Source: Nitrosopumilus sp. (GTDB lineage: Archaea > Thermoproteota > Nitrososphaeria > Nitrososphaerales > Nitrosopumilaceae). From it: a stretch of 64,000 nt of DNA. The notes below the pieces were generated by a model that worked only from the letters and a program-made list of their open reading frames with translations, ran no database searches and was not told the DNA's origin. Shown here one piece after another: positions 1-64,000 of this stretch (its first letter is position 1; the number at the start of each line of letters is the position of its first letter). The stretch is from NCBI GenBank assembly GCA_963667665.2, contig OY763927.2, positions 1,600,001-1,664,000 of the forward strand, in the 5' to 3' direction. The translations under genes were made by a program, and so were the position numbers.

Positions 1-594
1 ACTGATCTCTTCTTTTAATGCAAATTTTGTTCCAAATCTATCAAGGTTTGGTGAACCAGGAGGAACATAATCTGGAATAAACTTCGTTACTGAATCTAAA
101 ATACTGCTAAAAAAAGGAACACTCTCTTTACTTCCATGAACTGAAATTCCTATTTTGCCTGATTTTTTGAGGCTGTTTCTCATGTTTTTTAGTGCTTTTT
201 GGGCATTTGGAAAAAAGAACAGAGCATATTGACAAGTAACAATATCAAATTTTTTTGAAAAATAAAATTTTTCTGCATCTACATTAACAAAATCTAAATT
301 TGTTTTTCTTTCATTCCACTTTTTTGCTATTTTAATTGCAGTAATTGAAGTATCAGTACCTATTACATATCCTACATTACCAATTTTTTTTCGAATTTTT
401 TTTGTTACTACACCTGTACCACATGCAATATCTAATACTGTATCACCTTTGGTAATGTTTACTAATTCTATTAATTTTGCAGTACTTTGAAATGGTCCTA
501 TACTTACACTAGCCCATCTTTTATGATAACGTGGAGCAACCTCATTCCAAATTTTCATGTTTCTTTGTTTGTATTCAGAATGGATGAGTTTCAT
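1..594 (-). CDS. class I SAM-dependent methyltransferase (UbiE/type 11-like), 3' end runs off window
   Basis: Hand translation MKLIHSEYKQRNMKIWNEVAPRYHKRWA...GDTVLDIACGTGVV contains SAM motif I (LDIACGTG); not in ORF track because truncated. Confidence 0.85.
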   Translation of the reverse strand, partial: MKLIHSEYKQRNMKIWNEVAPRYHKRWASVSIGPFQSTAKLIELVNITKGDTVLDIACGTGVVTKKIRKKIGNVGYVIGTDTSITAIKIAKKWNERKTNLDFVNVDAEKFYFSKKFDIVTCQYALFFFPNAQKALKNMRNSLKKSGKIGISVHGSKESVPFFSSILDSVTKFIPDYVPPGSPNLDRFGTKFALKEEIS

Positions 595-623
595 TTGTAG
601 AATCACTTGAATTATGATGTATT

Positions 624-792
624 TTATGTAATCTCTTTAAGATCAGATTTTAGCATTCTACCAGTTTCATGATAGTATCTATGTTCAATTTGACCCAATT
701 TTTCTTGTAATTTTTTATCCTTTATTTTTTTTTAATTTTAATTCAATTTTTTTATATTCTGCAACTAATCTTCGAAGTTCTGATTTTTTCAT
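624..792 (-). pseudogene. small basic hypothetical protein (~55 aa) with a one-base frameshift in an A9 run (or sequencing error)
   Basis: ATG overlaps coaBC stop (ATGA). MKKSELRRLVAEYKKIELKLKK then stops early; removing one A gives IKDKKLQEKLGQIEHRYYHETGRMLKSDLKEIT*. Span 169 nt = 3n+1. Confidence 0.6.
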
Positions 793-2045
793 TTTATTTT
801 TAATTCAATTTGTTTTTTGATAAATTTTGCAATTTTTTGTTTTTTCATCCATCCAGAAACAACAACTTTCTTTGAATCTACAATTATTACCTGATTATTT
901 TGAGGATTTTTCTTGTATCTTAATGAACCAATATCGTTTGCTACTATCATGTCTGATGATGATTCTTTTAATTTTTTTTGAGCAGATTTTATTAATTGAT
1001 TTTTTGTGAGATTTGTTTCTGCCTTAAAACCTACAAGTAGTACATTTTTTTGATATTTTTTGATTTGATCTATAATTTTTGGTGCTTTTTTAAGGCTAAT
1101 TTTTATCTCATTTTTTGAACTTTTGATTTTATTCTTGCTGGGATTTATTGGGATATAATCTGCAATGGCTGCAGTCATTATTACAATATCAAATTTTTTC
1201 TTTAATTCTGTTTTAACAGCACTATGCATTTCTTTACTAGATAAGACATTGATTATCTTTGCACCCTTTGGTGGTTTTTCTTCTCCAGGACCATAAACAA
1301 AAGTAACTTTAGCTCCTGCAGAAATTAATTCAGATGCTAAACTAACTCCTGTTTTTCCTGAACTTTGATTTGTAATTACTCGTACAGGATCAATGTGTTC
1401 GATTGTTGGACCTGCAGTCAATAACACTTTTTTATTCTTTAATACTGATGAGAATCCAAATTTCTTTAAGACAAATTCTAACACATCTTCTGGTTCAGAA
1501 GCTTTTGCTTTTCCTTCAATCATTTGTGGTGCAAGAAATTCAATTTTATTTTTTAGAAATTCTATGTTCTTTTTTACAGCTGAATTATCATACATTGATT
1601 CATGCATAGCCAAACACATCAAGATTGGAATTTTTGATCCAAATCCTACAGTAAGTACAGTAGAAATTGGTGTATCATCAATTCCATTTGCTAATTTTCC
1701 TAATGTATTTGCAGTTGCAGGATATACTATTACTAGATCTGATTGATTATAATCTGCTAATCTAATATGTTCAAGTTCACCTGTAAGTTTTGTAATGACT
1801 TTATTTCCTGTAGCCCATTTGAAATAGTCAGGTTGTATTAATTTTGTAGCTGCATTACTTGCAACACAAGTAACATCTGCTCCATGTCTCATAAGTAATC
1901 TTGCAAGTTCTATTGCTTTGTATGCTGCAACACTTCCTGCAACACACAATACAACTCTTTTTCCAGATAATTCTACACCATGAGAACTAACAATATCTAA
2001 AGATGGGTGATCTTTTTTCTTTTTTTTAACTACCAATTTGTTCAC
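789..2045 (-). CDS. coaBC: bifunctional phosphopantothenoylcysteine decarboxylase / phosphopantothenate-cysteine ligase
   Basis: GSVAAYKA, PATANTLGKLANGIDD, TAGPTIEHIDPVRVITNQSSGKTG, VGFKAET motifs; true start may be a few codons downstream. Confidence 0.96.
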   Translation of the reverse strand: MNKLVVKKKKKDHPSLDIVSSHGVELSGKRVVLCVAGSVAAYKAIELARLLMRHGADVTCVASNAATKLIQPDYFKWATGNKVITKLTGELEHIRLADYNQSDLVIVYPATANTLGKLANGIDDTPISTVLTVGFGSKIPILMCLAMHESMYDNSAVKKNIEFLKNKIEFLAPQMIEGKAKASEPEDVLEFVLKKFGFSSVLKNKKVLLTAGPTIEHIDPVRVITNQSSGKTGVSLASELISAGAKVTFVYGPGEEKPPKGAKIINVLSSKEMHSAVKTELKKKFDIVIMTAAIADYIPINPSKNKIKSSKNEIKISLKKAPKIIDQIKKYQKNVLLVGFKAETNLTKNQLIKSAQKKLKESSSDMIVANDIGSLRYKKNPQNNQVIIVDSKKVVVSGWMKKQKIAKFIKKQIELKIK

Positions 2046-2865
2046 GTAATTTTTTTAGTTCATCATCATTCATTGAGAACCAGTTTTCTTTTGCAGGAAA
2101 CACGCCTGATTCTACATCTTTTTTGTAATTCTCAAGAGATTTCACAATATCTTCTGATAAATTCATGTATCTTTTTGCAAACTTTGGTTTTATCTTATCA
2201 TACATTCCTAGTAAATCTTGAACAACTAGTACTTGTCCATCACAATTTACTCCTGAACCAATTCCTATTGTGGGAATACTAACAGTTTCAGAAATAATCT
2301 CTGCAACTTCATGACTAACCATTTCTAATGCAATACTAAACACACCTGCTTCTTCAAGCTCTTTTGCATCCTCGATTAATCTCATTGCTGTATCTTTTGT
2401 TTTTCCTTGTACTTTGTATCCTTGTGAAAGCATTGTTGTTTGAGGTTGTAATCCAATATGACCCATTACTGGAATTCCAACATCAACAATAGCATTAATT
2501 GTCTCAGCCATAATTGAACCACCTTCAAGTTTTACTGCATCAGCTCCTGCTTTGATTAGTCTACCAGAATTATTTATTGCATCTTCTATACTTGCTTGGT
2601 ATGACATGAATGGTAAATCAGATACTAGTAACGAATTTTCTCTTGCTCTACTTACTGCTTCTGTAAACATACACATTTGATCCATTGTTACAGGAATTGT
2701 GTTTTCATAACCAAGCATTACCATTCCTGCACTATCACCAACTAATAGTACATCAATTCCTGATTTATCACAAAGAGAAGCCAGAGTGTAATCATAACTT
2801 GTAATTACTGAAATTTTCTTTTTTTCTTTTTTCATATTTAGAATATCTAATACTGTCTTATGCAA
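2026..2865 (-). CDS. panB: 3-methyl-2-oxobutanoate hydroxymethyltransferase
   Basis: LLVGDSAGMVMLGY, DLPFMSY, AVKLEGG, GHIGLQPQ, IGIGSGVNCDGQVLV. Confidence 0.97.
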   Translation of the reverse strand: MHKTVLDILNMKKEKKKISVITSYDYTLASLCDKSGIDVLLVGDSAGMVMLGYENTIPVTMDQMCMFTEAVSRARENSLLVSDLPFMSYQASIEDAINNSGRLIKAGADAVKLEGGSIMAETINAIVDVGIPVMGHIGLQPQTTMLSQGYKVQGKTKDTAMRLIEDAKELEEAGVFSIALEMVSHEVAEIISETVSIPTIGIGSGVNCDGQVLVVQDLLGMYDKIKPKFAKRYMNLSEDIVKSLENYKKDVESGVFPAKENWFSMNDDELKKLREQIGS

Positions 2866-3622
2866 TTCTAGCTCTCCTTGTAAGATTATTTTTTATTTGA
2901 ATGACATTTTCTGTAAGATTTTTTTTGTTATCAAAATCATTAACAATTTTTTGAAGTATTTTTTGATTCTTTTTAGATAGTTTTTTGGATTCGTTAATTA
3001 ACAAATCAATTGCTCGTGTAACATTATCAACTATTGTAATATTTGCTGTCTGTGAAGTTCTAGAAAGAGGATTTAGATCAAATGTTATAACAGTTTTTCC
3101 CGCATTTCTGAGAGCCATTGTTCTATCTCCATCTTCTAGAGGTACAACAATAACATCAGCTGCAAAAATTCCATTTTTGTCTACAATTCTTCTAGCTGAA
3201 TCAATTCCTGATAGTTTTACAGATGAAGATTTACTTGTACCTAAAATCTCTCTTGCACCATTCTTTTTGAGCGTCTTAATTATTGCCTGTTTTCTTTTTT
3301 GATTAGCATAAAACAAATTTACTTCAAGTTTTGCTTTGATCTGTTTTGATAGTCTTACGATTTGTTTGGGACATAATGCTGCTATATTCCCATTAACTGA
3401 GATTACAGGTAAATCTGCCAAAAGAAGTTGTGCAGCTGCAGCCTTGATGGCTTGCTTTGCAGCCTTGCCTGTTTTTTCTCCAAGTAGATAATCAAAAGCT
3501 TCTCCTCTTCCTTGAGCCAAAAGTCCTTCTTTTGCAACTAATCCCTTGTCAAATCCTTTTACTAGTTTTTCACGAATTAAAAGTGATTTAGCTCTTGGAT
3601 GTGACTTGGGAATTAAAGACAT
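2858..3622 (-). CDS. archaeal 4-phosphopantoate--beta-alanine ligase (phosphopantothenate synthetase)
   Basis: IPKSHPR, GRGEAFDYLLGEKT, SVNGN, VPLEDGDRT, DLNPLSRT; located in CoA operon. Confidence 0.93.
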   Translation of the reverse strand: MSLIPKSHPRAKSLLIREKLVKGFDKGLVAKEGLLAQGRGEAFDYLLGEKTGKAAKQAIKAAAAQLLLADLPVISVNGNIAALCPKQIVRLSKQIKAKLEVNLFYANQKRKQAIIKTLKKNGAREILGTSKSSSVKLSGIDSARRIVDKNGIFAADVIVVPLEDGDRTMALRNAGKTVITFDLNPLSRTSQTANITIVDNVTRAIDLLINESKKLSKKNQKILQKIVNDFDNKKNLTENVIQIKNNLTRRARIA

Positions 3623-3632
3623 GTAATTTCAA

Positions 3633-4544
3633 TTAATTATTAAGAATTCTAGTTCCAACATTATCTAATTCTGATTTTATTATTATCCCATCAGAATATT
3701 TTTGTAAAATCTCTAAAACCTTATTTTCATCTTCTTTTGGAATCATTGAAAAAACTGTCTCTCCAAAAAATGCAACTCCACATTTAATATTATTTTTAGA
3801 TAACTCATTAACTAATTTTTGCATTCTTGGAGTTATAACATCTACAAATTTTGCAAATTCTAAAGACATGTCTTGAAAATGTTCATAATTTTTTGATTCT
3901 AATAATCTGTTTACCATTTTACCACCAAGACCATTAATTTGAGATAAGCGTTCTTTGATGAATTTATTTGTAGAAATTGGAGAAAAACATATCATAATTA
4001 CAGATATTTTATCTGTAAAGATTTTCTCAACACTACCAATACCTGGGGCCCCCGGTTTTACACGAATTTCAAAACCTCCATGAAATGATGCTAAAACATC
4101 ACCTAATCCAGTTTTACAATTAACTTCTGCATTATGTGCAATTTGTCCAATTATTGTTTTATCTAATTTTGTTTCAAGAGCTTGATCTAATGCAAATGAT
4201 AGTGATAATGCAACTGCACCACTAGAACCTAAACCATATCCAACTGGAATTGATATCTCATGTTCAATATCAAAAAACTTGTTTGAAAATTTTCCAAGCT
4301 TTAAGAATTCATTTAATACAAATTCAGAAACATCTGTTTTATCTGATTGATATCCCTTTGTTGTAATTCTAAAGTTTAATTCTTGATTATCTTTTGTATC
4401 TATTTTTACTCTTGTAGTAACTCCTTGTTTAATTGAAAATCCAGCTCCAGTTGATCCAAAATTTTCTAAAGAATTTTGATTTTCATCTAAATGTGCTTTG
4501 AAAAAGCCCGTGATATGAGCAGGACAAAATGCCTTAGCCTTCAT
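3633..4544 (-). CDS. pantoate kinase (GHMP kinase family)
   Basis: AFCPAHITGFF, PVGYGLGSSGA GHMP motif, TGLGDV; first gene of CoA operon. Confidence 0.9.
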   Translation of the reverse strand: MKAKAFCPAHITGFFKAHLDENQNSLENFGSTGAGFSIKQGVTTRVKIDTKDNQELNFRITTKGYQSDKTDVSEFVLNEFLKLGKFSNKFFDIEHEISIPVGYGLGSSGAVALSLSFALDQALETKLDKTIIGQIAHNAEVNCKTGLGDVLASFHGGFEIRVKPGAPGIGSVEKIFTDKISVIMICFSPISTNKFIKERLSQINGLGGKMVNRLLESKNYEHFQDMSLEFAKFVDVITPRMQKLVNELSKNNIKCGVAFFGETVFSMIPKEDENKVLEILQKYSDGIIIKSELDNVGTRILNN

Positions 4545-4609
4545 TGATCTTAGTTTAAATTTTACACAAAATATAAGAATATGGCTTAAATTAATTAAAT
4601 TAGTATAAA

Positions 4610-5590
4610 TTGACTAAATTTGTTCGACGCCTACAAAAAATTGGAAGTAGCATCTTGGTATCACTACCAAAAGAGTGGGTTGATGCAAATAATCTTGAAA
4701 AAGGTAATCAAGTAGAGATTGAAACCGGACAAGACAGTATTTCAATATCTGTAAACAAGGAGATGCGCCCAACAAAAGAACTTGTAATTTCCTACCCATT
4801 ACCTAAAGAAGAAAATATTGTAGCAAACATTACTGGAGCTTATCTTTTAGGATATGATATCATTCAAATAAATTCAAAATCAATCATTCCAGCGGAAGAC
4901 AGAGAAAAAATTCGTAACTCTATGAGAAAATTAGTAGGAATGGAAATAATTGAGGAAGATGCATCTCATATCAATACACAATTTCTTTTAGATACAATAA
5001 CACTTAATCCAGAAAAAATTCTCAAAAGAATGAGTTCACTTGCTCTTGGTATGTATGATGATACATCAAATGGATTAATTTCAGATGACAAGTCAAATTT
5101 ACAAACATTATCAAAACGTGATGTTGAAGTAAATAGACAGTATTTCTTACTTGTCCGTCTAATTCGCAGCACTCTTGTTGATAAGAGATTAGCTAATGCA
5201 TTTAATTTAGAAAATATTGATATTATTGATTATAGAGTTGCAGCAAATCTTCTTGAAAATGCAGGTGATTCAATTGTTGAACTTTCAAATTCTATTTATA
5301 ATTCATCTTTATCAAAAGAACATTCAAAAAAAATCTTTGATGTGGTTAAAGATTTTAGTAGACTTGCAGAAAAATCCATTAATGCATTCACTAAACCTGA
5401 TAGACTTTTAGCTATTGAAGCAATATCATTACATAAAAAATACGAAGAAAAACTTAGTAAACTAAGAATTACGTTAGGTAATAAAAAACAAATTCCAATA
5501 GAGTTTCTTGATTTGGTGTATATGTTTGAAAAAATAGCACAATCTTGGGCTGATGTAGCAGATCTTGTACAACCTATCTACAATGAATAA
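4610..5590 (+). CDS. AbrB-N-terminal PhoU-family phosphate uptake regulator
   Basis: RRLQKIGSSILVSLPKEWV (SpoVT/AbrB), PhoU repeats RDVEVNRQYFLLVR and LENAGD. Confidence 0.88.
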   Translation: MTKFVRRLQKIGSSILVSLPKEWVDANNLEKGNQVEIETGQDSISISVNKEMRPTKELVISYPLPKEENIVANITGAYLLGYDIIQINSKSIIPAEDREKIRNSMRKLVGMEIIEEDASHINTQFLLDTITLNPEKILKRMSSLALGMYDDTSNGLISDDKSNLQTLSKRDVEVNRQYFLLVRLIRSTLVDKRLANAFNLENIDIIDYRVAANLLENAGDSIVELSNSIYNSSLSKEHSKKIFDVVKDFSRLAEKSINAFTKPDRLLAIEAISLHKKYEEKLSKLRITLGNKKQIPIEFLDLVYMFEKIAQSWADVADLVQPIYNE

Positions 5591-6106
5591 TTAGTATAGT
5601 TTCTTTTTTGCAGCATAAGTCAATACTGCACAAATTGTTTTTGAATCTTCAATTTTTCCAGATTTTATCATTCTAAGCAATTTTTGCATATCAATTTTCA
5701 CTACTGATAGTATCTCATCATCATCTAGTTTCAAATCAGCAATTTTCTTTAATCCTGAGGCTACAAAACAGTGAATTTTCTCAGCATTATAGCCAATTGA
5801 TGGATAATAGGTAATTAGTGGAGTCATCTTTTTTGCTCTATATCCAGTCTCTTCTTCCAATTCTCTGAATGCACATTTTATTGGTGCTTCTCTTTTTTCT
5901 AACGTTCCAGCAGGAATCTCTAAAACATATCCATGAGGAAATCTGTGTTGTTTAACAAGAATTACTTTATTTTTTTCATCAAAAGCAAGCATTGCAGCAG
6001 CTCCTCTATGTTCTATCATTTCACGTTTTACTTTTCTTCCCTCTATTTTTCCTTCATAAACACTAAGACCTAAAATTTTTCCCTCATAGATTTTCTTTTT
6101 CTTCAT
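5591..6106 (-). CDS. NUDIX hydrolase (ADP-ribose pyrophosphatase-like)
   Basis: Nudix box EIPAGTLE..EAPIKCAFRELEEETGY. Confidence 0.92.
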   Translation of the reverse strand: MKKKKIYEGKILGLSVYEGKIEGRKVKREMIEHRGAAAMLAFDEKNKVILVKQHRFPHGYVLEIPAGTLEKREAPIKCAFRELEEETGYRAKKMTPLITYYPSIGYNAEKIHCFVASGLKKIADLKLDDDEILSVVKIDMQKLLRMIKSGKIEDSKTICAVLTYAAKKKLY

Positions 6107-6131
6107 TAGAATTCATAGAAATTGTTATTAT

Positions 6132-7034
6132 TTAATTTGTTTGATATGTTAAATGTAATTTAGATGATTTTTTAAAATCATTTATGGCCTTTTCTAACCA
6201 TTTGGAATAAAATGAGATTTTTTTTGGAATGAATAAATCAGCTGATTTTACATTTTTAATAGTTCTTACTTTTTGAGTTAGTTCATCCATCTTGAATATA
6301 TTATCACTGTACATAAACAAGACAATTTGATTTTTTGCAATAAAAGGAATTTGTAAATATGATTCAGAAAAAGTGTTATTCATATTTTCTAATGTTTCTT
6401 TAAGATTACCTTCTATCCAAGTAAGAATTACATGAGGAATAAAATTTTCAATTTTTCTTGAATCATAAACTAGTGTAAATTGAATCCCGTCGTTTTCTTG
6501 TAATTTTTCAATACATCTTGTTATTGTTTTTGTTGACAAATTTGTATTCTTTGCAATATTTTCAATTTTCTGTCTAGGATCTTTAATCAATTTTTCAAGT
6601 ATTTCTAAATCTGTTTTTGTAAGATTTGAACTAAATCCAGGATTCTCTGCTTCAAAAATTGATAGTACTCTAAGATCCTTCATCAATTTACTTGCAAGTT
6701 CAACTTTTTGTTTCACATTTTCTTTTATTACAATACCGCAAACTGTAATTCCACCTATACACGGTACTACAAAATATGGTTCACCTACAAGACTTACCTG
6801 TTCTAAAATCTCATTGATATTTTCACCTGATACAACAAAGTACAAAACACCATAACCCAATACTGGTGGTTCGACTTTGATGAAAAATTCTCCAATTATT
6901 CCTCTTTTTTCCATTTTTTGAATTCTTGCTCGTACTGCTCCACCAGATATTCCTAATTCCATGCCTAGTTGCCTATCCGACTCTCTACAGTTATTCAAAA
7001 GTCTGCCTAGAATTTTCATATCTAAATTGTCCAT
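6132..7034 (-). CDS. Lrp/AsnC-family transcriptional regulator with two HTH modules
   Basis: MDNLDMKILGRLLNNCRES...GISGGAVRARI and second LTKTDLEILEKLIKDPRQ HTH. Confidence 0.85.
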   Translation of the reverse strand: MDNLDMKILGRLLNNCRESDRQLGMELGISGGAVRARIQKMEKRGIIGEFFIKVEPPVLGYGVLYFVVSGENINEILEQVSLVGEPYFVVPCIGGITVCGIVIKENVKQKVELASKLMKDLRVLSIFEAENPGFSSNLTKTDLEILEKLIKDPRQKIENIAKNTNLSTKTITRCIEKLQENDGIQFTLVYDSRKIENFIPHVILTWIEGNLKETLENMNNTFSESYLQIPFIAKNQIVLFMYSDNIFKMDELTQKVRTIKNVKSADLFIPKKISFYSKWLEKAINDFKKSSKLHLTYQTN

Positions 7035-7142
7035 TTTATCACCTAAAACAACACCATTGAATATAGAAATAACTTATTTAATATAAAATTGTCTATAATA
7101 TCATTACTATACTTCTAATACATTAAATATTAGACTATTTTA

Positions 7143-8339
7143 TTGTCTTTGTTGGATTATAGATTGAGATTAGCAAAAAGAATGCTTTTCAACAAAAGAG
7201 GTAGTTTGATTGGTGCAGTTTTAGCTGTAACCATTGGAATTTTGGTAATTCATGTAAATTTTGTAATATTTCAAGGACTGTTTGATGCTATAGTTAGAGA
7301 TATCAGCGATTACAGAAATGGTGATGTTCTTGTAACTGATGAAGCTGATTATATCGATAAATCAGATTTATCACTTGTTAATTGGTTTGAAAGAATTCCA
7401 TATGTTGAAGCGGCAACGCCGCGGCTTTCATCGACTGCCGAAATGAATATGACAAAAAATGGAAAACGAATTGAAGAAACTCGAGTGCCAATAGTTGGAG
7501 TTGATCCGTTTCGTGATATTAGAGCATCAACTGTACATGAAACTATTTCAGATGGAATCTATGTCTTCTCAAGAAATTCTATTGTACTCGGTGCAAATGT
7601 AGCAAGAGATCTTGGAGGAGCTCAAGTGGGGGATAGTGTTAAAGTTCTTGTAGTTGATAGATACGGAGAAGATCAAATTCGCAGGTTTACTGTTTCTGGA
7701 ATTGCAAATTCACCTGGTGGTCAAGGATTTGATTATACAGCTGTTGTACATATTGATACTTTACGTGATATGATGAGTAGATCTGGGGAAACTGGTTCAT
7801 TGATGGTGAAACTAAATGATCCATCCAAAGCATTAGAAGTAAAAGAATTCTTTTTGCGTTCTTTTCCTAATGATGATTTTCTTGCCGAAACCATAGAAGA
7901 ATCAGCAGAACAACAACTTGCTGGTTTTAGATCTGGTATTGCAATGATCAATATAATAGGTTATTTTGGAATGATGTCATCAGCTTTTGCTATTGTTACA
8001 ATTCAGATGATGTTAGTAAATGGAAAAACTAGAGAAATTGGTGTCATGAGATCAATTGGAGCAAAAAGAAAAGATATTCTAATTATTTTCATTTTTCAAG
8101 GAATGATAATTGGAGCAATTGGTGCAGGAGTAGGAACTGCTGCAGGATTAGGCTATACGTTTTATGCAAAGGAATCAAAAATGACATTTAACAACAGTCT
8201 CCCTCTTGAAGTCACCTATAACTGGGAAAAGATCGTACAAACTGCTTTGACCTCATTTGCCTTGGCAATTATTGCATCACTATACCCGTCGTATAGGGCA
8301 ACTAAGCTGTTACCAGTGGAGGCTATGAGAACTGTCTAA
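7143..8339 (+). CDS. MacB/LolE-type ABC transporter permease (FtsX domain)
   Basis: KTREIGVMRSIGAKRKDI, YPSYRATKLLPVEAMR, N-terminal TM plus large extracellular domain. Confidence 0.92.
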   Translation: MSLLDYRLRLAKRMLFNKRGSLIGAVLAVTIGILVIHVNFVIFQGLFDAIVRDISDYRNGDVLVTDEADYIDKSDLSLVNWFERIPYVEAATPRLSSTAEMNMTKNGKRIEETRVPIVGVDPFRDIRASTVHETISDGIYVFSRNSIVLGANVARDLGGAQVGDSVKVLVVDRYGEDQIRRFTVSGIANSPGGQGFDYTAVVHIDTLRDMMSRSGETGSLMVKLNDPSKALEVKEFFLRSFPNDDFLAETIEESAEQQLAGFRSGIAMINIIGYFGMMSSAFAIVTIQMMLVNGKTREIGVMRSIGAKRKDILIIFIFQGMIIGAIGAGVGTAAGLGYTFYAKESKMTFNNSLPLEVTYNWEKIVQTALTSFALAIIASLYPSYRATKLLPVEAMRTV

Positions 8340-9036
8340 AGTACTTGAAATCAAAAACGTAAGTAAGATTTACGGAGAAGGAGAAAATAAAGTAAAAGCT
8401 CTTGATAATGTTTCACTTTCAATTGAACAGGGAGAAGTTGTTTTAATTGTTGGAAGTTCAGGTTCTGGTAAATCAACATTACTTAACATGATTGGATTAT
8501 TAGATCATCCAACAAATGGCCAGATCTTCATTGACGGAATTAACACTACAACATTAAATGACAATAAAATTTCCTCATTTAGAAATAAAAAATTAGGATT
8601 TATTTTCCAATTTTCTAATTTACTTAGTGATCTCTCAGTACTAGAAAATGTATTGTTACCCAAACAAATTTCTGGAATTTATGATATTGCTGAAAAAGAT
8701 GCTAGAAATTTACTAAAAGCAGTTGGACTTGAAGATCAAATGTATAAACGTGCAAACAAGATATCAGGTGGACAAGCTCAAAGAGCAGCAATTGCAAGAG
8801 GCTTAATCAATAAACCATCCATTGTTTTAGCAGATGAACCTACTGGTAATCTTGATTCAGTAACTTCAGAAACAATTGTTCAATTAATGAAATCAATGGC
8901 AAAAAAACTTAATCAAACATTCATTATAGTTACACACGAAAGAGAGATCTTTGGTAATGTTGATAGAGTAATTACAATAAAAGATGGCAAAGCTTTCGAA
9001 GGTGAGCAACCTACAGCAATGGAGGTATTAGTATAA
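8332..9036 (+). CDS. LolD/MacB-type ABC ATP-binding protein; probable CTG start
   Basis: Frame open upstream of track start 8488 and includes Walker A GSSGSGKST; ISGGQAQR and LADEPTGNLD. In-frame TGA at 8326, CTG at 8332, GGAGG at 8318-8322. Confidence 0.9.
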   Translation: MSKVLEIKNVSKIYGEGENKVKALDNVSLSIEQGEVVLIVGSSGSGKSTLLNMIGLLDHPTNGQIFIDGINTTTLNDNKISSFRNKKLGFIFQFSNLLSDLSVLENVLLPKQISGIYDIAEKDARNLLKAVGLEDQMYKRANKISGGQAQRAAIARGLINKPSIVLADEPTGNLDSVTSETIVQLMKSMAKKLNQTFIIVTHEREIFGNVDRVITIKDGKAFEGEQPTAMEVLV

Positions 9037-10340
9037 TGAATCTCAAACTCTTGTTATCATTATCAGTTATTATACTAGCACCATTTATTTTTGATAACTC
9101 ATATGCTCAAATAACATCTGGAGGATTTGGGCAATCTCCGTTTGAAAGAGACTTTGGGGATGTCAAATTTTTAGATGCATACTTTGGTACGTTAAATCAA
9201 AAAATCGAAATAGAAGCAGGAGACGGTAATGTTCCATTTACAGTTGTATTTGCAAATGTAGGAACACAAGATATCACAGGAATTAGAGGTCAACTATCAT
9301 TACCATTTGGTTTCTCTGCATCTGATGGTCCAGGTACAATAATTCATGCTGACAGCGATTCAAATTCGTTAGCAGGGGAAAATTTTCATCTGACTTTTTT
9401 TGTAAGTCTTGATAAAAATGTACAAATTCAACAGTATCCTGGAACTGTAAAGGTTGATTATTCTAGATTAAGAGAATCTGGAGTTAGAACAGCTTTTTCT
9501 GACTTTGATTTCAAAGTGACAGGTGATAGTGTGATAAATGTACGAGCATTAGAGCCATTTCTTACATCTTTAAAATCAAATAATGTAGTAATTGAAATTG
9601 CAAATGATGGAACTGCTCCCATTTCTGGTGTAGATATTGTTGCAAGTAACACACAGACAGAACGTGTATCAACTGCATCATCAACTACTAATATTGAAAA
9701 TGTTGTTATTTTAGAATCAAGTTGGGATATTGGAAACATTGATCCAAAGTCAGCGAGATATCTTACTGCAACAGTATATGTTCCTCAAGGACTAAAAGGT
9801 GATACTTTACGAATTCCTTTAACCATTTCATACTATAATGCACATGGTGATCTACATGAAATTGCAAAGATTGTTGATTTTTACATTAAAGGATTGATTG
9901 ATCTTCGTGTTTTCAATGTAGATGTAATTGAATTATCTGGAACACAAATGGTAATTGGAGAAATCATTAATGAAGGAAACGATGATGGATTATTTGGTTT
10001 TGTAACTATTGATCCTCGTGGAGATTCTAATATTAAATCAAACACTCAATTTATTGATGAAATTGAAACTGATGCACCTGTGCCATTTAATTTACCAATA
10101 GAATTTGATGGTGAAACAAAATATGGAGAACATGACATTACCATTACTGTAAGATACAAAGATAGTGTTAGAGATGAAATATTTCTAACTCACGATGCAA
10201 CAATCTTTGTTAAAGAACCATCAAACGGTAATGAAGACGGTCCTGATACAACAATGATTATTATTCCAATTATTTTGGCTATAGGAGCAGGAATTTACAT
10301 AATGCGTAGGCGTAAAAAAGCAACAATTGAGACAAGTTAG
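9036..10340 (+). CDS. secreted, C-terminally anchored COG1361/S-layer-like Ig-fold protein, partner of the ABC transporter
   Basis: Signal peptide ending SYA-Q, repeated N.G beta-sandwich motifs, C-terminal TM followed by RRRKK. Confidence 0.7.
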   Translation: MNLKLLLSLSVIILAPFIFDNSYAQITSGGFGQSPFERDFGDVKFLDAYFGTLNQKIEIEAGDGNVPFTVVFANVGTQDITGIRGQLSLPFGFSASDGPGTIIHADSDSNSLAGENFHLTFFVSLDKNVQIQQYPGTVKVDYSRLRESGVRTAFSDFDFKVTGDSVINVRALEPFLTSLKSNNVVIEIANDGTAPISGVDIVASNTQTERVSTASSTTNIENVVILESSWDIGNIDPKSARYLTATVYVPQGLKGDTLRIPLTISYYNAHGDLHEIAKIVDFYIKGLIDLRVFNVDVIELSGTQMVIGEIINEGNDDGLFGFVTIDPRGDSNIKSNTQFIDEIETDAPVPFNLPIEFDGETKYGEHDITITVRYKDSVRDEIFLTHDATIFVKEPSNGNEDGPDTTMIIIPIILAIGAGIYIMRRRKKATIETS

Positions 10341-10384
10341 AATTAAATTTTAACTCTATTATGAGAAAATAAGGTCAATTAAAA

Positions 10385-10717
10385 ATGAGATTAAGTATTA
10401 TTGTTTTAATTTTGGTTTTAGCTGTTGGAAGTGTTGTCATTCTTTTAGGCTTTCTTACAAACCAAGAATATGTAGAGGTACCTGAAATCTCTAATCAATA
10501 TGAAAATTTAGAGAAATACAAGAATGAATTAGAAAAAATAAATCAATTCAATCAACAAATCTTAAAAGATTTGGAAGAACAGATCAAAAACTCTACTAAT
10601 ATTTATCTAGATCCAATAAATGAAGAAATCATAATAATAAAACAAGTTGTTAATGAAAACAAAGAAGAACTTGAACGGGTAATTGAAAAATTGTCCCAAA
10701 TGGAATCTAAACCCTAA
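10385..10717 (+). CDS. hypothetical membrane-anchored coiled-coil protein
   Basis: N-terminal TM helix followed by E/K/N-rich heptads. Confidence 0.6.
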   Translation: MRLSIIVLILVLAVGSVVILLGFLTNQEYVEVPEISNQYENLEKYKNELEKINQFNQQILKDLEEQIKNSTNIYLDPINEEIIIIKQVVNENKEELERVIEKLSQMESKP

Positions 10718-10936
10718 CCTAATGCTGATTTCCAGTTCTGGGAAATTTACATCATAATTATATCATATCTAATGGAGGTAATATTGGGTATGGCTAAGGG
10801 TGTATTTCTCTTTCTAGTAGGAAGTATTGTAGGATTTATTACAACACCACTTCTTTGAACATTTTTCTAAATTAGTACTAGTCATGTTATATTTTCTAGA
10901 CCGTAAGATTATAAGCAATTACTAGATCTTGCGATC

Positions 10937-11311
10937 ATGTCAGGGAATGAGATTGAAGTCCCAAAGGAATTACGAGAATTCATGCTAGAGAAAGCAGAAG
11001 AAACTTTCCTTGGACAAAAAAATGGAGCAAACAAACAATATCGTTATGGTAATTTACACATTAGAGAATATGATGATAAATTTCTAGTTCATACAGACAA
11101 AATTGATCCTAGAGAAAATCCAATTGGACATCTAATTCATGATGCACCTGAAGTTCTCGTTGGTCTTGCATGTGCTGCACTTGGTGGTGCAAAGGTTAGC
11201 TCAATTCTAAAGAAAAAAAAATCTTCAGTTGCAGGAATAATGAGTTCTTTAGTTTTAGGTTATGCAGGATATCTAATTACAAAAAAACTCAAAGACTCAA
11301 AGGTGAAATAA
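10937..11311 (+). CDS. hypothetical membrane protein
   Basis: 124-aa ORF, QYRYGNLHIREYDD...HLIHDAPE, two C-terminal hydrophobic helices, TTATAA upstream. Confidence 0.7.
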   Translation: MSGNEIEVPKELREFMLEKAEETFLGQKNGANKQYRYGNLHIREYDDKFLVHTDKIDPRENPIGHLIHDAPEVLVGLACAALGGAKVSSILKKKKSSVAGIMSSLVLGYAGYLITKKLKDSKVK

Positions 11312-11312
11312 T

Positions 11313-12854
11313 ATCTTAACTATTCATACAATCCATGTTATCATCAAGCTTTTACCATCTCTGGTTGCTCTAAGAAAACACAGAAAAGAGTGGGTACAAA
11401 AAGAAGGAAAAAATATTAACCAAGAAAAATTCCGCAAAAATGCAAGACGTGTTTTAAAAATCTGCATTGAGCTAGGACCAGTTTACATAAAGCTAGGACA
11501 ATGGCTTTCATCTCGAGCAGATATTTTACCACAACCATACATGGAAGAGCTTGCAAAGCTACAAGATGATGTTCCAGCAGTACCATTTGATAAAGTCAAA
11601 CCAACTATAGAAAAAGACATTGGAGATATCAATGAAAAATTTGATGAATTTGAAACAAAAGAGCTATCAGGAGCTTCACTAGGTATAGTATATCGAGGAA
11701 AAATAAATGGACAACAAGTAGTAGTCAAGGTCAAGCGTCCAGGAATTGCAAAGATGGTCAATGATGAAATACAAGTTCTAAAAAATATTCTACCAATTGG
11801 AATGCGTTTTGTTGATCCCAATCTACGATTCTCAGTTGATGCAATGCTTGCACAATTTATTGAAACCATTCATGAAGAAATGGATTACATTAAAGAGTCT
11901 CAAAATCTAAAAACAATTTCAAAAAATGTTAAAGAATACAAAAATGTCATTGTACCCAAAGTGTATGATGAGTATACCACAAAAGATGTCATTACTATGG
12001 AGTATATTCCAGGTATCAAAATTACAGATATTGAAGCACTTGACAAACTAGGACTAGATAGACAAAAACTAGTCATAGATGTACATAAGGTTTTTTTTAC
12101 AATGCTACTCAGGCACGCAATATTTCATGCAGACCCACATCCAGGTAACATATCAGTTGGTAATGAAGGTCAGATAATCCTGTATGACTATGGAATGGTT
12201 GGTAGAATAGATAATGAAACAAGATTGCGATTAATCCGATTGTACTTGGCACTAGTTGAAAAAGATCCATCAAGAACAGTGACTGCAATGAGTGATCTAG
12301 GAATGCTAATGCCAGACTATAACAAAACAGTAATTGAGAAAGCCGTACAGATGACAGTGCAAGCAATGCATGGTAGAAAACCAGAAGAGATGGAAGTAAA
12401 AATGTTAATGGAGCTTGCAAACAAAACAATGAGCAAATTTCCATTTATGTTGCCCAAAAATCTTGCACTATACATGAGAATGTCTTCAATCATAGAGGGA
12501 ATCTATCATACACACAAAGTCAACTTCAAGTTTGTTAAAGTTCTAAAACAAATTCTAGAAGAAGAACACCTAATCAAAGATGCATACATTGAAGAGATAA
12601 AACATTCTTTTACAAAGTTTGCAAAATCAATTGAAGATACCATTACAATAGCTCCCGAAATAAAGCGATTCATGGATGAGAATAGAATGTATATGCAAAG
12701 TACAAAATCTAATGTTCTCTTATCAGGTAGTATTTTATCATCTGCAATCTTCATTGGTGGTGCACTAATTTATTCATCAAACGAAACAGCTGGTATAGCT
12801 GGAATGATTGGAGCTCTAGCTGTAATAGCAATATTTGCAAAATTTAGAAAATAA
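11313..12854 (+). CDS. ABC1/AarF/UbiB-family atypical kinase; probable ATC start
   Basis: ELGPVYIKLGQWLSSRADILP (upstream of track start 11541), ASLGIVY, VVVKVKRP, FHADPHPGN, YDYGMVG; two C-terminal TMs. Confidence 0.9.
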   Translation: MLTIHTIHVIIKLLPSLVALRKHRKEWVQKEGKNINQEKFRKNARRVLKICIELGPVYIKLGQWLSSRADILPQPYMEELAKLQDDVPAVPFDKVKPTIEKDIGDINEKFDEFETKELSGASLGIVYRGKINGQQVVVKVKRPGIAKMVNDEIQVLKNILPIGMRFVDPNLRFSVDAMLAQFIETIHEEMDYIKESQNLKTISKNVKEYKNVIVPKVYDEYTTKDVITMEYIPGIKITDIEALDKLGLDRQKLVIDVHKVFFTMLLRHAIFHADPHPGNISVGNEGQIILYDYGMVGRIDNETRLRLIRLYLALVEKDPSRTVTAMSDLGMLMPDYNKTVIEKAVQMTVQAMHGRKPEEMEVKMLMELANKTMSKFPFMLPKNLALYMRMSSIIEGIYHTHKVNFKFVKVLKQILEEEHLIKDAYIEEIKHSFTKFAKSIEDTITIAPEIKRFMDENRMYMQSTKSNVLLSGSILSSAIFIGGALIYSSNETAGIAGMIGALAVIAIFAKFRK

Positions 12855-12856
12855 AA

Positions 12857-13231
12857 TTATTGAATAGGAATACTTTTTTCAGTATTCTCAATTGGAATTG
12901 TAATTGTTAGAACACCTTCAGCATATTTCGCAGAATTAACTTGCTCTTCACCTTCTTTGATTCTCATTGGAAGTTTAATTTTTTTATCAATAATGTCTGG
13001 TCGTTGTTTCCAAATTATAGTGCCAGTAATCGCTTCATCTTTTTTTGCATTAATTGAAAGAACATTTCCATGAATCGATAGTTTAATTTCTTTTTTTGAA
13101 AATCCTGGAATATCAATTTTAATAATTAGATTATCATTTACTTCAATCATGTCAACTGGTGGCAATACAAACTCGTAGAATTCTCTTGATTTACTTCCAA
13201 TCTCTTTGATTACTTCTCTAACAAGTCCCAT
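12857..13231 (-). CDS. small heat shock protein (Hsp20/alpha-crystallin)
   Basis: PPVDMIE, IDIPGFSKKEIKL, AKYAEGVLTITIP. Confidence 0.93.
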   Translation of the reverse strand: MGLVREVIKEIGSKSREFYEFVLPPVDMIEVNDNLIIKIDIPGFSKKEIKLSIHGNVLSINAKKDEAITGTIIWKQRPDIIDKKIKLPMRIKEGEEQVNSAKYAEGVLTITIPIENTEKSIPIQ

Positions 13232-13405
13232 TTTGTGTTACATTCTCAATTTTTGGTTATAAACCTTGGTGGGATTTGGGTACTTATAGTATATCATCCA
13301 TTTTAAATAATTTAGTCCAGAAATGAAGCGACTCAAAATAATTACACTAAACGAATTTCGTAGTAACCCTTTGCCTTTTAACCATGTTTTCAAACTGTTA
13401 CATAA

Positions 13406-13729
13406 ATGCAAGGGGAAAGCATCCAATTCCAAAAGCCTAGAAGTACCATTTCAAGAAAACAGTTTCTGGAAAGAGTAATTGATTGGCATGAGGAGGGTAA
13501 TCATGTGATACAAATTCTAACATCATATGATCAAGATTATAGAAAAAAAATTTGTAGTGCATGCACAGAAGAGCAGCAACAAAAACGAAACTGTCTAGAA
13601 TTGGACATGTTTACAGACGAGGGAATTCAGCTAAAACATTGTAATCATATGGATAAAGCACGTGTCAGAAAACATAAACAGCTAATTAGAAATCATATGC
13701 AGTTACATCCTGCGCTTCAAATTATCTAG
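13406..13729 (+). CDS. hypothetical Cys/His-rich protein
   Basis: 107 aa with CSAC, C, HCNH; 3' end overlaps the convergent gene by 27 nt. Confidence 0.5.
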   Translation: MQGESIQFQKPRSTISRKQFLERVIDWHEEGNHVIQILTSYDQDYRKKICSACTEEQQQKRNCLELDMFTDEGIQLKHCNHMDKARVRKHKQLIRNHMQLHPALQII

Positions 13730-14719
13730 CTCATCTGAAAGAGCTTTTCTTTTTGGTACATATTCTGAAAAGAATGTCTCTTTCTTTACATGTTCTTTGA
13801 TTTTTTCTATTTCTCTACTAAGATTATTCATGGATTCAACAACTGCTTCTTCAGGAGAAATTCTCATTTTATTGTAGCATAAAGAATTCCTGTCAAGCAC
13901 ACGTCCAGTAATTTCTTTTGGTTTTTCGTATGGTTTATCATCATTGAATTTTCCAAATCTTCTGTAATTGTGAGATGCAGTATGAACACCATATAGAAAA
14001 GTGTAGGCTAACAATGATTTTTGGGGTGGAGTAGTATGGAAGTGCCCTTTTGTAACCGATGTCATGTTGCACCAAACATCTTTTCCAAAAATTCTCTGAG
14101 ATAGTCTTAGCCAATTAATGTAGTTGGTATCAAATGATGCAAATTTTACATTAAATCTTGGGTATTTTTTCTCAAGAATATAGTCTAGCTTTGCTGTAAA
14201 CAAGCCAGGAGTAACAATTTCTAAATCAATAGTTGGACAAATAATTTGATTGTGTGGATTTTCTAAATTTTCAAGATGAGATGCAAAATCTTCAACTGAC
14301 TGTTCTCTGTTGACCTCAATATCTGACAAAAATAATGTTTTTAGTGTCTTTTGAATTTCTAGAATAGACTGTCTTTCAGCCTCTCTTTTTTTGTAATTTT
14401 TTATAAAATCATAGCCAATATCTAAAATACTGTTTGGATATTTGTCCTTCAAATCAGTATATTTTGAAATGATATTATTTTTTGTCTGCTTTAGTGTAAG
14501 CGGACTTCTTATCTGCACCTGATGGTACAGCTATACAAGATTAGTATCAAAACTAGTCTTCAAATCTTCTGCTTTTTCCAATTCACTTTTTATTACAGCA
14601 ATATTTGGAAATTCAATTTTTTTACCATCAATGGTAACCTCAATTACATTTACGCCCAACATCTGATCTTTAACATCTGTTTTTTCTTTTGCAATATTTT
14701 CTACAAGTAATTCAGTCAA
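13703..14719 (-). pseudogene. ~338-codon gene interrupted by a single in-frame TAG (14531-14533); possible TGT-like TIM-barrel protein
   Basis: Track ORFs 14531..14794 and 13703..14518 are in the same frame: DTNLV-TAG-LYHQVQIRSPL. Likely TTG start at 14719. Fold call is inference from motif resemblance. Confidence 0.6.
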
Positions 14720-14729
14720 TTTTATGTTT

Positions 14730-14751
14730 TGGGTATATTCCAATATACCCA
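14730..14751. promoter_or_regulatory. perfect 10-bp inverted repeat, candidate operator
   Basis: TGGGTATATT-CC-AATATACCCA between divergent starts at 14719 (-) and 14818 (+). Confidence 0.5.
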
Positions 14752-14817
14752 CATACACTACATGCAAACATAAATGCTGGTTTTGTTGGCTCATTAGTAT
14801 AATACCATGATCTATTT

Positions 14818-14973
14818 TTGAATGATATTATTTTTGCTTGTCCTGCATGTAAAATGGAAATGGAAAAAGAATTTATAAATACAAAATCAAAGAGAAAAAT
14901 TACATATTTTGTAAATTGGTATTGCAGTACGTGTGAACATAGGGATTTTTCTCAGCACGATGTAAAATTTTAG
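14818..14973 (+). CDS. zinc-ribbon microprotein (51 aa)
   Basis: TTG start; MNDIIFACPACKMEMEKEFINTKSKRKITYFVNWYCSTCEHRDFSQHDVKF*, two CxxC. Confidence 0.65.
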   Translation: MNDIIFACPACKMEMEKEFINTKSKRKITYFVNWYCSTCEHRDFSQHDVKF

Positions 14974-15058
14974 AAATTAACACAAGTCTGCATATTGCAT
15001 TAAACGATCGATACTGTCAATAATGGATAGCATTATGGTATAGTGTCGGTGAAAAATT

Positions 15059-16378
15059 ATCAAAGAAAAAAAATTCCGCGATCCAATACATGATTTTATT
15101 ACAGTAGATCAATACGAATTAGAAATTATCAACTCTCCAATGTTTCAGAGAATGCACAACATAAAGCAACTAAGCCTTGGATACTATGTTTACCATGGAA
15201 CAGATCATTCAAGATTTGGACACATGATAGGTGCCATGCATTTGGCAGGAAAAGCATTTGATTCTATGAAAATAAATTCTGAAAAATTTGGATCATTTGA
15301 TCCTGATGATACAGACAGAGCAACTATTCGTATGGCAGCACTACTACATGATGTGGGACATGCACCATTTTCTCACTCCCTTGAGAGTCTACTAGATGAT
15401 GACCATGAAGATTATTCTCAATATCTAATTGATTATTATTTTAAGGACCATATTGAGAGTGCAGGAGTAAAGACAGAAGACGTAAAGAATTTGATTATTG
15501 GCGCATACAAAAAGCCATACTTGAGTAAAATTGTCAGCGGACAACTAGATGTTGACAGACTTGACTATCTTCTTCGTGACTCTTACTATGCAGGAGTAAC
15601 ATACGGTCTGTATGATTTGGGACGGATAATTGATCAATTAGCAATAGTTGATGGAAAATTTGTTGTATTAGAGGGAGGATATGAGGCAGTAGAACAGTTA
15701 ATCTTTGCAAGATATCAAATGTATCAGCAAGTATACTTCCACAAAACAAAAAGAGCGTTTGAGCTGATGCTACAAAAGTGTGGGCAGATTTTAAAAGATA
15801 ACGGACTGTTGGAAATTCCTTCACTCAAAGATCTAAAAACAGCAGAAGGTCAAGAGGAATATTTTAAATGCGATGATAGATGGTTCCAAAATAAAATTTA
15901 TGATGAAAAAAATCCTCCAGAAGTAAAGGTAATTGCAGACATGATAAAAAAGAGAAGACCATTCAATGAGACCTATTCTCCTAGTACATACAGAAAGCCT
16001 GAGGACTCTCCAAGTGCAGGGCCTGATAATTCTGTTAAAGTATTAGAGCCAATACAAAAAGCACTAAAAAAGAAATTGCCAGAGCTTGGAATAGAAGAGC
16101 ATGAATTTCTAACAGATGTAACAGAGAGATCTCCGTATAATTTAGTCCCTGACTATGTGGCAGAGCATGACAATACAAAAGAGAGCAATGCAATTAGAAT
16201 TTTTTACAAGCATAACAAATATTCTGAGCCAATTGAAAAAAGATCTCATGTTGTGTATACTCTGGCGGCAAATCCTCCGCATATGATGCGTGGCTTTGTA
16301 ATTCCTGAGAAATATAATAAAGTCAAAGAATATCTCAAGGATACCTTTGATTATATTATTCCAGAAAGGGAAATCTAG
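15059..16378 (+). CDS. HD-domain phosphohydrolase, dNTP triphosphohydrolase (SAMHD1/YwfO, COG1078) type
   Basis: FRDPIHDFI (upstream of track start 15140), FQRMHNIKQL, HSRFGHMIG, LLHDVGHAPFSH, DVDRLDYLLRDS, RYQMYQQVYFH; exact start uncertain. Confidence 0.88.
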   Translation: MKEKKFRDPIHDFITVDQYELEIINSPMFQRMHNIKQLSLGYYVYHGTDHSRFGHMIGAMHLAGKAFDSMKINSEKFGSFDPDDTDRATIRMAALLHDVGHAPFSHSLESLLDDDHEDYSQYLIDYYFKDHIESAGVKTEDVKNLIIGAYKKPYLSKIVSGQLDVDRLDYLLRDSYYAGVTYGLYDLGRIIDQLAIVDGKFVVLEGGYEAVEQLIFARYQMYQQVYFHKTKRAFELMLQKCGQILKDNGLLEIPSLKDLKTAEGQEEYFKCDDRWFQNKIYDEKNPPEVKVIADMIKKRRPFNETYSPSTYRKPEDSPSAGPDNSVKVLEPIQKALKKKLPELGIEEHEFLTDVTERSPYNLVPDYVAEHDNTKESNAIRIFYKHNKYSEPIEKRSHVVYTLAANPPHMMRGFVIPEKYNKVKEYLKDTFDYIIPEREI

Positions 16379-16452
16379 TCATGAATAATATTATAACTAT
16401 GTTCCTATTACTTGAAAATACGTATACAAATGTTCGAGAGATGTGATTAGAT

Positions 16453-17025
16453 ATGGCAATTGATAATTTAACAAAAGAAGACATTGTACTGTCTTTAATC
16501 AAAAAAGCCACAGACTATCAAGGAACAGACAGTAGTGGAATTAATGGCAAAAAGGCATTGCAAAAAAGCCTGTATCTTTTCAATCAGAAATTTAGCATGT
16601 TTAGTTATAGGTGGGGAGACTATGGCCCTCTTTGTGGTGAAATTCAGCATATTGCTGAAGATCTAATCATAAAAGGACACGTGGTAATTACTAATGTTCC
16701 AACAAAAAAGCAAGAGGCTGTAATTCAAAATTTACAATTCTCAGCACCTGCTTTTGACGTTGAAATCCCTGAAAGTGTAAATCATGAATTAGACGAGATT
16801 GTATCCTTTGTTGCAGGCAGATCTCCACGAGATCTGGAATTACTGGCATCTGTTCATTTCTGGGCAGTACGTCAGCAGGAATTGATGGATGAATACTCTG
16901 CAGAATATGTTCTAGAAAAACTAACAGAGCTAAAGCCTGATGCACATTTTACCAAAAAGGACGTTGAATATGCAATTGAAGTTTTAGAAACACACGAATA
17001 TCTTATTTCTGAAGAAAGCGACTAA
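16453..17025 (+). CDS. YwgA-like / Panacea (DUF4065, SocA-like) winged-helix protein
   Basis: INGKKALQKSLYLF...FSYRWGDYGPLCGEI and LELLASVHF match the LQKxxY/YGP/LEL signature. Confidence 0.72.
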   Translation: MAIDNLTKEDIVLSLIKKATDYQGTDSSGINGKKALQKSLYLFNQKFSMFSYRWGDYGPLCGEIQHIAEDLIIKGHVVITNVPTKKQEAVIQNLQFSAPAFDVEIPESVNHELDEIVSFVAGRSPRDLELLASVHFWAVRQQELMDEYSAEYVLEKLTELKPDAHFTKKDVEYAIEVLETHEYLISEESD

Positions 17026-17084
17026 TTATTTTTTATATTATTAAATGCGCAAATTCTATTATCTATCTCTTTCATTTACACATA

Positions 17085-17258
17085 TTGGGTGGATTAGGAA
17101 AATGTCCTTGTTGCAAGGAATGGATAAATCTTACAGAGTATCATGACAAGGAATTAAACGTCAAGGTAATGGTTTGCAGAGCATGTCATGACATTATAGA
17201 GGAATACATCAAAGTTCAAGCAATATGTGGCAAAAAAACAAAAAGAAAACGATCATGA
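17085..17258 (+). CDS. HNH-like zinc-finger microprotein (57 aa)
   Basis: TTG start; MGGLGKCPCCKEWINLTEYHDKELNVKVMVCRACHDIIEEYIKVQAICGKKTKRKRS*. Confidence 0.65.
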   Translation: MGGLGKCPCCKEWINLTEYHDKELNVKVMVCRACHDIIEEYIKVQAICGKKTKRKRS

Positions 17259-17326
17259 AAAGATCTACAGCATGAGTAAAAAAATAAAATTAGTATTGCA
17301 TCTGTAGATCTGCAAAAAATTTTGTA

Positions 17327-17737
17327 TTGACGAGTTTTACTGATGTAATCGATGACATATTTGACAATACCAATTCAGATGAGGATTTTATTTACGAGGT
17401 ATGGTACATAACGTCTCAGCTTACAACTTATTCTACTGACATTGGAGAATTCCCTAGATATGCATTAGAAACTCTGAGTCGTGGTGGTGGAGATTGTGAG
17501 GATACTGCCATACTGATTGCAGACATGCTACGATCATCTACACATACAAAAAATTGGACTATACAATTAGTCTATTTTGATTCAGATAGTCCTAGTTTGG
17601 CCTTGGATGTTAACCATGTTGCAGTTTTAGTAGATACTGGAAAGTATAGCTATATTGTAGAGTCTACAGCAAAAGATGATGTTACCATGAATATGTGGAA
17701 CAATGCAAATATTTCCGGCTGGTTCTACGATGTCTAA
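17327..17737 (+). pseudogene. C-terminal fragment of a transglutaminase-like cysteine protease
   Basis: PRYALETLSRGGGDCEDTAILIADML and NHVAVLV catalytic motifs; no signal peptide or N-terminal domain; may still be a short functional protein. Confidence 0.65.
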
Positions 17738-17887
17738 TTTCTCTGCAAAAAATTTCAAGAAATATACTAATTTGTTGAAAAATTAGGGCATTTTTTTGTG
17801 TTATATTTACACCAGTGTTCTATACCTTGATAGATTTCTGGGTAAAATTTGATGATAGACAATTTTTTTATTAAAATAAAAAAGAAT

Positions 17888-18013
17888 TTAGAATTTTCGT
17901 GAATCGCCCTCTAAAAGACCTGAACCATGATGAATTCTATCAATGTGTTTTGAAAGATCTTCTTTATTCTCAAAAACTGATTCACAGTAAGGACATTTAA
18001 TTTCATCAGTCAT
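17888..18013 (-). CDS. C2H2 zinc-finger microprotein (41 aa)
   Basis: MTDEIKCPYCESVFENKEDLSKHIDRIHHGSGLLEGDSRKF*. Confidence 0.8.
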   Translation of the reverse strand: MTDEIKCPYCESVFENKEDLSKHIDRIHHGSGLLEGDSRKF

Positions 18014-18106
18014 AATTGTACATTGGTAAAGGTGTTATTAAATAATTTTCCAATTATTTAACATGATAGATTTTTTAATCAATTAATTTCTCTGTTTTGG
18101 TAACTT

Positions 18107-18688
18107 ATGATAATTGTAATTGAAGGCGGAGATCAAGCAGGCAAGTTAACTCAATCAACTTTGTTGGAAAAAGCACTTAAAAAAAGAAAGATCAAAACTA
18201 AAATATTTCATTTTCCTGACTATAAAACTCCAATAGGAAAAGAAATCAGAAAATATTTGGATGGAAAAAGAAAATTTCCTCCTCAAGTAATTCATTGTCT
18301 TTTAGCTGCAAATAGATGGGAAAAACTAAATGAAATTTTATTAGCTCAAGAAAAAAATTCGGTTCTAATTATGAATCGATATTATCATTCTAATTTGATT
18401 TATGGTATAGCAAATGGTATGAAGGAAAAATGGCTTGAGAATCTTGATGTTGGTCTTCCAAAAGCTGATCTTGTAATTTTACTTGATGTCACACAAAAAG
18501 AATCATTTCATAGACAGAAAACTCACAGAGACAAATTCGAAAAAAATGAAGAATTTTTAAGAAAAATATCTAAAATCTATCGAACAACTGCTAAGAAAAA
18601 ACATTGGAAAATAATTGATGCTTCAAAATCTAAACAAGAAATACATGAAGAAATTTTGAAAATATTCTCAAAGAAAATAAGATTATGA
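18107..18688 (+). CDS. tmk: thymidylate kinase
   Basis: IVIEGGDQAGKLTQ P-loop, FPDY.TPIG, NRYYHSNLIYG, LPKADLVILLD. Confidence 0.94.
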   Translation: MIIVIEGGDQAGKLTQSTLLEKALKKRKIKTKIFHFPDYKTPIGKEIRKYLDGKRKFPPQVIHCLLAANRWEKLNEILLAQEKNSVLIMNRYYHSNLIYGIANGMKEKWLENLDVGLPKADLVILLDVTQKESFHRQKTHRDKFEKNEEFLRKISKIYRTTAKKKHWKIIDASKSKQEIHEEILKIFSKKIRL

Positions 18689-19920
18689 AAAAAAATCATC
18701 TAGACATAATTGATCCTATTCATGATTTCATTCGAGTTTATGAACATGAACTATCCATAATTGATGATCCACTTTTTCAAAGATTAAGACGGATTAGACA
18801 ACTTTCAGGTGCTCATTTAACATATCCGGCAGCTCAACATACAAGATTTGAGCATTCATTGGGAGTTATGCATATTGCTAGTCAAGCAGGTCATGCATTA
18901 AATGAAAAAGGAATTTTAAAATTAGATGACATTGAAATTCTTAGATTAGCTGGTCTCTTACATGACATAGGACATGGACCATTTTCTCATCTTTTTGAGG
19001 AAATAATACAGGAAAAAAAAATTTCACATGAAGACTTTGGTAAAGAAATTATTCTAAAATCTGAGATTGGTGACAATTTATCAAAAAATGGTTTTAATAA
19101 AAAGCTCATTACAAAAATTGCCTTTGGAGATTCCAAACTTCAATACATGAATGAAATTGTTTCAGGTACACTTAGTGCAGATATGATGGACTATTTACTT
19201 AGAGATGGTTATTTTACAGGAGCAGAACATGCAAAAATTGATCACAAAAGAATCACTCAGTCACTTGATGTACATCAGAAAAAACTAGCCTTGGAACGTT
19301 CAGCATTGTATTCTTTTGAATCAATGATGCATTCTAGATATCAAATGTTCAAGGCAGTCTATTTTCATAAAACAGTAAGAGCAGCAGAAGTAATGTTGAT
19401 TGAAGCACTAAGATTATCTGATGATGAATTTGGTTTTACTAGTTTTAATCTAAATGAATATGTTAAACTCACAGATGAATACGTTTTATCAACTCTTATA
19501 TCATCAAAATCTTCAAAACTAAAACGTGCTAGACAATTTGCACAAGATTATCAAGACAGGAAATTACTAAAATGTGTATTTGAACGAATTCTGACTAGCA
19601 AAACTAACTTGAAAAAAATACGAACTAATGAATTAAGAACTATCATTTCTAAAAAATCCAAAGTTGATGAGAATGAAATTTTTGTAGATAGTTCTGTTAC
19701 TCCATCTATTCCTCTTGCACCATCTAAAAACGAATCAAAATCTATAATTTTGATAACAAATGAGAATGGAAAATCCTCTGCAAAGGAGATGCCAATTTCA
19801 GATATTCCTGTGGTTTCAGCAATTTCTGGATTCATGAATATTCTTAGAGTTTATACCCATCAAAATAACAGAAAAAAAGTTGAAATTGCTGCAAAATCAA
19901 TCCTTGGTGATCTAAAGTGA
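18685..19920 (+). CDS. HD-domain phosphohydrolase (housekeeping COG1078 paralog)
   Basis: [47 protein letters not shown]; translationally coupled to tmk and pyrH. Confidence 0.92.
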
Positions 19921-20600
19921 AAAAGAGAATTGTTATCAAACTATCTGGAAAAGTTTTTGGTACCGATAACGTCAAAGCACTAAAAGACTATGCTCAATTT
20001 CTAGTAAAAATCAGCAAAATTTGTCAACCAATTATTGTTGCTGGTGGAGGAAGCATTGCACGACATTACATTTCTCATGCAAGATCTTCTGGTGCAGATG
20101 AATCAACTCTTGATGAACTTGGAATTGAAATTTCAAAACTTAATGCAAAACTATTGATTTATGCTCTAAAAAATAAGGCATATTCACATCCACCAACGAC
20201 TTTACAGGAAGTAAAACATGCAGTAGATGATGGATTAATAGTTGTAACAGGTGGTTTGCATCCTGGTCAAAGTACTAATGGTACTGCTGCATTGATTGCT
20301 GAAAAAGTTCATGCTGAACAATTCCTTAACGCTACTGATGTTGATGGAGTTTATGATAGAGATCCAAACAAATTCAAAAAAGCAAAAAAATTCAAACGCA
20401 TTGAAATAAAAAATTTGAAAAATATGTTAGTTCATGAAGATTCTATTGCAGGAGGCTATGACTTGATGGATATTGTTGCTCTAAAAATCATTGAACGCTC
20501 CAAAATCAAAACAAGAATCATAAAGGCTGATCCAAAAATTATTGAAAAGGCCATAAAAGGTGGTAATGTAGGCACTGAAATTATTCTTACTTCAAAATAA
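19917..20600 (+). CDS. pyrH: UMP kinase
   Basis: [39 protein letters not shown]. Confidence 0.95.
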
Positions 20601-20975
20601 TTAATCAGAAATCTTGTTTTGAATTGTTGGTCTTGTTTCAGACCAGATCTGAATATCTTTTTTTGAATATTCAGGAATTCCTGATTCCCTAAGTTTTTTG
20701 AAAATTGTTTGTGCTTCCTCTTTTGAAACTGCCTTTGATTGAGCCTTTGTAAAACCATCTTTATCTACAATAATTGCTATATCTCCATCTGGGGAATTAA
20801 TTATAGCAGTAAATTCTTCCTCTCCAACTGGATAAAAATTACCATTGACTTTTTTGGTCGTCAACGTTAGCATTCCAAATCCAGCTGCATCAAACATCTT
20901 CATTTGTGATTTACTTGCTCTTTGTTTTCCTTGTTGTACTGCTTGAAAATACTGCACGATATTTTTTGTCTCCAA
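20601..20975 (-). CDS. hypothetical protein
   Basis: 124-aa ORF with typical codon usage; abuts pyrH stop. Confidence 0.7.
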   Translation of the reverse strand: METKNIVQYFQAVQQGKQRASKSQMKMFDAAGFGMLTLTTKKVNGNFYPVGEEEFTAIINSPDGDIAIIVDKDGFTKAQSKAVSKEEAQTIFKKLRESGIPEYSKKDIQIWSETRPTIQNKISD

Positions 20976-21026
20976 TGGTATAATAACTGTCTTAACATTT
21001 AAGATACCTAAAGTGATACAAAAATT

Positions 21027-21587
21027 ATGAATCGTAAAATCTTTCTTGGCATTGCAGTTGCAGTACTAATTGTTATATTGGGAGCAATTGGATCTGGAGT
21101 AGGAAGTATAAAGATCACAGAGTCACAAGATGAAGATATTTCCGAAACTCAAAACACCCCACAAATTAAACCTCTTCAAATTGAACTAGAAGATATTTCT
21201 GTTACTAAAATTTCAGAACGAGCAGCTACAATTAAGATTGCATTCAACATAATCAATCCTAACTCCAAGTCTTTTATCGTTCAAACTTTAGATTATCAAT
21301 TATATGAAACCGGTTATTCTGAAACTGAACAAATTTCTGGTGGTGAAATAGGAAGTAGACCTACAGGAATGGTTGAATTTGGTTCAAACTATTATGTTCT
21401 TCTTGGTGATAATTCTATTGTACTAAAAGATACTATCAATATCAAAAATTCTGGAAACACTCCTGAACTGTGGACTAGTCTTAAAGATAATACATCAACT
21501 TGGCATGTCATTGGAGATGTCTTTTACAATCTAAGTTCTATGACAAGTGGCCAAGAAAATGAACTTCACTTTGATTTTACAAGATAG
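21027..21587 (+). CDS. membrane-anchored LEA_2/WHy-like protein
   Basis: N-terminal TM; FNIINPNSKSFIVQTLDYQLY resembles the LEA14 N-P-N motif. Confidence 0.6.
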   Translation: MNRKIFLGIAVAVLIVILGAIGSGVGSIKITESQDEDISETQNTPQIKPLQIELEDISVTKISERAATIKIAFNIINPNSKSFIVQTLDYQLYETGYSETEQISGGEIGSRPTGMVEFGSNYYVLLGDNSIVLKDTINIKNSGNTPELWTSLKDNTSTWHVIGDVFYNLSSMTSGQENELHFDFTR

Positions 21588-21652
21588 AGTCAATAGTATC
21601 ATAAAATTTTAAAATTGTGATACTTTGTTTTTAGCAAAAAAATATTGGCAAA

Positions 21653-21660
21653 GTTATAAA
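21653..21660 (+). promoter_or_regulatory. TATA box for the 36-aa gene
   Basis: GTTATAAA preceded by A-rich BRE-like GGCAAA, ~26 nt upstream of ATG 21686 (leaderless spacing). Confidence 0.55.
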
Positions 21661-21685
21661 AGCCCGTTAAGTGAGATTTTATCAA

Positions 21686-21796
21686 ATGGCAGAAGCAGGT
21701 ATAGCCGCATTTGGCGCAGCAGCAGGAGTCGCAATTGCACTAGCAGTAGTGTGTTTCGCTCTTCGTGGTAAAGGACATCCAGAACCACTAGACTAA
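21686..21796 (+). CDS. single-pass membrane microprotein (36 aa)
   Basis: MAEAGIAAFGAAAGVAIALAVVCFALRGKGHPEPLD*; own TATA box and T-rich terminator. Confidence 0.75.
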   Translation: MAEAGIAAFGAAAGVAIALAVVCFALRGKGHPEPLD

Positions 21797-21833
21797 TCAA
21801 AGGAAAATTCCTTTTTTCATATTTTTCATTTAT

Positions 21834-22484
21834 CTAATCTGAATTTTTACCTGCACCCAATATTCCTAATAGGGACACTTGTCTGTTCATCTTCTTTTTC
21901 ATAAAACATCTTTCATAATATTGACAATTAGAACATTCAGATGATGGTTCTAAGATAGGTGTTTTTTGTTCTTTAAGAAGATCATGTAGAACTCTAACTC
22001 TTCTGATTATTTCTTCAAACATCTTTTTGTTACGTGTTAATGTAAAAGTTATTTCTTTTCTATCCCCTGTTATGTACACAATTACTCCATCTGATTTGTC
22101 ATATATCCACATGCATGCATTAAGATATAGAATATCATTTGCTAGAGGATTTTCTAATTCTTCTATTGTTGATCTAAATAAAAGAATAGAGTCATCTACT
22201 AACATATCGACTTGTCCCTTTAGCTTGATATCGTTAATTTCAAATTCTTTTGGCTCACTTCCATACTCTAATTTTCTTAATAATCCTGAGAGAAGTTCAT
22301 TGAATCCTCTTCTTTCAATTTCATTGGGTTCAATTCTGTCATAATATGAGCGTCTAAGACATTGAACTACTTCTTGAAGGTGAATGGTTTGAATATCTTT
22401 AGGATCTATCTCGATTTCTAATTCTTTTCCTATCGAACGTAATGCATTTTGAATAATATTTCTATAATCTCTATCGCCCATCAT
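21834..22484 (-). CDS. solo Cas4-like / PD-(D/E)XK-fold Fe-S protein (no CRISPR nearby)
   Basis: CLRRSYY plus C-terminal ECSNCQYYERC (1+3 Cys pattern), LKGQVD. Confidence 0.75.
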   Translation of the reverse strand: MMGDRDYRNIIQNALRSIGKELEIEIDPKDIQTIHLQEVVQCLRRSYYDRIEPNEIERRGFNELLSGLLRKLEYGSEPKEFEINDIKLKGQVDMLVDDSILLFRSTIEELENPLANDILYLNACMWIYDKSDGVIVYITGDRKEITFTLTRNKKMFEEIIRRVRVLHDLLKEQKTPILEPSSECSNCQYYERCFMKKKMNRQVSLLGILGAGKNSD

Positions 22485-22516
22485 AATATATCATCTTGAA
22501 ATTAGATCAATATAGG

Positions 22517-22747
22517 TTAATTCATAATCTTATCTAGATACTTTGAAATTCTACCTGAAAACGCAAGTGTAATTATATGAACACCAAATCCTAATACTGC
22601 TCCTATAATCAAATTTCCTGTTCCATAGTAAATTCCCAAAAATATCCCTAGTGATGGTAGGGCAAAAATCAATGCCATAGAGATACTTACCCAATTTGTA
22701 AGAATATCAATTGATGTTTCATTTTTTTTTGTTGGAAATTTACTCAT
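22517..22747 (-). CDS. small two-TM membrane protein downstream of ATP synthase subunit C
   Basis: 76 aa, two hydrophobic helices, 13 nt after subunit C stop. Confidence 0.7.
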   Translation of the reverse strand: MSKFPTKKNETSIDILTNWVSISMALIFALPSLGIFLGIYYGTGNLIIGAVLGFGVHIITLAFSGRISKYLDKIMN

Positions 22748-22760
22748 ATTTTATACCAGT

Positions 22761-23795
22761 CTATTCTGTCTCTAAAATCAATTTTGACATAGTAGTTTCA
22801 GTTGGTATTTTTTGTTCAACTGCATAAGCAATTGCTGAAAGATTTCTCACTTCGAATGCAGTTAGTTTTGTAATTCCTACTGTTGTTGCTAAACTGAACA
22901 TTTTTGTGAAAGAGTTTAACGATGCTTTGTAAATCGCTATTTCAAAAGCTCTTTCAAATTCAGATATTGCATCTAATTCATTTTCAACTTGAGGAACTAG
23001 ATTACTATACTTTGTATTAGAAAGTTCGTTGAATGCATCTCTTATTGAACCAGCTGCTATCATTCTTCCTAGCAAATCTTTTGCAGCAGGAGATTGAATT
23101 ATAATTAAATCTTGAATTTGTTGTTCATCAAGTCCCCAAAACTTTCCTCTAATCACACTTAAAATATTATAAAAATCAACATCCATCCCAATCAATCTAC
23201 TTGCATCTATGTCTCCAGATTTTAGTGCCTTTACAAGACGTGTATACAAAATTTTGTCAAAATATGTATCAAAAATTTGGAGATTCTTTTTATCTGCATA
23301 CAAAGCTGCCGCTTTTGCAATTTCTTCACCAAATTCTACTTGGCTTAAACTTGCAACTGTTTCTTCCAGATCTTTTGCTACAAGTGCTTTGACTACAATA
23401 TCTCTTTGCTTAATTAATTCTTCAGCATGAAGATTAATGTGAATTTCAATCTCTTCTTGAGATTTTCCCAAAACTTTTCCTTTTAGAATTTGTTTTAAAT
23501 TAGAAATGATAAATTTCAAATAATAAGCATCTAAGATGCGTGACTCACCTGCAGTTTTTGCTATGCTATAATGAACATCAGCTAGGTGACTTTTTAGAGC
23601 AGATTCAATACCCTGAGATGTGTAAGGTTTCTCTACTTCAGACACTGCTTCTCCATAAACTGTATTTTTAATTCTCGTCATTAATTCATCAAGATCTCTT
23701 GATTCTGCCAATGTTTGAAAATCAGCTTTTTTTAATAATTTTCCTCTTTTACTATAGGATTTTACAGATGCAAAGACGTTTTTAGATCCACCCAT
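22761..23795 (-). CDS. atpC: A/V-type ATP synthase subunit C
   Basis: ASVKSYSKRGKLL, ISNLKQILKGK, DFYNILSVIRGK, FEVRNLSAI. Confidence 0.9.
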   Translation of the reverse strand: MGGSKNVFASVKSYSKRGKLLKKADFQTLAESRDLDELMTRIKNTVYGEAVSEVEKPYTSQGIESALKSHLADVHYSIAKTAGESRILDAYYLKFIISNLKQILKGKVLGKSQEEIEIHINLHAEELIKQRDIVVKALVAKDLEETVASLSQVEFGEEIAKAAALYADKKNLQIFDTYFDKILYTRLVKALKSGDIDASRLIGMDVDFYNILSVIRGKFWGLDEQQIQDLIIIQSPAAKDLLGRMIAAGSIRDAFNELSNTKYSNLVPQVENELDAISEFERAFEIAIYKASLNSFTKMFSLATTVGITKLTAFEVRNLSAIAYAVEQKIPTETTMSKLILETE

Positions 23796-23847
23796 TTTGA
23801 TTGATCTCAATAAATAACAGATTTTAATGTTTGGCGTTATTTTGTGG

Positions 23848-24531
23848 TTAGGTTATTTCATTGAGGAATCTTATGGCCTCATCTTTTTCTTGTTTTGATA
23901 GTTTTAAAAATGCCTCTAAAAACTCCTTTTGAATACCTAAAGACTCGTCTGAAATTTCCCGAAGTTTTGATAGATCAAAAGGAAGCAGATCTTTAATTTT
24001 ATTATTACAAAAAGCCTTAACATATTTTTGAAAAATTGAAAATGTGAAATTGGGACTAGTTCTTAAAAGATTAGAGATAATTTTTTCAAAGTCTTTTTCA
24101 CCAGATTCTGACTTTGAGAAAAAATCTTTTAGTAAATTTTCTCTATTATCAATTTCACTAATTGATAGTGCTATCAAAATACCCTTTCTGGTTAAGTGAT
24201 AATATGGAATTCCTATCTCCTGAAGAGCCTTTGGACCTCTTTTTAGAGGTAATCTTCCATCCTCATCTGCAATCTTCATAGGAAGTAAAATCTTATCCAT
24301 ATCACGAAATATTCCTGAATAGATATTCTTCCAGGCTATTCCTTGTTTTTTTGCTATTCTTTGAGAAATTCCTGTTCTAGTTCTTTCTGCGGGATTAACA
24401 TTACTAGCAAGTATTGTTATGATCGCCCTTTGTCTATTTGCCTCACCTGTTAATTCATCACCTTTAGTTTTGAATGTATCAAAAATTGCTAGTTTTATAC
24501 CTGATTCTTTATCTTTTGACTTAATTTTCAT
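23848..24531 (-). CDS. winged-helix-like hypothetical protein, divergent from amt
   Basis: Helix-turn-helix-like segment RTRTGISQRIAKK...IYSGIFRD and wing PYYHLTRKG. Confidence 0.55.
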   Translation of the reverse strand: MKIKSKDKESGIKLAIFDTFKTKGDELTGEANRQRAIITILASNVNPAERTRTGISQRIAKKQGIAWKNIYSGIFRDMDKILLPMKIADEDGRLPLKRGPKALQEIGIPYYHLTRKGILIALSISEIDNRENLLKDFFSKSESGEKDFEKIISNLLRTSPNFTFSIFQKYVKAFCNNKIKDLLPFDLSKLREISDESLGIQKEFLEAFLKLSKQEKDEAIRFLNEIT

Positions 24532-24632
24532 ATTTTATGTTACTATCAGAATATACTAAAATATAATAATTTACTTTTTTACAAATTTTATAGTCTTTAA
24601 TCCTTAAATGCCCTCCAATTTCGATAAATTTA

Positions 24633-26195
24633 ATGAATTCTAGGAACTACAAGTATGCTCTATTACTTGTAGCCGCAGTATCAATCACAGCAGCTGGTGC
24701 TATGTCACAAGCATATGCACAAAGTGTTGATGATGGTATGGACGGATATGTAGTGGGAACTAGTGGAATTTACACTGGTAACCCTAACGAGTGTTGGTAT
24801 GATGATGGCGACGGCGGCATGCTCCCTTGTATGGTAGATACAGGTGATATGGCATGGATGCTTACAGCAACATCATTAGTACTCTTCATGACTCCCGGCG
24901 TTGCATTCTTTTATGGTGGTTTATCCCGCTCAAAGAACGCAGTAAACGCCATCGGCATGACCTTTGTAGTCATTGGTTTAATGTCAGTACAATGGGTTCT
25001 ATGGGGATACTCACTAGCATTTGGCGGAATTGATAATGACGCAAATATGTTCATGGGAAATTTGGACTATGTTGGATTTAATATGGTCTCAGCATGGGCT
25101 CCATTAGGTGAAGCAGGACCTTGTGCAGATACATGGTCTAATGCATACCAAATGCAGCAGTTCAAAGAAGGAGATGTTTGTAGTCAAGGTTGGCCAGGTA
25201 CAGTACCTCACCAACTATTTGCAATGTTCCAAGCAACATTCGCAATTATCACCCCAGCACTAATTGTTGGTGGTTTGGTTGACAGAATCAAATTCAGCGC
25301 ATTAATCATATTCGTACTCTTATGGGGTACCTTCGTTTACGATCCAATTGCACATTGGGTTTGGGGAGGTGGTTACATAGGAGGAGGTTCAATAGACCTC
25401 GATCCAAACTTATCGCCATCATACGCATTAGACTTTGCTGGTGGTACTGTAGTACACATTACTTCAGGATTCGCTGCATTGGCAGGAGCCTTAGTCCTTG
25501 GCAGAAGACTTGGATATGGCAAAGTTCCAATGGAACCACACAACATTCCAATGGTTGTACTAGGTGCATCCATTCTATGGTTTGGTTGGTTTGGTTTCAA
25601 CGCAGGAAGTGAAGTAATGGTAGACGGCATTACCGTAAGCGCATGGACTGTAACTAATACCGCAACAGGTATGGCTTCAGTAACATGGGTTTTGATGTCA
25701 TGGGCACATACCGGAAAACCAAGTATAGTTGGTGCTGCAACAGGTGCAGTAGCAGGATTGGTAGCAATCACACCAGCATCAGGTTGGGTAGGTCCAATGG
25801 CTTCGATTATTATCGGTATTGCTGCTGGAACAATTTGTTATGCAGCTATAGCATTCAAGAATGCACGCAAATGGGACGACGCATTAGATGTATGGGGAGT
25901 ACACGGAATGGGTGGTCTTACAGGTGCAATTTTGACTGGAACATTAGCTAGTCCACACGTTTGGGATACTGGAGACGGTATCGGCGCATGGACTGGTACT
26001 CCAGAAGGAATGGAACAGCAAGCAATCAGCATCATTGGTGCTGCAATATCAGTAGGCTATGCCTTTGGTGTTACCCTTGTAATCTTCAAAATCATGGATG
26101 CCATCTGGCCAGGCGGAATCAGAGTCACTCCTAAAGAAGAGGAGATTGGCATTGATTTGGCTCAGCACGGCGAAAGAGCATACGTTAACGAATAG
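24633..26195 (+). CDS. amt: ammonium transporter (Amt family)
   Basis: DTGDMAW, LFMTPG, FQATFAIIT, DFAGGTVVHITSG, LWFGWFGFNAGS, DDALDVWGVHG. Confidence 0.98.
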   Translation: MNSRNYKYALLLVAAVSITAAGAMSQAYAQSVDDGMDGYVVGTSGIYTGNPNECWYDDGDGGMLPCMVDTGDMAWMLTATSLVLFMTPGVAFFYGGLSRSKNAVNAIGMTFVVIGLMSVQWVLWGYSLAFGGIDNDANMFMGNLDYVGFNMVSAWAPLGEAGPCADTWSNAYQMQQFKEGDVCSQGWPGTVPHQLFAMFQATFAIITPALIVGGLVDRIKFSALIIFVLLWGTFVYDPIAHWVWGGGYIGGGSIDLDPNLSPSYALDFAGGTVVHITSGFAALAGALVLGRRLGYGKVPMEPHNIPMVVLGASILWFGWFGFNAGSEVMVDGITVSAWTVTNTATGMASVTWVLMSWAHTGKPSIVGAATGAVAGLVAITPASGWVGPMASIIIGIAAGTICYAAIAFKNARKWDDALDVWGVHGMGGLTGAILTGTLASPHVWDTGDGIGAWTGTPEGMEQQAISIIGAAISVGYAFGVTLVIFKIMDAIWPGGIRVTPKEEEIGIDLAQHGERAYVNE

Positions 26196-26203
26196 AAAAA
26201 ACC

Positions 26204-26227
26204 CTTTTCTTTTCTTTTTATTTTTTT
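26204..26227 (+). terminator. oligo-T archaeal terminator after amt
   Basis: TTTTCTTTTCTTTTTATTTTTTT just downstream of the stop. Confidence 0.55.
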
Positions 26228-26267
26228 GAATACAAATCAATTTAGATTTGATCAATATATCAAAATC

Positions 26268-27044
26268 ATGTTAACTTCTACAACTAAACTTGATTCGATT
26301 CTAAATGATTCAAATATTTTGATAATTGATACCCGTTCTTTTGGAAAATATTCTGAAGGACATGTTCCAGGAGCTGTCAATTTAGATCTGTTTGCATTTC
26401 ATTGGATAGATACAACAAAAGAAGGAATACAAAATTTTAACAAACAAGCAGAGATGATTTTTTCATTTGTTGGGGTAAGCTTACAAAAGAAAGTTGTTTT
26501 TTATGATGATATCTCTGGTATGCTTGCTGCAAGAGGTTTTTGGATGTTAGAATATTTCTCTCATCCTGATGTATCCATATTAGATGGTGGAATGAAAAAA
26601 TGGAAAAAAGAAAACTTGCCAATTGAAACAAAACCAAACCCATTTCAACCCTCAAAATTTTCTGGAAAAATAAATCCTAAAATTATTTCCAGCTATGAAT
26701 ACATTTTAGATAATATTGATACACTAAAGATAATCGATGCCAGATCTGATGGGGAATTTAATGGAACCGTTGTACGTGCAGCACAAGTAGGACATATTCC
26801 AAAATCTGTCAATATTGATTGGAATCTAAACATCAATGATGATGGTACTTTCAAATCAGATGATGAACTATCCAAACTTTACCAAATGCCCAAAAATTCT
26901 GAAATAGTGACTTATTGTCAAGGAGCCTATCGAGCTGCTAACACATTTGTAACATTAAAGAAACTTGGTTTTGAAAATGTTCGTGTATATCTAGGCTCTT
27001 GGGGAGAATGGGGAAATAAACTAGATTTACCTGTGGAACAATAA
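26268..27044 (+). CDS. thiosulfate/3-mercaptopyruvate sulfurtransferase (tandem rhodanese)
   Basis: GHVPGA, ILDGG, IIDARS, GHIP, active-site YCQGAYRA, YLGSWGEW. Confidence 0.92.
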   Translation: MLTSTTKLDSILNDSNILIIDTRSFGKYSEGHVPGAVNLDLFAFHWIDTTKEGIQNFNKQAEMIFSFVGVSLQKKVVFYDDISGMLAARGFWMLEYFSHPDVSILDGGMKKWKKENLPIETKPNPFQPSKFSGKINPKIISSYEYILDNIDTLKIIDARSDGEFNGTVVRAAQVGHIPKSVNIDWNLNINDDGTFKSDDELSKLYQMPKNSEIVTYCQGAYRAANTFVTLKKLGFENVRVYLGSWGEWGNKLDLPVEQ

Positions 27045-27064
27045 ACACAAATTATTACGACAAA

Positions 27065-27151
27065 CTATGAACTAATTACTGTTAATCCAAAAATGGCAAA
27101 TCCAAGCATAACGAGTGCTGGAATCAAAGTTATTATGAATTCTTTTGACAT
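27065..27151 (-). CDS. 28-aa hydrophobic microprotein downstream of atpI
   Basis: MSKEFIITLIPALVMLGFAIFGLTVISS*; purine-rich AAAGGT just upstream. Confidence 0.55.
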   Translation of the reverse strand: MSKEFIITLIPALVMLGFAIFGLTVISS

Positions 27152-27171
27152 AACCTTTCTATCTCTTACTC

Positions 27172-29274
27172 CTATTTTTTATTATTCTTCCAAGAATATG
27201 TATTGTAAACTCTTTCTGGAACTAATTGTTGGAATGGTTGGGAACCTCCATCATACCATTTTGTAAAGAACTCGTAGAGGTGAAGCCTTAGTGACTGTAT
27301 GTACACAATCAAACCTTCAATCATCATGATTCCTATTTGTCCTCCTATGATAAGCACAAGAGCCATTGGACTACTAATTCCTCCCAAGCTTTCAAAGGCC
27401 TGGTTAACTGTAAGCAAAAGAGCTGCATGTACTAGAAGCATAATTCCTAATCGTGCATAACTGATCGAGTGCGCCAAACATTCAATAGTTTTTCCAAGTA
27501 AAACCTCCATCATGACACTTACCATATCTCCACCATCCTCTGGATGTTTTTTGTTATGTTTTATTCCACCAATAATCATCAGTATAACACATGCAAGTAT
27601 GATAATTATTGAAACTCTAACTACTATCCATACAACTGCCCACTCTCCAACAAGTACAGAAACCCACGGTACAGCTTCTGTATGAATTTTAGAATACATA
27701 TTCATTACATCATATCCAGAACCTATTGCTCCCATCATTACTCCGAAAACTCCTAACCACATGAACAAGTTGGGAATAGCTTCAAAGATCAGTCCATCTC
27801 TATTACCACTTTTCCAAAAGTTACGAATTCGTAAAAGGAAAGCCCATGATAAATGAATGACTCCCAAGAATAATGACACTTTTAAAATCATGATGACTTG
27901 ATCAAATGTTAATTCTGCTACACTAATTACACCAATCAACCATGAAACTGAATGAAGCGGACCACCTTCATGTAACAGAGCTTCCATACCTGCCAAGTGT
28001 TCTATATGAAAACCAAACGCTTCACCTTGAAAAATTCCCGCAAGCGCACCTGCTCCACCAGACATTGCAAGTAACATTCCCCATCTAGATAGATTACCTT
28101 GTCCTTTGAATTTGAACAAGAGTCCTAAACACATTAACAAAATTCCATGACCTATATCTGCAAACATTAATCCGTAAAAAATAGGCCACATTAGTGCAAT
28201 CATCCATGTGGGATCAAATTCTCCTCGCTTGGGAATTCCTTGACTGCTAGTAATTACTTCATATGTTCTGACCCATCTAGGATTATCCAAATAAACAGGA
28301 AGATCTGAAAGCGTCTTTTCATCTTTTATTTCTTCAGTAATTGATGTCCATTGACTTGTTACTTGTTTGAACTTTTTTTCCATCTTCTTTGGGATATACC
28401 CTTGAATTACTGCAAAATTCTTTGTACCGCCTGGTTTACGTAATGTTTCAAGAACTTCTTTTGCAACAAATGAATTTTCATGCATTATTAGAATTTCACG
28501 TCGAATTTTTTTTGTGATAGAAGCTAATTCTTTTGAAATTGATTTTTGTTTTGCTGTTAATTCTTTTATCTTTGATTCTGCTAAAGAATATGCTTCACTC
28601 GGAATTTGTGGAATATCTTTAGGGATACTAAATGGATTAGAATTAAGTGCTCGCATTACTTTGAGAATTTTATCAGAATCATCAATATCAGAAATTATTA
28701 TTATGGCTGATTTTTCTTTAGACCCTAATTCATATTTGAAAATTGGAATGCCTTCTAATGATCGTTCAATCTCTCCAAAATCTGAAGTATTAATGACAAA
28801 TAGATTTGTATAAAAATAATTCATTGCTCCAAAACCACTTAGATCAACATTTAGCTTGTTTGCAACTTGTAATGTTTCTTTTAATGATTTGTATTCTTCA
28901 AGCGAGTGATTAATCTTTGAATTTTCTTCTAATACTTTGGCTGCTTTAGTGATGCTCTCTGGAACTTTTTCCAGATCTGCAATCATATTTTCAATCTCAT
29001 CAATATCATAATTTTTCTTTTTAATTACAGTGCCCTTGAAAAGAATCTCCATGATGCCAACTCGCAGAGGAATATTCAATCCCTTTATCACATCTTCAAC
29101 AAATTGATGTGTTTTTTGTGCCCGTAAAAGAAGATCATCGATTTCTGGAGTAACTGTTTCATTTTCAATCTCCATTTTATGAAACCATTCAAATTCGGCT
29201 AAACGTGATATTACTTTTGGAGATTCATTTCTTGGAAGTATAACACTGCCAACCAAAAGATCTGCAACAGTCAC
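27172..29274 (-). CDS. atpI: A/V-type ATP synthase subunit I (a)
   Basis: GEFDPT, FYGLMFADIGHG, SISYARL, QSLRLHLYEFFTKWY; GTG 29274 is the likely start. Confidence 0.95.
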   Translation of the reverse strand: MTVADLLVGSVILPRNESPKVISRLAEFEWFHKMEIENETVTPEIDDLLLRAQKTHQFVEDVIKGLNIPLRVGIMEILFKGTVIKKKNYDIDEIENMIADLEKVPESITKAAKVLEENSKINHSLEEYKSLKETLQVANKLNVDLSGFGAMNYFYTNLFVINTSDFGEIERSLEGIPIFKYELGSKEKSAIIIISDIDDSDKILKVMRALNSNPFSIPKDIPQIPSEAYSLAESKIKELTAKQKSISKELASITKKIRREILIMHENSFVAKEVLETLRKPGGTKNFAVIQGYIPKKMEKKFKQVTSQWTSITEEIKDEKTLSDLPVYLDNPRWVRTYEVITSSQGIPKRGEFDPTWMIALMWPIFYGLMFADIGHGILLMCLGLLFKFKGQGNLSRWGMLLAMSGGAGALAGIFQGEAFGFHIEHLAGMEALLHEGGPLHSVSWLIGVISVAELTFDQVIMILKVSLFLGVIHLSWAFLLRIRNFWKSGNRDGLIFEAIPNLFMWLGVFGVMMGAIGSGYDVMNMYSKIHTEAVPWVSVLVGEWAVVWIVVRVSIIIILACVILMIIGGIKHNKKHPEDGGDMVSVMMEVLLGKTIECLAHSISYARLGIMLLVHAALLLTVNQAFESLGGISSPMALVLIIGGQIGIMMIEGLIVYIQSLRLHLYEFFTKWYDGGSQPFQQLVPERVYNTYSWKNNKK

Positions 29275-29396
29275 ACTTCCAACGACGATTATTACATTAT
29301 AATATCTTTCTAAGTCCAAAATGAAAATATGAATTTTATTAAATTATTACAGCTCCTCCCAAACATTAAAATCTATTATCCAATGAGCACCTCGTA

Positions 29397-29996
29397 TTGG
29401 CACCTAATTTTTTATTAGAACATGCTATTAAAAAAATTGTAAAGAAAACAGAAAAAGAAATCCTATTAGATCTCAAAAATTCAGGTTCTGATTCTAAACA
29501 AACACTTGATGATTCACTTACCAAACTAGAACAAGAATTTGATAAAATTATCTCAGATGGAAATAAAGAAGCCAACAAAATCGAAAAACAGATTATTGGT
29601 GGTGCTGATATAGAAGTTAGAAACAAACAACTTTTGTTATTAGAAGAAGGAGTAGACAAAGTATTTTCAAAAGCATTAGATCAAATAGCAAATACTGATC
29701 GAAGTGGAGATTACTCAAATTTAATTAAAACTTTGTTAGATGAATCAACTAAAATTTTAGGTACAACTGAAGTTACAGTTTTTACAAATGCTAAAGATAA
29801 AGATGTAGTAAAATCTGCATTAACTAAATTCTCAGGAGCTAAATTATCATCTGATACAATTGATTGTCTTGGTGGAATTATAATAAAATCAAAAGATGGT
29901 ACAATGACATTTGATAATACTATTGATGCAAGGATTGAACGCTTGAAGCCTTTAATAAGGAAAGAAATTGCATCCACATTCGGAGTGGGAAATTAG
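29397..29996 (+). CDS. atpE: A/V-type ATP synthase subunit E
   Basis: Coiled-coil N-terminus, [23 protein letters not shown]. Confidence 0.9.
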
Positions 29997-29997
29997 A

Positions 29998-31776
29998 ATG
30001 GTAGCTCAAGGTAAAATTGTTTGGGTAAGTGGTCCTGCTGTTAGAGCTGATGGAATGTCTGATGCAAAGATGTATGAAACTATATCTGTTGGTAATGCAA
30101 AATTAATTGGTGAAGTAATTAGATTAACTGGCGATGTTGCATTTATTCAAGTCTATGAATCAACTAGTGGATTAAAACCAGGTGAGCCTGTGGTTGGTAC
30201 CGGAAACCCACTTAGTGTATTGTTAGGTCCAGGAATTATTGGACAACTTTATGATGGAATTCAAAGACCTCTAAGAGAACTATCAAAACAATCTGGTTCA
30301 TTCATTGGAAGAGGTATTGTAACTACTCCAGTTGATATGACAAAAAAATGGCATTTTGTACCAACTGTTAGTGTTGGTGACGAAGTTGCTCCAGGAAATG
30401 TACTTGGAACTGTTAAAGAATCAGAACTGATTGATCACTCTATTATGGTTCCACCAGATCACAAAGGTGGAAAAATTACAAATATTGTTTCAGAAGGAGA
30501 TTATGATTTAGAAACTGAAATAGCAACATCTGAAAAAGACGGACAAATCATTTCACTTAAAATGTATCACAAATGGCCTGTACGAAAACCAAGACCATAC
30601 AAAAATCGTTATGATCCTACTGTTCCACTTATTACTGGACAACGTGTAATAGACACATTTTTCCCAATTGCAAAAGGTGGAACTGGTTCAATTCCTGGAG
30701 CATTTGGAACAGGAAAGACTGTTACATTACACCAAATTGCAAAATGGGCTGATGCTCAAGTTGTTGTTTACATCGGTTGTGGCGAACGAGGAAACGAGAT
30801 GACTGAAGTATTAGTTGAATTCCCACACCTCAAAGATCCGCGTACTGGAAAACCACTTATGGACAGAACTGTTCTTGTTGCAAATACTAGTAATATGCCA
30901 GTAGCTGCAAGAGAAGCAAGTATCTACACTGGTGTAACAATTGCAGAATATTACAGAGATATGGGTAAAGATGTTGTACTTGTAGCAGACTCTACAAGTA
31001 GATGGGCAGAAGCACTCAGAGAAATGAGTGGTAGATTAGAAGAGATGCCAGCAGAAGAAGGTTATCCATCATATCTTGCATCAAGATTAGCAGAATTTTA
31101 TGAAAGAGCAGGTCGTGTTAGAACAATTGGTAGTCCAGATCGTGATGGCTCAGTTACTTTAATTGGTGCTGTATCTCCATCAGGTGGTGACTTTACAGAA
31201 CCAGTTACAACTCACACAATGAGATTTATCAAGACTTTCTGGGCTTTGGATGCAAAACTTGCATACTCTAGGCACTATCCATCAATTAATTGGATGAACA
31301 GCTACTCTGGTTATCTTGCTGACATTGCTAAATGGTGGAGTGAAAATATCGATAAAGAATGGTTTAATGTACGAAGTGAAGTATATGGAATTTTACAAAG
31401 AGAAGACACACTAAAAGAAATTGTCAGACTCTTAGGTCCAGAAGCATTACCTGATGAAGAAAAACTAATTCTTGAAGTTGCAAGAATGGTAAAGATTAGT
31501 CTTTTACAGCAAAACTCATTTGATGATGTTGATACTTTTTGCAGTCCAGAAAAACAGTTTAAACTAATGAAACTATTAGTTGACTTTTACGATAAAGGTC
31601 AACAAGCAATCAAATCAGGTGCAACACTAGCTGATATTCGTGTAATGTCTATCATCCCTTCAATTCTCAAAGCAAGAATGGATATCAAAGATGATGAGAT
31701 GCAAAAACTTGATCAATTAGAAAAAGATATGGAAGAACAATTCAAATCAATTACAGGAGTTAAAGTATCAAATTGA
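29998..31776 (+). CDS. atpA: A/V-type ATP synthase catalytic subunit A
   Basis: GAFGTGKT P-loop, [27 protein letters not shown]. Confidence 0.98.
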
Positions 31777-33158
31777 CAACAGAAGGCGGAGTTCAATACA
31801 ACAAGATTGCTGAAATCAAAGGTCCACTGGTAGTTGTAGATGATGTTGATAATGCAGCATTTGATGAACTTGTTGAAATTGAAACTAAAGAGGGAGAAAG
31901 AAGATTAGGTAAAGTTCTCGAAGTAGGAAATGGAAAAGCAATCGTTCAAGTTTTTGAGGGAACAACTGGATTATCTATCTCTGGAACAAGTGCTAAATTT
32001 GTAGGTAAACTCATGGAGATGCCAGTATCAAAAGAAGTACTTGGTAGAGTTTTTGATGGATTAGGTAGACCAAAAGATGGACTACCAGATCCAATTGCTG
32101 ATAAATTTGTTGACATTAATGGTGAACCAATGAATCCAGAACAACGTGAATATCCAAAAGACTTCATTCAAACGGGCGTATCTGTAATTGATGGATTAAT
32201 GACTCTAGTTAGAGGACAAAAACTTCCAATCTTTTCAGGTTCTGGTATGTCTCACAACCTTTTAGCAGCACAAATTGCAAGACAAGCAAGTGTTGTTGGA
32301 ACAAAAGATGACTTTGCTGTAGTCTTTGCAGCCATTGGTGTGCAATACAGTGAAGCAGAATATTTCAGAAAAAGTCTTGAAGATTCTGGTGCACTAAAGA
32401 GAAGTGTTCTATTTCTAAATACTGCAGATGATCCTGCAATTGAAAGAATTATCACTCCACGTGTGGCCTTAACTGTCGCTGAATATTTGGCATTTGATTT
32501 AGGAATGCACGTTTTAGTTGTAATGACTGACATGACAAACTATGCAGAAGCATTAAGAGAGATTAGTGCAGCAAGAGAAGAAGTCCCTGGAAGAAAAGGC
32601 TATCCTGGATATCTTTACACTGACCTCTCAACAATCTATGAAAGAGCAGGTAAACTACAGGGAAGAAAAGGAAGTGTAACACAAGTTCCAATTTTATCAA
32701 TGCCATCTGATGATATTACTCACCCCATCCCTGACCTTACTGGTTACATTACAGAGGGGCAAATAGTAGTTGGTAGAGATTTGTTCAGACAAGGAATTTA
32801 TCCTCCAATCAATATTTTGATGAGTCTTAGTAGACTGATGAAAGACGGAATTGGTGAAGGTAGTACCAGAGCAGATCATAGTGAAGTTGCTAATCAAGTT
32901 TATGATGCATATTCTAGAGCACAAGAAGTAAGAGCACTAGCAGGTATTGTAGGTAAAACAGGACTAACTGAAATTGATTTGAAATACATGGATGTTGGTG
33001 ATGTCTTTGAAAAAGAATTCCTTTCACAAGCAACTGATGAGAATAGAACCATTGAAGAAACACTTGGTATCTTGTGGAAAATTGTTTCTAAACTTCCAAA
33101 AAATGAGATTACTAAAATCAAAGACAAATACGTAGACCAATATTATCAGGAAAAATAA
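31773..33158 (+). CDS. atpB: A/V-type ATP synthase subunit B
   Basis: [41 protein letters not shown]. Confidence 0.98.
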
Positions 33159-33162
33159 TAAA

Positions 33163-33798
33163 ATGTCATTTGGACAAAATGTCTCTGCAACAAAAATTGA
33201 ACTTTTAAAATTTAAAAAATCTAGCCAAGTCGCCACTATGGTTCGAAAAATTTTAGATGATAAACGTAAAGTTCTCTTAAAGAACATTGAAAAAATGATT
33301 GTAGAAGCCTCAAAAGCAAGAGGTGGAATTTGGGATCCTTTACAAGATATCTACAAGTCAGTTAATGAAGCATATTTAGCCTTAGGAACTGATACTGTTG
33401 ACTCTGTTGCAGAATCCACACCACCTGTAATGCAAGTAGATGTTCATGTAAGAAGAGTTGTTGATGTAAAGATTCCAGCACTTACAGTAACTGAAAAAGA
33501 CACAAAATCAATGCCTTATGGATTTGCTGATACAAATTCTTCAATTGATAGAGCAGCAAAACAAATCAAAGAACTACTTCCAAAAATTTGTAAAGCAGCA
33601 GAATATGAAAATTCAATCTTTAGCCTTGCAAAAGCATTAGAAAAGACCCAAAAATTGTTAAATGCTCTTGAAAATGTAATTATTCCACAATATCAACATA
33701 ACATTCGATTTATTGCTCAAGCCCTTGAAGAAAAAGAAAGAGAAGAATTTGCAAAGTTAAAAAAAGTCAAAGCAAAGATACAAAGTAGGAAATCATGA
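33163..33798 (+). CDS. atpD: A/V-type ATP synthase subunit D
   Basis: ATKIEL, LDDKR, KTQKLLNALENVIIP, LEEKEREEF. Confidence 0.95.
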   Translation: MSFGQNVSATKIELLKFKKSSQVATMVRKILDDKRKVLLKNIEKMIVEASKARGGIWDPLQDIYKSVNEAYLALGTDTVDSVAESTPPVMQVDVHVRRVVDVKIPALTVTEKDTKSMPYGFADTNSSIDRAAKQIKELLPKICKAAEYENSIFSLAKALEKTQKLLNALENVIIPQYQHNIRFIAQALEEKEREEFAKLKKVKAKIQSRKS

Positions 33799-33926
33799 CA
33801 AAAGAAGAAATTAAAAAATTAGTCGAGAATTCTAAAAAGACGTTAGATAACGATCATGAGAATTTTGCTAAATCAATTAAAGATGATCTAACATCATTCA
33901 AAAAGAAAACACTTGATCAAATTTAG
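33795..33926 (+). CDS. 43-aa charged helical protein inside the ATP synthase operon
   Basis: ATGA overlap with atpD; MTKEEIKKLVENSKKTLDNDHENFAKSIKDDLTSFKKKTLDQI*. Confidence 0.7.
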   Translation: MTKEEIKKLVENSKKTLDNDHENFAKSIKDDLTSFKKKTLDQI

Positions 33927-33977
33927 TGCTATCATATCATCATGATTTAAATATAGAATTATGAGGAATTCAGACAG

Positions 33978-34289
33978 ATGAAACCTATTGTTTTATTGTT
34001 ATCAGTAGCAGCAATTGCATTAGTAGCTGCAGGTCTTACAGATGTAGCATATGCTCAAGAAGAATCTACTGCTAGCATGAGTGATGGCTCCAAACTAATT
34101 GGTGCTGGTATAGCATTTGGTGTTGCAGCAGGCGGTGCCGGTGTTGGTTTAGGTCAAGTAGGTGCAGCAGGTCTTGCAGTAATTAGTGAGAATCCTGCAT
34201 TACAATCCAAAGTATTCATCTTTGTAGGAATGGTAGAATCAATCGCTATCTATGGTATAGTTATGATGTTTATCATCTTAGGACAATAA
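33978..34289 (+). CDS. atpK: A-type ATP synthase proteolipid subunit K (c) with N-terminal signal-like extension
   Basis: GAGIAFGVAAGGAGVGLG, ENP, ion-binding Glu in GMVESIAIYG. Confidence 0.95.
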   Translation: MKPIVLLLSVAAIALVAAGLTDVAYAQEESTASMSDGSKLIGAGIAFGVAAGGAGVGLGQVGAAGLAVISENPALQSKVFIFVGMVESIAIYGIVMMFIILGQ

Positions 34290-34318
34290 ACCACAACAAT
34301 ATCTTTTTCAAATTTAAT

Positions 34319-34780
34319 TTAATTATACTTTAGCTGATTTACATCTAATACTCTTGCACAATATCTACACTTGAGTACTCTTCCTTCCTTGTCCATAACA
34401 TCCATTACTGATTCAATGTGTTCTGTACTATTTGTGATACAGTCTGGATTTGAGCAACGAAAGATTCTATCAATCTCATTTGGAAGTGCAACCCTTCTCT
34501 TTTCAACTAGCTTGTAGTTTTTGATAATGTTAATTGTTGCCTTTGGTACAATGACTGCAAGTTTGTTTGTATCATCATCTTTTAGAAATTTATTTTCTAC
34601 TTTTATGATGTCTTTTTTCTTGAATTTTCCACTTGGAACATTCAAGGCTATGGTAATTAGACTACCATCTTTACCATCAATTCTTAATGCATTTAGAACT
34701 TGAAGACCCTTACCTTCGTCAATATGGTCAATAACAGTACCCTCCTTGATTCGTCGAACTAAAAGTTCGGACTGGTCCAT
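34319..34780 (-). CDS. pyrI: aspartate carbamoyltransferase regulatory chain
   Basis: IKEGTVIDHI, KKDIIKVE, CSNPDCIT, CRYC. Confidence 0.97.
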   Translation of the reverse strand: MDQSELLVRRIKEGTVIDHIDEGKGLQVLNALRIDGKDGSLITIALNVPSGKFKKKDIIKVENKFLKDDDTNKLAVIVPKATINIIKNYKLVEKRRVALPNEIDRIFRCSNPDCITNSTEHIESVMDVMDKEGRVLKCRYCARVLDVNQLKYN

Positions 34781-34821
34781 CAGAATACTTTGTATAGTCT
34801 CCTGTATATATTATTGAAAGA

Positions 34822-35751
34822 ATGAACGAGTTCTATCAAAAAGATATCATCTCAATTAAGGAATTTGATAAAGGAAAACTAGAGAAAATCTTTGTCTCAA
34901 CAAATAAAATTATGAAACTAGATCCAATAGAGCGAAGGGAAATATGTAAAGGAAAAACTTTAGCTTATCTATTTTATGAGCCAAGTACTAGAACTCGTCT
35001 CAGTTTTGATGCTGCTATGGCATCAATTGGTGGCAATTCCTTAGGAATCTCTGATATCACTTCTTCTTCTACACAAAAAGGTGAAAGTCTTGCTGATACT
35101 GTACGAATAATGTCAATTTACTCTGATGTTTTAGTACTAAGACACACTATGGATGGTTCAAGTAGATTTGCATCTGAAGTTTCAAACAAACCTGTAATTA
35201 ATGCAGGTAGTGGTACAGAAGAGCATCCAACTCAAGCAATTCAGGATTTGTTTACAATTAAGAAAGAAAAGAAAAAGATTGATGGTCTAAAGATTGGAAT
35301 TGTAGGTGATCTAAAGTATGGACGAACTGTTTATTCTCTGTTGTATGGACTTGGAAATTATGATGTTGATGTTCGTTTAATTTCTCCAGAATCCCTTAGA
35401 ATACGTTCTGATTCAGTTTATGAAATCAAAAAGAGATTATCTTATACAGAATCTACTGATATTGAAGAACACATTGATGAACTTGATGTTCTTTATGTAA
35501 CAAGAATCCAAAAGGAGAGATTTCCTGATGAAGAAGAATATCTCAAAGTCAAAGGAAGCTATGTAGTAGGATTGGATTTATTAAAACAAATGAAAGAGGA
35601 TTCTATAATTTTACATCCCCTTCCAAGATTAGATGAAATTTCAACTGATGTTGATAATACAAAAAATGCCAAGTACTTTGAGCAAGCTGAATATGGAAAA
35701 TATACGCGTGCAGCTCTATTAGGCCTGATACTTAATGAGAACGGTTTTTAA
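34822..35751 (+). CDS. pyrB: aspartate carbamoyltransferase catalytic chain
   Basis: FYEPSTRTRLSF, HPTQ, GDLKYGRTV, RIQKERF, HPLPR. Confidence 0.98.
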   Translation: MNEFYQKDIISIKEFDKGKLEKIFVSTNKIMKLDPIERREICKGKTLAYLFYEPSTRTRLSFDAAMASIGGNSLGISDITSSSTQKGESLADTVRIMSIYSDVLVLRHTMDGSSRFASEVSNKPVINAGSGTEEHPTQAIQDLFTIKKEKKKIDGLKIGIVGDLKYGRTVYSLLYGLGNYDVDVRLISPESLRIRSDSVYEIKKRLSYTESTDIEEHIDELDVLYVTRIQKERFPDEEEYLKVKGSYVVGLDLLKQMKEDSIILHPLPRLDEISTDVDNTKNAKYFEQAEYGKYTRAALLGLILNENGF

Positions 35752-35803
35752 TTTATTTGAGACTCCGTATTCAATATATCTAGAGACATTTCAATATGAT
35801 TAG

Positions 35804-36514
35804 TTGACTCAAACAAAACTAATCCCAATATTTCCTTTAGATCTAGTTTTATTTCCTAGACAGGAACTTCCACTTCGAATCTTTGAGCCTCGTTACAAGC
35901 AATTAGTTGATGATTGTATGCTAGGTGATGGTCAGTTTGGTGTGTGTTTGATTGATGAAAAAAATTCTGTAAACGGTTGGAATTCTCCTAAACTAGTAGG
36001 GACAATTGCCAAAATTACAAAGTGTGAAGACGTTCAACTTGATGGATTACAATTACACATTGAGACTATAGGCAGAAACTCTTTTAAAATTAAGAAAATT
36101 ATTTCTCCATCAATTCCTCAACCTACAAACTATGATCCATTTTCAGTAGAAGGACATCAAGAAATATCTGAAATGCATGAGAAAGTTGGAACTGGAGAGA
36201 AAATGTACATACAAGCTGAAGTTGAAATGATTCCAGAAATTGATGAGAACATTTCAATTAACCAATGGGAAAAACTAGTTGAATTATGGAAAAAGAAAGT
36301 TGTTACACAAGCATTACCTCAAATTGTTGAACCACATTCATTAGAACATGTTTTAGAACAGTACTATCTTACTACTGATACACCTACAATTGATTACATT
36401 TATTCATTGTCTGCACTTGGTGCAAATGATCCAAATGATCTTCAACCTATTTTGGAGGCTACAACAATGGATGATTTGCTTCAAAAAGTTGATGAATTAC
36501 TGACAGTAAAATAA
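35804..36514 (+). CDS. LON peptidase N-terminal (substrate-binding) domain protein
   Basis: IPIFPLDLVLFP..LPLRIFEPRYKQLV. Confidence 0.9.
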   Translation: MTQTKLIPIFPLDLVLFPRQELPLRIFEPRYKQLVDDCMLGDGQFGVCLIDEKNSVNGWNSPKLVGTIAKITKCEDVQLDGLQLHIETIGRNSFKIKKIISPSIPQPTNYDPFSVEGHQEISEMHEKVGTGEKMYIQAEVEMIPEIDENISINQWEKLVELWKKKVVTQALPQIVEPHSLEHVLEQYYLTTDTPTIDYIYSLSALGANDPNDLQPILEATTMDDLLQKVDELLTVK

Positions 36515-36524
36515 CCCTAATGGA

Positions 36525-37898
36525 ATGAAAATAATGTTGTCATTAACAAAATTTGGAATATTTGTAATGGTTGTGTGCTTGTTATTTCCAGCAAGTAGTG
36601 TTTATGGACATGGAACAGGAATTGATAAAATTTCTTCAATAGATATCCAAGGCAAGGAAATCTCAATTACAGTTGAGATGCCAATGTATTTTGAAAATGA
36701 TCGAGAACAAATTACAATTACTGCAACTGAAAAGGAAACAAAAGAAAATGCAAAAAATATTACATTTCTAATTGGTTTGTTTCATAACAATGAAATGATT
36801 TTTAGAAACTATTTCTTTGCAGAAGATGGTGTTTTACCAATTAAAATAATACCAACACAAGAAGGTAAAGTTACAATTCATGGTGAACAAGACTCTTTGC
36901 TTGGAGCATGGCATGGAACAGAATCTAATCCTATAGAAATTACAGGACCTTTGTTTAATTCAGGTGGATTGTATAATTTTGAGATTGAAGTAAGAACCAT
37001 TGATGAACCAACTAACATCATAGAGGATTCTGGTATCTATAATGCAGATTTGAGTATTATTGAGACCACCTCTTTCATTCAAAAAGATACAGAAAATCAT
37101 GATGTGGAATTTAGTGTAAAGTCATATTTTGATAAAATTTCTAATTTTGAATATGATTCTGAGGCTAAACAGGTAACATTTGAGATGCCATTTGACTGGA
37201 GTGAAAAACAAATGTCTCATGTGCCTGTGGTCCATGTAGAAGTTCATTTTCCAAAAGATCTCACTGAATTTTTCACTCCTGGTTATTCAGGAGATGCAAA
37301 TGGAATTAAGTTATTCAAGTCTTCAGTAACAATTGATGATTATACAGAAGAAGATGAAAGAATAGTTCATTTTGTTTTGTTACAAGATCATCTAAGAATT
37401 TTGAAAAATGACATGAAAAAATCAAATGAATCATTACCTGATAATATTATATTTACATTATTTACTGGAAATGAAATCGAATTACCTTTAATTGCGTATA
37501 CAAAAAGTGAGGACTTTAAAGTAAATCTTTCATGGGATCCTGTAGAGATAGAACCTGGAATCAACACAAACTTTGTTTTTACTATTAGAGATGGACAAAC
37601 TAGTGAACCATTAAGAAATTCTGATTATACATTTATAATTATTCAAAATGGTAAGGAGATTTATCGTACATCAGGATCAGCAATAATTGGTGGTGATTTT
37701 GAAAAATACACATTTGGAGAAGATCAGACAGGTCCAATGATAATAAAATTTGAAAACATTCGAAATACTGGAGAAGAAGTTGAGTTTGGAATTGTTGTAG
37801 CACCAGAATTTGGAGCTGTAACATTAATTATTTTAGTAATTTCAATAACTGCAGTAATTTTTGTTACTCGAAGAAATTCTTTTAGATTAAGTGTCTAA
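36525..37898 (+). CDS. secreted PEFG-CTERM sorting-domain surface protein
   Basis: Signal peptide (VYG/HG), C-terminal APEFG + TM + RR; paralogous to 47391..49112 (shared MPFDWS and VVHxEV). Confidence 0.85.
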   Translation: MKIMLSLTKFGIFVMVVCLLFPASSVYGHGTGIDKISSIDIQGKEISITVEMPMYFENDREQITITATEKETKENAKNITFLIGLFHNNEMIFRNYFFAEDGVLPIKIIPTQEGKVTIHGEQDSLLGAWHGTESNPIEITGPLFNSGGLYNFEIEVRTIDEPTNIIEDSGIYNADLSIIETTSFIQKDTENHDVEFSVKSYFDKISNFEYDSEAKQVTFEMPFDWSEKQMSHVPVVHVEVHFPKDLTEFFTPGYSGDANGIKLFKSSVTIDDYTEEDERIVHFVLLQDHLRILKNDMKKSNESLPDNIIFTLFTGNEIELPLIAYTKSEDFKVNLSWDPVEIEPGINTNFVFTIRDGQTSEPLRNSDYTFIIIQNGKEIYRTSGSAIIGGDFEKYTFGEDQTGPMIIKFENIRNTGEEVEFGIVVAPEFGAVTLIILVISITAVIFVTRRNSFRLSV

Positions 37899-38278
37899 AG
37901 TGCAACAAGCTTTACAGTATCCATGTTTCTATTTGTCTGAAAATCTTTTGTCATTGTAGATACTTTTTCTGCATCGCCATTCATAACAAAAAGTTCCATA
38001 CATTTTTCTTTCTCAATCTTACTATGAAGATGTGTTATAATTAGATCCTCAAAGTTATGAGTAATTCCTGAAACAACATGATCAAATTCGTCATTGTGTA
38101 CAACTAAAAGAATTGCATGAATATCTCCAGCCAAATCTGACTTTTGTTTTTCTTCAGAAACAAATGCTCTGATTCCTGCTCTGATGGCTTCAGATCTTCC
38201 TGAAAATCCCATAGATGATTGTAGTTTGTCTAATTCTGAGAGAATTTCATCATTTAAGGAGATTGAAACTATTGGCAT
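37895..38278 (-). CDS. CopG/NikR-family metal-responsive regulator
   Basis: Ribbon-helix-helix IVSISL...GRSEAIR and metal-site THLH...CMELF. Confidence 0.9.
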   Translation of the reverse strand: MPIVSISLNDEILSELDKLQSSMGFSGRSEAIRAGIRAFVSEEKQKSDLAGDIHAILLVVHNDEFDHVVSGITHNFEDLIITHLHSKIEKEKCMELFVMNGDAEKVSTMTKDFQTNRNMDTVKLVAL

Positions 38279-38368
38279 ATGCCTAATGTTATTAATTATC
38301 TTATAAGTTTAGCAATTAATCTTATTAATATTTTATAGATTTATTAATAATTTACATTGAGTTGTTTC

Positions 38369-39274
38369 ATGAATATACAAATCAAGCTTGCAATAATTGC
38401 AATAGCTGTAATAATTCCATTAAGCTCAATTGCTGTTTATGGAACTGACTCAAATCAGCAATTTACCCCAATTGATAGTTCAAAACTACAAGTTATCTCA
38501 TCATTTTATGCACTTCACGAATTTTCTCAAAATGTTGGACAAGAAAAAGTAGATGTTACTTTACTTGTACCTGTTGGAGTTGAACCTCATGATTGGGGGC
38601 CAACTATTAAAGATGTACAAAGAATGCAACAATCTGATTTAATAATTATCAATGGAATAGGTTTTGAAAATTGGGTTGATAATCTAAAAGAAACTAATTA
38701 CCAAGGAGTGATAGTTGATACAAGTAATGGAATTTTAGATAATAATCTTGGTCAAGAACAAATTAGTACTTCTGGAGATCCTCACATTTGGTTAAATCCA
38801 GTTTATGCAAAAATACAAGTTCAAAATATTGCAAATGCTTTTTCTAATTCAGATCCTAGCAATCAAGAATATTATCAATCAAACGCGGCAAAATATATTG
38901 AAGAATTAGAATTTCTTGATTTAAAAATTCGTAATGAATTATCTAATTGTAATCATGATTTTGTAGCTTTTCATGATGCATTTTCATATTTTGCAGATGA
39001 ATATAATTTAAATCAACACACAATTATTTCATCAAACGATCCACATGGAGAAGCTACAGCAAAAACATTAGAAAATATTATTTCTACATCCAAAGAACTA
39101 AACATTTCAGTTATTTTTAGTGAAGAGAATGTTAATACTAGAACATCTGAAATAATTGCAAATGAAATAGATGGCAAAGTTCTAGTTTTATCTACACTTG
39201 AAGTTTCATCTGATGGAACTTACATTTCTAAAATGACTGAAAATCTTAACAACTTAGAAGAGGCGTTATGTTGA
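38369..39274 (+). CDS. znuA: metal (Zn/Mn) ABC transporter substrate-binding protein
   Basis: GVEPHDW, GDPHIWLNP, HDAFSYFA. Confidence 0.88.
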   Translation: MNIQIKLAIIAIAVIIPLSSIAVYGTDSNQQFTPIDSSKLQVISSFYALHEFSQNVGQEKVDVTLLVPVGVEPHDWGPTIKDVQRMQQSDLIIINGIGFENWVDNLKETNYQGVIVDTSNGILDNNLGQEQISTSGDPHIWLNPVYAKIQVQNIANAFSNSDPSNQEYYQSNAAKYIEELEFLDLKIRNELSNCNHDFVAFHDAFSYFADEYNLNQHTIISSNDPHGEATAKTLENIISTSKELNISVIFSEENVNTRTSEIIANEIDGKVLVLSTLEVSSDGTYISKMTENLNNLEEALC

Positions 39275-39990
39275 AAGTAGTTGAAATTAATAATCTAACG
39301 GTTCAATATCCAGATGTCAAAGCACTTGATGATGTAAGTTTTATAATCAATTCAGGAGATTTTCTAGGCATAATTGGGCCTAATGGTGCTGGAAAATCAA
39401 CTCTTTTTGATTCAATGTTAGGACTTAACACAAAATACAAAGGAACTATCAAATTTTTTGGTGAGGATATAAAAAAATCAAAAAATTATCTCAAAGAAAT
39501 TGGATATGTGCCACAAAAACCAATCTTTGAAAAAAATTTTCCAGTTACAGTTAATGATGTTGTAAGAATGGGTTTAAGAAATGAATCTGATGAAAATAAA
39601 ATTGATGAAATTTTACAACAATTATGGATACATGAACTAAGCAACCGAAGAATTGGTGAATTGTCTGGTGGACAGCAACAAAGAGTCTTTATTGCAAAAG
39701 CTTTGGTAAATAATCCAAAAATTTTGATTCTTGATGAACCTGTAACCGGAATTGATCAACAAAGCATTGAATTGTTCTACAGTATACTTCGGGAATTAAA
39801 TTCAAAACAAAAAATTACTATTATCTGGTCTTCTCATGATTTGGACGCAGTTAATCAACTAGCAAATCATGTAGCATGTCTAAATAGAACATTATTTTTC
39901 CATGGAGAGTCTGAAAAATTCTTTTCTGATGATAAACTTGTTAAGCAATATTCTGAGGCCTCGATGCAAGAACATATGCATCATCATTAA
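39268..39990 (+). CDS. znuC: metal ABC transporter ATP-binding protein
   Basis: GPNGAGKST, GYVPQ, LSGGQQQRV, LDEP, SHDL; His-rich C-terminus. Confidence 0.9.
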   Translation: MLKVVEINNLTVQYPDVKALDDVSFIINSGDFLGIIGPNGAGKSTLFDSMLGLNTKYKGTIKFFGEDIKKSKNYLKEIGYVPQKPIFEKNFPVTVNDVVRMGLRNESDENKIDEILQQLWIHELSNRRIGELSGGQQQRVFIAKALVNNPKILILDEPVTGIDQQSIELFYSILRELNSKQKITIIWSSHDLDAVNQLANHVACLNRTLFFHGESEKFFSDDKLVKQYSEASMQEHMHHH

Positions 39991-39992
39991 TC

Positions 39993-40811
39993 ATGTCTCT
40001 AGAAATTCTAACTTACAGTTTTATGCATAGAGCATTGATTTCTGGAATTGCTATTGCAATTCTTTGTTCAGTTGTTGGATTATTTTTGGTATTAAGACGT
40101 TATTCATTATTTGGTGATGCAATTGCACATTCATCATTTGGTGGAATTGCATTAGGTTTGTTAGCAGGTGTTTATCCATTATGGACAGCTTATGGAGTTT
40201 CTATAGTTAGTGCACTAATAATTACCAAAATCAAAGACAGATACAACATATCTGGTGATGCATCAATTGCAGTACTTTTATCGTCAGGAATAGCAGTTGG
40301 GCTCGTAATTATTGGATTTTCAGGAGGCTTTACGATTGATATCTTTAGTTTTCTCTTTGGAAGTATTCTTCTTGTTAGCGTAGATGATACTATTTTGATC
40401 TTATCATTAACTGGAGTAATTCTAATTGTAATTTTATTACTATATCGACAAATTCTTTATTCTACATTTAATGAAGAACAGGCAAAAGTTAGTGGAATTC
40501 CTGTAGAAAAAATAAATTATTTGATTGTGTTTATGGCAGGAATTACTGTAGTTACATCAATTCAGCTTGTAGGAGTTTTGTTAATTTCCGCTTTGTTTGT
40601 GATTCCTAATGTAACTGCAATTATGTATGGTAAAGGTTTCAAACAAACAGCAATTATTTCAATGAGTTTTTCTGTCTTCTCTGTTGTTGTAGGAATTCTA
40701 ATCTCTTATGTTTTTGATATTACTCCTGCAGGAACTATTGTTTTGTTGTCAATTGCACTTCTTGCAGGAACTATGATAATAAAATCTGCTGGATTATTAT
40801 CTAAGAATTAA
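39993..40811 (+). CDS. znuB: metal ABC transporter permease (ABC-3)
   Basis: VLRRYSLFGDAIAHSSFGG, SFLFGSIL, VGVLLISAL. Confidence 0.9.
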   Translation: MSLEILTYSFMHRALISGIAIAILCSVVGLFLVLRRYSLFGDAIAHSSFGGIALGLLAGVYPLWTAYGVSIVSALIITKIKDRYNISGDASIAVLLSSGIAVGLVIIGFSGGFTIDIFSFLFGSILLVSVDDTILILSLTGVILIVILLLYRQILYSTFNEEQAKVSGIPVEKINYLIVFMAGITVVTSIQLVGVLLISALFVIPNVTAIMYGKGFKQTAIISMSFSVFSVVVGILISYVFDITPAGTIVLLSIALLAGTMIIKSAGLLSKN

Positions 40812-43581
40812 TCAAAGAATTTAATCTTCTTTTATCTTGTATACTTTTTACATAAAACAATGATGTTGCAATAATTCCTAATGCAATTAGTGGTGATGCA
40901 ATCTCTGTATATTTTAATTCAAAGTCATTTGTTGTTTGTATTTGGGAAACAATTACAGGAATTTCTGTAATCTTTATTGTTCCAATCTTGTTTGCTTGTT
41001 GCTCTACAAACCATACATTATCATTTCCATCTGATGTCATAAATTGAATGAATGATGTTTCAGTTGGAACTGGAATCTCAATCAAATTGTTATTATCTGG
41101 ATCATAAACTCCAATGTTATCTATTGTATGCTGTGCAAACCAAATGTTTCCATATTTGTCAAATGTCATTCCAAATGGTAATGCATCTTTATTCGGAACT
41201 GAAATTCTTTCAAATGTTTCTAAAACTGGGTCAAATTTGGTTATGGCTAAGCCTGTATGCTCTGCAATCCACAGATTTCCATCATCATCAAAAATCAAGG
41301 CTTCTGGAGCCTGTAATGGTTCACTTGAGATTTGAGTTATTTGATTATCTTTTGGATCAATGAATCCTATTTTACCTGTACCCGTTGTAGAATACCAAAT
41401 CATTCCCTCTTCATCAACTGCTAAAGCAAATGGTAGTGATTGTTTATCTGGCAATACAATTTCTTCAAAAACATCAAGTTCTGGTAAATATTTTAGAATT
41501 CTATCTTTGTTTACAATTGTAATCCAAATGTTTCCATCAAAATCTGCTTGAATGAATATTGGAGTATTTTCTGAGATTACAGGATCTAGTTTAGGAATTG
41601 TTTTTGTTGTAATCTGTTTATTTTCAGGATCAAAGAATCCTATCTGATTTCTAGGAGTATCTGTAAACCAAATTCTTCCTTTGTTATCTTGTGTTAGAAA
41701 TGTTGTAGTAAGTCCATTAAATGAATATGAGGAAAATTCTTGTGTGTCAAGTGAAAATTGCCATAAACGAGGAGCTGATGGATCACTTATCCAAATAGAA
41801 TTTTTTCCATCATATAATGGAAAAAGAGGCTTTGCATCTTCTGGCAATTCATATTCAATAATTTGAGTTTGGATGTTTGTTAGTCTTGGTTTTACTAGTA
41901 AATTCATTATTTTTGATTCATTTGCATTTTCTGTTCTTTGAGCTTCAATTTCTATTTGCCATTCTCCAAAAAATCCAAATGTTAATTCTCCTTGAAATTC
42001 AATTGGATTATCTTCATTTTCTTTGATAATTTCCATTGGAACTTCAATTGCAGAAATATTTTTTGATGGATTTGATACTTTAACTTTAATTTGATTGGAA
42101 TCATACAGTGGTTTGTTATCAAAGTCACTTACTTTAACTAGAATTGTATTTGCTCCACTTGAAAATGGCGAAATTTCAATTTCAAATTTTGTATTTTCAG
42201 TAAATTCTATAGTCTTAAATCCAAAAATAATTTCTTGTGCATCAACTTTTTGTATTTCTCCTGCTGGTAATGTTCCATTTGTTAGTAATGCAACTACACC
42301 TAATAGTATAATTCCTAAAACTGCATCAACTTTGAGTGATCTCTTTAGCTTTTTGTAAACAGTAATTTTTCCTGATTGAAGATTTTTTTCTGCATTCTTT
42401 TGTACTCTAAACTGAAAAAATCCTCCAAATCCAATTAATATTACAGCAATTGCAATTTTTATAATTATTAATTGACCGTAAACTGATTCAGTAATTAGTC
42501 CTACATCACTTTCTAAGAACCACATAAGAGTTGGTCCTGTAATAATCACAATTCCTATTGCAATGATAAATGCGATTGAGAATCTTGGAATTAATACCAG
42601 ACTCATCTTTTCTCGTGTTGATTCTTTTAATTGTGAAAATGTTGGTAGTAATGTGAAAACAAAATAGAATATTCCACCTATCCATATTGCTGCAACCAAA
42701 TTATGTATGTAATCTAAAACAAGTGCTGGTGATTCTCCACTAGCTGCACCGTGTCCAATTAAGCTTGAAGTTCCAATTAATACAAGTGCAGCTATAAGCA
42801 TTGGAATTTGATTTTTCTTTGATAGAACTTTTTTTCTATCTAATCCAAACCAAATTCCTAGTAAAATTACTGTAATACTCATTCTAATTATCCACATGGT
42901 ACCAAAATCAGTCTGAATTGCATCTATAGGAGAAACTTCTAATCTAATACTTTGTACTACAATCATCAAAATATTAGAGACAAAAATTAAAACTAGTCCA
43001 ATTCCTGTAATTGACATGAATTTTCCATGATGGAATGATTCTATTTTGTCTAATTCTTCTCTAATTAGCTGTTTGTTTTGTGTTCCCCAGATGATTAGAG
43101 ATGCAATTACTGCTCCTAAAACTATAGTTTGACCTACAAGTCCAGGAAATCTTGCACCAGCTTCAGGCAAAAATATAATCTCTGATGGTCTTTCTAATTC
43201 TAACATAGAGAGATCAATTACAACATCTCCTACTGCAAACAAAAATGCGTCTGGAACTAGATGTCCGTCAACTTTAGAGAGAACTTTGGTTGATACAGTA
43301 TAAACTCCATCTTCTAGTGGAGGAGTTGTAACAATAAGTGATAACTCTCCTTCATAGTAACTAGTGTCCTTGTTATCGATTTGGTTTCCATTAGTATCAA
43401 ATACTTTAATTTCACTAAAGTCTATATCAATTGGTTCTGAAAAAAATACAATTACTTCTGTAGTACCAGTAAGTGCATTAGATGTTAAACTGGGAATAGT
43501 TTCTTCTGCAAATGGATGAGCTGCTGCAAATGGAATAGATATTGATGATAAAATTAGTAAAACTATCAGAAATTTTTTCAT
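40801..43581 (-). CDS. CopC-CopD copper uptake protein fused to an Ig-like domain and a Vgb-like beta-propeller
   Basis: AAA/HP N-terminus and VLSKVDGH (CopC); GHGAA, HNLVAAIWIGG, RFS, YGQ..KI (CopD); repeated DxxGNIWF propeller blades. Confidence 0.9.
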   Translation of the reverse strand: MKKFLIVLLILSSISIPFAAAHPFAEETIPSLTSNALTGTTEVIVFFSEPIDIDFSEIKVFDTNGNQIDNKDTSYYEGELSLIVTTPPLEDGVYTVSTKVLSKVDGHLVPDAFLFAVGDVVIDLSMLELERPSEIIFLPEAGARFPGLVGQTIVLGAVIASLIIWGTQNKQLIREELDKIESFHHGKFMSITGIGLVLIFVSNILMIVVQSIRLEVSPIDAIQTDFGTMWIIRMSITVILLGIWFGLDRKKVLSKKNQIPMLIAALVLIGTSSLIGHGAASGESPALVLDYIHNLVAAIWIGGIFYFVFTLLPTFSQLKESTREKMSLVLIPRFSIAFIIAIGIVIITGPTLMWFLESDVGLITESVYGQLIIIKIAIAVILIGFGGFFQFRVQKNAEKNLQSGKITVYKKLKRSLKVDAVLGIILLGVVALLTNGTLPAGEIQKVDAQEIIFGFKTIEFTENTKFEIEISPFSSGANTILVKVSDFDNKPLYDSNQIKVKVSNPSKNISAIEVPMEIIKENEDNPIEFQGELTFGFFGEWQIEIEAQRTENANESKIMNLLVKPRLTNIQTQIIEYELPEDAKPLFPLYDGKNSIWISDPSAPRLWQFSLDTQEFSSYSFNGLTTTFLTQDNKGRIWFTDTPRNQIGFFDPENKQITTKTIPKLDPVISENTPIFIQADFDGNIWITIVNKDRILKYLPELDVFEEIVLPDKQSLPFALAVDEEGMIWYSTTGTGKIGFIDPKDNQITQISSEPLQAPEALIFDDDGNLWIAEHTGLAITKFDPVLETFERISVPNKDALPFGMTFDKYGNIWFAQHTIDNIGVYDPDNNNLIEIPVPTETSFIQFMTSDGNDNVWFVEQQANKIGTIKITEIPVIVSQIQTTNDFELKYTEIASPLIALGIIATSLFYVKSIQDKRRLNSLINS

Positions 43582-43674
43582 TTGATCTTAAAGTCATTAT
43601 TGATAATTTAAACAGTTTTCATATGTTTGAAATTTGCACTAATTCACGTAAAGATAATAATATGTAATTGTCCT

Positions 43675-44451
43675 ATGATAGTCGTGAAGATAGCAATCTT
43701 TGGTTTTATTGCATTATTGTTTTTAATTGGAATGGTTGTACCCTCTTTTGCACATACTACAGTAGAAGTTGGAGAATACAAAATTGAAGTAGGTTGGGGA
43801 ACTGAACCACCTGTTGTGGGAATTAGAAATGACATTGTCTTTAAAATTACTGAATCAGGAGAAAATGAAGGTACATACAAAGGAGTTACTAGTGTCTTCA
43901 AAAATTTGGAGGCTACAGCCATGTATGGTGGTACCACCAAAAAAATTGATATTAATTCTGATCCAAGACCTGGCTATTACTTTTCACCTATAATTCCAAC
44001 TAAAACTGGTAGTTACATTGTGGATCTGAAAGGAGAAATCAGTGGAACTCTTGTTGATGTACAGATTCCTGTTGAAGATATAGAAAGTACGTCTGTCTTG
44101 GATTTTCCTCCTAAAAGCAGTGAAGGACCTGCAGATCTTACTGCTCTAAAAAATGCAATTTCATCATTACAACAAGATGTTTCTAAACTAAAATCTAGCG
44201 AAACTTCTGTTTCTTCTGATGATGCAGCTTACAATCTCGCTTTTTTTTCTTTAACAATAAGTATAGCTGCTATAGTACTTGGACTCATCTTTGCCTTAAC
44301 TTTGAATTCCAAGAGACATCAACAATCCATGGATAAAATGACGAAAGAACATAAGGAATCTATGTATGAAATGTTGAAACAGGTTGAATTTTATAAAATA
44401 CAATTGGATGATTTAAGACGAATTCTTGAAAAAGAAAATAGAAAAGAATAA
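43675..44451 (+). CDS. secreted membrane-anchored hypothetical protein (predicted His1 mature terminus)
   Basis: Signal peptide SFA/HTT, GWGTEPP, PTKTGSY, C-terminal TM and coiled tail. Confidence 0.75.
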   Translation: MIVVKIAIFGFIALLFLIGMVVPSFAHTTVEVGEYKIEVGWGTEPPVVGIRNDIVFKITESGENEGTYKGVTSVFKNLEATAMYGGTTKKIDINSDPRPGYYFSPIIPTKTGSYIVDLKGEISGTLVDVQIPVEDIESTSVLDFPPKSSEGPADLTALKNAISSLQQDVSKLKSSETSVSSDDAAYNLAFFSLTISIAAIVLGLIFALTLNSKRHQQSMDKMTKEHKESMYEMLKQVEFYKIQLDDLRRILEKENRKE

Positions 44452-44454
44452 TTC

Positions 44455-45444
44455 CTAAAATCTTGGAACTATTCTAGATTTTGCAGTTACTGCTACTATG
44501 CTTATGATTGCAACAACTAGTATCATCATTGCTATTGTACCAAATTCTGGAACAACTTGTGTAGATGCTACTGTACCTGTTGGTCCAGTCCAATCTTGAT
44601 CAGCCCCTGGAGGACCAATACCTAAAGAAACTATTTCGATATCTATTGGACTTTCATCAGATCCAACAGCATCTATCATGTGACTTGCACCAGTCATTTC
44701 CATGGCGTGTGCAGCTTCTTTAAAGATCTCTTCACCATTTTGCATTGCAGTTATTTCATAGTTGACGTGTATTGTGCTAAAGTCAAGATTAACTTGAGTT
44801 CCGCCATCTACAACTGAGTCGGTAATTGTTACCACTAACTCTTCTTCCATGGTTTCTTCCATGGTTTCTTCCATGGTTTCTTCCATGGTTTCTTCCATGG
44901 TTTCTTCCATGGTTTCTTCCATGGTTTCTTCCATGGTTTCTTCCATGGTTTCTTCCATGGTTTCTTCCATGGTTTCTTCCATGGTTTCTTCTTCAGGAGT
45001 TTCTTCCATGGTTTCTTCTTCTGCAGCTTTTGCTTCTTGTACTATGAGCGTTGCTTTCATCCAAACATGCAATATACAGTAGTATGGATATGTACCTGGT
45101 TCAAGTTCTTTATCTAATATCCAAGAGACTCCTGGATTTAGAAAACCAGAATTAAATTTACCATCTGGACTTGGGACATATCCCTCTACGGTTCCTGATG
45201 TGTATGTATGCATTGTAGTTTCATCAGCGTTTGTCATTGTTACAACATCTCCAACATCAACTGTTACAGTACTTGGGGTGTAACAACCTGCTTCAGATTC
45301 CGAACAAGCATCAGGAGTATCTAGATCCGTATCTACTGTAGAGATTGTAACTTCTGAACGATCTGCAAAGGCAGCTGGTGTTGATGAAACCATTACAGCT
45401 GCGATAGCAAATAGTACGAAGAAAGAGCAAACTTTAGTCTTCAT
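44455..45444 (-). CDS. blue (type 1) copper cupredoxin protein with EETM-repeat stalk and PEFG-CTERM anchor
   Basis: MHTYTSG...YYCILHVWM copper ligands; VVPEFG + TM. Confidence 0.92.
   Translation of the reverse strand: MKTKVCSFFVLFAIAAVMVSSTPAAFADRSEVTISTVDTDLDTPDACSESEAGCYTPSTVTVDVGDVVTMTNADETTMHTYTSGTVEGYVPSPDGKFNSGFLNPGVSWILDKELEPGTYPYYCILHVWMKATLIVQEAKAAEEETMEETPEEETMEETMEETMEETMEETMEETMEETMEETMEETMEETMEETMEETMEEELVVTITDSVVDGGTQVNLDFSTIHVNYEITAMQNGEEIFKEAAHAMEMTGASHMIDAVGSDESPIDIEIVSLGIGPPGADQDWTGPTGTVASTQVVPEFGTIAMMILVVAIISIVAVTAKSRIVPRF
44842..44985. repeat. 12-bp tandem repeat x12 (TTCTTCCATGGT), encodes (EETM)n
   Basis: 12 perfect units read directly, plus one further unit at 45001-45012. 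Confidence 0.97.
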
Positions 45445-45878
45445 GATCCAAATTACTTGTATGGATACATAAAAACCTCACTAAAATTCTCAAAAAATAG
45501 AACTTAATTTTTTCTAATCTGGTATAATTTTAGAATTCCAAATGCAGGAATTCCAGCATACATTCCAATATTTAGTAGAATTAGAGAGATTCCATATCCT
45601 AACATCTCTTCCTCTGAATTAATGTCAACATAATTCAGTAAAGACAATGATGATAACATTGGAGTTAGTGTTAGTTTCACAACTTCTTTGAATACTGGAG
45701 ATTCTCGTTCCAAATCAGCTATCATTGGTGAAAATGAATAGTATAATTGATTAAATCCTGCCATAAATGAAGTTCCAGATTCTGTTGATAAAATAGTATT
45801 ATCTCTAAGTTCTCTTAATTGTTGTACTTGTGGTGCCATTTCTGAACCAAATGCTGCAGTAGCAATTAGACAACCGCC
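45344..45878. repeat. ~535-bp direct repeat, copy 1
   Basis: Near-identical to 46315-46849 (offset 971); covers signal-peptide region, promoter and CFI-box tail. Confidence 0.95.
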
Positions 45879-46415
45879 ACCTTCTTCCTCCATAGCTTCA
45901 GTCTCTTCCATCATGACTTCCTCTTCAACAACTTCTTCCTCCATTACCTCTTCTTCCACAGTCTCTTCCATTACCTCTTCTTCCACAGTCTCTTCCATTA
46001 CCTCTTCTTCTGCTTCTTGTACTATGATCAAACCTTGCGTCCAAGGATGAATCATACAAAAGTATTTGACTTCACCTACGGTGTCTGGAAACCATTCAAA
46101 GGATTCTCCTGTTTTTAACAGTCCAGGTTCTCCAAATTCACTACCAACTGTTGCAGTATCTGATAAATCTACAAATGATGTGAATGTATGTGATTTAATA
46201 TCAGTATTTGAAAATATTACCTTTCCACCAACATCAACTGTTGCAATACTTGGGGAATAACATCCATCTGCAGTATCCTCACATCCTGAAACACCAGAGC
46301 CTGCTACAGGTTCAATTGTAACTTCTGAATGATCTGCAAAGGCAGCTGGTGTTGATGAAACCATTACAGCTGCGATAGCAAATAGTACGAAGAAAGAGCA
46401 AACTTTAGTCTTCAT
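45504..46415 (-). CDS. cupredoxin-domain protein with acidic linker and CFI-box-CTERM domain
   Basis: SHTFTS...YFCMIHPWT; EEEVMEETV repeats; GGCLIATAAFGSEMAPQVQQLRELRD. Confidence 0.9.
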   Translation of the reverse strand: MKTKVCSFFVLFAIAAVMVSSTPAAFADHSEVTIEPVAGSGVSGCEDTADGCYSPSIATVDVGGKVIFSNTDIKSHTFTSFVDLSDTATVGSEFGEPGLLKTGESFEWFPDTVGEVKYFCMIHPWTQGLIIVQEAEEEVMEETVEEEVMEETVEEEVMEEEVVEEEVMMEETEAMEEEGGGCLIATAAFGSEMAPQVQQLRELRDNTILSTESGTSFMAGFNQLYYSFSPMIADLERESPVFKEVVKLTLTPMLSSLSLLNYVDINSEEEMLGYGISLILLNIGMYAGIPAFGILKLYQIRKN

Positions 46416-46849
46416 GATCCAAATTACTTGTATGGATATATAAAAACCTCACTAGAATTCTCAAAAAATAGAACTTAATTTTTTCTAATCTGGTATAATT
46501 TTAGAATTCCAAATGCAGGAATTCCAGCATACATTCCAATATTTAGTAGAATTAGAGAGATTCCATATCCTAACATCTCTTCTTCTGAATCAATCTCAAC
46601 ATAATTCAGTAAAGACAATGATGATAACATTGGAGTTAGTGTTAGTTTCACAACTTCTTTGAATACTGGAGATTCTCGTTCCAAATCAGCTATCATTGGT
46701 GAAAATGAATAGTATAATTGATTAAATCCTGCCATAAATGAAGTTCCAGATTCTGTTGATAAAATAGTATTATCTCTAAGTTCTCTTAATTGTTGTACTT
46801 GTGGTGCCATTTCTGAACCAAATGCTGCAGTAGCAATTAGACAACCCCC
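46315..46849. repeat. ~535-bp direct repeat, copy 2
   Basis: Near-identical to 45344-45878. Confidence 0.95.
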
Positions 46850-47281
46850 ATTTTCTTCGTTATCAAGTGTTGTAATAGGTTGAGCTTCACCTACTATAAT
46901 ATCAAAAGAAACTGTTTCTGGTGGAATTGGAGTAAATAAAATTCCCTCAACTTCAATATCTGCTGAATACACTCCTTCATCTGAAAATTTAATAGGAATA
47001 TTTCCAAATCCTTCTGATGTATGTACAAATGGTTCGGGAGTAGTAAATATTATTTCTCCACTTTCATTTGAAATTTTAAGTGTATAATCAATATGTACTT
47101 GAGTCTTTTTTAATACAGGATTGATAAATTCTATTAATACTTTATTTAATTCACCCGGAATAATTTCATCATAAGATATTTTCACATCTAATGCTCCTGC
47201 ATCTGTTGGTAAAGTTTGAGATTCAGCATATGCTGGAATTATTAAAAGTGGAATGAATAACAATGCAAATAGTAATTTCAT
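46475..47281 (-). CDS. secreted putative copper-binding protein with CFI-box-CTERM domain
   Basis: Signal peptide, QVHIDY / HTSEG / VEGILF.PIPPE domain, GGCLIATAAFGS tail. Confidence 0.82.
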   Translation of the reverse strand: MKLLFALLFIPLLIIPAYAESQTLPTDAGALDVKISYDEIIPGELNKVLIEFINPVLKKTQVHIDYTLKISNESGEIIFTTPEPFVHTSEGFGNIPIKFSDEGVYSADIEVEGILFTPIPPETVSFDIIVGEAQPITTLDNEENGGCLIATAAFGSEMAPQVQQLRELRDNTILSTESGTSFMAGFNQLYYSFSPMIADLERESPVFKEVVKLTLTPMLSSLSLLNYVEIDSEEEMLGYGISLILLNIGMYAGIPAFGILKLYQIRKN

Positions 47282-47390
47282 AATTTTTGTTTTAGTATGA
47301 TAAATAAAAATTCTCCTTTATTTTTCTAAAAAGAATTATCACGCATAGAAATTCTGTGCCAGCTTTAAATATGGATTTAACATAATTTTT

Positions 47391-49112
47391 TTGTTGTATA
47401 GCAAGTTTGTACTATTCATAATAATTATTGGCATTTTTACAGTTTCTGTTATTCTTCCAGATGCATTTGGACATGGACTTGGAGGAGATCAAGCACCGGC
47501 TGTAACATTTGATGATATGGAAGTAACTGTACGTACACAATTGAGTCCATCTGATATTACAGTAGGTAATGTCGATTTTGCTAATATGCAAATACGTTTC
47601 TTTGATACACTAACTGATCTTAATCTTGAAAAAGTAACATACAGAGTAGAACTATGGCAAAGTGGAGAACTTTTAGCAAGAAATTTGTTTTATGACCCAG
47701 ACGGACGATTAGACGTTAAAATTAAACCAATATTTGGATGTGATGAAATTGATCTCAAGGACTGTACAATTTATTATGGTTCTGAACATGTTAGTGCTCC
47801 TGGTGCACTATTTGTACAAGGACAAGCGTGTACTGATGATAATTTAGAAATTTGTGGACGAGCAACTATTCAAGGTCCAATATTTGTAAAAGGCGGCTTG
47901 TACAAAATTACCATTGACATTGAAGCAGCTAATAGTCCAAGAACAGTACTTGCTGAAAGACTAAGTTATGATACTTTTATTAGCATTGCACAAGAACAAG
48001 ACTTTTTTTTCCAGACTGCAAACGCTGAAGAAATTCCAGTTGTAATAAAAACATACTATGATGATGTTGATAATTTCAAATTTGATCAATCAGATAATTC
48101 AATTTCATTTGATATGCCATTTGATTGGAGTCCAGAATATGTTGATTTGGTACAAGTGGTACATGAAGAAGTTAGAGTTCCAAAATCATTTGCACCTTAT
48201 GCAGAAGGAAAACAATTCAAAGGATATGTTAATGGTATAGAAATTGATCAAAGGGCATTACTTAATGATCCTTATTCCTATGATGATACCAACATTGTTC
48301 ATTTCCTAATTACAAAAAATGAATTACAAAAAATTAATCAAGCATTGGGGCCAAATAACTATGACAACCCAAAGATGGACTTGAAACTAGTTCCACTTAG
48401 TGAAGTATCAAAAAGTTCAACTGAATTTTATCTTGTAGATACTACAAACTATGAACAAGTACCAACAACTGTGAAAATTTCATGGGATGGAAGTTATGGT
48501 GCAGGTGATGAAGTACCTTTTGAAATTACGTTCTTTGATGAAAACAGAGATCTCATTAAAGACATTAGATATGCAATTTCATTTATTGATGAAAATGATC
48601 AAGAATTAGAAAGATTTGCAGGAGATGATCCTCAAAATCCTGGAATTGTTTCTACAGAAGGAATTGATATTCAATCAATCCGTATACCATCTCAAGGACA
48701 ATACAGAATTGATATTCTAGTTTATGGAACAGGATTAGACTATAACGCAAAGTATGCTGGAATTGGTACCGGAATTGTTGAGATTGGACCTAGCCTTCCT
48801 AAATCTACAACAACTACACCACAAGTACAACCACCTACTGCAATTCCATCATGGATTAAAAATAATGCAGGCTGGTGGGCAGATGGTTCAATTGATGACT
48901 CTTCATTTGTTCAAGGAATTCAATTTTTGATCAAAGAAGATGTTCTAAAGATTCCTCCAACCACACAAGGCTCTAGTTCTGGTTCAAATGAAATTCCATC
49001 ATGGATTAAAAATAATGCAGGCTGGTGGGCAGATGGTTCAATTGATGACTCTTCATTTGTTCAAGGAATTCAATTTTTGATCAAAGAAGGAATCATGAGG
49101 ATTCAATCATAG
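47391..49112 (+). CDS. secreted surface protein with two C-terminal [13 protein letters not shown] repeats
   Basis: Signal peptide AFG/HG; thaumarchaeal [32 protein letters not shown] module x2. Confidence 0.85.
48842..49089. repeat. two identical 98-bp intragenic repeats (48842-48939 and 48992-49089)
   Basis: Read directly; offset 150 nt. Confidence 0.92.
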
Positions 49113-49145
49113 GTTTTTAAATCAATTTTGTAGAGTGTTAGTATA

Positions 49146-49352
49146 ATGAAAGACATCAATGATATCATGCCAAAAGTTCCAAACATGAGATGGGGTGCAC
49201 TAATGAACAAAGCACCAACTAATGACAAAGTTACTGAAATGAATAAAATTTTTCCAAGTAATGGAAAATGGCATACTGTCTTTGAAGAAAAAGATCAAAT
49301 TACAATTGATGGAAAGCAAATCAACAAAAAAGATCCTAACAAGTGGACATAG
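49146..49352 (+). CDS. small hypothetical protein (68 aa)
   Basis: MKDINDIMPKVPNMRWGAL...; TTTAAA box upstream. Confidence 0.75.
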   Translation: MKDINDIMPKVPNMRWGALMNKAPTNDKVTEMNKIFPSNGKWHTVFEEKDQITIDGKQINKKDPNKWT

Positions 49353-49397
49353 CTTGAATAATGTTATTATACGATTTTCATCGAATCTAAACATCTA

Positions 49398-50174
49398 ATG
49401 TTTCCATTACGTGATGAAAATCCACATCCTCCAGGTTTCAAACCAAAAGTAACTATAGCGTTAATTATTGCCAATGCGATTGTATTTTTTATTGAAGTAG
49501 CAATCACTGGACAGTTTTTTGATTTTTCAAACCAAAATGCATTTGCAATGTTTTATGATTGGGGTGCAGTTCCAAATTGTGTAACTGGTGCAAATTTTTC
49601 TGCAATTGACTTTGGTGCAGGACCTGTTAGAATTTCATGCCCTAGTACTCCATACATTTCTTTGATTAGTTCTACATTCATGCATGGTGGTTTGCTTCAC
49701 TTTGCTGGTAACATGTGGTTCTTGTGGATCTTTGGTGATAACATTGAACAAAAGTTTGGAAAAGCAAAATTTCTTGGAATTTATCTAATGTGGGGAGTAA
49801 CTTCAGGATTAATTCACATCTTTGGTGATCCAAGCAGTGTTATTCCTGCAGTTGGTGCATCTGGCGCAATTTCTGGAGTATTAGGAGCATATCTTGTAAT
49901 TTTCCCAAAAGCAAGAATTCAAACTTTCTTGATGATGGGATTCTTTTGGAGAATGATGTACATTCAGGCTAGATGGTTTTTACCATTCTGGTTGGTCTTT
50001 CAGAACTTACTTCCATTCTTCATAGGAGGATTTGGTATTGCAGGCGGCGGAGTTGCATATCTTGCACACATTGGTGGATTTGTGATTGGTTTAGCAACTG
50101 GTTACATTTACAAAAAAACACACAGTTCTGATTTTATGTATGGTACAAGATACGGCTACAGACAAGAATATTGA
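49398..50174 (+). CDS. rhomboid-family intramembrane serine protease
   Basis: FMHGGLLHFAGNM, GASGAISG, AHIGGF. Confidence 0.95.
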   Translation: MFPLRDENPHPPGFKPKVTIALIIANAIVFFIEVAITGQFFDFSNQNAFAMFYDWGAVPNCVTGANFSAIDFGAGPVRISCPSTPYISLISSTFMHGGLLHFAGNMWFLWIFGDNIEQKFGKAKFLGIYLMWGVTSGLIHIFGDPSSVIPAVGASGAISGVLGAYLVIFPKARIQTFLMMGFFWRMMYIQARWFLPFWLVFQNLLPFFIGGFGIAGGGVAYLAHIGGFVIGLATGYIYKKTHSSDFMYGTRYGYRQEY

Positions 50175-50207
50175 AAACATAAATCGCTGAATCTATTTGA
50201 AATCATC

Positions 50208-50384
50208 ATGCCATTGATTACAGTATCAATGTATCCTGGTAGAACACAGGAACAAAAAGATGAATATGCAAAAGCAATCACAAAATCAGCAGTAGAGATT
50301 CTCAAAACAAAAGAAACTCATGTAATTGTTGTTTTTGAAGACAATCCTAAAGAAAATTGGTTTTCAGCAGGAAAGCGTTTGTGA
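50208..50384 (+). CDS. 4-oxalocrotonate tautomerase family protein (58 aa)
   Basis: MPLITVSMYPGRTQEQKDEYAKAITKSAVEILKTKETHVIVVFEDNPKENWFSAGKRL*; catalytic Pro1, GR..EQK. Confidence 0.9.
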   Translation: MPLITVSMYPGRTQEQKDEYAKAITKSAVEILKTKETHVIVVFEDNPKENWFSAGKRL

Positions 50385-50451
50385 ATGTCTAGTATATAGT
50401 ACAAGATGATCACCTTGTACGATACAAATCTAGATTTTTTATTATTTTAAC

Positions 50452-50479
50452 AAAAAAGATTGGGCCAAATTGCCCAATC
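50452..50479 (-). terminator. GC hairpin followed by T6 on the minus strand
   Basis: GATTGGGC-CAAATT-GCCCAATC (50458-50479) adjacent to A6 (50452-50457). Confidence 0.4.
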
Positions 50480-50747
50480 CTTGGACGACGGTAAACTAGC
50501 AGATGACTCTTTAGCATATGAATACCAATAATGATTTGAGAAATTTCATTTAAAAGAGAATAGTAGGAATCATCAGTACGATCTATATACTATTTTTTCA
50601 AACTTAATTCAATTGGAACTGTCACCAAACAACTAATCGTTACTGGTCTTAAGATCCAATTATCAAGATATTTTTTTGCGCATATTTACAATTAATCCAA
50701 AATGTAAACAAGTTTATCCTTTTATTGTCATTTGATTAATCAATCAC

Positions 50748-51554
50748 ATGAAAGTTGGAGTAATTCAATTCAAAGCATCAACTAAAAAAGAAAATAACCT
50801 AAAAAAAATTGTTTCATATATTTCAAAAGCATCTTCAAAAAATGCAACATTATGTGCATTCCCAGAATTTATGATGTTTTACACAAATTCTTCCCAAACT
50901 GCAAAACAACTTGCAAACTTGGCTGAAACAATTAATGGAAATTTTGTCACAACAATTGCAAAAGCTGCAAAAACAAATCATATTCAAGTTATAGGTTCAT
51001 TTTATGAAAAGAGTAGAAAAAAAGATCGTGTATATGATACTTCTTTTGTAATTGATCAGTTCGGTAAAGTAATCTCAACTTATAGGAAAATTCATCTCTA
51101 TGATGCATTGGGATTTAGGGAATCAAATAAAATGGTTTCAGGCTCTAAGATTACAAAGCCTGTAAAGACATCTCTTGGAAAAATTGGCTTGATGATCTGT
51201 TATGATTTAAGATTTCCAGAGATGGCACGATCACTTGCTGTTGCAGGCTCTGAAGTTTTAGTTGTACCATCTGCTTGGGTAAAAGGTAACATGAAAGAAG
51301 AACATTGGATTACAATAAACAAAACACGAGCAATTGAAAATGGGTGTTATGTAATTGCACCTGATCAAGTTGGAAATATTTACTGTGGACGAAGTTTGGT
51401 AGTTGATCCATATGGGAAAATATTACTCGACATGAAAAAGAAACAAGGTATAGGTTTTGTTATTATTGATCTGAATAAAGTAAAACAAACAAGAAAAATT
51501 TTACCATTACTTAAAAACAGAAGAACAGATATCTATCCTACTTTGAAGGCTTAG
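50748..51554 (+). CDS. carbon-nitrogen hydrolase (nitrilase/Nit family)
   Basis: FPE, YRKIHLYD, ICYDLRFPE catalytic Glu-Lys-Cys triad, RAIEN. Confidence 0.95.
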   Translation: MKVGVIQFKASTKKENNLKKIVSYISKASSKNATLCAFPEFMMFYTNSSQTAKQLANLAETINGNFVTTIAKAAKTNHIQVIGSFYEKSRKKDRVYDTSFVIDQFGKVISTYRKIHLYDALGFRESNKMVSGSKITKPVKTSLGKIGLMICYDLRFPEMARSLAVAGSEVLVVPSAWVKGNMKEEHWITINKTRAIENGCYVIAPDQVGNIYCGRSLVVDPYGKILLDMKKKQGIGFVIIDLNKVKQTRKILPLLKNRRTDIYPTLKA

Positions 51555-52005
51555 ACTTTCTGCTTTCGCAATAAAAGTTTGAACATTGTTTAGTCCATTT
51601 TTGTTTTCGTGAATAACGGAAAATTATCATTGGCCATTTGCATACCTCACAAGGTTGCTTTGTTGCTCTAAGTTTTGCTTTTTGTAATAATGGTGATGAT
51701 GCTTTACATCCACCATAATAGTTAGAACAACCCATGAATCGCTTTTTTGTTGATGGTGATCTAATGACCATTAATTCTCCAAGTTTACACTGAGGACATT
51801 GTACCAATCCTTTTTTTGGTGCATTGGTTCCAAGAATCATGTATTTTTTTTCTTTTGAAGACCAAGATAGGAATCCATTACTATCAAAATATTGAATAAT
51901 CTCTTTTTTGAAGATGTTAGTTTGTGACTTTGTAGTTTTTACAACATGTCTTATTGTAGTCTTTTTTGTCTGAAAAATTTGCAAACTTTTTTTCTTTGGT
52001 GACAT
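51538..52005 (-). CDS. topoisomerase C4 zinc-ribbon domain protein
   Basis: CPQCKLGELM...RFMGCSNY..C, CEVC, CSNFYC; ATG 52005 preferred because it avoids overlapping the thiolase. Confidence 0.85.
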   Translation of the reverse strand: MSPKKKSLQIFQTKKTTIRHVVKTTKSQTNIFKKEIIQYFDSNGFLSWSSKEKKYMILGTNAPKKGLVQCPQCKLGELMVIRSPSTKKRFMGCSNYYGGCKASSPLLQKAKLRATKQPCEVCKWPMIIFRYSRKQKWTKQCSNFYCESRKSKPSK

Positions 52006-52048
52006 TATGATGAATTTACTAAAACAATTTTTATAGGGATTGGGGTCA

Positions 52049-53212
52049 ATGACATTAGTGGAAAAGGTTTGTGTTCTTGGTGCTGGTAGTACCAAATATG
52101 GTAAATTACATGATAGTATAGCTGATATCACTACTCAGGCATCAGTTTCAGCCATAGAAAGTGCAGGAATTGATCCAAAACAAATCCAAGCATCTTACAT
52201 TTCAAACGTCTTTGGAGTTGCAGATAAGCAGGTACATCTTGGACCTGTCTTAATGAGTAGATTGGGAATTCCAGATAAACCATCATTAACAATAGAGTCT
52301 GCGTGTGGAAGTGGCTCTGTATCTTTTAGAGAGGCTTATGCAAATGTTGCAGCCGGATTTTATGATTGTCTTGTTGTAACTGGTGTTGAAAAAGTAACTC
52401 ATACAGGAACTGAATGGACAACAACTTACTTTGCATATTGTTCAGACTTTTTCTATGAAGGTCAAGCTGGTGCATCATTTCCAGGATTATTTGCATCAAT
52501 AGCTAGAGCATACTTGACAGAGTTTGATGCAACTGAAGAAGACTTTGCAAAAGTTGCAGTAAAGAATCATGATAACGGTGTACTTAATCCAAAAGCTCAC
52601 ATGCAAAAGAAGATTACAATTGATGATGTAATGAATTCTCCAGTAGTTGCAAGTCCTCTCAAACTTTATGATTGTTGTCCATTTTCTGATGGTGCAAGTT
52701 CTGTAATTCTTTGTTCTGAAAAGTTTGCAAAAGAGAATGGAAGTGATTACATTGAAGTAATTGGTTCTGGTAGAGGTGGATCACCTGCTGCATTGCAAGG
52801 ACGTGAAAGCCTAACAACAATTCCAAGTACAAAGATTGCAGCAGAAGCTGCATACAAAATGGCTGGTATCACTGCAAAAGATATAGACTTTGCAGAAGTA
52901 CATGACTGTTTTACAATTGCAGAAATAGTTGACACTGAAGATTTGGGATTCTTTGAAAAAGGAAAAGGTGTACAGGCTATTCGTGAAGATAGAACAAAAT
53001 TAAATTCTGATATTTCAATAAACCCTTCAGGCGGTCTTAAATCAAAAGGACACCCAATTGGAGCTACAGGTGTTGGACAAGTAGTAGAAGTATTTGATCA
53101 ACTAACTGGAAAAGCAGGTGAAAGAACTGTTAAAGATGCAAAAATTGGTTTAACACATAACTTTGGTGCAACTGGTGCAAGTTGTGCTGTTCACATATTC
53201 CAAAGTGTGTAA
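52049..53212 (+). CDS. acetyl-CoA acetyltransferase (archaeal thiolase)
   Basis: ESACGSG, DCCPFSDGA, EVHDCF, NPSGGLKSKGHPIGATG. Confidence 0.95.
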   Translation: MTLVEKVCVLGAGSTKYGKLHDSIADITTQASVSAIESAGIDPKQIQASYISNVFGVADKQVHLGPVLMSRLGIPDKPSLTIESACGSGSVSFREAYANVAAGFYDCLVVTGVEKVTHTGTEWTTTYFAYCSDFFYEGQAGASFPGLFASIARAYLTEFDATEEDFAKVAVKNHDNGVLNPKAHMQKKITIDDVMNSPVVASPLKLYDCCPFSDGASSVILCSEKFAKENGSDYIEVIGSGRGGSPAALQGRESLTTIPSTKIAAEAAYKMAGITAKDIDFAEVHDCFTIAEIVDTEDLGFFEKGKGVQAIREDRTKLNSDISINPSGGLKSKGHPIGATGVGQVVEVFDQLTGKAGERTVKDAKIGLTHNFGATGASCAVHIFQSV

Positions 53213-53213
53213 A

Positions 53214-53579
53214 ATGTCTGTTGAAGAACAACTTATTGAACATGCTAAACAAGGCAAACTCCTAACTCACAAGTGTACTAGCTGTGGTTACCTTCATTTA
53301 TCTACAGCATATTATTGCCTAAAATGCGGCAGCAAGGGATTTGAGGATGTCATTTTAGAGGGTACAGGTGAAATTGCTACTTATACTATAATTACAGTCG
53401 CGCCTGCAGGCTTTGAAAAATACACACCGTATGCCTTTGTTGTACTTCAACTAGATGACACACATTTGAGAATTTCTGGATTTATGCCCGGAATTTCCAC
53501 CCCTGCAGATCTCCCAGTTGGAGCAAGAGCCAAAATGACAGGTTTTGATGAACGTGGAATCATCATTGAAAAGCAGTAA
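53214..53579 (+). CDS. DUF35 Zn-ribbon/OB-fold thiolase partner
   Basis: CTSCG...CLKCG, GEIATYTII, PYAFVVLQL; directly after thiolase. Confidence 0.92.
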   Translation: MSVEEQLIEHAKQGKLLTHKCTSCGYLHLSTAYYCLKCGSKGFEDVILEGTGEIATYTIITVAPAGFEKYTPYAFVVLQLDDTHLRISGFMPGISTPADLPVGARAKMTGFDERGIIIEKQ

Positions 53580-53649
53580 AATAATTTGCTTGAATTATTA
53601 AAAAAAATCAAAATCGTTTCTTAATAATTTTGTATAGGTGATCATTTTC

Positions 53650-53811
53650 ATGTCAGTAGAAGTTACATGTGGTAAATGTGGAGAAAAGATCACAAACATG
53701 AAAATGTTAAAATCATTAAAAGATGTAATGAATCCTTACAGTGGAAAGTGTCCATCATGTGGACAGAAACTTTCTACATCTGAGTTTTCACTTGATGTCA
53801 AAGAAAACTAA
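53650..53811 (+). CDS. CPxCG zinc-finger microprotein (53 aa)
   Basis: MSVEVTCGKCGEKITNMKMLKSLKDVMNPYSGKCPSCGQKLSTSEFSLDVKEN*; GGTGA RBS upstream. Confidence 0.8.
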   Translation: MSVEVTCGKCGEKITNMKMLKSLKDVMNPYSGKCPSCGQKLSTSEFSLDVKEN

Positions 53812-53963
53812 TATTAACGATCTCTTGACATATCATTTTTCAATTTTTTTAAAAAATAGATCTATGATCTAAAAATTTTTATCTTTCAACAATAGATCTG
53901 ATCAAAAATTGTCCGAATTCATACAGTCATAAGTCTTAATTACCTCATAACTTAGAAAAATGC

Positions 53964-56117
53964 ATGGAATTGGAAGAAGAAGAACTCAAATTAGATTTAG
54001 ACTCCGATTTAGACTCCAATTCAGACTCTGATTTCGATTCAGAACCAGACGAAAATAGAGGTGGAATCTTACAATCAACATCAAAACGTGTTAGAATGAT
54101 CTTCTCTGTTATGGCAAGTCCCAATAGAATTGATATTCTCAGAATCCTAAATTCCAAGGGTCCTTTGACTTATTCTGAATTAAAATCTCTAGCTGGGTTC
54201 AAGTCTAAAAAAGAAAGTGGTAAATTTGCATACCATTTAAGAAAACTACTAAGACAATCCCTTGTTGCACTTAACAAATCTGAAAGACGTTATACTATTA
54301 CAAATCTTGGAAAACTAGTTTTAAGCTTGGCACGACAAATTGAAGAAAGATCAATTATTGAAAGTGGAAAAATGTATGTTAGAACATCACATGAATCCAT
54401 TGAAGAATTTAATTCTCATAAAATTATTCAATCACTAGTTCGCGAAGGAAGTCTTCCATTAGAACTAGCACAAAAAATTACCGAAGAAGTTGAAAATAGA
54501 ATTTACAAATATCAGACTACATATCTAACAGGCTCACTTATCAGAGAATTGGTAAATTCTGTTCTCTTAGAACATGGTCATGAGGAATATAGAAACAAAC
54601 TAGCACGCCTAGGTTTGCCTGTTTTTGATGTTCAGGAGATGATTACCAACTTAGATAATGTGAATAATGGTGCTGAGGGTCTTTTGTTTAACACTGGGCA
54701 GAGTGTATTTGCTGAACACTTGCTTACTAATATCTTACCAAAAGATGTTGCAGATTCTCATCTTTCTGGAGATTTGCATGTTACCAACCCTGGAATTTGG
54801 TCTATGATTCCTGATACAATATTTGTTAATGTCAAAGAATTGATTGAAGATGGAATTGATCTTGGTGGAAAATATCTTGACGTGTCAAGAATTCCTGCAT
54901 CAAAACAACTTGATGAAATTACAAGTTCATTGTCTGTCATAATATCTCTTATTTCAAAAGAAGCTTCACAAGAAATTGTACTTGATGGATTAGTTCAGGT
55001 GTTTTCAAAACATTCAAAGTCTCTTACAGAACTTGAACAAAAACTAACTAATGCATTTGCAACTGCATCTACAACTTCCCAATATAACAAAAAGAGTACT
55101 AATGTTTCAATTAGATTACAATTAGGAACTGATACAAAAATAATTAATTCAATTATCAAAGCATACAAAAATTATGTAAAGATTACACCAATACCAAAAA
55201 TTGGCCTTATAATAGATCATGAAAAAGGAAAGATAACTGATGTCTCACAATCAGCGTCTGAAATAATTCCACTTGGTGGAAAAATAATGTTTGCTAGAGG
55301 TCAAACATCTAGTAATGGTGTAACAAATGGATCTATAAAGAATGCAGGTCCACTTTCAATATCACTACAATCTGTTTCTATTAATCTTCCAAGACTTGCC
55401 TTTGAATCAAACAAAGATGAAACTTACTTTAGAGCAAGACTTGCATTACTAATGAAACCTGCATTATCTTCAATGGCACTAAGAAAGAAAGATATCTCAG
55501 ATATTACTAGAAGAGGACTTAATCCAATTCTTGCAAAGAATACTCAATACATGCAAAAAAGTTCTGTTTCTCTTGTTGTAAACTTGGTTGGACTCAAAGA
55601 ATCAGTCTTTAACATACTTGGATTCAAAGACAACAAAGAAGGTCGTAATATTCTTCATAAAGTCATTGAAACTGCAGTTGATGTTGCAAACAAAAAAGGC
55701 AAAGAATTAGGTAGTTCTGTGGCTATTTGTATGACTGAAACTGAAGGTTCACATCGTTTTGCCACACTTGATGGTGAGAAATATGGTAAGAATTCTGCCC
55801 TCAATTCGATGGAAGGTGATTCTTATTCTGAAGGTATGGTGATTAATGCCTCTGAAATTGGTGACTATACCCTCAAAAGTGAACCTATCTCTGAGTGTAA
55901 CAAGTTCTCAAAATTACTTAATGGAGGATTATCTGTACAACTAAAAATTGACAAAGATGCAAAGATTGATGAAATCAAAAAATCAATTGAGAAAGCATCT
56001 ACACTAGTCTCTTCTTTTAAACCAGTCAAGATGATCGCAATATGTGGTGAGTGTGGTTTCAAAGATGAACCATTTGAAGACAAGTGTCCAAAGTGTAAGT
56101 CATCATACATAGTCTGA
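53964..56117 (+). CDS. ArsR-type wHTH + ATP-cone + degenerate class III ribonucleotide reductase (NrdD)-like protein
   Basis: ASPNRIDILRIL..GPLTYSEL..FAYHLRKL..YTITNLG; VRTS..IEEFNSHKI ATP-cone; HLSGDLHV and SINLPRLA; C-terminal CGECG..CPKC; no glycyl-radical loop. Confidence 0.85.
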   Translation: MELEEEELKLDLDSDLDSNSDSDFDSEPDENRGGILQSTSKRVRMIFSVMASPNRIDILRILNSKGPLTYSELKSLAGFKSKKESGKFAYHLRKLLRQSLVALNKSERRYTITNLGKLVLSLARQIEERSIIESGKMYVRTSHESIEEFNSHKIIQSLVREGSLPLELAQKITEEVENRIYKYQTTYLTGSLIRELVNSVLLEHGHEEYRNKLARLGLPVFDVQEMITNLDNVNNGAEGLLFNTGQSVFAEHLLTNILPKDVADSHLSGDLHVTNPGIWSMIPDTIFVNVKELIEDGIDLGGKYLDVSRIPASKQLDEITSSLSVIISLISKEASQEIVLDGLVQVFSKHSKSLTELEQKLTNAFATASTTSQYNKKSTNVSIRLQLGTDTKIINSIIKAYKNYVKITPIPKIGLIIDHEKGKITDVSQSASEIIPLGGKIMFARGQTSSNGVTNGSIKNAGPLSISLQSVSINLPRLAFESNKDETYFRARLALLMKPALSSMALRKKDISDITRRGLNPILAKNTQYMQKSSVSLVVNLVGLKESVFNILGFKDNKEGRNILHKVIETAVDVANKKGKELGSSVAICMTETEGSHRFATLDGEKYGKNSALNSMEGDSYSEGMVINASEIGDYTLKSEPISECNKFSKLLNGGLSVQLKIDKDAKIDEIKKSIEKASTLVSSFKPVKMIAICGECGFKDEPFEDKCPKCKSSYIV

Positions 56118-56321
56118 ATTTCGTAAATGAAAAACTAGTTACGATCATTTTTGAAAACTTTTTGATCAGTATTCGATGTAGCGATCATCGTTGCTAACTG
56201 TTAAAATTATGTAAATATGAACATCATAACAGATGTGTCAACATTTTTGAACCGAGCTTGAAGAAAAAATTGCAGAATCATTTATAGACACATTAATCAT
56301 AACACCTACGGGGAGATTATT

Positions 56322-58973
56322 TTGGACAATTCACAAATAGAAAATACTATCAATGAGATCAAAAAGCGTAGTGGAGCAGTAACCGTCTTTAATAAAGATA
56401 AAATTTCAAATGCGATATTCAGGGCATTAGCTGCTACTTCTAAAGCAGATCGTAGCCTAGCAGATCAACTTGCAAATAACGTAGTCAACAAATTAGTAGA
56501 ACAAGGATTTACCAGCACAAGAACACCTACTGTTGAAGATATTCAAGATATTGTAGAATCAACTTTAATTGATAGCGGTAATAGTGATATAGCAAAAGCA
56601 TACATCGTTTACAGACACGAGAGAAGAAAATTAAGAGATGAAAAAAAGAGAGTCTTGAATCTAAAGACACTTGATCCAGTTTCCAAAAAATTTGATTTAA
56701 ATTGCCTGAGAATACTAGCATCAAGATATCTTTTTAGAAATGGAAAAAATGAAATTATTGAATCTCCAACACAAATGTTTGAAAGAGTTGCAATTCTAGT
56801 AGGAGTAGGTGATATCCTATATGATTCACAAGTATTTGACAAAGCAGGAAATATTAAACAAGATATTGATGAAGCAAAATCTTATCTTGAAAAACTAGAT
56901 GCCTTTGACTATAAATTCAAAGTCGGAAATTATTATCTAAACAAATGGCATTTTAGATCCTTGATAAATCACTATGTAACACTTGCAAACAAAGGTCAGA
57001 TGAAGATTAACTTCAAAGATCTTTTGACATTACTTGCAGCAAAGAAGCTTGATGATTATGCAGATAAAATTACTGAATACTTTGAGATGATGACATCCCA
57101 AGACTTTCTCCCAAATTCACCAACAATGATGAATGCAGGTGGAAGATTAGGACAGCTCTCAGCATGCTTTGTACTTGGTATGGGAGATGACATGGAAAAA
57201 ATCATGAAAACAACTTCTGATGCGGCATTAATCTTCAAATCAGGCGGTGGAGTTGGAATTAACTACTCTGATCTTCGTGAGGAGGGTGATATTGTAGCAT
57301 CAACATCTGGTGTTGCATCTGGACCCGTATCTTTTATGAATATTATCAACACTGTTACCGAAGTCGTCAAACAAGGAGGAAAAAGACGTGGTGCAAACAT
57401 GGGAATTATTGAGGCATGGCATCCTGATGTTGAAAAATTTATCACAAATAAGACAGAACCAGGTGTTTTAGAAAATTTTAACGTAAGTGTTGGTATCTGG
57501 GAAGACTTTTGGAATGCACTTGTTAACACTGAAGATGGTAACTATATGTTACGTAGTCCACGTGACAAACAACCAGTTAAAGAAATCAATGCACATCAGC
57601 TAATTGATCTAATTGCTCTATCTGCATGGAAAAGTGGAGAACCTGGATTGATCTTCTTTGATCAAATTAACAAATACAATGTATTTGCCAAAGCTAGACA
57701 AGCACCACTAAGAGCAACAAATCCTTGTGGTGAACAAAGTCTTTATCCATACGAATCATGCAACCTTGGTTCTATCAATTTAGTTAATCTAGTAAAGAGA
57801 CAAGCAAATGGATCTTATGAATTTGATTGGCAAAGATATGAAGAAATAATTAGAAAGACAACAAAATTCCTTGATAATATTATTGATGTAAACCATTATC
57901 CAGTTGAAGAAATCAATGTTGCATCCAAAGAATCTAGAAGAATTGGACTTGGAGTTATGGGCGTTGCTGATCTCTTATACAAACTAAGAATTCCATACAA
58001 TTCCAAAGAAGGATATGAACTACAATCCAAACTAGCAGAAGCTCTGACATACTATTCAATGGAAGAAAGTGTTGCACTTGCAAAATCTCGTGGTGAATTT
58101 CCACTTTGCTCAAAGACAGAATATCCAGAAGGAAAGATTCCTGTTTCAGGATACTATGAAAAACCCAAAGAAACTCATTCCTATGAATGGGGTGCATTAA
58201 TTGAAAAAATTAAAAAATATGGTATTAGACATGTTTTGGCTACAACAGTTGCCCCAACTGGTACGCTTTCTATGATTGCAGATTGTTCAAACGGAATGGA
58301 ACCTGCATTTGCTCTTGTGTTTGAAAAGAGAGTGACTGTTGGAAGATTCTTCTATACAAACAAGATTGTTGAAGAAGTCTTAAAAGAACATGGTCTTTAC
58401 AGCGATGAAATTCTAGCAAAGATTGCAGATAATTATGGTTCATTGAAAGGACTAGATGAAATCCCACAATGGATGCAAGATGTTTTCGTAACTGCAATGG
58501 ATATTCATTGGGCAGATCATCTTATGGCTCAAGGAGTATGGCAAGACTGGATTGGAAATGCAATTGCAAAAACAATCAACATGCCATATGATGTTACTGT
58601 AGAAGATGTAAAATCTGCATATCTATTAGCACATGAATTAGGACTAAAAGGAATTACAGTTTATCGTGATGGATCTAGACACAAGCAAGTACTTCACATG
58701 ACTAGTGAAAACGCAAAAAAAACATTTGAGGTAACACCAACTGAACACGTTACTGGTTATGTTACAGCAAATATCACAAATCCATATATAAAATCACAAG
58801 TCAATGCTGCACTTGCAATTAAAGTTCACGAGAATGATCTCAAAGTTGAACCTGTAGTACAAGAAGAGATCTCAGAAGATCGTTTATGTCCAACCTGCAA
58901 AAACAACCTGGTCTTTGTTGAAGGTTGCAGTATCTGCATTGATTGTGGATACAGCGGTTGTACTTCTGGATAA
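56322..58973 (+). CDS. nrdJ: adenosylcobalamin-dependent (class II) ribonucleotide reductase with N-terminal ATP-cone
   Basis: IKKRSG ATP-cone, PNSPTMMNAG, LSACFV, ATNPCGEQ, ESCNLGSINL, APTGT, KGITVYRDGSR, C-terminal Cys cluster. Confidence 0.96.
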   Translation: MDNSQIENTINEIKKRSGAVTVFNKDKISNAIFRALAATSKADRSLADQLANNVVNKLVEQGFTSTRTPTVEDIQDIVESTLIDSGNSDIAKAYIVYRHERRKLRDEKKRVLNLKTLDPVSKKFDLNCLRILASRYLFRNGKNEIIESPTQMFERVAILVGVGDILYDSQVFDKAGNIKQDIDEAKSYLEKLDAFDYKFKVGNYYLNKWHFRSLINHYVTLANKGQMKINFKDLLTLLAAKKLDDYADKITEYFEMMTSQDFLPNSPTMMNAGGRLGQLSACFVLGMGDDMEKIMKTTSDAALIFKSGGGVGINYSDLREEGDIVASTSGVASGPVSFMNIINTVTEVVKQGGKRRGANMGIIEAWHPDVEKFITNKTEPGVLENFNVSVGIWEDFWNALVNTEDGNYMLRSPRDKQPVKEINAHQLIDLIALSAWKSGEPGLIFFDQINKYNVFAKARQAPLRATNPCGEQSLYPYESCNLGSINLVNLVKRQANGSYEFDWQRYEEIIRKTTKFLDNIIDVNHYPVEEINVASKESRRIGLGVMGVADLLYKLRIPYNSKEGYELQSKLAEALTYYSMEESVALAKSRGEFPLCSKTEYPEGKIPVSGYYEKPKETHSYEWGALIEKIKKYGIRHVLATTVAPTGTLSMIADCSNGMEPAFALVFEKRVTVGRFFYTNKIVEEVLKEHGLYSDEILAKIADNYGSLKGLDEIPQWMQDVFVTAMDIHWADHLMAQGVWQDWIGNAIAKTINMPYDVTVEDVKSAYLLAHELGLKGITVYRDGSRHKQVLHMTSENAKKTFEVTPTEHVTGYVTANITNPYIKSQVNAALAIKVHENDLKVEPVVQEEISEDRLCPTCKNNLVFVEGCSICIDCGYSGCTSG

Positions 58974-59014
58974 ATAACAAAATCACAACTTTTTTACTTT
59001 CTTTTCCAATTAGT

Positions 59015-60124
59015 ATGAATATGAAAATTCTAGGTGTAACTGCAGGCCTAGTAGTAATTATTGCAATATCAGCTGTAATTTTGAGTTTACCGAGTTCAGA
59101 AATTATCACTAATCAAAAAATTGGTCTTGTAATTAATTCTCCAAATCAATCAATAACTTTACAAGAATTAGATCAAATTTACTCTGAAGCATCAACCACT
59201 GGCATTGGAAGAAGTAACGTCTATCTTTTTTGGAATATAGTTGAACCCGTACGTGGAGAATATGATTGGCAACAATCAGATGTAATGTTTGGGTTAAATG
59301 AAAAAAATGATCTCAAAGTTACTCTCTTCTTTTCAGTAATTAATGGAGAAACACTTGGTCCATTTCCTGATTGGATTGGAAAACCATCTCTTAACTCTCT
59401 TGGAGAAGACAGGCTCGTAAATGTTCTTGATGCAATTCTTTCACGATATAATATCATAGATACAGTAATTATTGGCGGTGAAACTGAATCTCAATTTCGT
59501 TACTATGAACAAAATATTTCTGTATACCAAGAGCTGTTTTCTGGAGTTTATGAAAAAATAAAAGAAAAATATCCTGATGTAAAATTTGGAAATTCGTTTG
59601 CATTACATCATGTATTGAATAAAGATTTGAAACATATTGTTAGTGATTTAGCAATTGGTGATTTTGTTGCATTTTCATACTTTCCAGTTGATACACTAAA
59701 TGATGTTGTAAAAACTCCTCAAGAAGCTATAGAAGATTTAGAGAAAGTATTTGAAATTGTACCAAACAAAAAAGTTGGATTTTTTGAGATTAGCTGGAGT
59801 ACGTCAGATTTCATAGGCGGAAATATTGCTTCTCAGAAAGATTTCTTGGATAAATTATTCGAGTTTTATTCAGAAAATGAATCTGAAATTGAATTTTTAA
59901 CATGGTACAGGCAATATGATAGACTAGAAGGCACTTGTATTACAGAACAACAAGACATTGGTGATAAAAGTATCAGTGTTGGAGGAGGTTCTGGTTTGGG
60001 TAGTAGTGAATACGTTATTGAAAGACTAAACTATTATGTTTGCAATGCTGGTCTTGTTGATGTTAATGGTAATCCAAAATCTGGATGGTATGAATTTAAA
60101 AAACAAATAGAAATGATCAACTAA
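59015..60124 (+). CDS. membrane-anchored glycoside-hydrolase-like TIM-barrel protein
   Basis: N-terminal TM; WNIVEPVRGEYDW, IGGE and FFEISWST resemble GH-A clan motifs. Confidence 0.6.
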   Translation: MNMKILGVTAGLVVIIAISAVILSLPSSEIITNQKIGLVINSPNQSITLQELDQIYSEASTTGIGRSNVYLFWNIVEPVRGEYDWQQSDVMFGLNEKNDLKVTLFFSVINGETLGPFPDWIGKPSLNSLGEDRLVNVLDAILSRYNIIDTVIIGGETESQFRYYEQNISVYQELFSGVYEKIKEKYPDVKFGNSFALHHVLNKDLKHIVSDLAIGDFVAFSYFPVDTLNDVVKTPQEAIEDLEKVFEIVPNKKVGFFEISWSTSDFIGGNIASQKDFLDKLFEFYSENESEIEFLTWYRQYDRLEGTCITEQQDIGDKSISVGGGSGLGSSEYVIERLNYYVCNAGLVDVNGNPKSGWYEFKKQIEMIN

Positions 60125-60125
60125 A

Positions 60126-60794
60126 ATGATTTCCTTAATTTTATCTGAATCCGCACTAGAACTTGTTCCATCAGAACTAAAACATCATCCATCAGTTGTA
60201 TCTCATGCAAGAAAGCTTGGAAAACATACATCAGAAATTTTACTAGATAATTCCTGGCATTTTGCAGCTATGAAAGGAATCAAAAATGAAATGAAAAGAG
60301 GACGACCAGATTTGGTACACTTTTCAATACTTGAAGCTACTACAATTCCATTGTATCTTCAAAATAAAATGAAACTTTTTGTTCATACAATTGATGATAA
60401 GGTGATATACTTTGGTCAAAATGTTCATGTACCTAAATCATATCATAGATTTGAAGGTCTAATTGAGAAACTGTATCAAGAAAAAAAAATTATAGCAGAT
60501 AATGATGTATTACTTGAGATTAAAGAAAAAACATTTCCAGAACTACTTGATGAGATTAATCCATCAAAAGTAATTGGATTTTCTACAAAAGGTACACTAA
60601 ACTCTTATGAAAAAATTGCAGCAGAGATTTCAGATGATACATGTATTGTGCTTGGAGGATTCCAAAAAGGAAATTTTTCTGATTCAATTCAAAACAAAAT
60701 TAGTACTCTATATTCTATTGGCAATGAATCCTTTGAGGGTCACGTTGTAGTTGCTAGAATTCTCTATGAGTATGAAAAAACCATTTTTATGTAG
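60126..60794 (+). CDS. nep1: 16S rRNA pseudouridine N1-methyltransferase Nep1/EMG1
   Basis: LILSESALELVP, RGRPDLVH, PKSYHRFEGL, LGGFQKG. Confidence 0.92.
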   Translation: MISLILSESALELVPSELKHHPSVVSHARKLGKHTSEILLDNSWHFAAMKGIKNEMKRGRPDLVHFSILEATTIPLYLQNKMKLFVHTIDDKVIYFGQNVHVPKSYHRFEGLIEKLYQEKKIIADNDVLLEIKEKTFPELLDEINPSKVIGFSTKGTLNSYEKIAAEISDDTCIVLGGFQKGNFSDSIQNKISTLYSIGNESFEGHVVVARILYEYEKTIFM

Positions 60795-60816
60795 GAAGTA
60801 AAATTTGCATTTTGTT

Positions 60817-60890
60817 GCAGTCATAGTATAGCCTGGTTAGTATTCGGGGTTTCCAACCCTGTGACGCGGGTTCGAATCCCGCTGACTGCA
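60817..60890 (+). tRNA. tRNA-Gly (TCC)
   Basis: Acceptor stem GCAGTCA/TGACTGC, anticodon arm CGGGG-TTTCCAA-CCCTG, T-loop GGTTCGAATCC; no encoded CCA; followed by T run. Confidence 0.97.
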
Positions 60891-60941
60891 TTTTTTCATA
60901 ATAATGAGAACCAATTTTTAGGTGTACTTTAAGAAATAATT

Positions 60942-61244
60942 GTGAAACCTGCAGTTAGAAAAATTGCAATGGAGAGAATGCAGATTCTTATTGAAAATGC
61001 AATAACTAATGCAAAAACAAATCCTGAACTTTCTCAAAGACAAGCTTTTCTTGCTCGTAGGATTAGTAGTAGACATAAAATTCGAATGCCGTATGAGCTC
61101 AGGATGGTTTTTTGTAAAAAATGCAAGTCCTTTATTGCGCCTGGAATTAATTCTAGAATTCGTCTAGGAAGAGCATCTGTAAAGTCGATCAGAATTTCTT
61201 GTTACTTGTGTGGGCATACTTACCGGAAAATAATGCCTCAATGA
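60942..61244 (+). CDS. rnp4: ribonuclease P protein subunit Rpp21
   Basis: IAMERMQIL, FCKKCKSFIAPG..SRIR, CYLCG. Confidence 0.92.
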   Translation: MKPAVRKIAMERMQILIENAITNAKTNPELSQRQAFLARRISSRHKIRMPYELRMVFCKKCKSFIAPGINSRIRLGRASVKSIRISCYLCGHTYRKIMPQ

Positions 61245-61275
61245 TTTATAAGACGATTCTCAATTTTTCCACTTT

Positions 61276-61728
61276 ATGGCAAAAGTGTATGATGTACCAG
61301 CAGATGTATTGATAAGAAGACTAGCAGATATTCTAAAGAATGAAGATATTCCTGCACCTTCATGGATTCCATTTGTCAAAACTGGAGCTCATGCTGATAA
61401 ACCACCTCAAGATAGAGAATGGTGGTATGCTAGATGTGCATCATTGATGAGAAAAATTTACCTTAATGGTCCTATTGGAATTAATGAATTAAGAAATGAT
61501 TATGGCGGTGGTAGACCATCAGGATACGGAGCTGCACACCACAAAGATGCTAGTGGCGCAATTATTCGTAATGCTATTCACGGATTAGAAAAACTTGGTT
61601 ATGTAGAAAAAGTCGAGAAGAAAGGCCGTATCATTTCCAAACAAGGAATGCAAAAACTAGATAGACTAGCAACAGAAATTCTTAAAGAAATGATTGTAGA
61701 AAATCCTCAATTGAAAATATACTCTTAG
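61276..61728 (+). CDS. rps19e: 30S ribosomal protein S19e
   Basis: VYDVPAD, FVKTG, WWYARCAS.MRKIY, LEKLGYVEK. Confidence 0.97.
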   Translation: MAKVYDVPADVLIRRLADILKNEDIPAPSWIPFVKTGAHADKPPQDREWWYARCASLMRKIYLNGPIGINELRNDYGGGRPSGYGAAHHKDASGAIIRNAIHGLEKLGYVEKVEKKGRIISKQGMQKLDRLATEILKEMIVENPQLKIYS

Positions 61729-61735
61729 ATTAAAA

Positions 61736-62083
61736 ATGAGTTTTCCAAATTCGGATGAACCAGAATATCATGGACATTCCCATAATGATGGAACAGAACC
61801 TCATTCACATGATGGTTCAGAACCTCATGAACATTCACATAGTGAGACAGAAATTTCAGCACAAAAAGATCAGATTCTAAAACAAATTCTTACATCAGAA
61901 GCTAGATCACGATTAAACAATATCAAAATGGTAAAACCAGAGTTGTCTAATCTTGTAGAACAATATCTTATTGGAATGGCAACTCAAGGAAAAATTCGAG
62001 GTCAACTAACTGATGATCAACTAAAGCAAATATTGCTATCTATTCAGCAGCCTAAACGCGATTTTAAGATGAGTAGAATCTGA
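61736..62083 (+). CDS. PDCD5-like dsDNA-binding protein with His-rich N-terminus
   Basis: ILTSEARSRLNNIKMVKPE, LTDDQLKQIL; follows rps19e. Confidence 0.9.
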   Translation: MSFPNSDEPEYHGHSHNDGTEPHSHDGSEPHEHSHSETEISAQKDQILKQILTSEARSRLNNIKMVKPELSNLVEQYLIGMATQGKIRGQLTDDQLKQILLSIQQPKRDFKMSRI

Positions 62084-62124
62084 TCCCAATAAAATATAAT
62101 TATGGGTCATAACTCGGTTTAGTC

Positions 62125-63201
62125 ATGAAAGCCGTTGTTTACACTGAATACGCACCAGATGATAATTTTGCTAAAATTCTCAAAGTCCAGGATATAGATG
62201 ATCCAAAACCAAAAGCAGATGAAGTAGTTTTCGAAGTTAAATCTGCTGCAATAAATTTTAATGATATTTGGGGAATGAGGGGAAATCCAGTTCCTGTTCC
62301 ATTACCACATGTGTCAGGTTCTGATGCAGCTGGAGATGTAATTGCAGTAGGTGATGATGTTCAAAATATCAAAGTTGGAGACAGAGTAGTTTCTCATTCT
62401 AACATGTCATGCAGAGTTTGTAAAGCGTGTACTGATGGTAGAGAATTTGATTGTATTAAAAGAACTATTTGGGGATTCCAAACTGGTCCAACATGGGGAG
62501 CCTTTTGTGAAATTACTCATTTACCAGAAGTTAATGTAGCAAAAATTCCAGAAGGAGTATCATATGATCAAGCAGCCGCTGCATCAATGACTTTACTGAC
62601 ATCATGGCACATGTTAGTTGGAAGAGCCAAAATTACACCAGGACAAACTGTCTTGATTATGGGTGGTGGTTCTGGAGTAGGTAGTTTCGGTATTCAAATT
62701 GCAAAATTATACAATTGTGATGTTATTGCAACAGCAAGTCCAAATAAACTAGACAAATGTCTCGCACTTGGAGCAGATTATGCAGTAGATCATAGAAAAG
62801 AAGATTGGCATAAAGAAGTTAGAGCAATTACAAAAGATATAGCAAAGAAGAAAGGTGAAGTACCAGGAATTGATGTCTCCTTTGATCACATTGGTGAAAC
62901 ACACTGGAACAAACAACTAACCTTACTCAAATATGGTGCAACTCTTGTTTCATGTGGAGCAACAACAGGTTATGATGCTAAGACTGATCTAAGACATGTT
63001 TTCTTTAAAGGAACTAACATTTTAGGTTCAACACAAGGAACAAAAGCTGAACTTGAACAAGGTCTTTACTGGATGGGTCAAGGTAAAATCAAAGCAACAA
63101 TTGATTCAACTAATACCTTTGAAGAAGCAGCAGAGGCCCACACCAAGATGTTAACTGGAAACCTCTTTGGCAAAGTCTTATTGAAGCCAGAAGGCGCTTA
63201 A
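62125..63201 (+). CDS. zinc-binding medium-chain dehydrogenase/reductase (quinone/enoyl-CoA reductase-like)
   Basis: PHVSGSDAAG, structural Zn CRVCKAC...C, GGGSGVG, CGATTG. Confidence 0.9.
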   Translation: MKAVVYTEYAPDDNFAKILKVQDIDDPKPKADEVVFEVKSAAINFNDIWGMRGNPVPVPLPHVSGSDAAGDVIAVGDDVQNIKVGDRVVSHSNMSCRVCKACTDGREFDCIKRTIWGFQTGPTWGAFCEITHLPEVNVAKIPEGVSYDQAAAASMTLLTSWHMLVGRAKITPGQTVLIMGGGSGVGSFGIQIAKLYNCDVIATASPNKLDKCLALGADYAVDHRKEDWHKEVRAITKDIAKKKGEVPGIDVSFDHIGETHWNKQLTLLKYGATLVSCGATTGYDAKTDLRHVFFKGTNILGSTQGTKAELEQGLYWMGQGKIKATIDSTNTFEEAAEAHTKMLTGNLFGKVLLKPEGA

Positions 63202-63208
63202 TCAATTA

Positions 63209-64000
63209 ATGACACAGCTTTTTCGTAGTCTCATTTTTGTACCAGGAAATAATTCAAGATTTCTTGAAAAAGCAAAAAAGTTACAGGCTGACATTGTTTG
63301 TTTTGATCTAGAAGATTCAGTTCCAGATAATGAAAAAGTAAATGCAAGGAAACTAATCAAATCTGCATTAAAATTTCGTAAATCATATGAATCTTCAATT
63401 TTTGTTCGCACCAATTCTCCGACATCTGGAAAAATTCAATCTGATCTTAAAGAAATAGTTCAAAAAGGTATTGATGGAATTGTAATTCCTAAAGTAAACA
63501 ATATCAAAGATATGAAAAAAATTGAAAAAATTCTATCTGGGTTAGAAAAGACTCGAAAATTAAAACCAATTCAAATAATTCCTTCTATTGAATCTGCAGA
63601 GGGCGTGGTTAACACATTTAGCATTGCATCTTTTGGAAAAAGAGTTTTTGCAGTAGTTTTTGGTGTTTTTGATCTACTAAATGATCTAGGAGTTGAATAT
63701 ACCAAAGAATCTGAAGGTGCCAAGTATTCAAGAACAAAAATTCCTGTTGATGCACATGCAGCTGGAGTTGCAGCGATAGATGCAATTTGGCAAGATCTTA
63801 AAGATTCTAAAGGATTAGAAAAAGATTGCAAAATTGGCAAAAGTCTTGGATATTCTGGAAAAAGTATCATTCATCCAGATCAAATATCTGTTGTACACAA
63901 ATTGTTTCATCCAAACAAAAGTGAAATTTTGTGGGCTGAGAAAGTCTGTAAAATCTATCTCCAGTCAACAAAGAAAGGAAAGGGTGCTACAACAGTTGAT
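63209..64000 (+). CDS. CitE/HpcH-family CoA-ester lyase, 3' end runs off window
   Basis: MTQLFRSLIFVPGN...FDLEDSVP, VRTN, IPKV, IESAEG, GKSIIHPDQI. Confidence 0.92.
   Translation, partial: MTQLFRSLIFVPGNNSRFLEKAKKLQADIVCFDLEDSVPDNEKVNARKLIKSALKFRKSYESSIFVRTNSPTSGKIQSDLKEIVQKGIDGIVIPKVNNIKDMKKIEKILSGLEKTRKLKPIQIIPSIESAEGVVNTFSIASFGKRVFAVVFGVFDLLNDLGVEYTKESEGAKYSRTKIPVDAHAAGVAAIDAIWQDLKDSKGLEKDCKIGKSLGYSGKSIIHPDQISVVHKLFHPNKSEILWAEKVCKIYLQSTKKGKGATTVD

Follow-up and report, generated by a model that had tools for sequence, protein, structure and literature searches.

The 717-amino-acid (aa) protein encoded directly upstream of nrdJ in Nitrosopumilus sp. is probably a nucleotide-sensing transcription regulator of ribonucleotide reductase (RNR) genes, derived from a class III RNR (NrdD) and working like NrdR while being unrelated to it; we put the probability of this reading at about 0.6. 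Its targets would most likely be nrdJ and, probably, the regulator gene itself. We infer DNA binding and nucleotide binding, as well as the direction of control (repression or activation) and the identity of the operator. All coordinates below refer to the window, that is, the whole 64,000-nucleotide stretch of DNA that was analyzed.

Domain architecture of the proposed regulator

Both open reading frames (ORFs) proposed in the initial annotation are present, one of 717 aa and one of 883 aa. Their features are as follows, with the supporting evidence in parentheses.

53964..56117, + strand: regulator gene, encoding a 717-aa protein with a winged helix-turn-helix (wHTH), an ATP-cone, and a dead NrdD-like body (ORF, domains, fold, family conservation)
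53964..54053, + strand: acidic disordered leader, aa 1 to 30, net charge −14 (pLDDT <50, charge)
54066..54338, + strand: ArsR/SmtB-like wHTH, aa 35 to 125, net charge +15 (HTH_20, DUF7347, 10 near-invariant positions)
54372..54590, + strand: variant ATP-cone, aa 137 to 209, with VRTS at residues 139 to 142 versus canonical KRDG (PF03477, alignments)
54609..56033, + strand: NrdD-fold body without catalytic residues (alignments, Cys positions, structure match)
54801-54818, + strand: SMIPDT, opposite the first active-site Cys (alignment)
55269-55283, + strand: PLGGK, alternative segment opposite the thiyl-Cys finger loop (pairwise PDB alignment)
55305-55319, + strand: TSSNG, one candidate segment opposite the thiyl-Cys finger loop (family alignment)
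55377-55400, + strand: SINLPRLA motif (motif search)
56043..56096, + strand: C-terminal Zn ribbon, CGEC...CPKC (Cys conservation, C-terminal alignment)
56322..58973, + strand: nrdJ, B12-dependent class II RNR with canonical ATP-cone, 883 aa, presumed target (profile searches)

Profile searches and an AlphaFold model bore out the proposed domain order of acidic leader, ArsR-like wHTH, ATP-cone, NrdD-like body, and Zn ribbon, and all of the motifs quoted earlier were found in the regulator (HLSGDLHV at residues 266 to 273, SMIPDT at 280 to 285, TSSNG at 448 to 452, SINLPRLA at 472 to 479, and, within the Zn ribbon, CGEC at 694 to 697 and CPKC at 708 to 711). The leader varies in length within the genus and is absent from other families, whose matches begin at residues 22 to 46 of the regulator. 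Two profiles cover the wHTH above their cutoffs: Pfam HTH_20 (PF12840; residues 50 to 102, 32.5 bits versus 27) and DUF7347 (residues 46 to 120, 40.7 bits versus 27.6); the putative recognition helix is FAYHLRKL (residues 88 to 95). The NCBIfam model HTH_metalloreg (NF033788) scored 23.6 bits against a cutoff of 55, and the best PDB sequence matches of residues 31 to 135 were SmtB/ArsR proteins, weak at E values of 0.28 to 0.54; alignments with MarR proteins were weak too.

Behind the wHTH, the ATP-cone profile PF03477 matches residues 137 to 209 (34.3 bits versus a cutoff of 25.8), and the body matches NRDD (PF13597) with 90.2 bits (cutoff, 26.2), while its score with the NrdD equivalog TIGR02487, 81.3 bits, lies below the cutoff of 326.35. 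Across the family, the four cysteines of the Zn ribbon (C694, C697, C708, and C711) hardly vary, being invariant or nearly so. A structural comparison, which the initial annotation had recommended, identified the fold as that of class III RNR: the AlphaFold model (pLDDT, 87.8; pTM, 0.76) has top Foldseek matches that are all class III RNRs, with TM scores of up to 0.66 on the target, among them 9d3x (E = 8e-21) and T4 1hk8 (TM score of 0.65 on the target).

The downstream ORF is NrdJ by TIGR02504 (720 bits versus a cutoff of 400) and carries a canonical ATP-cone (79 bits); nrdJ is the sole RNR catalytic gene in the genome. Nothing in the genome matches the NrdR model TIGR00244, the same search giving matches in 9 of 14 control genomes. 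With no NrdR and with nrdJ as the only RNR, the niche of an RNR regulator is vacant. According to the accessible part of PMC6593220, the relative abundance of RNR goes up under H2O2 in Nitrosopumilus; on the strength of that response, nrdJ is regulated.

Loss of radical chemistry

The regulator is dead as an RNR enzyme, and all of the radical chemistry has been lost. Its only cysteines are residues 589, 645, 694, 697, 708, and 711; because none precedes residue 589, a Cys at either active-site position is impossible in any alignment, as the initial annotation had claimed. That annotation had also placed TSSNG at the thiyl-Cys finger loop, which is partly upheld: the family alignment sets SSNGV opposite the SMCCR finger loop of NrdD, but the pairwise PDB alignment sets PLGGK opposite PMGCR instead, and both segments lack Cys. 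In the region of the second active-site Cys (YC.GWD in reference NrdDs), DTIFVN of the regulator lies opposite YCCGWD, and two family sets likewise show no Cys at that site (0 of 86 and 0 of 79). The predicted stop before the glycyl-radical loop proved correct as well: the regulator ends six residues past the last Cys of the Zn ribbon, before the expected glycyl-radical domain, where the C-terminal alignment has true NrdDs of the same class run on into SR[IV]VGYLRP.

A separate glycyl-radical domain together with the activase NrdG, named in the initial annotation as a combination that would restore RNR activity, was sought throughout the genome, which is 99.97% complete, and neither was found. 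It contains no Gly_radical domain (PF01228) and no second PF13597 gene, and the best match to NrdG (TIGR02491) scores 34 bits against a cutoff of 126, which extends to the whole genome the earlier remark that nrdG is missing nearby. The sole weak NrdG candidate, a 237-aa radical-SAM ORF, was rejected: it scores best against QueE models and adjoins FolE. Class III RNR is an oxygen-sensitive enzyme of DNA-precursor synthesis, and the aerobic host that had been inferred earlier is supported: the genome encodes archaeal amoA (390 bits), and homologs carry the name Nitrosopumilus.

Could the protein still be an enzyme, either a cryptic RNR or some other radical or nonradical enzyme that uses unrecognized residues or a separate radical-bearing subunit? 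The retained fold, INLPR and HLSG motifs, and Zn ribbon are what such an enzyme would have, and traces of the catalytic residues persist in relatives: a Cys still occupies the finger-loop column in 17 of 79 long forms, and the Gly of the radical site survives in 11 of 44 representatives. However, finger-loop Cys and radical Gly never occur together in the family members examined (0 of 79 in one set, 0 of 44 in another), and the first active-site Cys is absent from every member of two family sets (0 of 86 and 0 of 79). Given also the lack of any Cys before residue 589 and the absence of activase and glycyl-radical domain from the genome of an aerobe, we consider a surviving enzyme highly improbable.

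Distribution, conservation, and descent

The regulator is a large, near-universal family in its class: of 301 genomes of the class, 274 carry the gene intact at E ≤ 1e-60 and 280 at E ≤ 1e-5, and its database homologs number >4,000. This breadth, together with the existence of dead full-length relatives in Bathyarchaeia, is new here; our literature search found no published description of the protein, and the accessible parts of PMC3019208 and PMC2795772 make no mention of these archaea.

The family is under strong purifying selection, concentrated on wHTH and cone, and is not decaying. Of the 48 positions that are invariant or nearly so, 32 fall in these two parts (cone plus linker, 22; wHTH, 10), although they make up only 27% of the length; the NrdD body has 12 and the Zn ribbon 4. 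The latter two figures bear on a different reading, in which the protein would act on live RNR or on nucleotide pools as a noncatalytic partner, a scaffold, or an allosteric modulator, its wHTH serving protein contacts or unspecific nucleoid tethering. Selection on the whole body and Zn ribbon, seemingly superfluous in a plain DNA-binding sensor, would suit this role, as would the live paralog that adjoins relatives of the regulator in Bathyarchaeia; dead paralogs commonly regulate their live kin. Yet in ammonia oxidizers the partner would have to be NrdJ, which belongs to another RNR class, and in family f4 (see below) yet another type; moreover, conservation peaks in the wHTH and cone rather than in the barrel, and the wHTH combines a strongly basic charge (+15) with a recognition helix of the ArsR type. 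A purely protein-level role is therefore quite unlikely, and we continue with the transcription regulator.

In Bathyarchaeia, full-length but equally dead wHTH forms are widespread. Each of the 28 full-length NrdDs that adjoin wHTH copies carries the complete catalytic set (first Cys, CC finger loop, and G-Y radical site), whereas among the wHTH-bearing copies the first Cys is present in 0 of 79 and the radical Gly in 1 of 79. In an unrooted tree limited to NrdDs of these lineages, a branch with an SH-aLRT value of 100 parts 30 live NrdDs from 26 wHTH proteins; the wHTH forms are thus a single clade apart from live NrdDs, and the truncated forms are one clade as well (SH-aLRT, 100). The cone signature VRTS...LIRE...RLG.PV is common to the regulator and some live bathyarchaeal NrdDs. 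The ancestry of the regulator clearly lies in an NrdD subclass that has live members next to it in Bathyarchaeia.

Linkage to RNR genes

The initial annotation had suggested a test of linkage to nrdJ across archaea and had named a lack of conservation as counterevidence. Neither this condition nor a restored radical system (see above) went against the idea, and every computationally accessible part of the proposal came out in its favor. Linkage holds well beyond the genus: nrdJ lies directly downstream on the same strand at 30 of 30 loci of the genus and, in the remaining genera of the same family, at 20 of 20 (50 of 50 in total), although these loci are kin and the counts therefore overstate independence. 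Linkage also held in four other families of the order and is absent from four deep families of the class, f9 to f12. Regulator and then nrdJ follow each other on the same strand in families f2, f3 (two loci), and f5; nrdJ adjoins the regulator in convergent orientation in f7 and f15; and in f4 the regulator is followed by another kind of RNR, which lacks a cone and has a TSCPD domain. The five loci of f9 to f12 have no RNR neighbor within flanks of at least 5.4 kb on each side (mostly ∼7 kb).

In Bathyarchaeia, where relatives of the regulator sit upstream of live nrdD genes, an RNR lies immediately downstream at 37 of the 66 informative loci, defined as those with at least 1 kb of downstream sequence (34 nrdD and 3 nrdJ; 37 of 37 on the same strand), and no RNR lies downstream at the other 29. 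Linkage outlasts swaps of RNR class and type, from nrdD to coned nrdJ and cone-less nrdJ with TSCPD.

The loci that have no RNR neighbor lend themselves to a broader interpretation: a DNA-binding sensor of nucleotide or energy state whose regulon would be wider, taking in replication, nucleotide metabolism, and the cell cycle, and whose adjacency to nrd genes would be largely inherited gene order. Deep families do keep the regulator beside other genes (pyrB/pyrI in f9 and a NUDIX hydrolase in f12), and the 29 bathyarchaeal loci point the same way. The f9 order, however, resembles the regulator-nrdD-pyrB order of locus L062 with nrdD deleted, and linkage has outlasted three nonorthologous kinds of RNR and a change of orientation, a persistence not predicted by gene-order inertia alone. 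With the promoter evidence below, which also cuts both ways, we regard a wider regulon as unlikely.

Upstream regions and transcripts

Candidate regulatory elements lie upstream of both genes.

53812..53963, + strand: upstream region of the regulator (footprint, GATC count)
53832-53843: box ATCATTTTTCAA upstream of the regulator (footprint)
53857-53871: TAGATC-TAT-GATCTA upstream of the regulator (footprint)
53898-53908: CTGATCAAAAA upstream of the regulator (footprint)
53926-53942: conserved core promoter GTCATAAGTCTTAATTA of the regulator (28 of 30 genus loci)
56118..56321, + strand: regulator-nrdJ spacer (footprint, counts)
56132-56169: conserved spacer block AAACTAGTTACGATCATTTTTSAAAAYTTTTTGATC (footprint)
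56181-56190: conserved spacer block GCGATCATCG (footprint)
56235-56250: conserved spacer block GTGTCAACATTTTTGA (footprint)
around 56272-56288: BRE/TATA-like CAGAATCATTTATA in the spacer (footprint)
56310-56316: Shine-Dalgarno-like GGGGAGA in the spacer (footprint)

The upstream region of the regulator holds five GATC versus 0.54 expected (P about 2e-4) and ranks within the top 8 of 1,327 noncoding segments by GATC density. Among 43 of the 50 own-family loci (seven were dropped, their core promoter not being matched by the search pattern), GATC per 160 nt averages 4.3 upstream of the core promoter of the regulator and 2.6 in the spacer, versus 0.53 in the coding control. The 12-mer ATCATTTTTSAA has eight copies in the genome; its only two intergenic copies share one orientation, one preceding the regulator and the other nrdJ, which argues against a wider regulon. 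Further GATC-dense noncoding segments exist in the genome and speak for one. As a unique mark, GATC clusters were rejected, since 109 (at least three GATC within 70 nt) occur genome-wide; our argument uses solely the 12-mer box and GATC density relative to noncoding background. Another factor, such as one that depends on methylation, may be what recognizes the clusters. The block that directly follows the stop codon of the regulator contains T-tracts and could be the terminator of the regulator gene.

No operator conserved between families was found, and the GATC elements occur only in the taxonomic family to which the window belongs. Families f2, f3, and f5 share TTTTACAAAG-N-TTTTAAT at the promoter of the regulator. 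In Bathyarchaeia, unbiased enrichment past the regulator stop yielded the 7-mers TTTATAC (23 of 37 loci versus 4 of 696 background windows), TTATACA (23 of 37 versus 10 of 696), and TATACAG (16 of 37 versus 9 of 696). We do not claim an operator from these 7-mers, because CAGAAT plus TTTATA also matches the generic archaeal BRE plus TATA consensus. Similarly, ACTTTAATTTTTTAAACTA, common to the bathyarchaeal regulators' own promoters, is probably the core promoter.

RNA-level control was searched for in the same region: positions 53500-56400 match no Rfam family at E ≤ 1, and there is no RNA fold signal in the regulator-nrdJ spacer (z-score, +0.43). Metatranscriptome contigs with at least 99% identity to both genes come from four runs in two studies; those of the regulator extend as far as 56103-56163 and those of nrdJ begin at 56334-56347, leaving 56164-56333 uncovered. 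This gap is no evidence of separate transcripts, as the contigs carry no strand or depth meaning.

Proposed mechanism and history

In the mechanism we favor, the regulator is a dead NrdD paralog that kept its regulatory hardware (ATP-cone, barrel, and Zn ribbon) and gained a strongly basic N-terminal wHTH. The cone would be the binding site of adenine nucleotides or deoxynucleotides, which might also occupy effector or substrate pockets still present in the dead barrel; binding may alter the oligomeric state or the relative placement of two wHTH domains, and this altered arrangement would change DNA binding at the GATC-centered elements of both promoters.

The history may have begun with a duplication of nrdD in the ancestor of Bathyarchaeia and Nitrososphaeria, after which one copy would have fused to a wHTH and died as an enzyme. 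As the ancestors of ammonia oxidizers turned aerobic and came to rely on nrdJ, they would have retained the regulator and lost its useless glycyl-radical tail. A bolder version, which we hold only tentatively and at somewhat less than even odds, is that the protein is an ancient master regulator through which archaea control the synthesis of DNA precursors, derived from the very enzyme under its control and later rewired onto nrdJ. The fusion would then predate the split between Bathyarchaeia and Nitrososphaeria, the allosteric apparatus of the enzyme (its cone and maybe its specificity and substrate pockets) having offered a ready-made dNTP/ATP sensor, and the regulator would have outlived class III RNR once the class II B12-dependent RNR took over.

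Annotation and significance

Public records routinely name the protein anaerobic or triphosphate RNR, and in the accessible part of the PMC6593220 supplement the ortholog appears as OG0255, "ribonucleoside-triphosphate reductase," next to OG0256; the misannotation foreseen in the initial annotation is thus real. The label "anaerobic RNR" would falsely imply anaerobic capacity in aerobic nitrifiers and skew surveys of RNR classes.

According to the part of PMC9110341 available, most bacteria but only some archaea have a described NrdR. Little has been established about the control of archaeal RNR genes, and the family is a concrete, testable candidate in two very large archaeal lineages, which include marine and soil ammonia oxidizers. 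If our reading is right, some of Earth's most abundant archaea have a functional counterpart of bacterial NrdR in which a whole allosteric enzyme, not merely a small domain, has been turned into the sensor of a transcription factor. Such a protein would be a natural example of an allosteric enzyme recycled as a sensor-regulator, with surviving intermediates that lead from a live enzyme, through a full-length dead copy beside it, to a truncated dead copy beside another RNR class. It would also tie the B12-dependent dNTP synthesis of B12-producing archaea to a dedicated control element.

Comparison with known systems

As described in the accessible part of PMC9110341, NrdR resembles the regulator in combining a small DNA-binding module with an ATP-cone, in being encoded beside nrd genes and often autoregulated, and, as a concept, in converting the nucleotide state sensed by the cone into promoter occupancy. 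In contrast to NrdR, whose DNA-binding module is a Zn ribbon, the regulator has a wHTH, a whole dead NrdD body behind the cone, and a cone without the KR of KRDG; sequence relationship is limited to the cone, and the regulator arose independently, from an enzyme. The initial label "archaeal analogue of NrdR" therefore stands in the sense of working alike but not as family membership, given the wHTH and the missing TIGR00244 match.

The cones can be compared residue by residue. Of V48, K50, E56, and K62 in Streptomyces coelicolor NrdR, the regulator cone keeps the equivalents of V, E/F, and K; the equivalents of K50 and R51 are T and S in the regulator family, with a near-invariant Arg one position earlier. 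Mutation of K50 (the equivalent Lys) impairs nucleotide binding in S. coelicolor NrdR, according to the same portion of PMC9110341. The same VRTS-type variant is present in catalytically intact bathyarchaeal NrdDs.

With NrdD, as represented by the T4, Thermotoga maritima, Prevotella copri, and Streptococcus thermophilus structures, the regulator shares the fold, a cone N-terminal to the body, the HLSG and INLPR motifs, and the C-terminal four-Cys Zn ribbon; it differs in lacking the thiyl Cys, second Cys, glycyl-radical domain, and activase and in having an added wHTH. ArsR/SmtB repressors are the closest known counterparts of that wHTH, with HTH_20 above its cutoff, HTH_metalloreg below its own, and SmtB/ArsR as the best, though weak, PDB sequence matches, but the sensor of the regulator is a 600-aa cone-plus-barrel rather than metal sites at a dimer interface. 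MocR/GabR-type regulators, in which a wHTH is fused to an aminotransferase-fold sensor, have another enzyme fold, ligand class, and lineage and are not homologous to the regulator, yet they follow the same plan, in which the N-terminal wHTH is attached to a large domain with an enzyme fold; having lost its ancestral catalysis, this domain serves as ligand sensor and dimerization scaffold.

The candidate regulator and its neighbor nrdJ

The genome that contains the window (G000) is 1.89 Mb and 99.97% complete and encodes an archaeal AmoA; close homologs carry the name Nitrosopumilus. The scanned part of the window (50-64 kb) is AT-rich, with a G+C content of about 31-37%, and includes two genes:

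53964..56117 (+), regulator gene, ORF of 717 aa
56322..58973 (+), nrdJ, ORF of 883 aa, starting 204 nt after the regulator gene

The 883-aa ORF encodes a class II B12-dependent RNR (TIGR02504, 720 bits versus a cutoff of 400) with a canonical ATP-cone (79 bits); a genome-wide search found it to be the sole RNR barrel gene in G000. Its final 31 nt are overlapped by a 393-aa ORF (58943-60124, +) with a hydrophobic stretch at the N terminus and no Pfam family at E ≤ 1e-3. Between a thiolase/OB-fold pair and the regulator gene lies a 53-aa ORF (53650-53811, +) with two CxxC pairs (small Zn ribbon), which shows coding conservation throughout the genus and in other genera of the family; its matches to DUF7837 and zinc ribbons are subthreshold.

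Profile scores, the AlphaFold model, and structural matches all agree with the domain order claimed in the initial annotation:

Domains of the regulator, from N to C terminus
Acidic disordered leader, aa 1-30, net charge −14
ArsR-like wHTH, net charge +15; HTH_20, 32.5 bits versus 27; DUF7347, 40.7 versus 27.6
ATP-cone, 34.3 bits versus 25.8
NrdD-like body, PF13597, 90 bits
Zn ribbon, four Cys

The model is confident (pLDDT 87.8, pTM 0.76), and its top structural matches are, without exception, class III RNRs; the protein itself falls far under the NrdD equivalog cutoff (81 bits versus 326). The leader, which is genus-specific and varies in length, directly precedes the basic wHTH (53964-54338); a role in autoinhibition, or as a DNA mimic within the molecule, is pure speculation.

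Loss of catalysis

Judged by its sequence, the regulator cannot function as an RNR. Apart from the four Cys of its Zn ribbon, it contains just two, C589 and C645. The bona fide NrdDs of loci L050 and L052, whose hosts are anaerobes of the same class, contain YC.GWD, SMCC.LRL, INLPRIGY, a Zn ribbon, and SR.VGYLRP; aligned to these, the regulator has DTIFVN and SSNGV opposite the catalytic motifs and ends 6 residues past its Zn ribbon, where the NrdDs run on to SR.VGYLRP. Pairwise alignment with PDB 9d3x places PLGGK, not SSNGV, opposite PMGCR: the finger-loop register is uncertain, yet Cys is absent in either register. Genome-wide searches of G000 found no glycyl-radical domain and no second NrdD. 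With no Cys at either site and neither a glycyl-radical domain nor NrdG in so complete a genome, the earlier claim of a dead enzyme stands. We consider it very improbable that the protein is a cryptic enzyme, even with INLPRLA and the Zn ribbon retained. The one weak NrdG-like match in G000 proved to be a QueE-type radical-SAM gene adjoining folE.

In a 48-sequence alignment, 48 columns are invariant or nearly so: 10 in the wHTH, 22 in the cone and linker, 12 in the body, and 4 in the Zn ribbon. The wHTH and cone/linker make up 27% of the regulator's length and the body 475 aa. Because conserved columns concentrate in the former, the functional core appears to consist of the DNA-binding module and the cone, and the barrel would be a scaffold that may also act as a second sensor. 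Mutation of V48, K50, E56, F58, and K62 was reported to impair nucleotide binding by Streptomyces coelicolor NrdR (PMC9110341). The regulator cone retains equivalents of V48, E56/F58, and K62, and has T-S in place of K50-R51, with a near-invariant Arg alongside; ligand binding by this variant cone is plausible.

Family size and distribution

A word-indexed search returned >4000 regulator homologs, the best 120 of which have an identical set of four Pfam domains. These 120 are named "anaerobic ribonucleoside-triphosphate reductase," "helix-turn-helix domain-containing protein," or "ArsR family transcriptional regulator"; the first of these names is the misannotation that had been predicted. Of 301 genomes sampled from the class, 280 match at E ≤ 1e-5 and 274 at E ≤ 1e-60; for high-quality genomes the count is 258/261 at E ≤ 1e-5. 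Three of the 301, flagged unpublished (G132, G231, and G282), contribute to these tallies and to no other result. Family f8 has no strong match (0/14) and a live NrdD instead.

When 1.84 billion representatives were searched exhaustively without a profile, 1247 matched at E ≤ 1e-3, in two tiers: short forms like the regulator, and long forms of about 740-800 aa from Bathyarchaeia and Hecatellales, in which the same wHTH and cone are followed by a full-length NrdD body. One long form passes the NrdD equivalog cutoff. The genome collection contains at least 589 confirmed long-form stretches, of which the best 80 were retained for analysis. L103, a contig labeled as a Krumholzibacteriaceae bacterium MAG, also has a long-form gene of the typical bathyarchaeal kind (48% identity to the homolog P0163), probably through a binning error. 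P0252 is a true NrdD of 1206 aa (TIGR02487, 531 bits) split by an intein (intein_Nterm, 40 bits).

The family is large, belongs to ecologically dominant archaea, and seems to have no published description: in the openly searchable literature (RNRdb classification being outside this scope) no account turned up of NrdD fused to a wHTH, of dead NrdD, or of class III RNR in ammonia oxidizers. A Nitrosopumilus proteomics study reported higher RNR relative abundance under H2O2 (PMC6593220). Its orthogroup table lists the regulator ortholog as "ribonucleoside-triphosphate reductase" beside "ribonucleoside-diphosphate reductase class II," in the window's gene order; the passage with KEGG assignments lists the class II entry and not the regulator ortholog.

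Linkage to RNR genes and origin

The regulator precedes nrdJ on the same strand at 30/30 loci of the genus and 20/20 loci of other genera of the family, and likewise in families f2 (1 locus), f5 (1 locus), and f3 (2 loci); the linkage noted in the initial annotation thus extends well beyond the genus. In f7 and f15, nrdJ adjoins the regulator convergently, and in f4 the downstream gene encodes a different RNR, without a cone and with a TSCPD domain. Families f9-f12 have no RNR neighbor (5 loci; flanks of ≥5.4 kb on either side, about 7 kb in most cases). The f9 regulator abuts convergent pyrB/pyrI (L054:9205-10712); the bathyarchaeal locus L062 has the order regulator, nrdD, and convergent pyrB, an aspartate carbamoyltransferase gene (L062:7732-8652, −). 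In L062 pyrB is convergent to regulator-nrdD, and in f9 it lies straight against the regulator, an arrangement that deletion of nrdD from an L062-like order would leave.

Downstream sequence reaches ≥1 kb at 66 of the 80 bathyarchaeal loci. In 37 of these 66, the regulator is immediately followed by an RNR gene (34 nrdD and 3 nrdJ), on the same strand in every case, at 84-917 nt from the end of the regulator match for nrdD and up to 1634 nt for nrdJ. The regulator-RNR partnership has thus outlasted changes of RNR class, type, and orientation, for which inherited gene order alone is no easy explanation. That the regulator acts at the protein level is a distinctly unlikely account of its action.

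At L074, a 101-aa glutaredoxin-family ORF (8417-8722, +; PF00462, 33 bits versus 23) lies between the dead regulator and live nrdD, and other long bathyarchaeal spacers (L061, L062, L064, L073, L083, and others) show, by eye, a comparable CxxC reading frame. These ORFs suggest a redoxin-dependent NrdD subtype.

The 28 neighboring full-length NrdDs all possess the first Cys together with the CC finger loop and the G-Y radical site. The first Cys is missing from every one of 79 wHTH-bearing copies, of which 1 has Gly in the radical column, 17 have a finger-loop Cys, and none combines the latter two. In the representative alignment the first Cys is present in 0/86; 11 of the 44 long forms have the Gly, 2 the finger-loop Cys, and none both. 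In an unrooted ML tree, with NrdDs from these lineages only, a branch of SH-aLRT 100 divides 30 live NrdDs from 26 wHTH proteins, and the truncated forms are one clade (SH-aLRT 100). The odd cone signature of the regulator family (VRTS..., ...LIRE..., ...RLG.PV) is absent from the canonical cones of NrdJ and the L050/L052 NrdDs. Since some live bathyarchaeal neighbor NrdDs share it, the pattern fits an origin of the family by duplication of a cone-sharing bathyarchaeal NrdD subclass.

Conserved elements at both promoters

Elements in the spacer (56118..56321) and the regulator upstream region (53812..53963), from footprints of 30 genus loci
Spacer, 56132-56169: AAACTAGTTACGATCATTTTTSAAAAYTTTTTGATC, sharply conserved block
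Spacer, 56181-56190: GCGATCATCG, core CGATC.T[CT] in 30/30 loci
Spacer: GTGTCAACATTTTTGA, sharply conserved block
Spacer: BRE/TATA-like element and SD-like run, conserved
Upstream region: ATCATTTTTCAA, conserved block
Upstream region: TAGATC-N3-GATCTA, conserved block
Upstream region: CTGATCAAAAA, conserved, reverse complement of the spacer's TTTTTGATCAG
Upstream region: core promoter GTCATAAGTCTTAATTA, in 28/30 loci

T-tracts in the first spacer block could form a terminator; the spacer matched no Rfam family and gave no signal of RNA folding. The 12-mer ATCATTTTTSAA occurs 8 times in G000, 6 of them within ORFs; the only two intergenic copies are upstream of the regulator and in the spacer, in the same orientation. 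GATC, a motif picked post hoc, occurs 5 times in the 152 nt upstream of the regulator, versus 0.54 expected from noncoding DNA (P about 2e-4), and 3 times in the spacer, versus 0.72 (P about 0.04). Across 43 of the 50 family loci, which are kin (7 were dropped because the core-promoter pattern was unmatched), GATC averages 4.3 per 160 nt upstream of the core promoter (range 1-9), 2.6 in the spacer, and 0.53 in the same loci's coding sequence. It is present in both regions at every one of the 43, and arrays reach 8-10 sites in some genera. No cis element was common to the window's family and other families. In two genus members, L025 and L026, spacer insertions of about 115-360 nt each add an extra copy of the CGATCATCG block.

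Genome-wide, GATC is at 0.69 of expectation in G000, and GTAC and GGCC at about 0.8, which suggests restriction-modification or methylation pressure; such pressure could affect reading of the GATC arrays at both promoters. GATC clusters also occur elsewhere in G000, and a regulator with a wider regulon seems an unlikely, though not negligible, reading. Outside the window, noncoding regions at G000:C1:567681-567900 and 588502-590466 carry repeated and inverted GGTTCTGGTAAATTCT.GTGATC-type elements with up to 10 GATC; these are similar to origin-recognition-box repeats and could be markers of replication origins.

Proposed mechanism and comparison with known systems

We favor, at a probability of roughly 60%, an NrdD-derived, nucleotide-responsive transcription regulator of nrdJ and of its own gene. 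An NrdD-fold scaffold, dimeric or higher, would hold two wHTH domains; nucleotide in the cone, and perhaps also in pockets of the dead barrel, would alter the assembly and, with it, binding at GATC-centered sites before both genes. The initial annotation's observation is borne out and considerably broadened, with the architecture, loss of catalysis, selection, and linkage established here. Its reading of the protein as an NrdR analogue passed every test that could be run and is the best available; the functional core of that reading (DNA binding, ligands, sign of regulation, and operator) is what we infer. A genome-wide search found no NrdR in G000, and the regulator, though unrelated to NrdR, is proposed to work alike. 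Known designs of the same kind are cone-based RNR regulators and wHTH domains fused to a dead enzyme.
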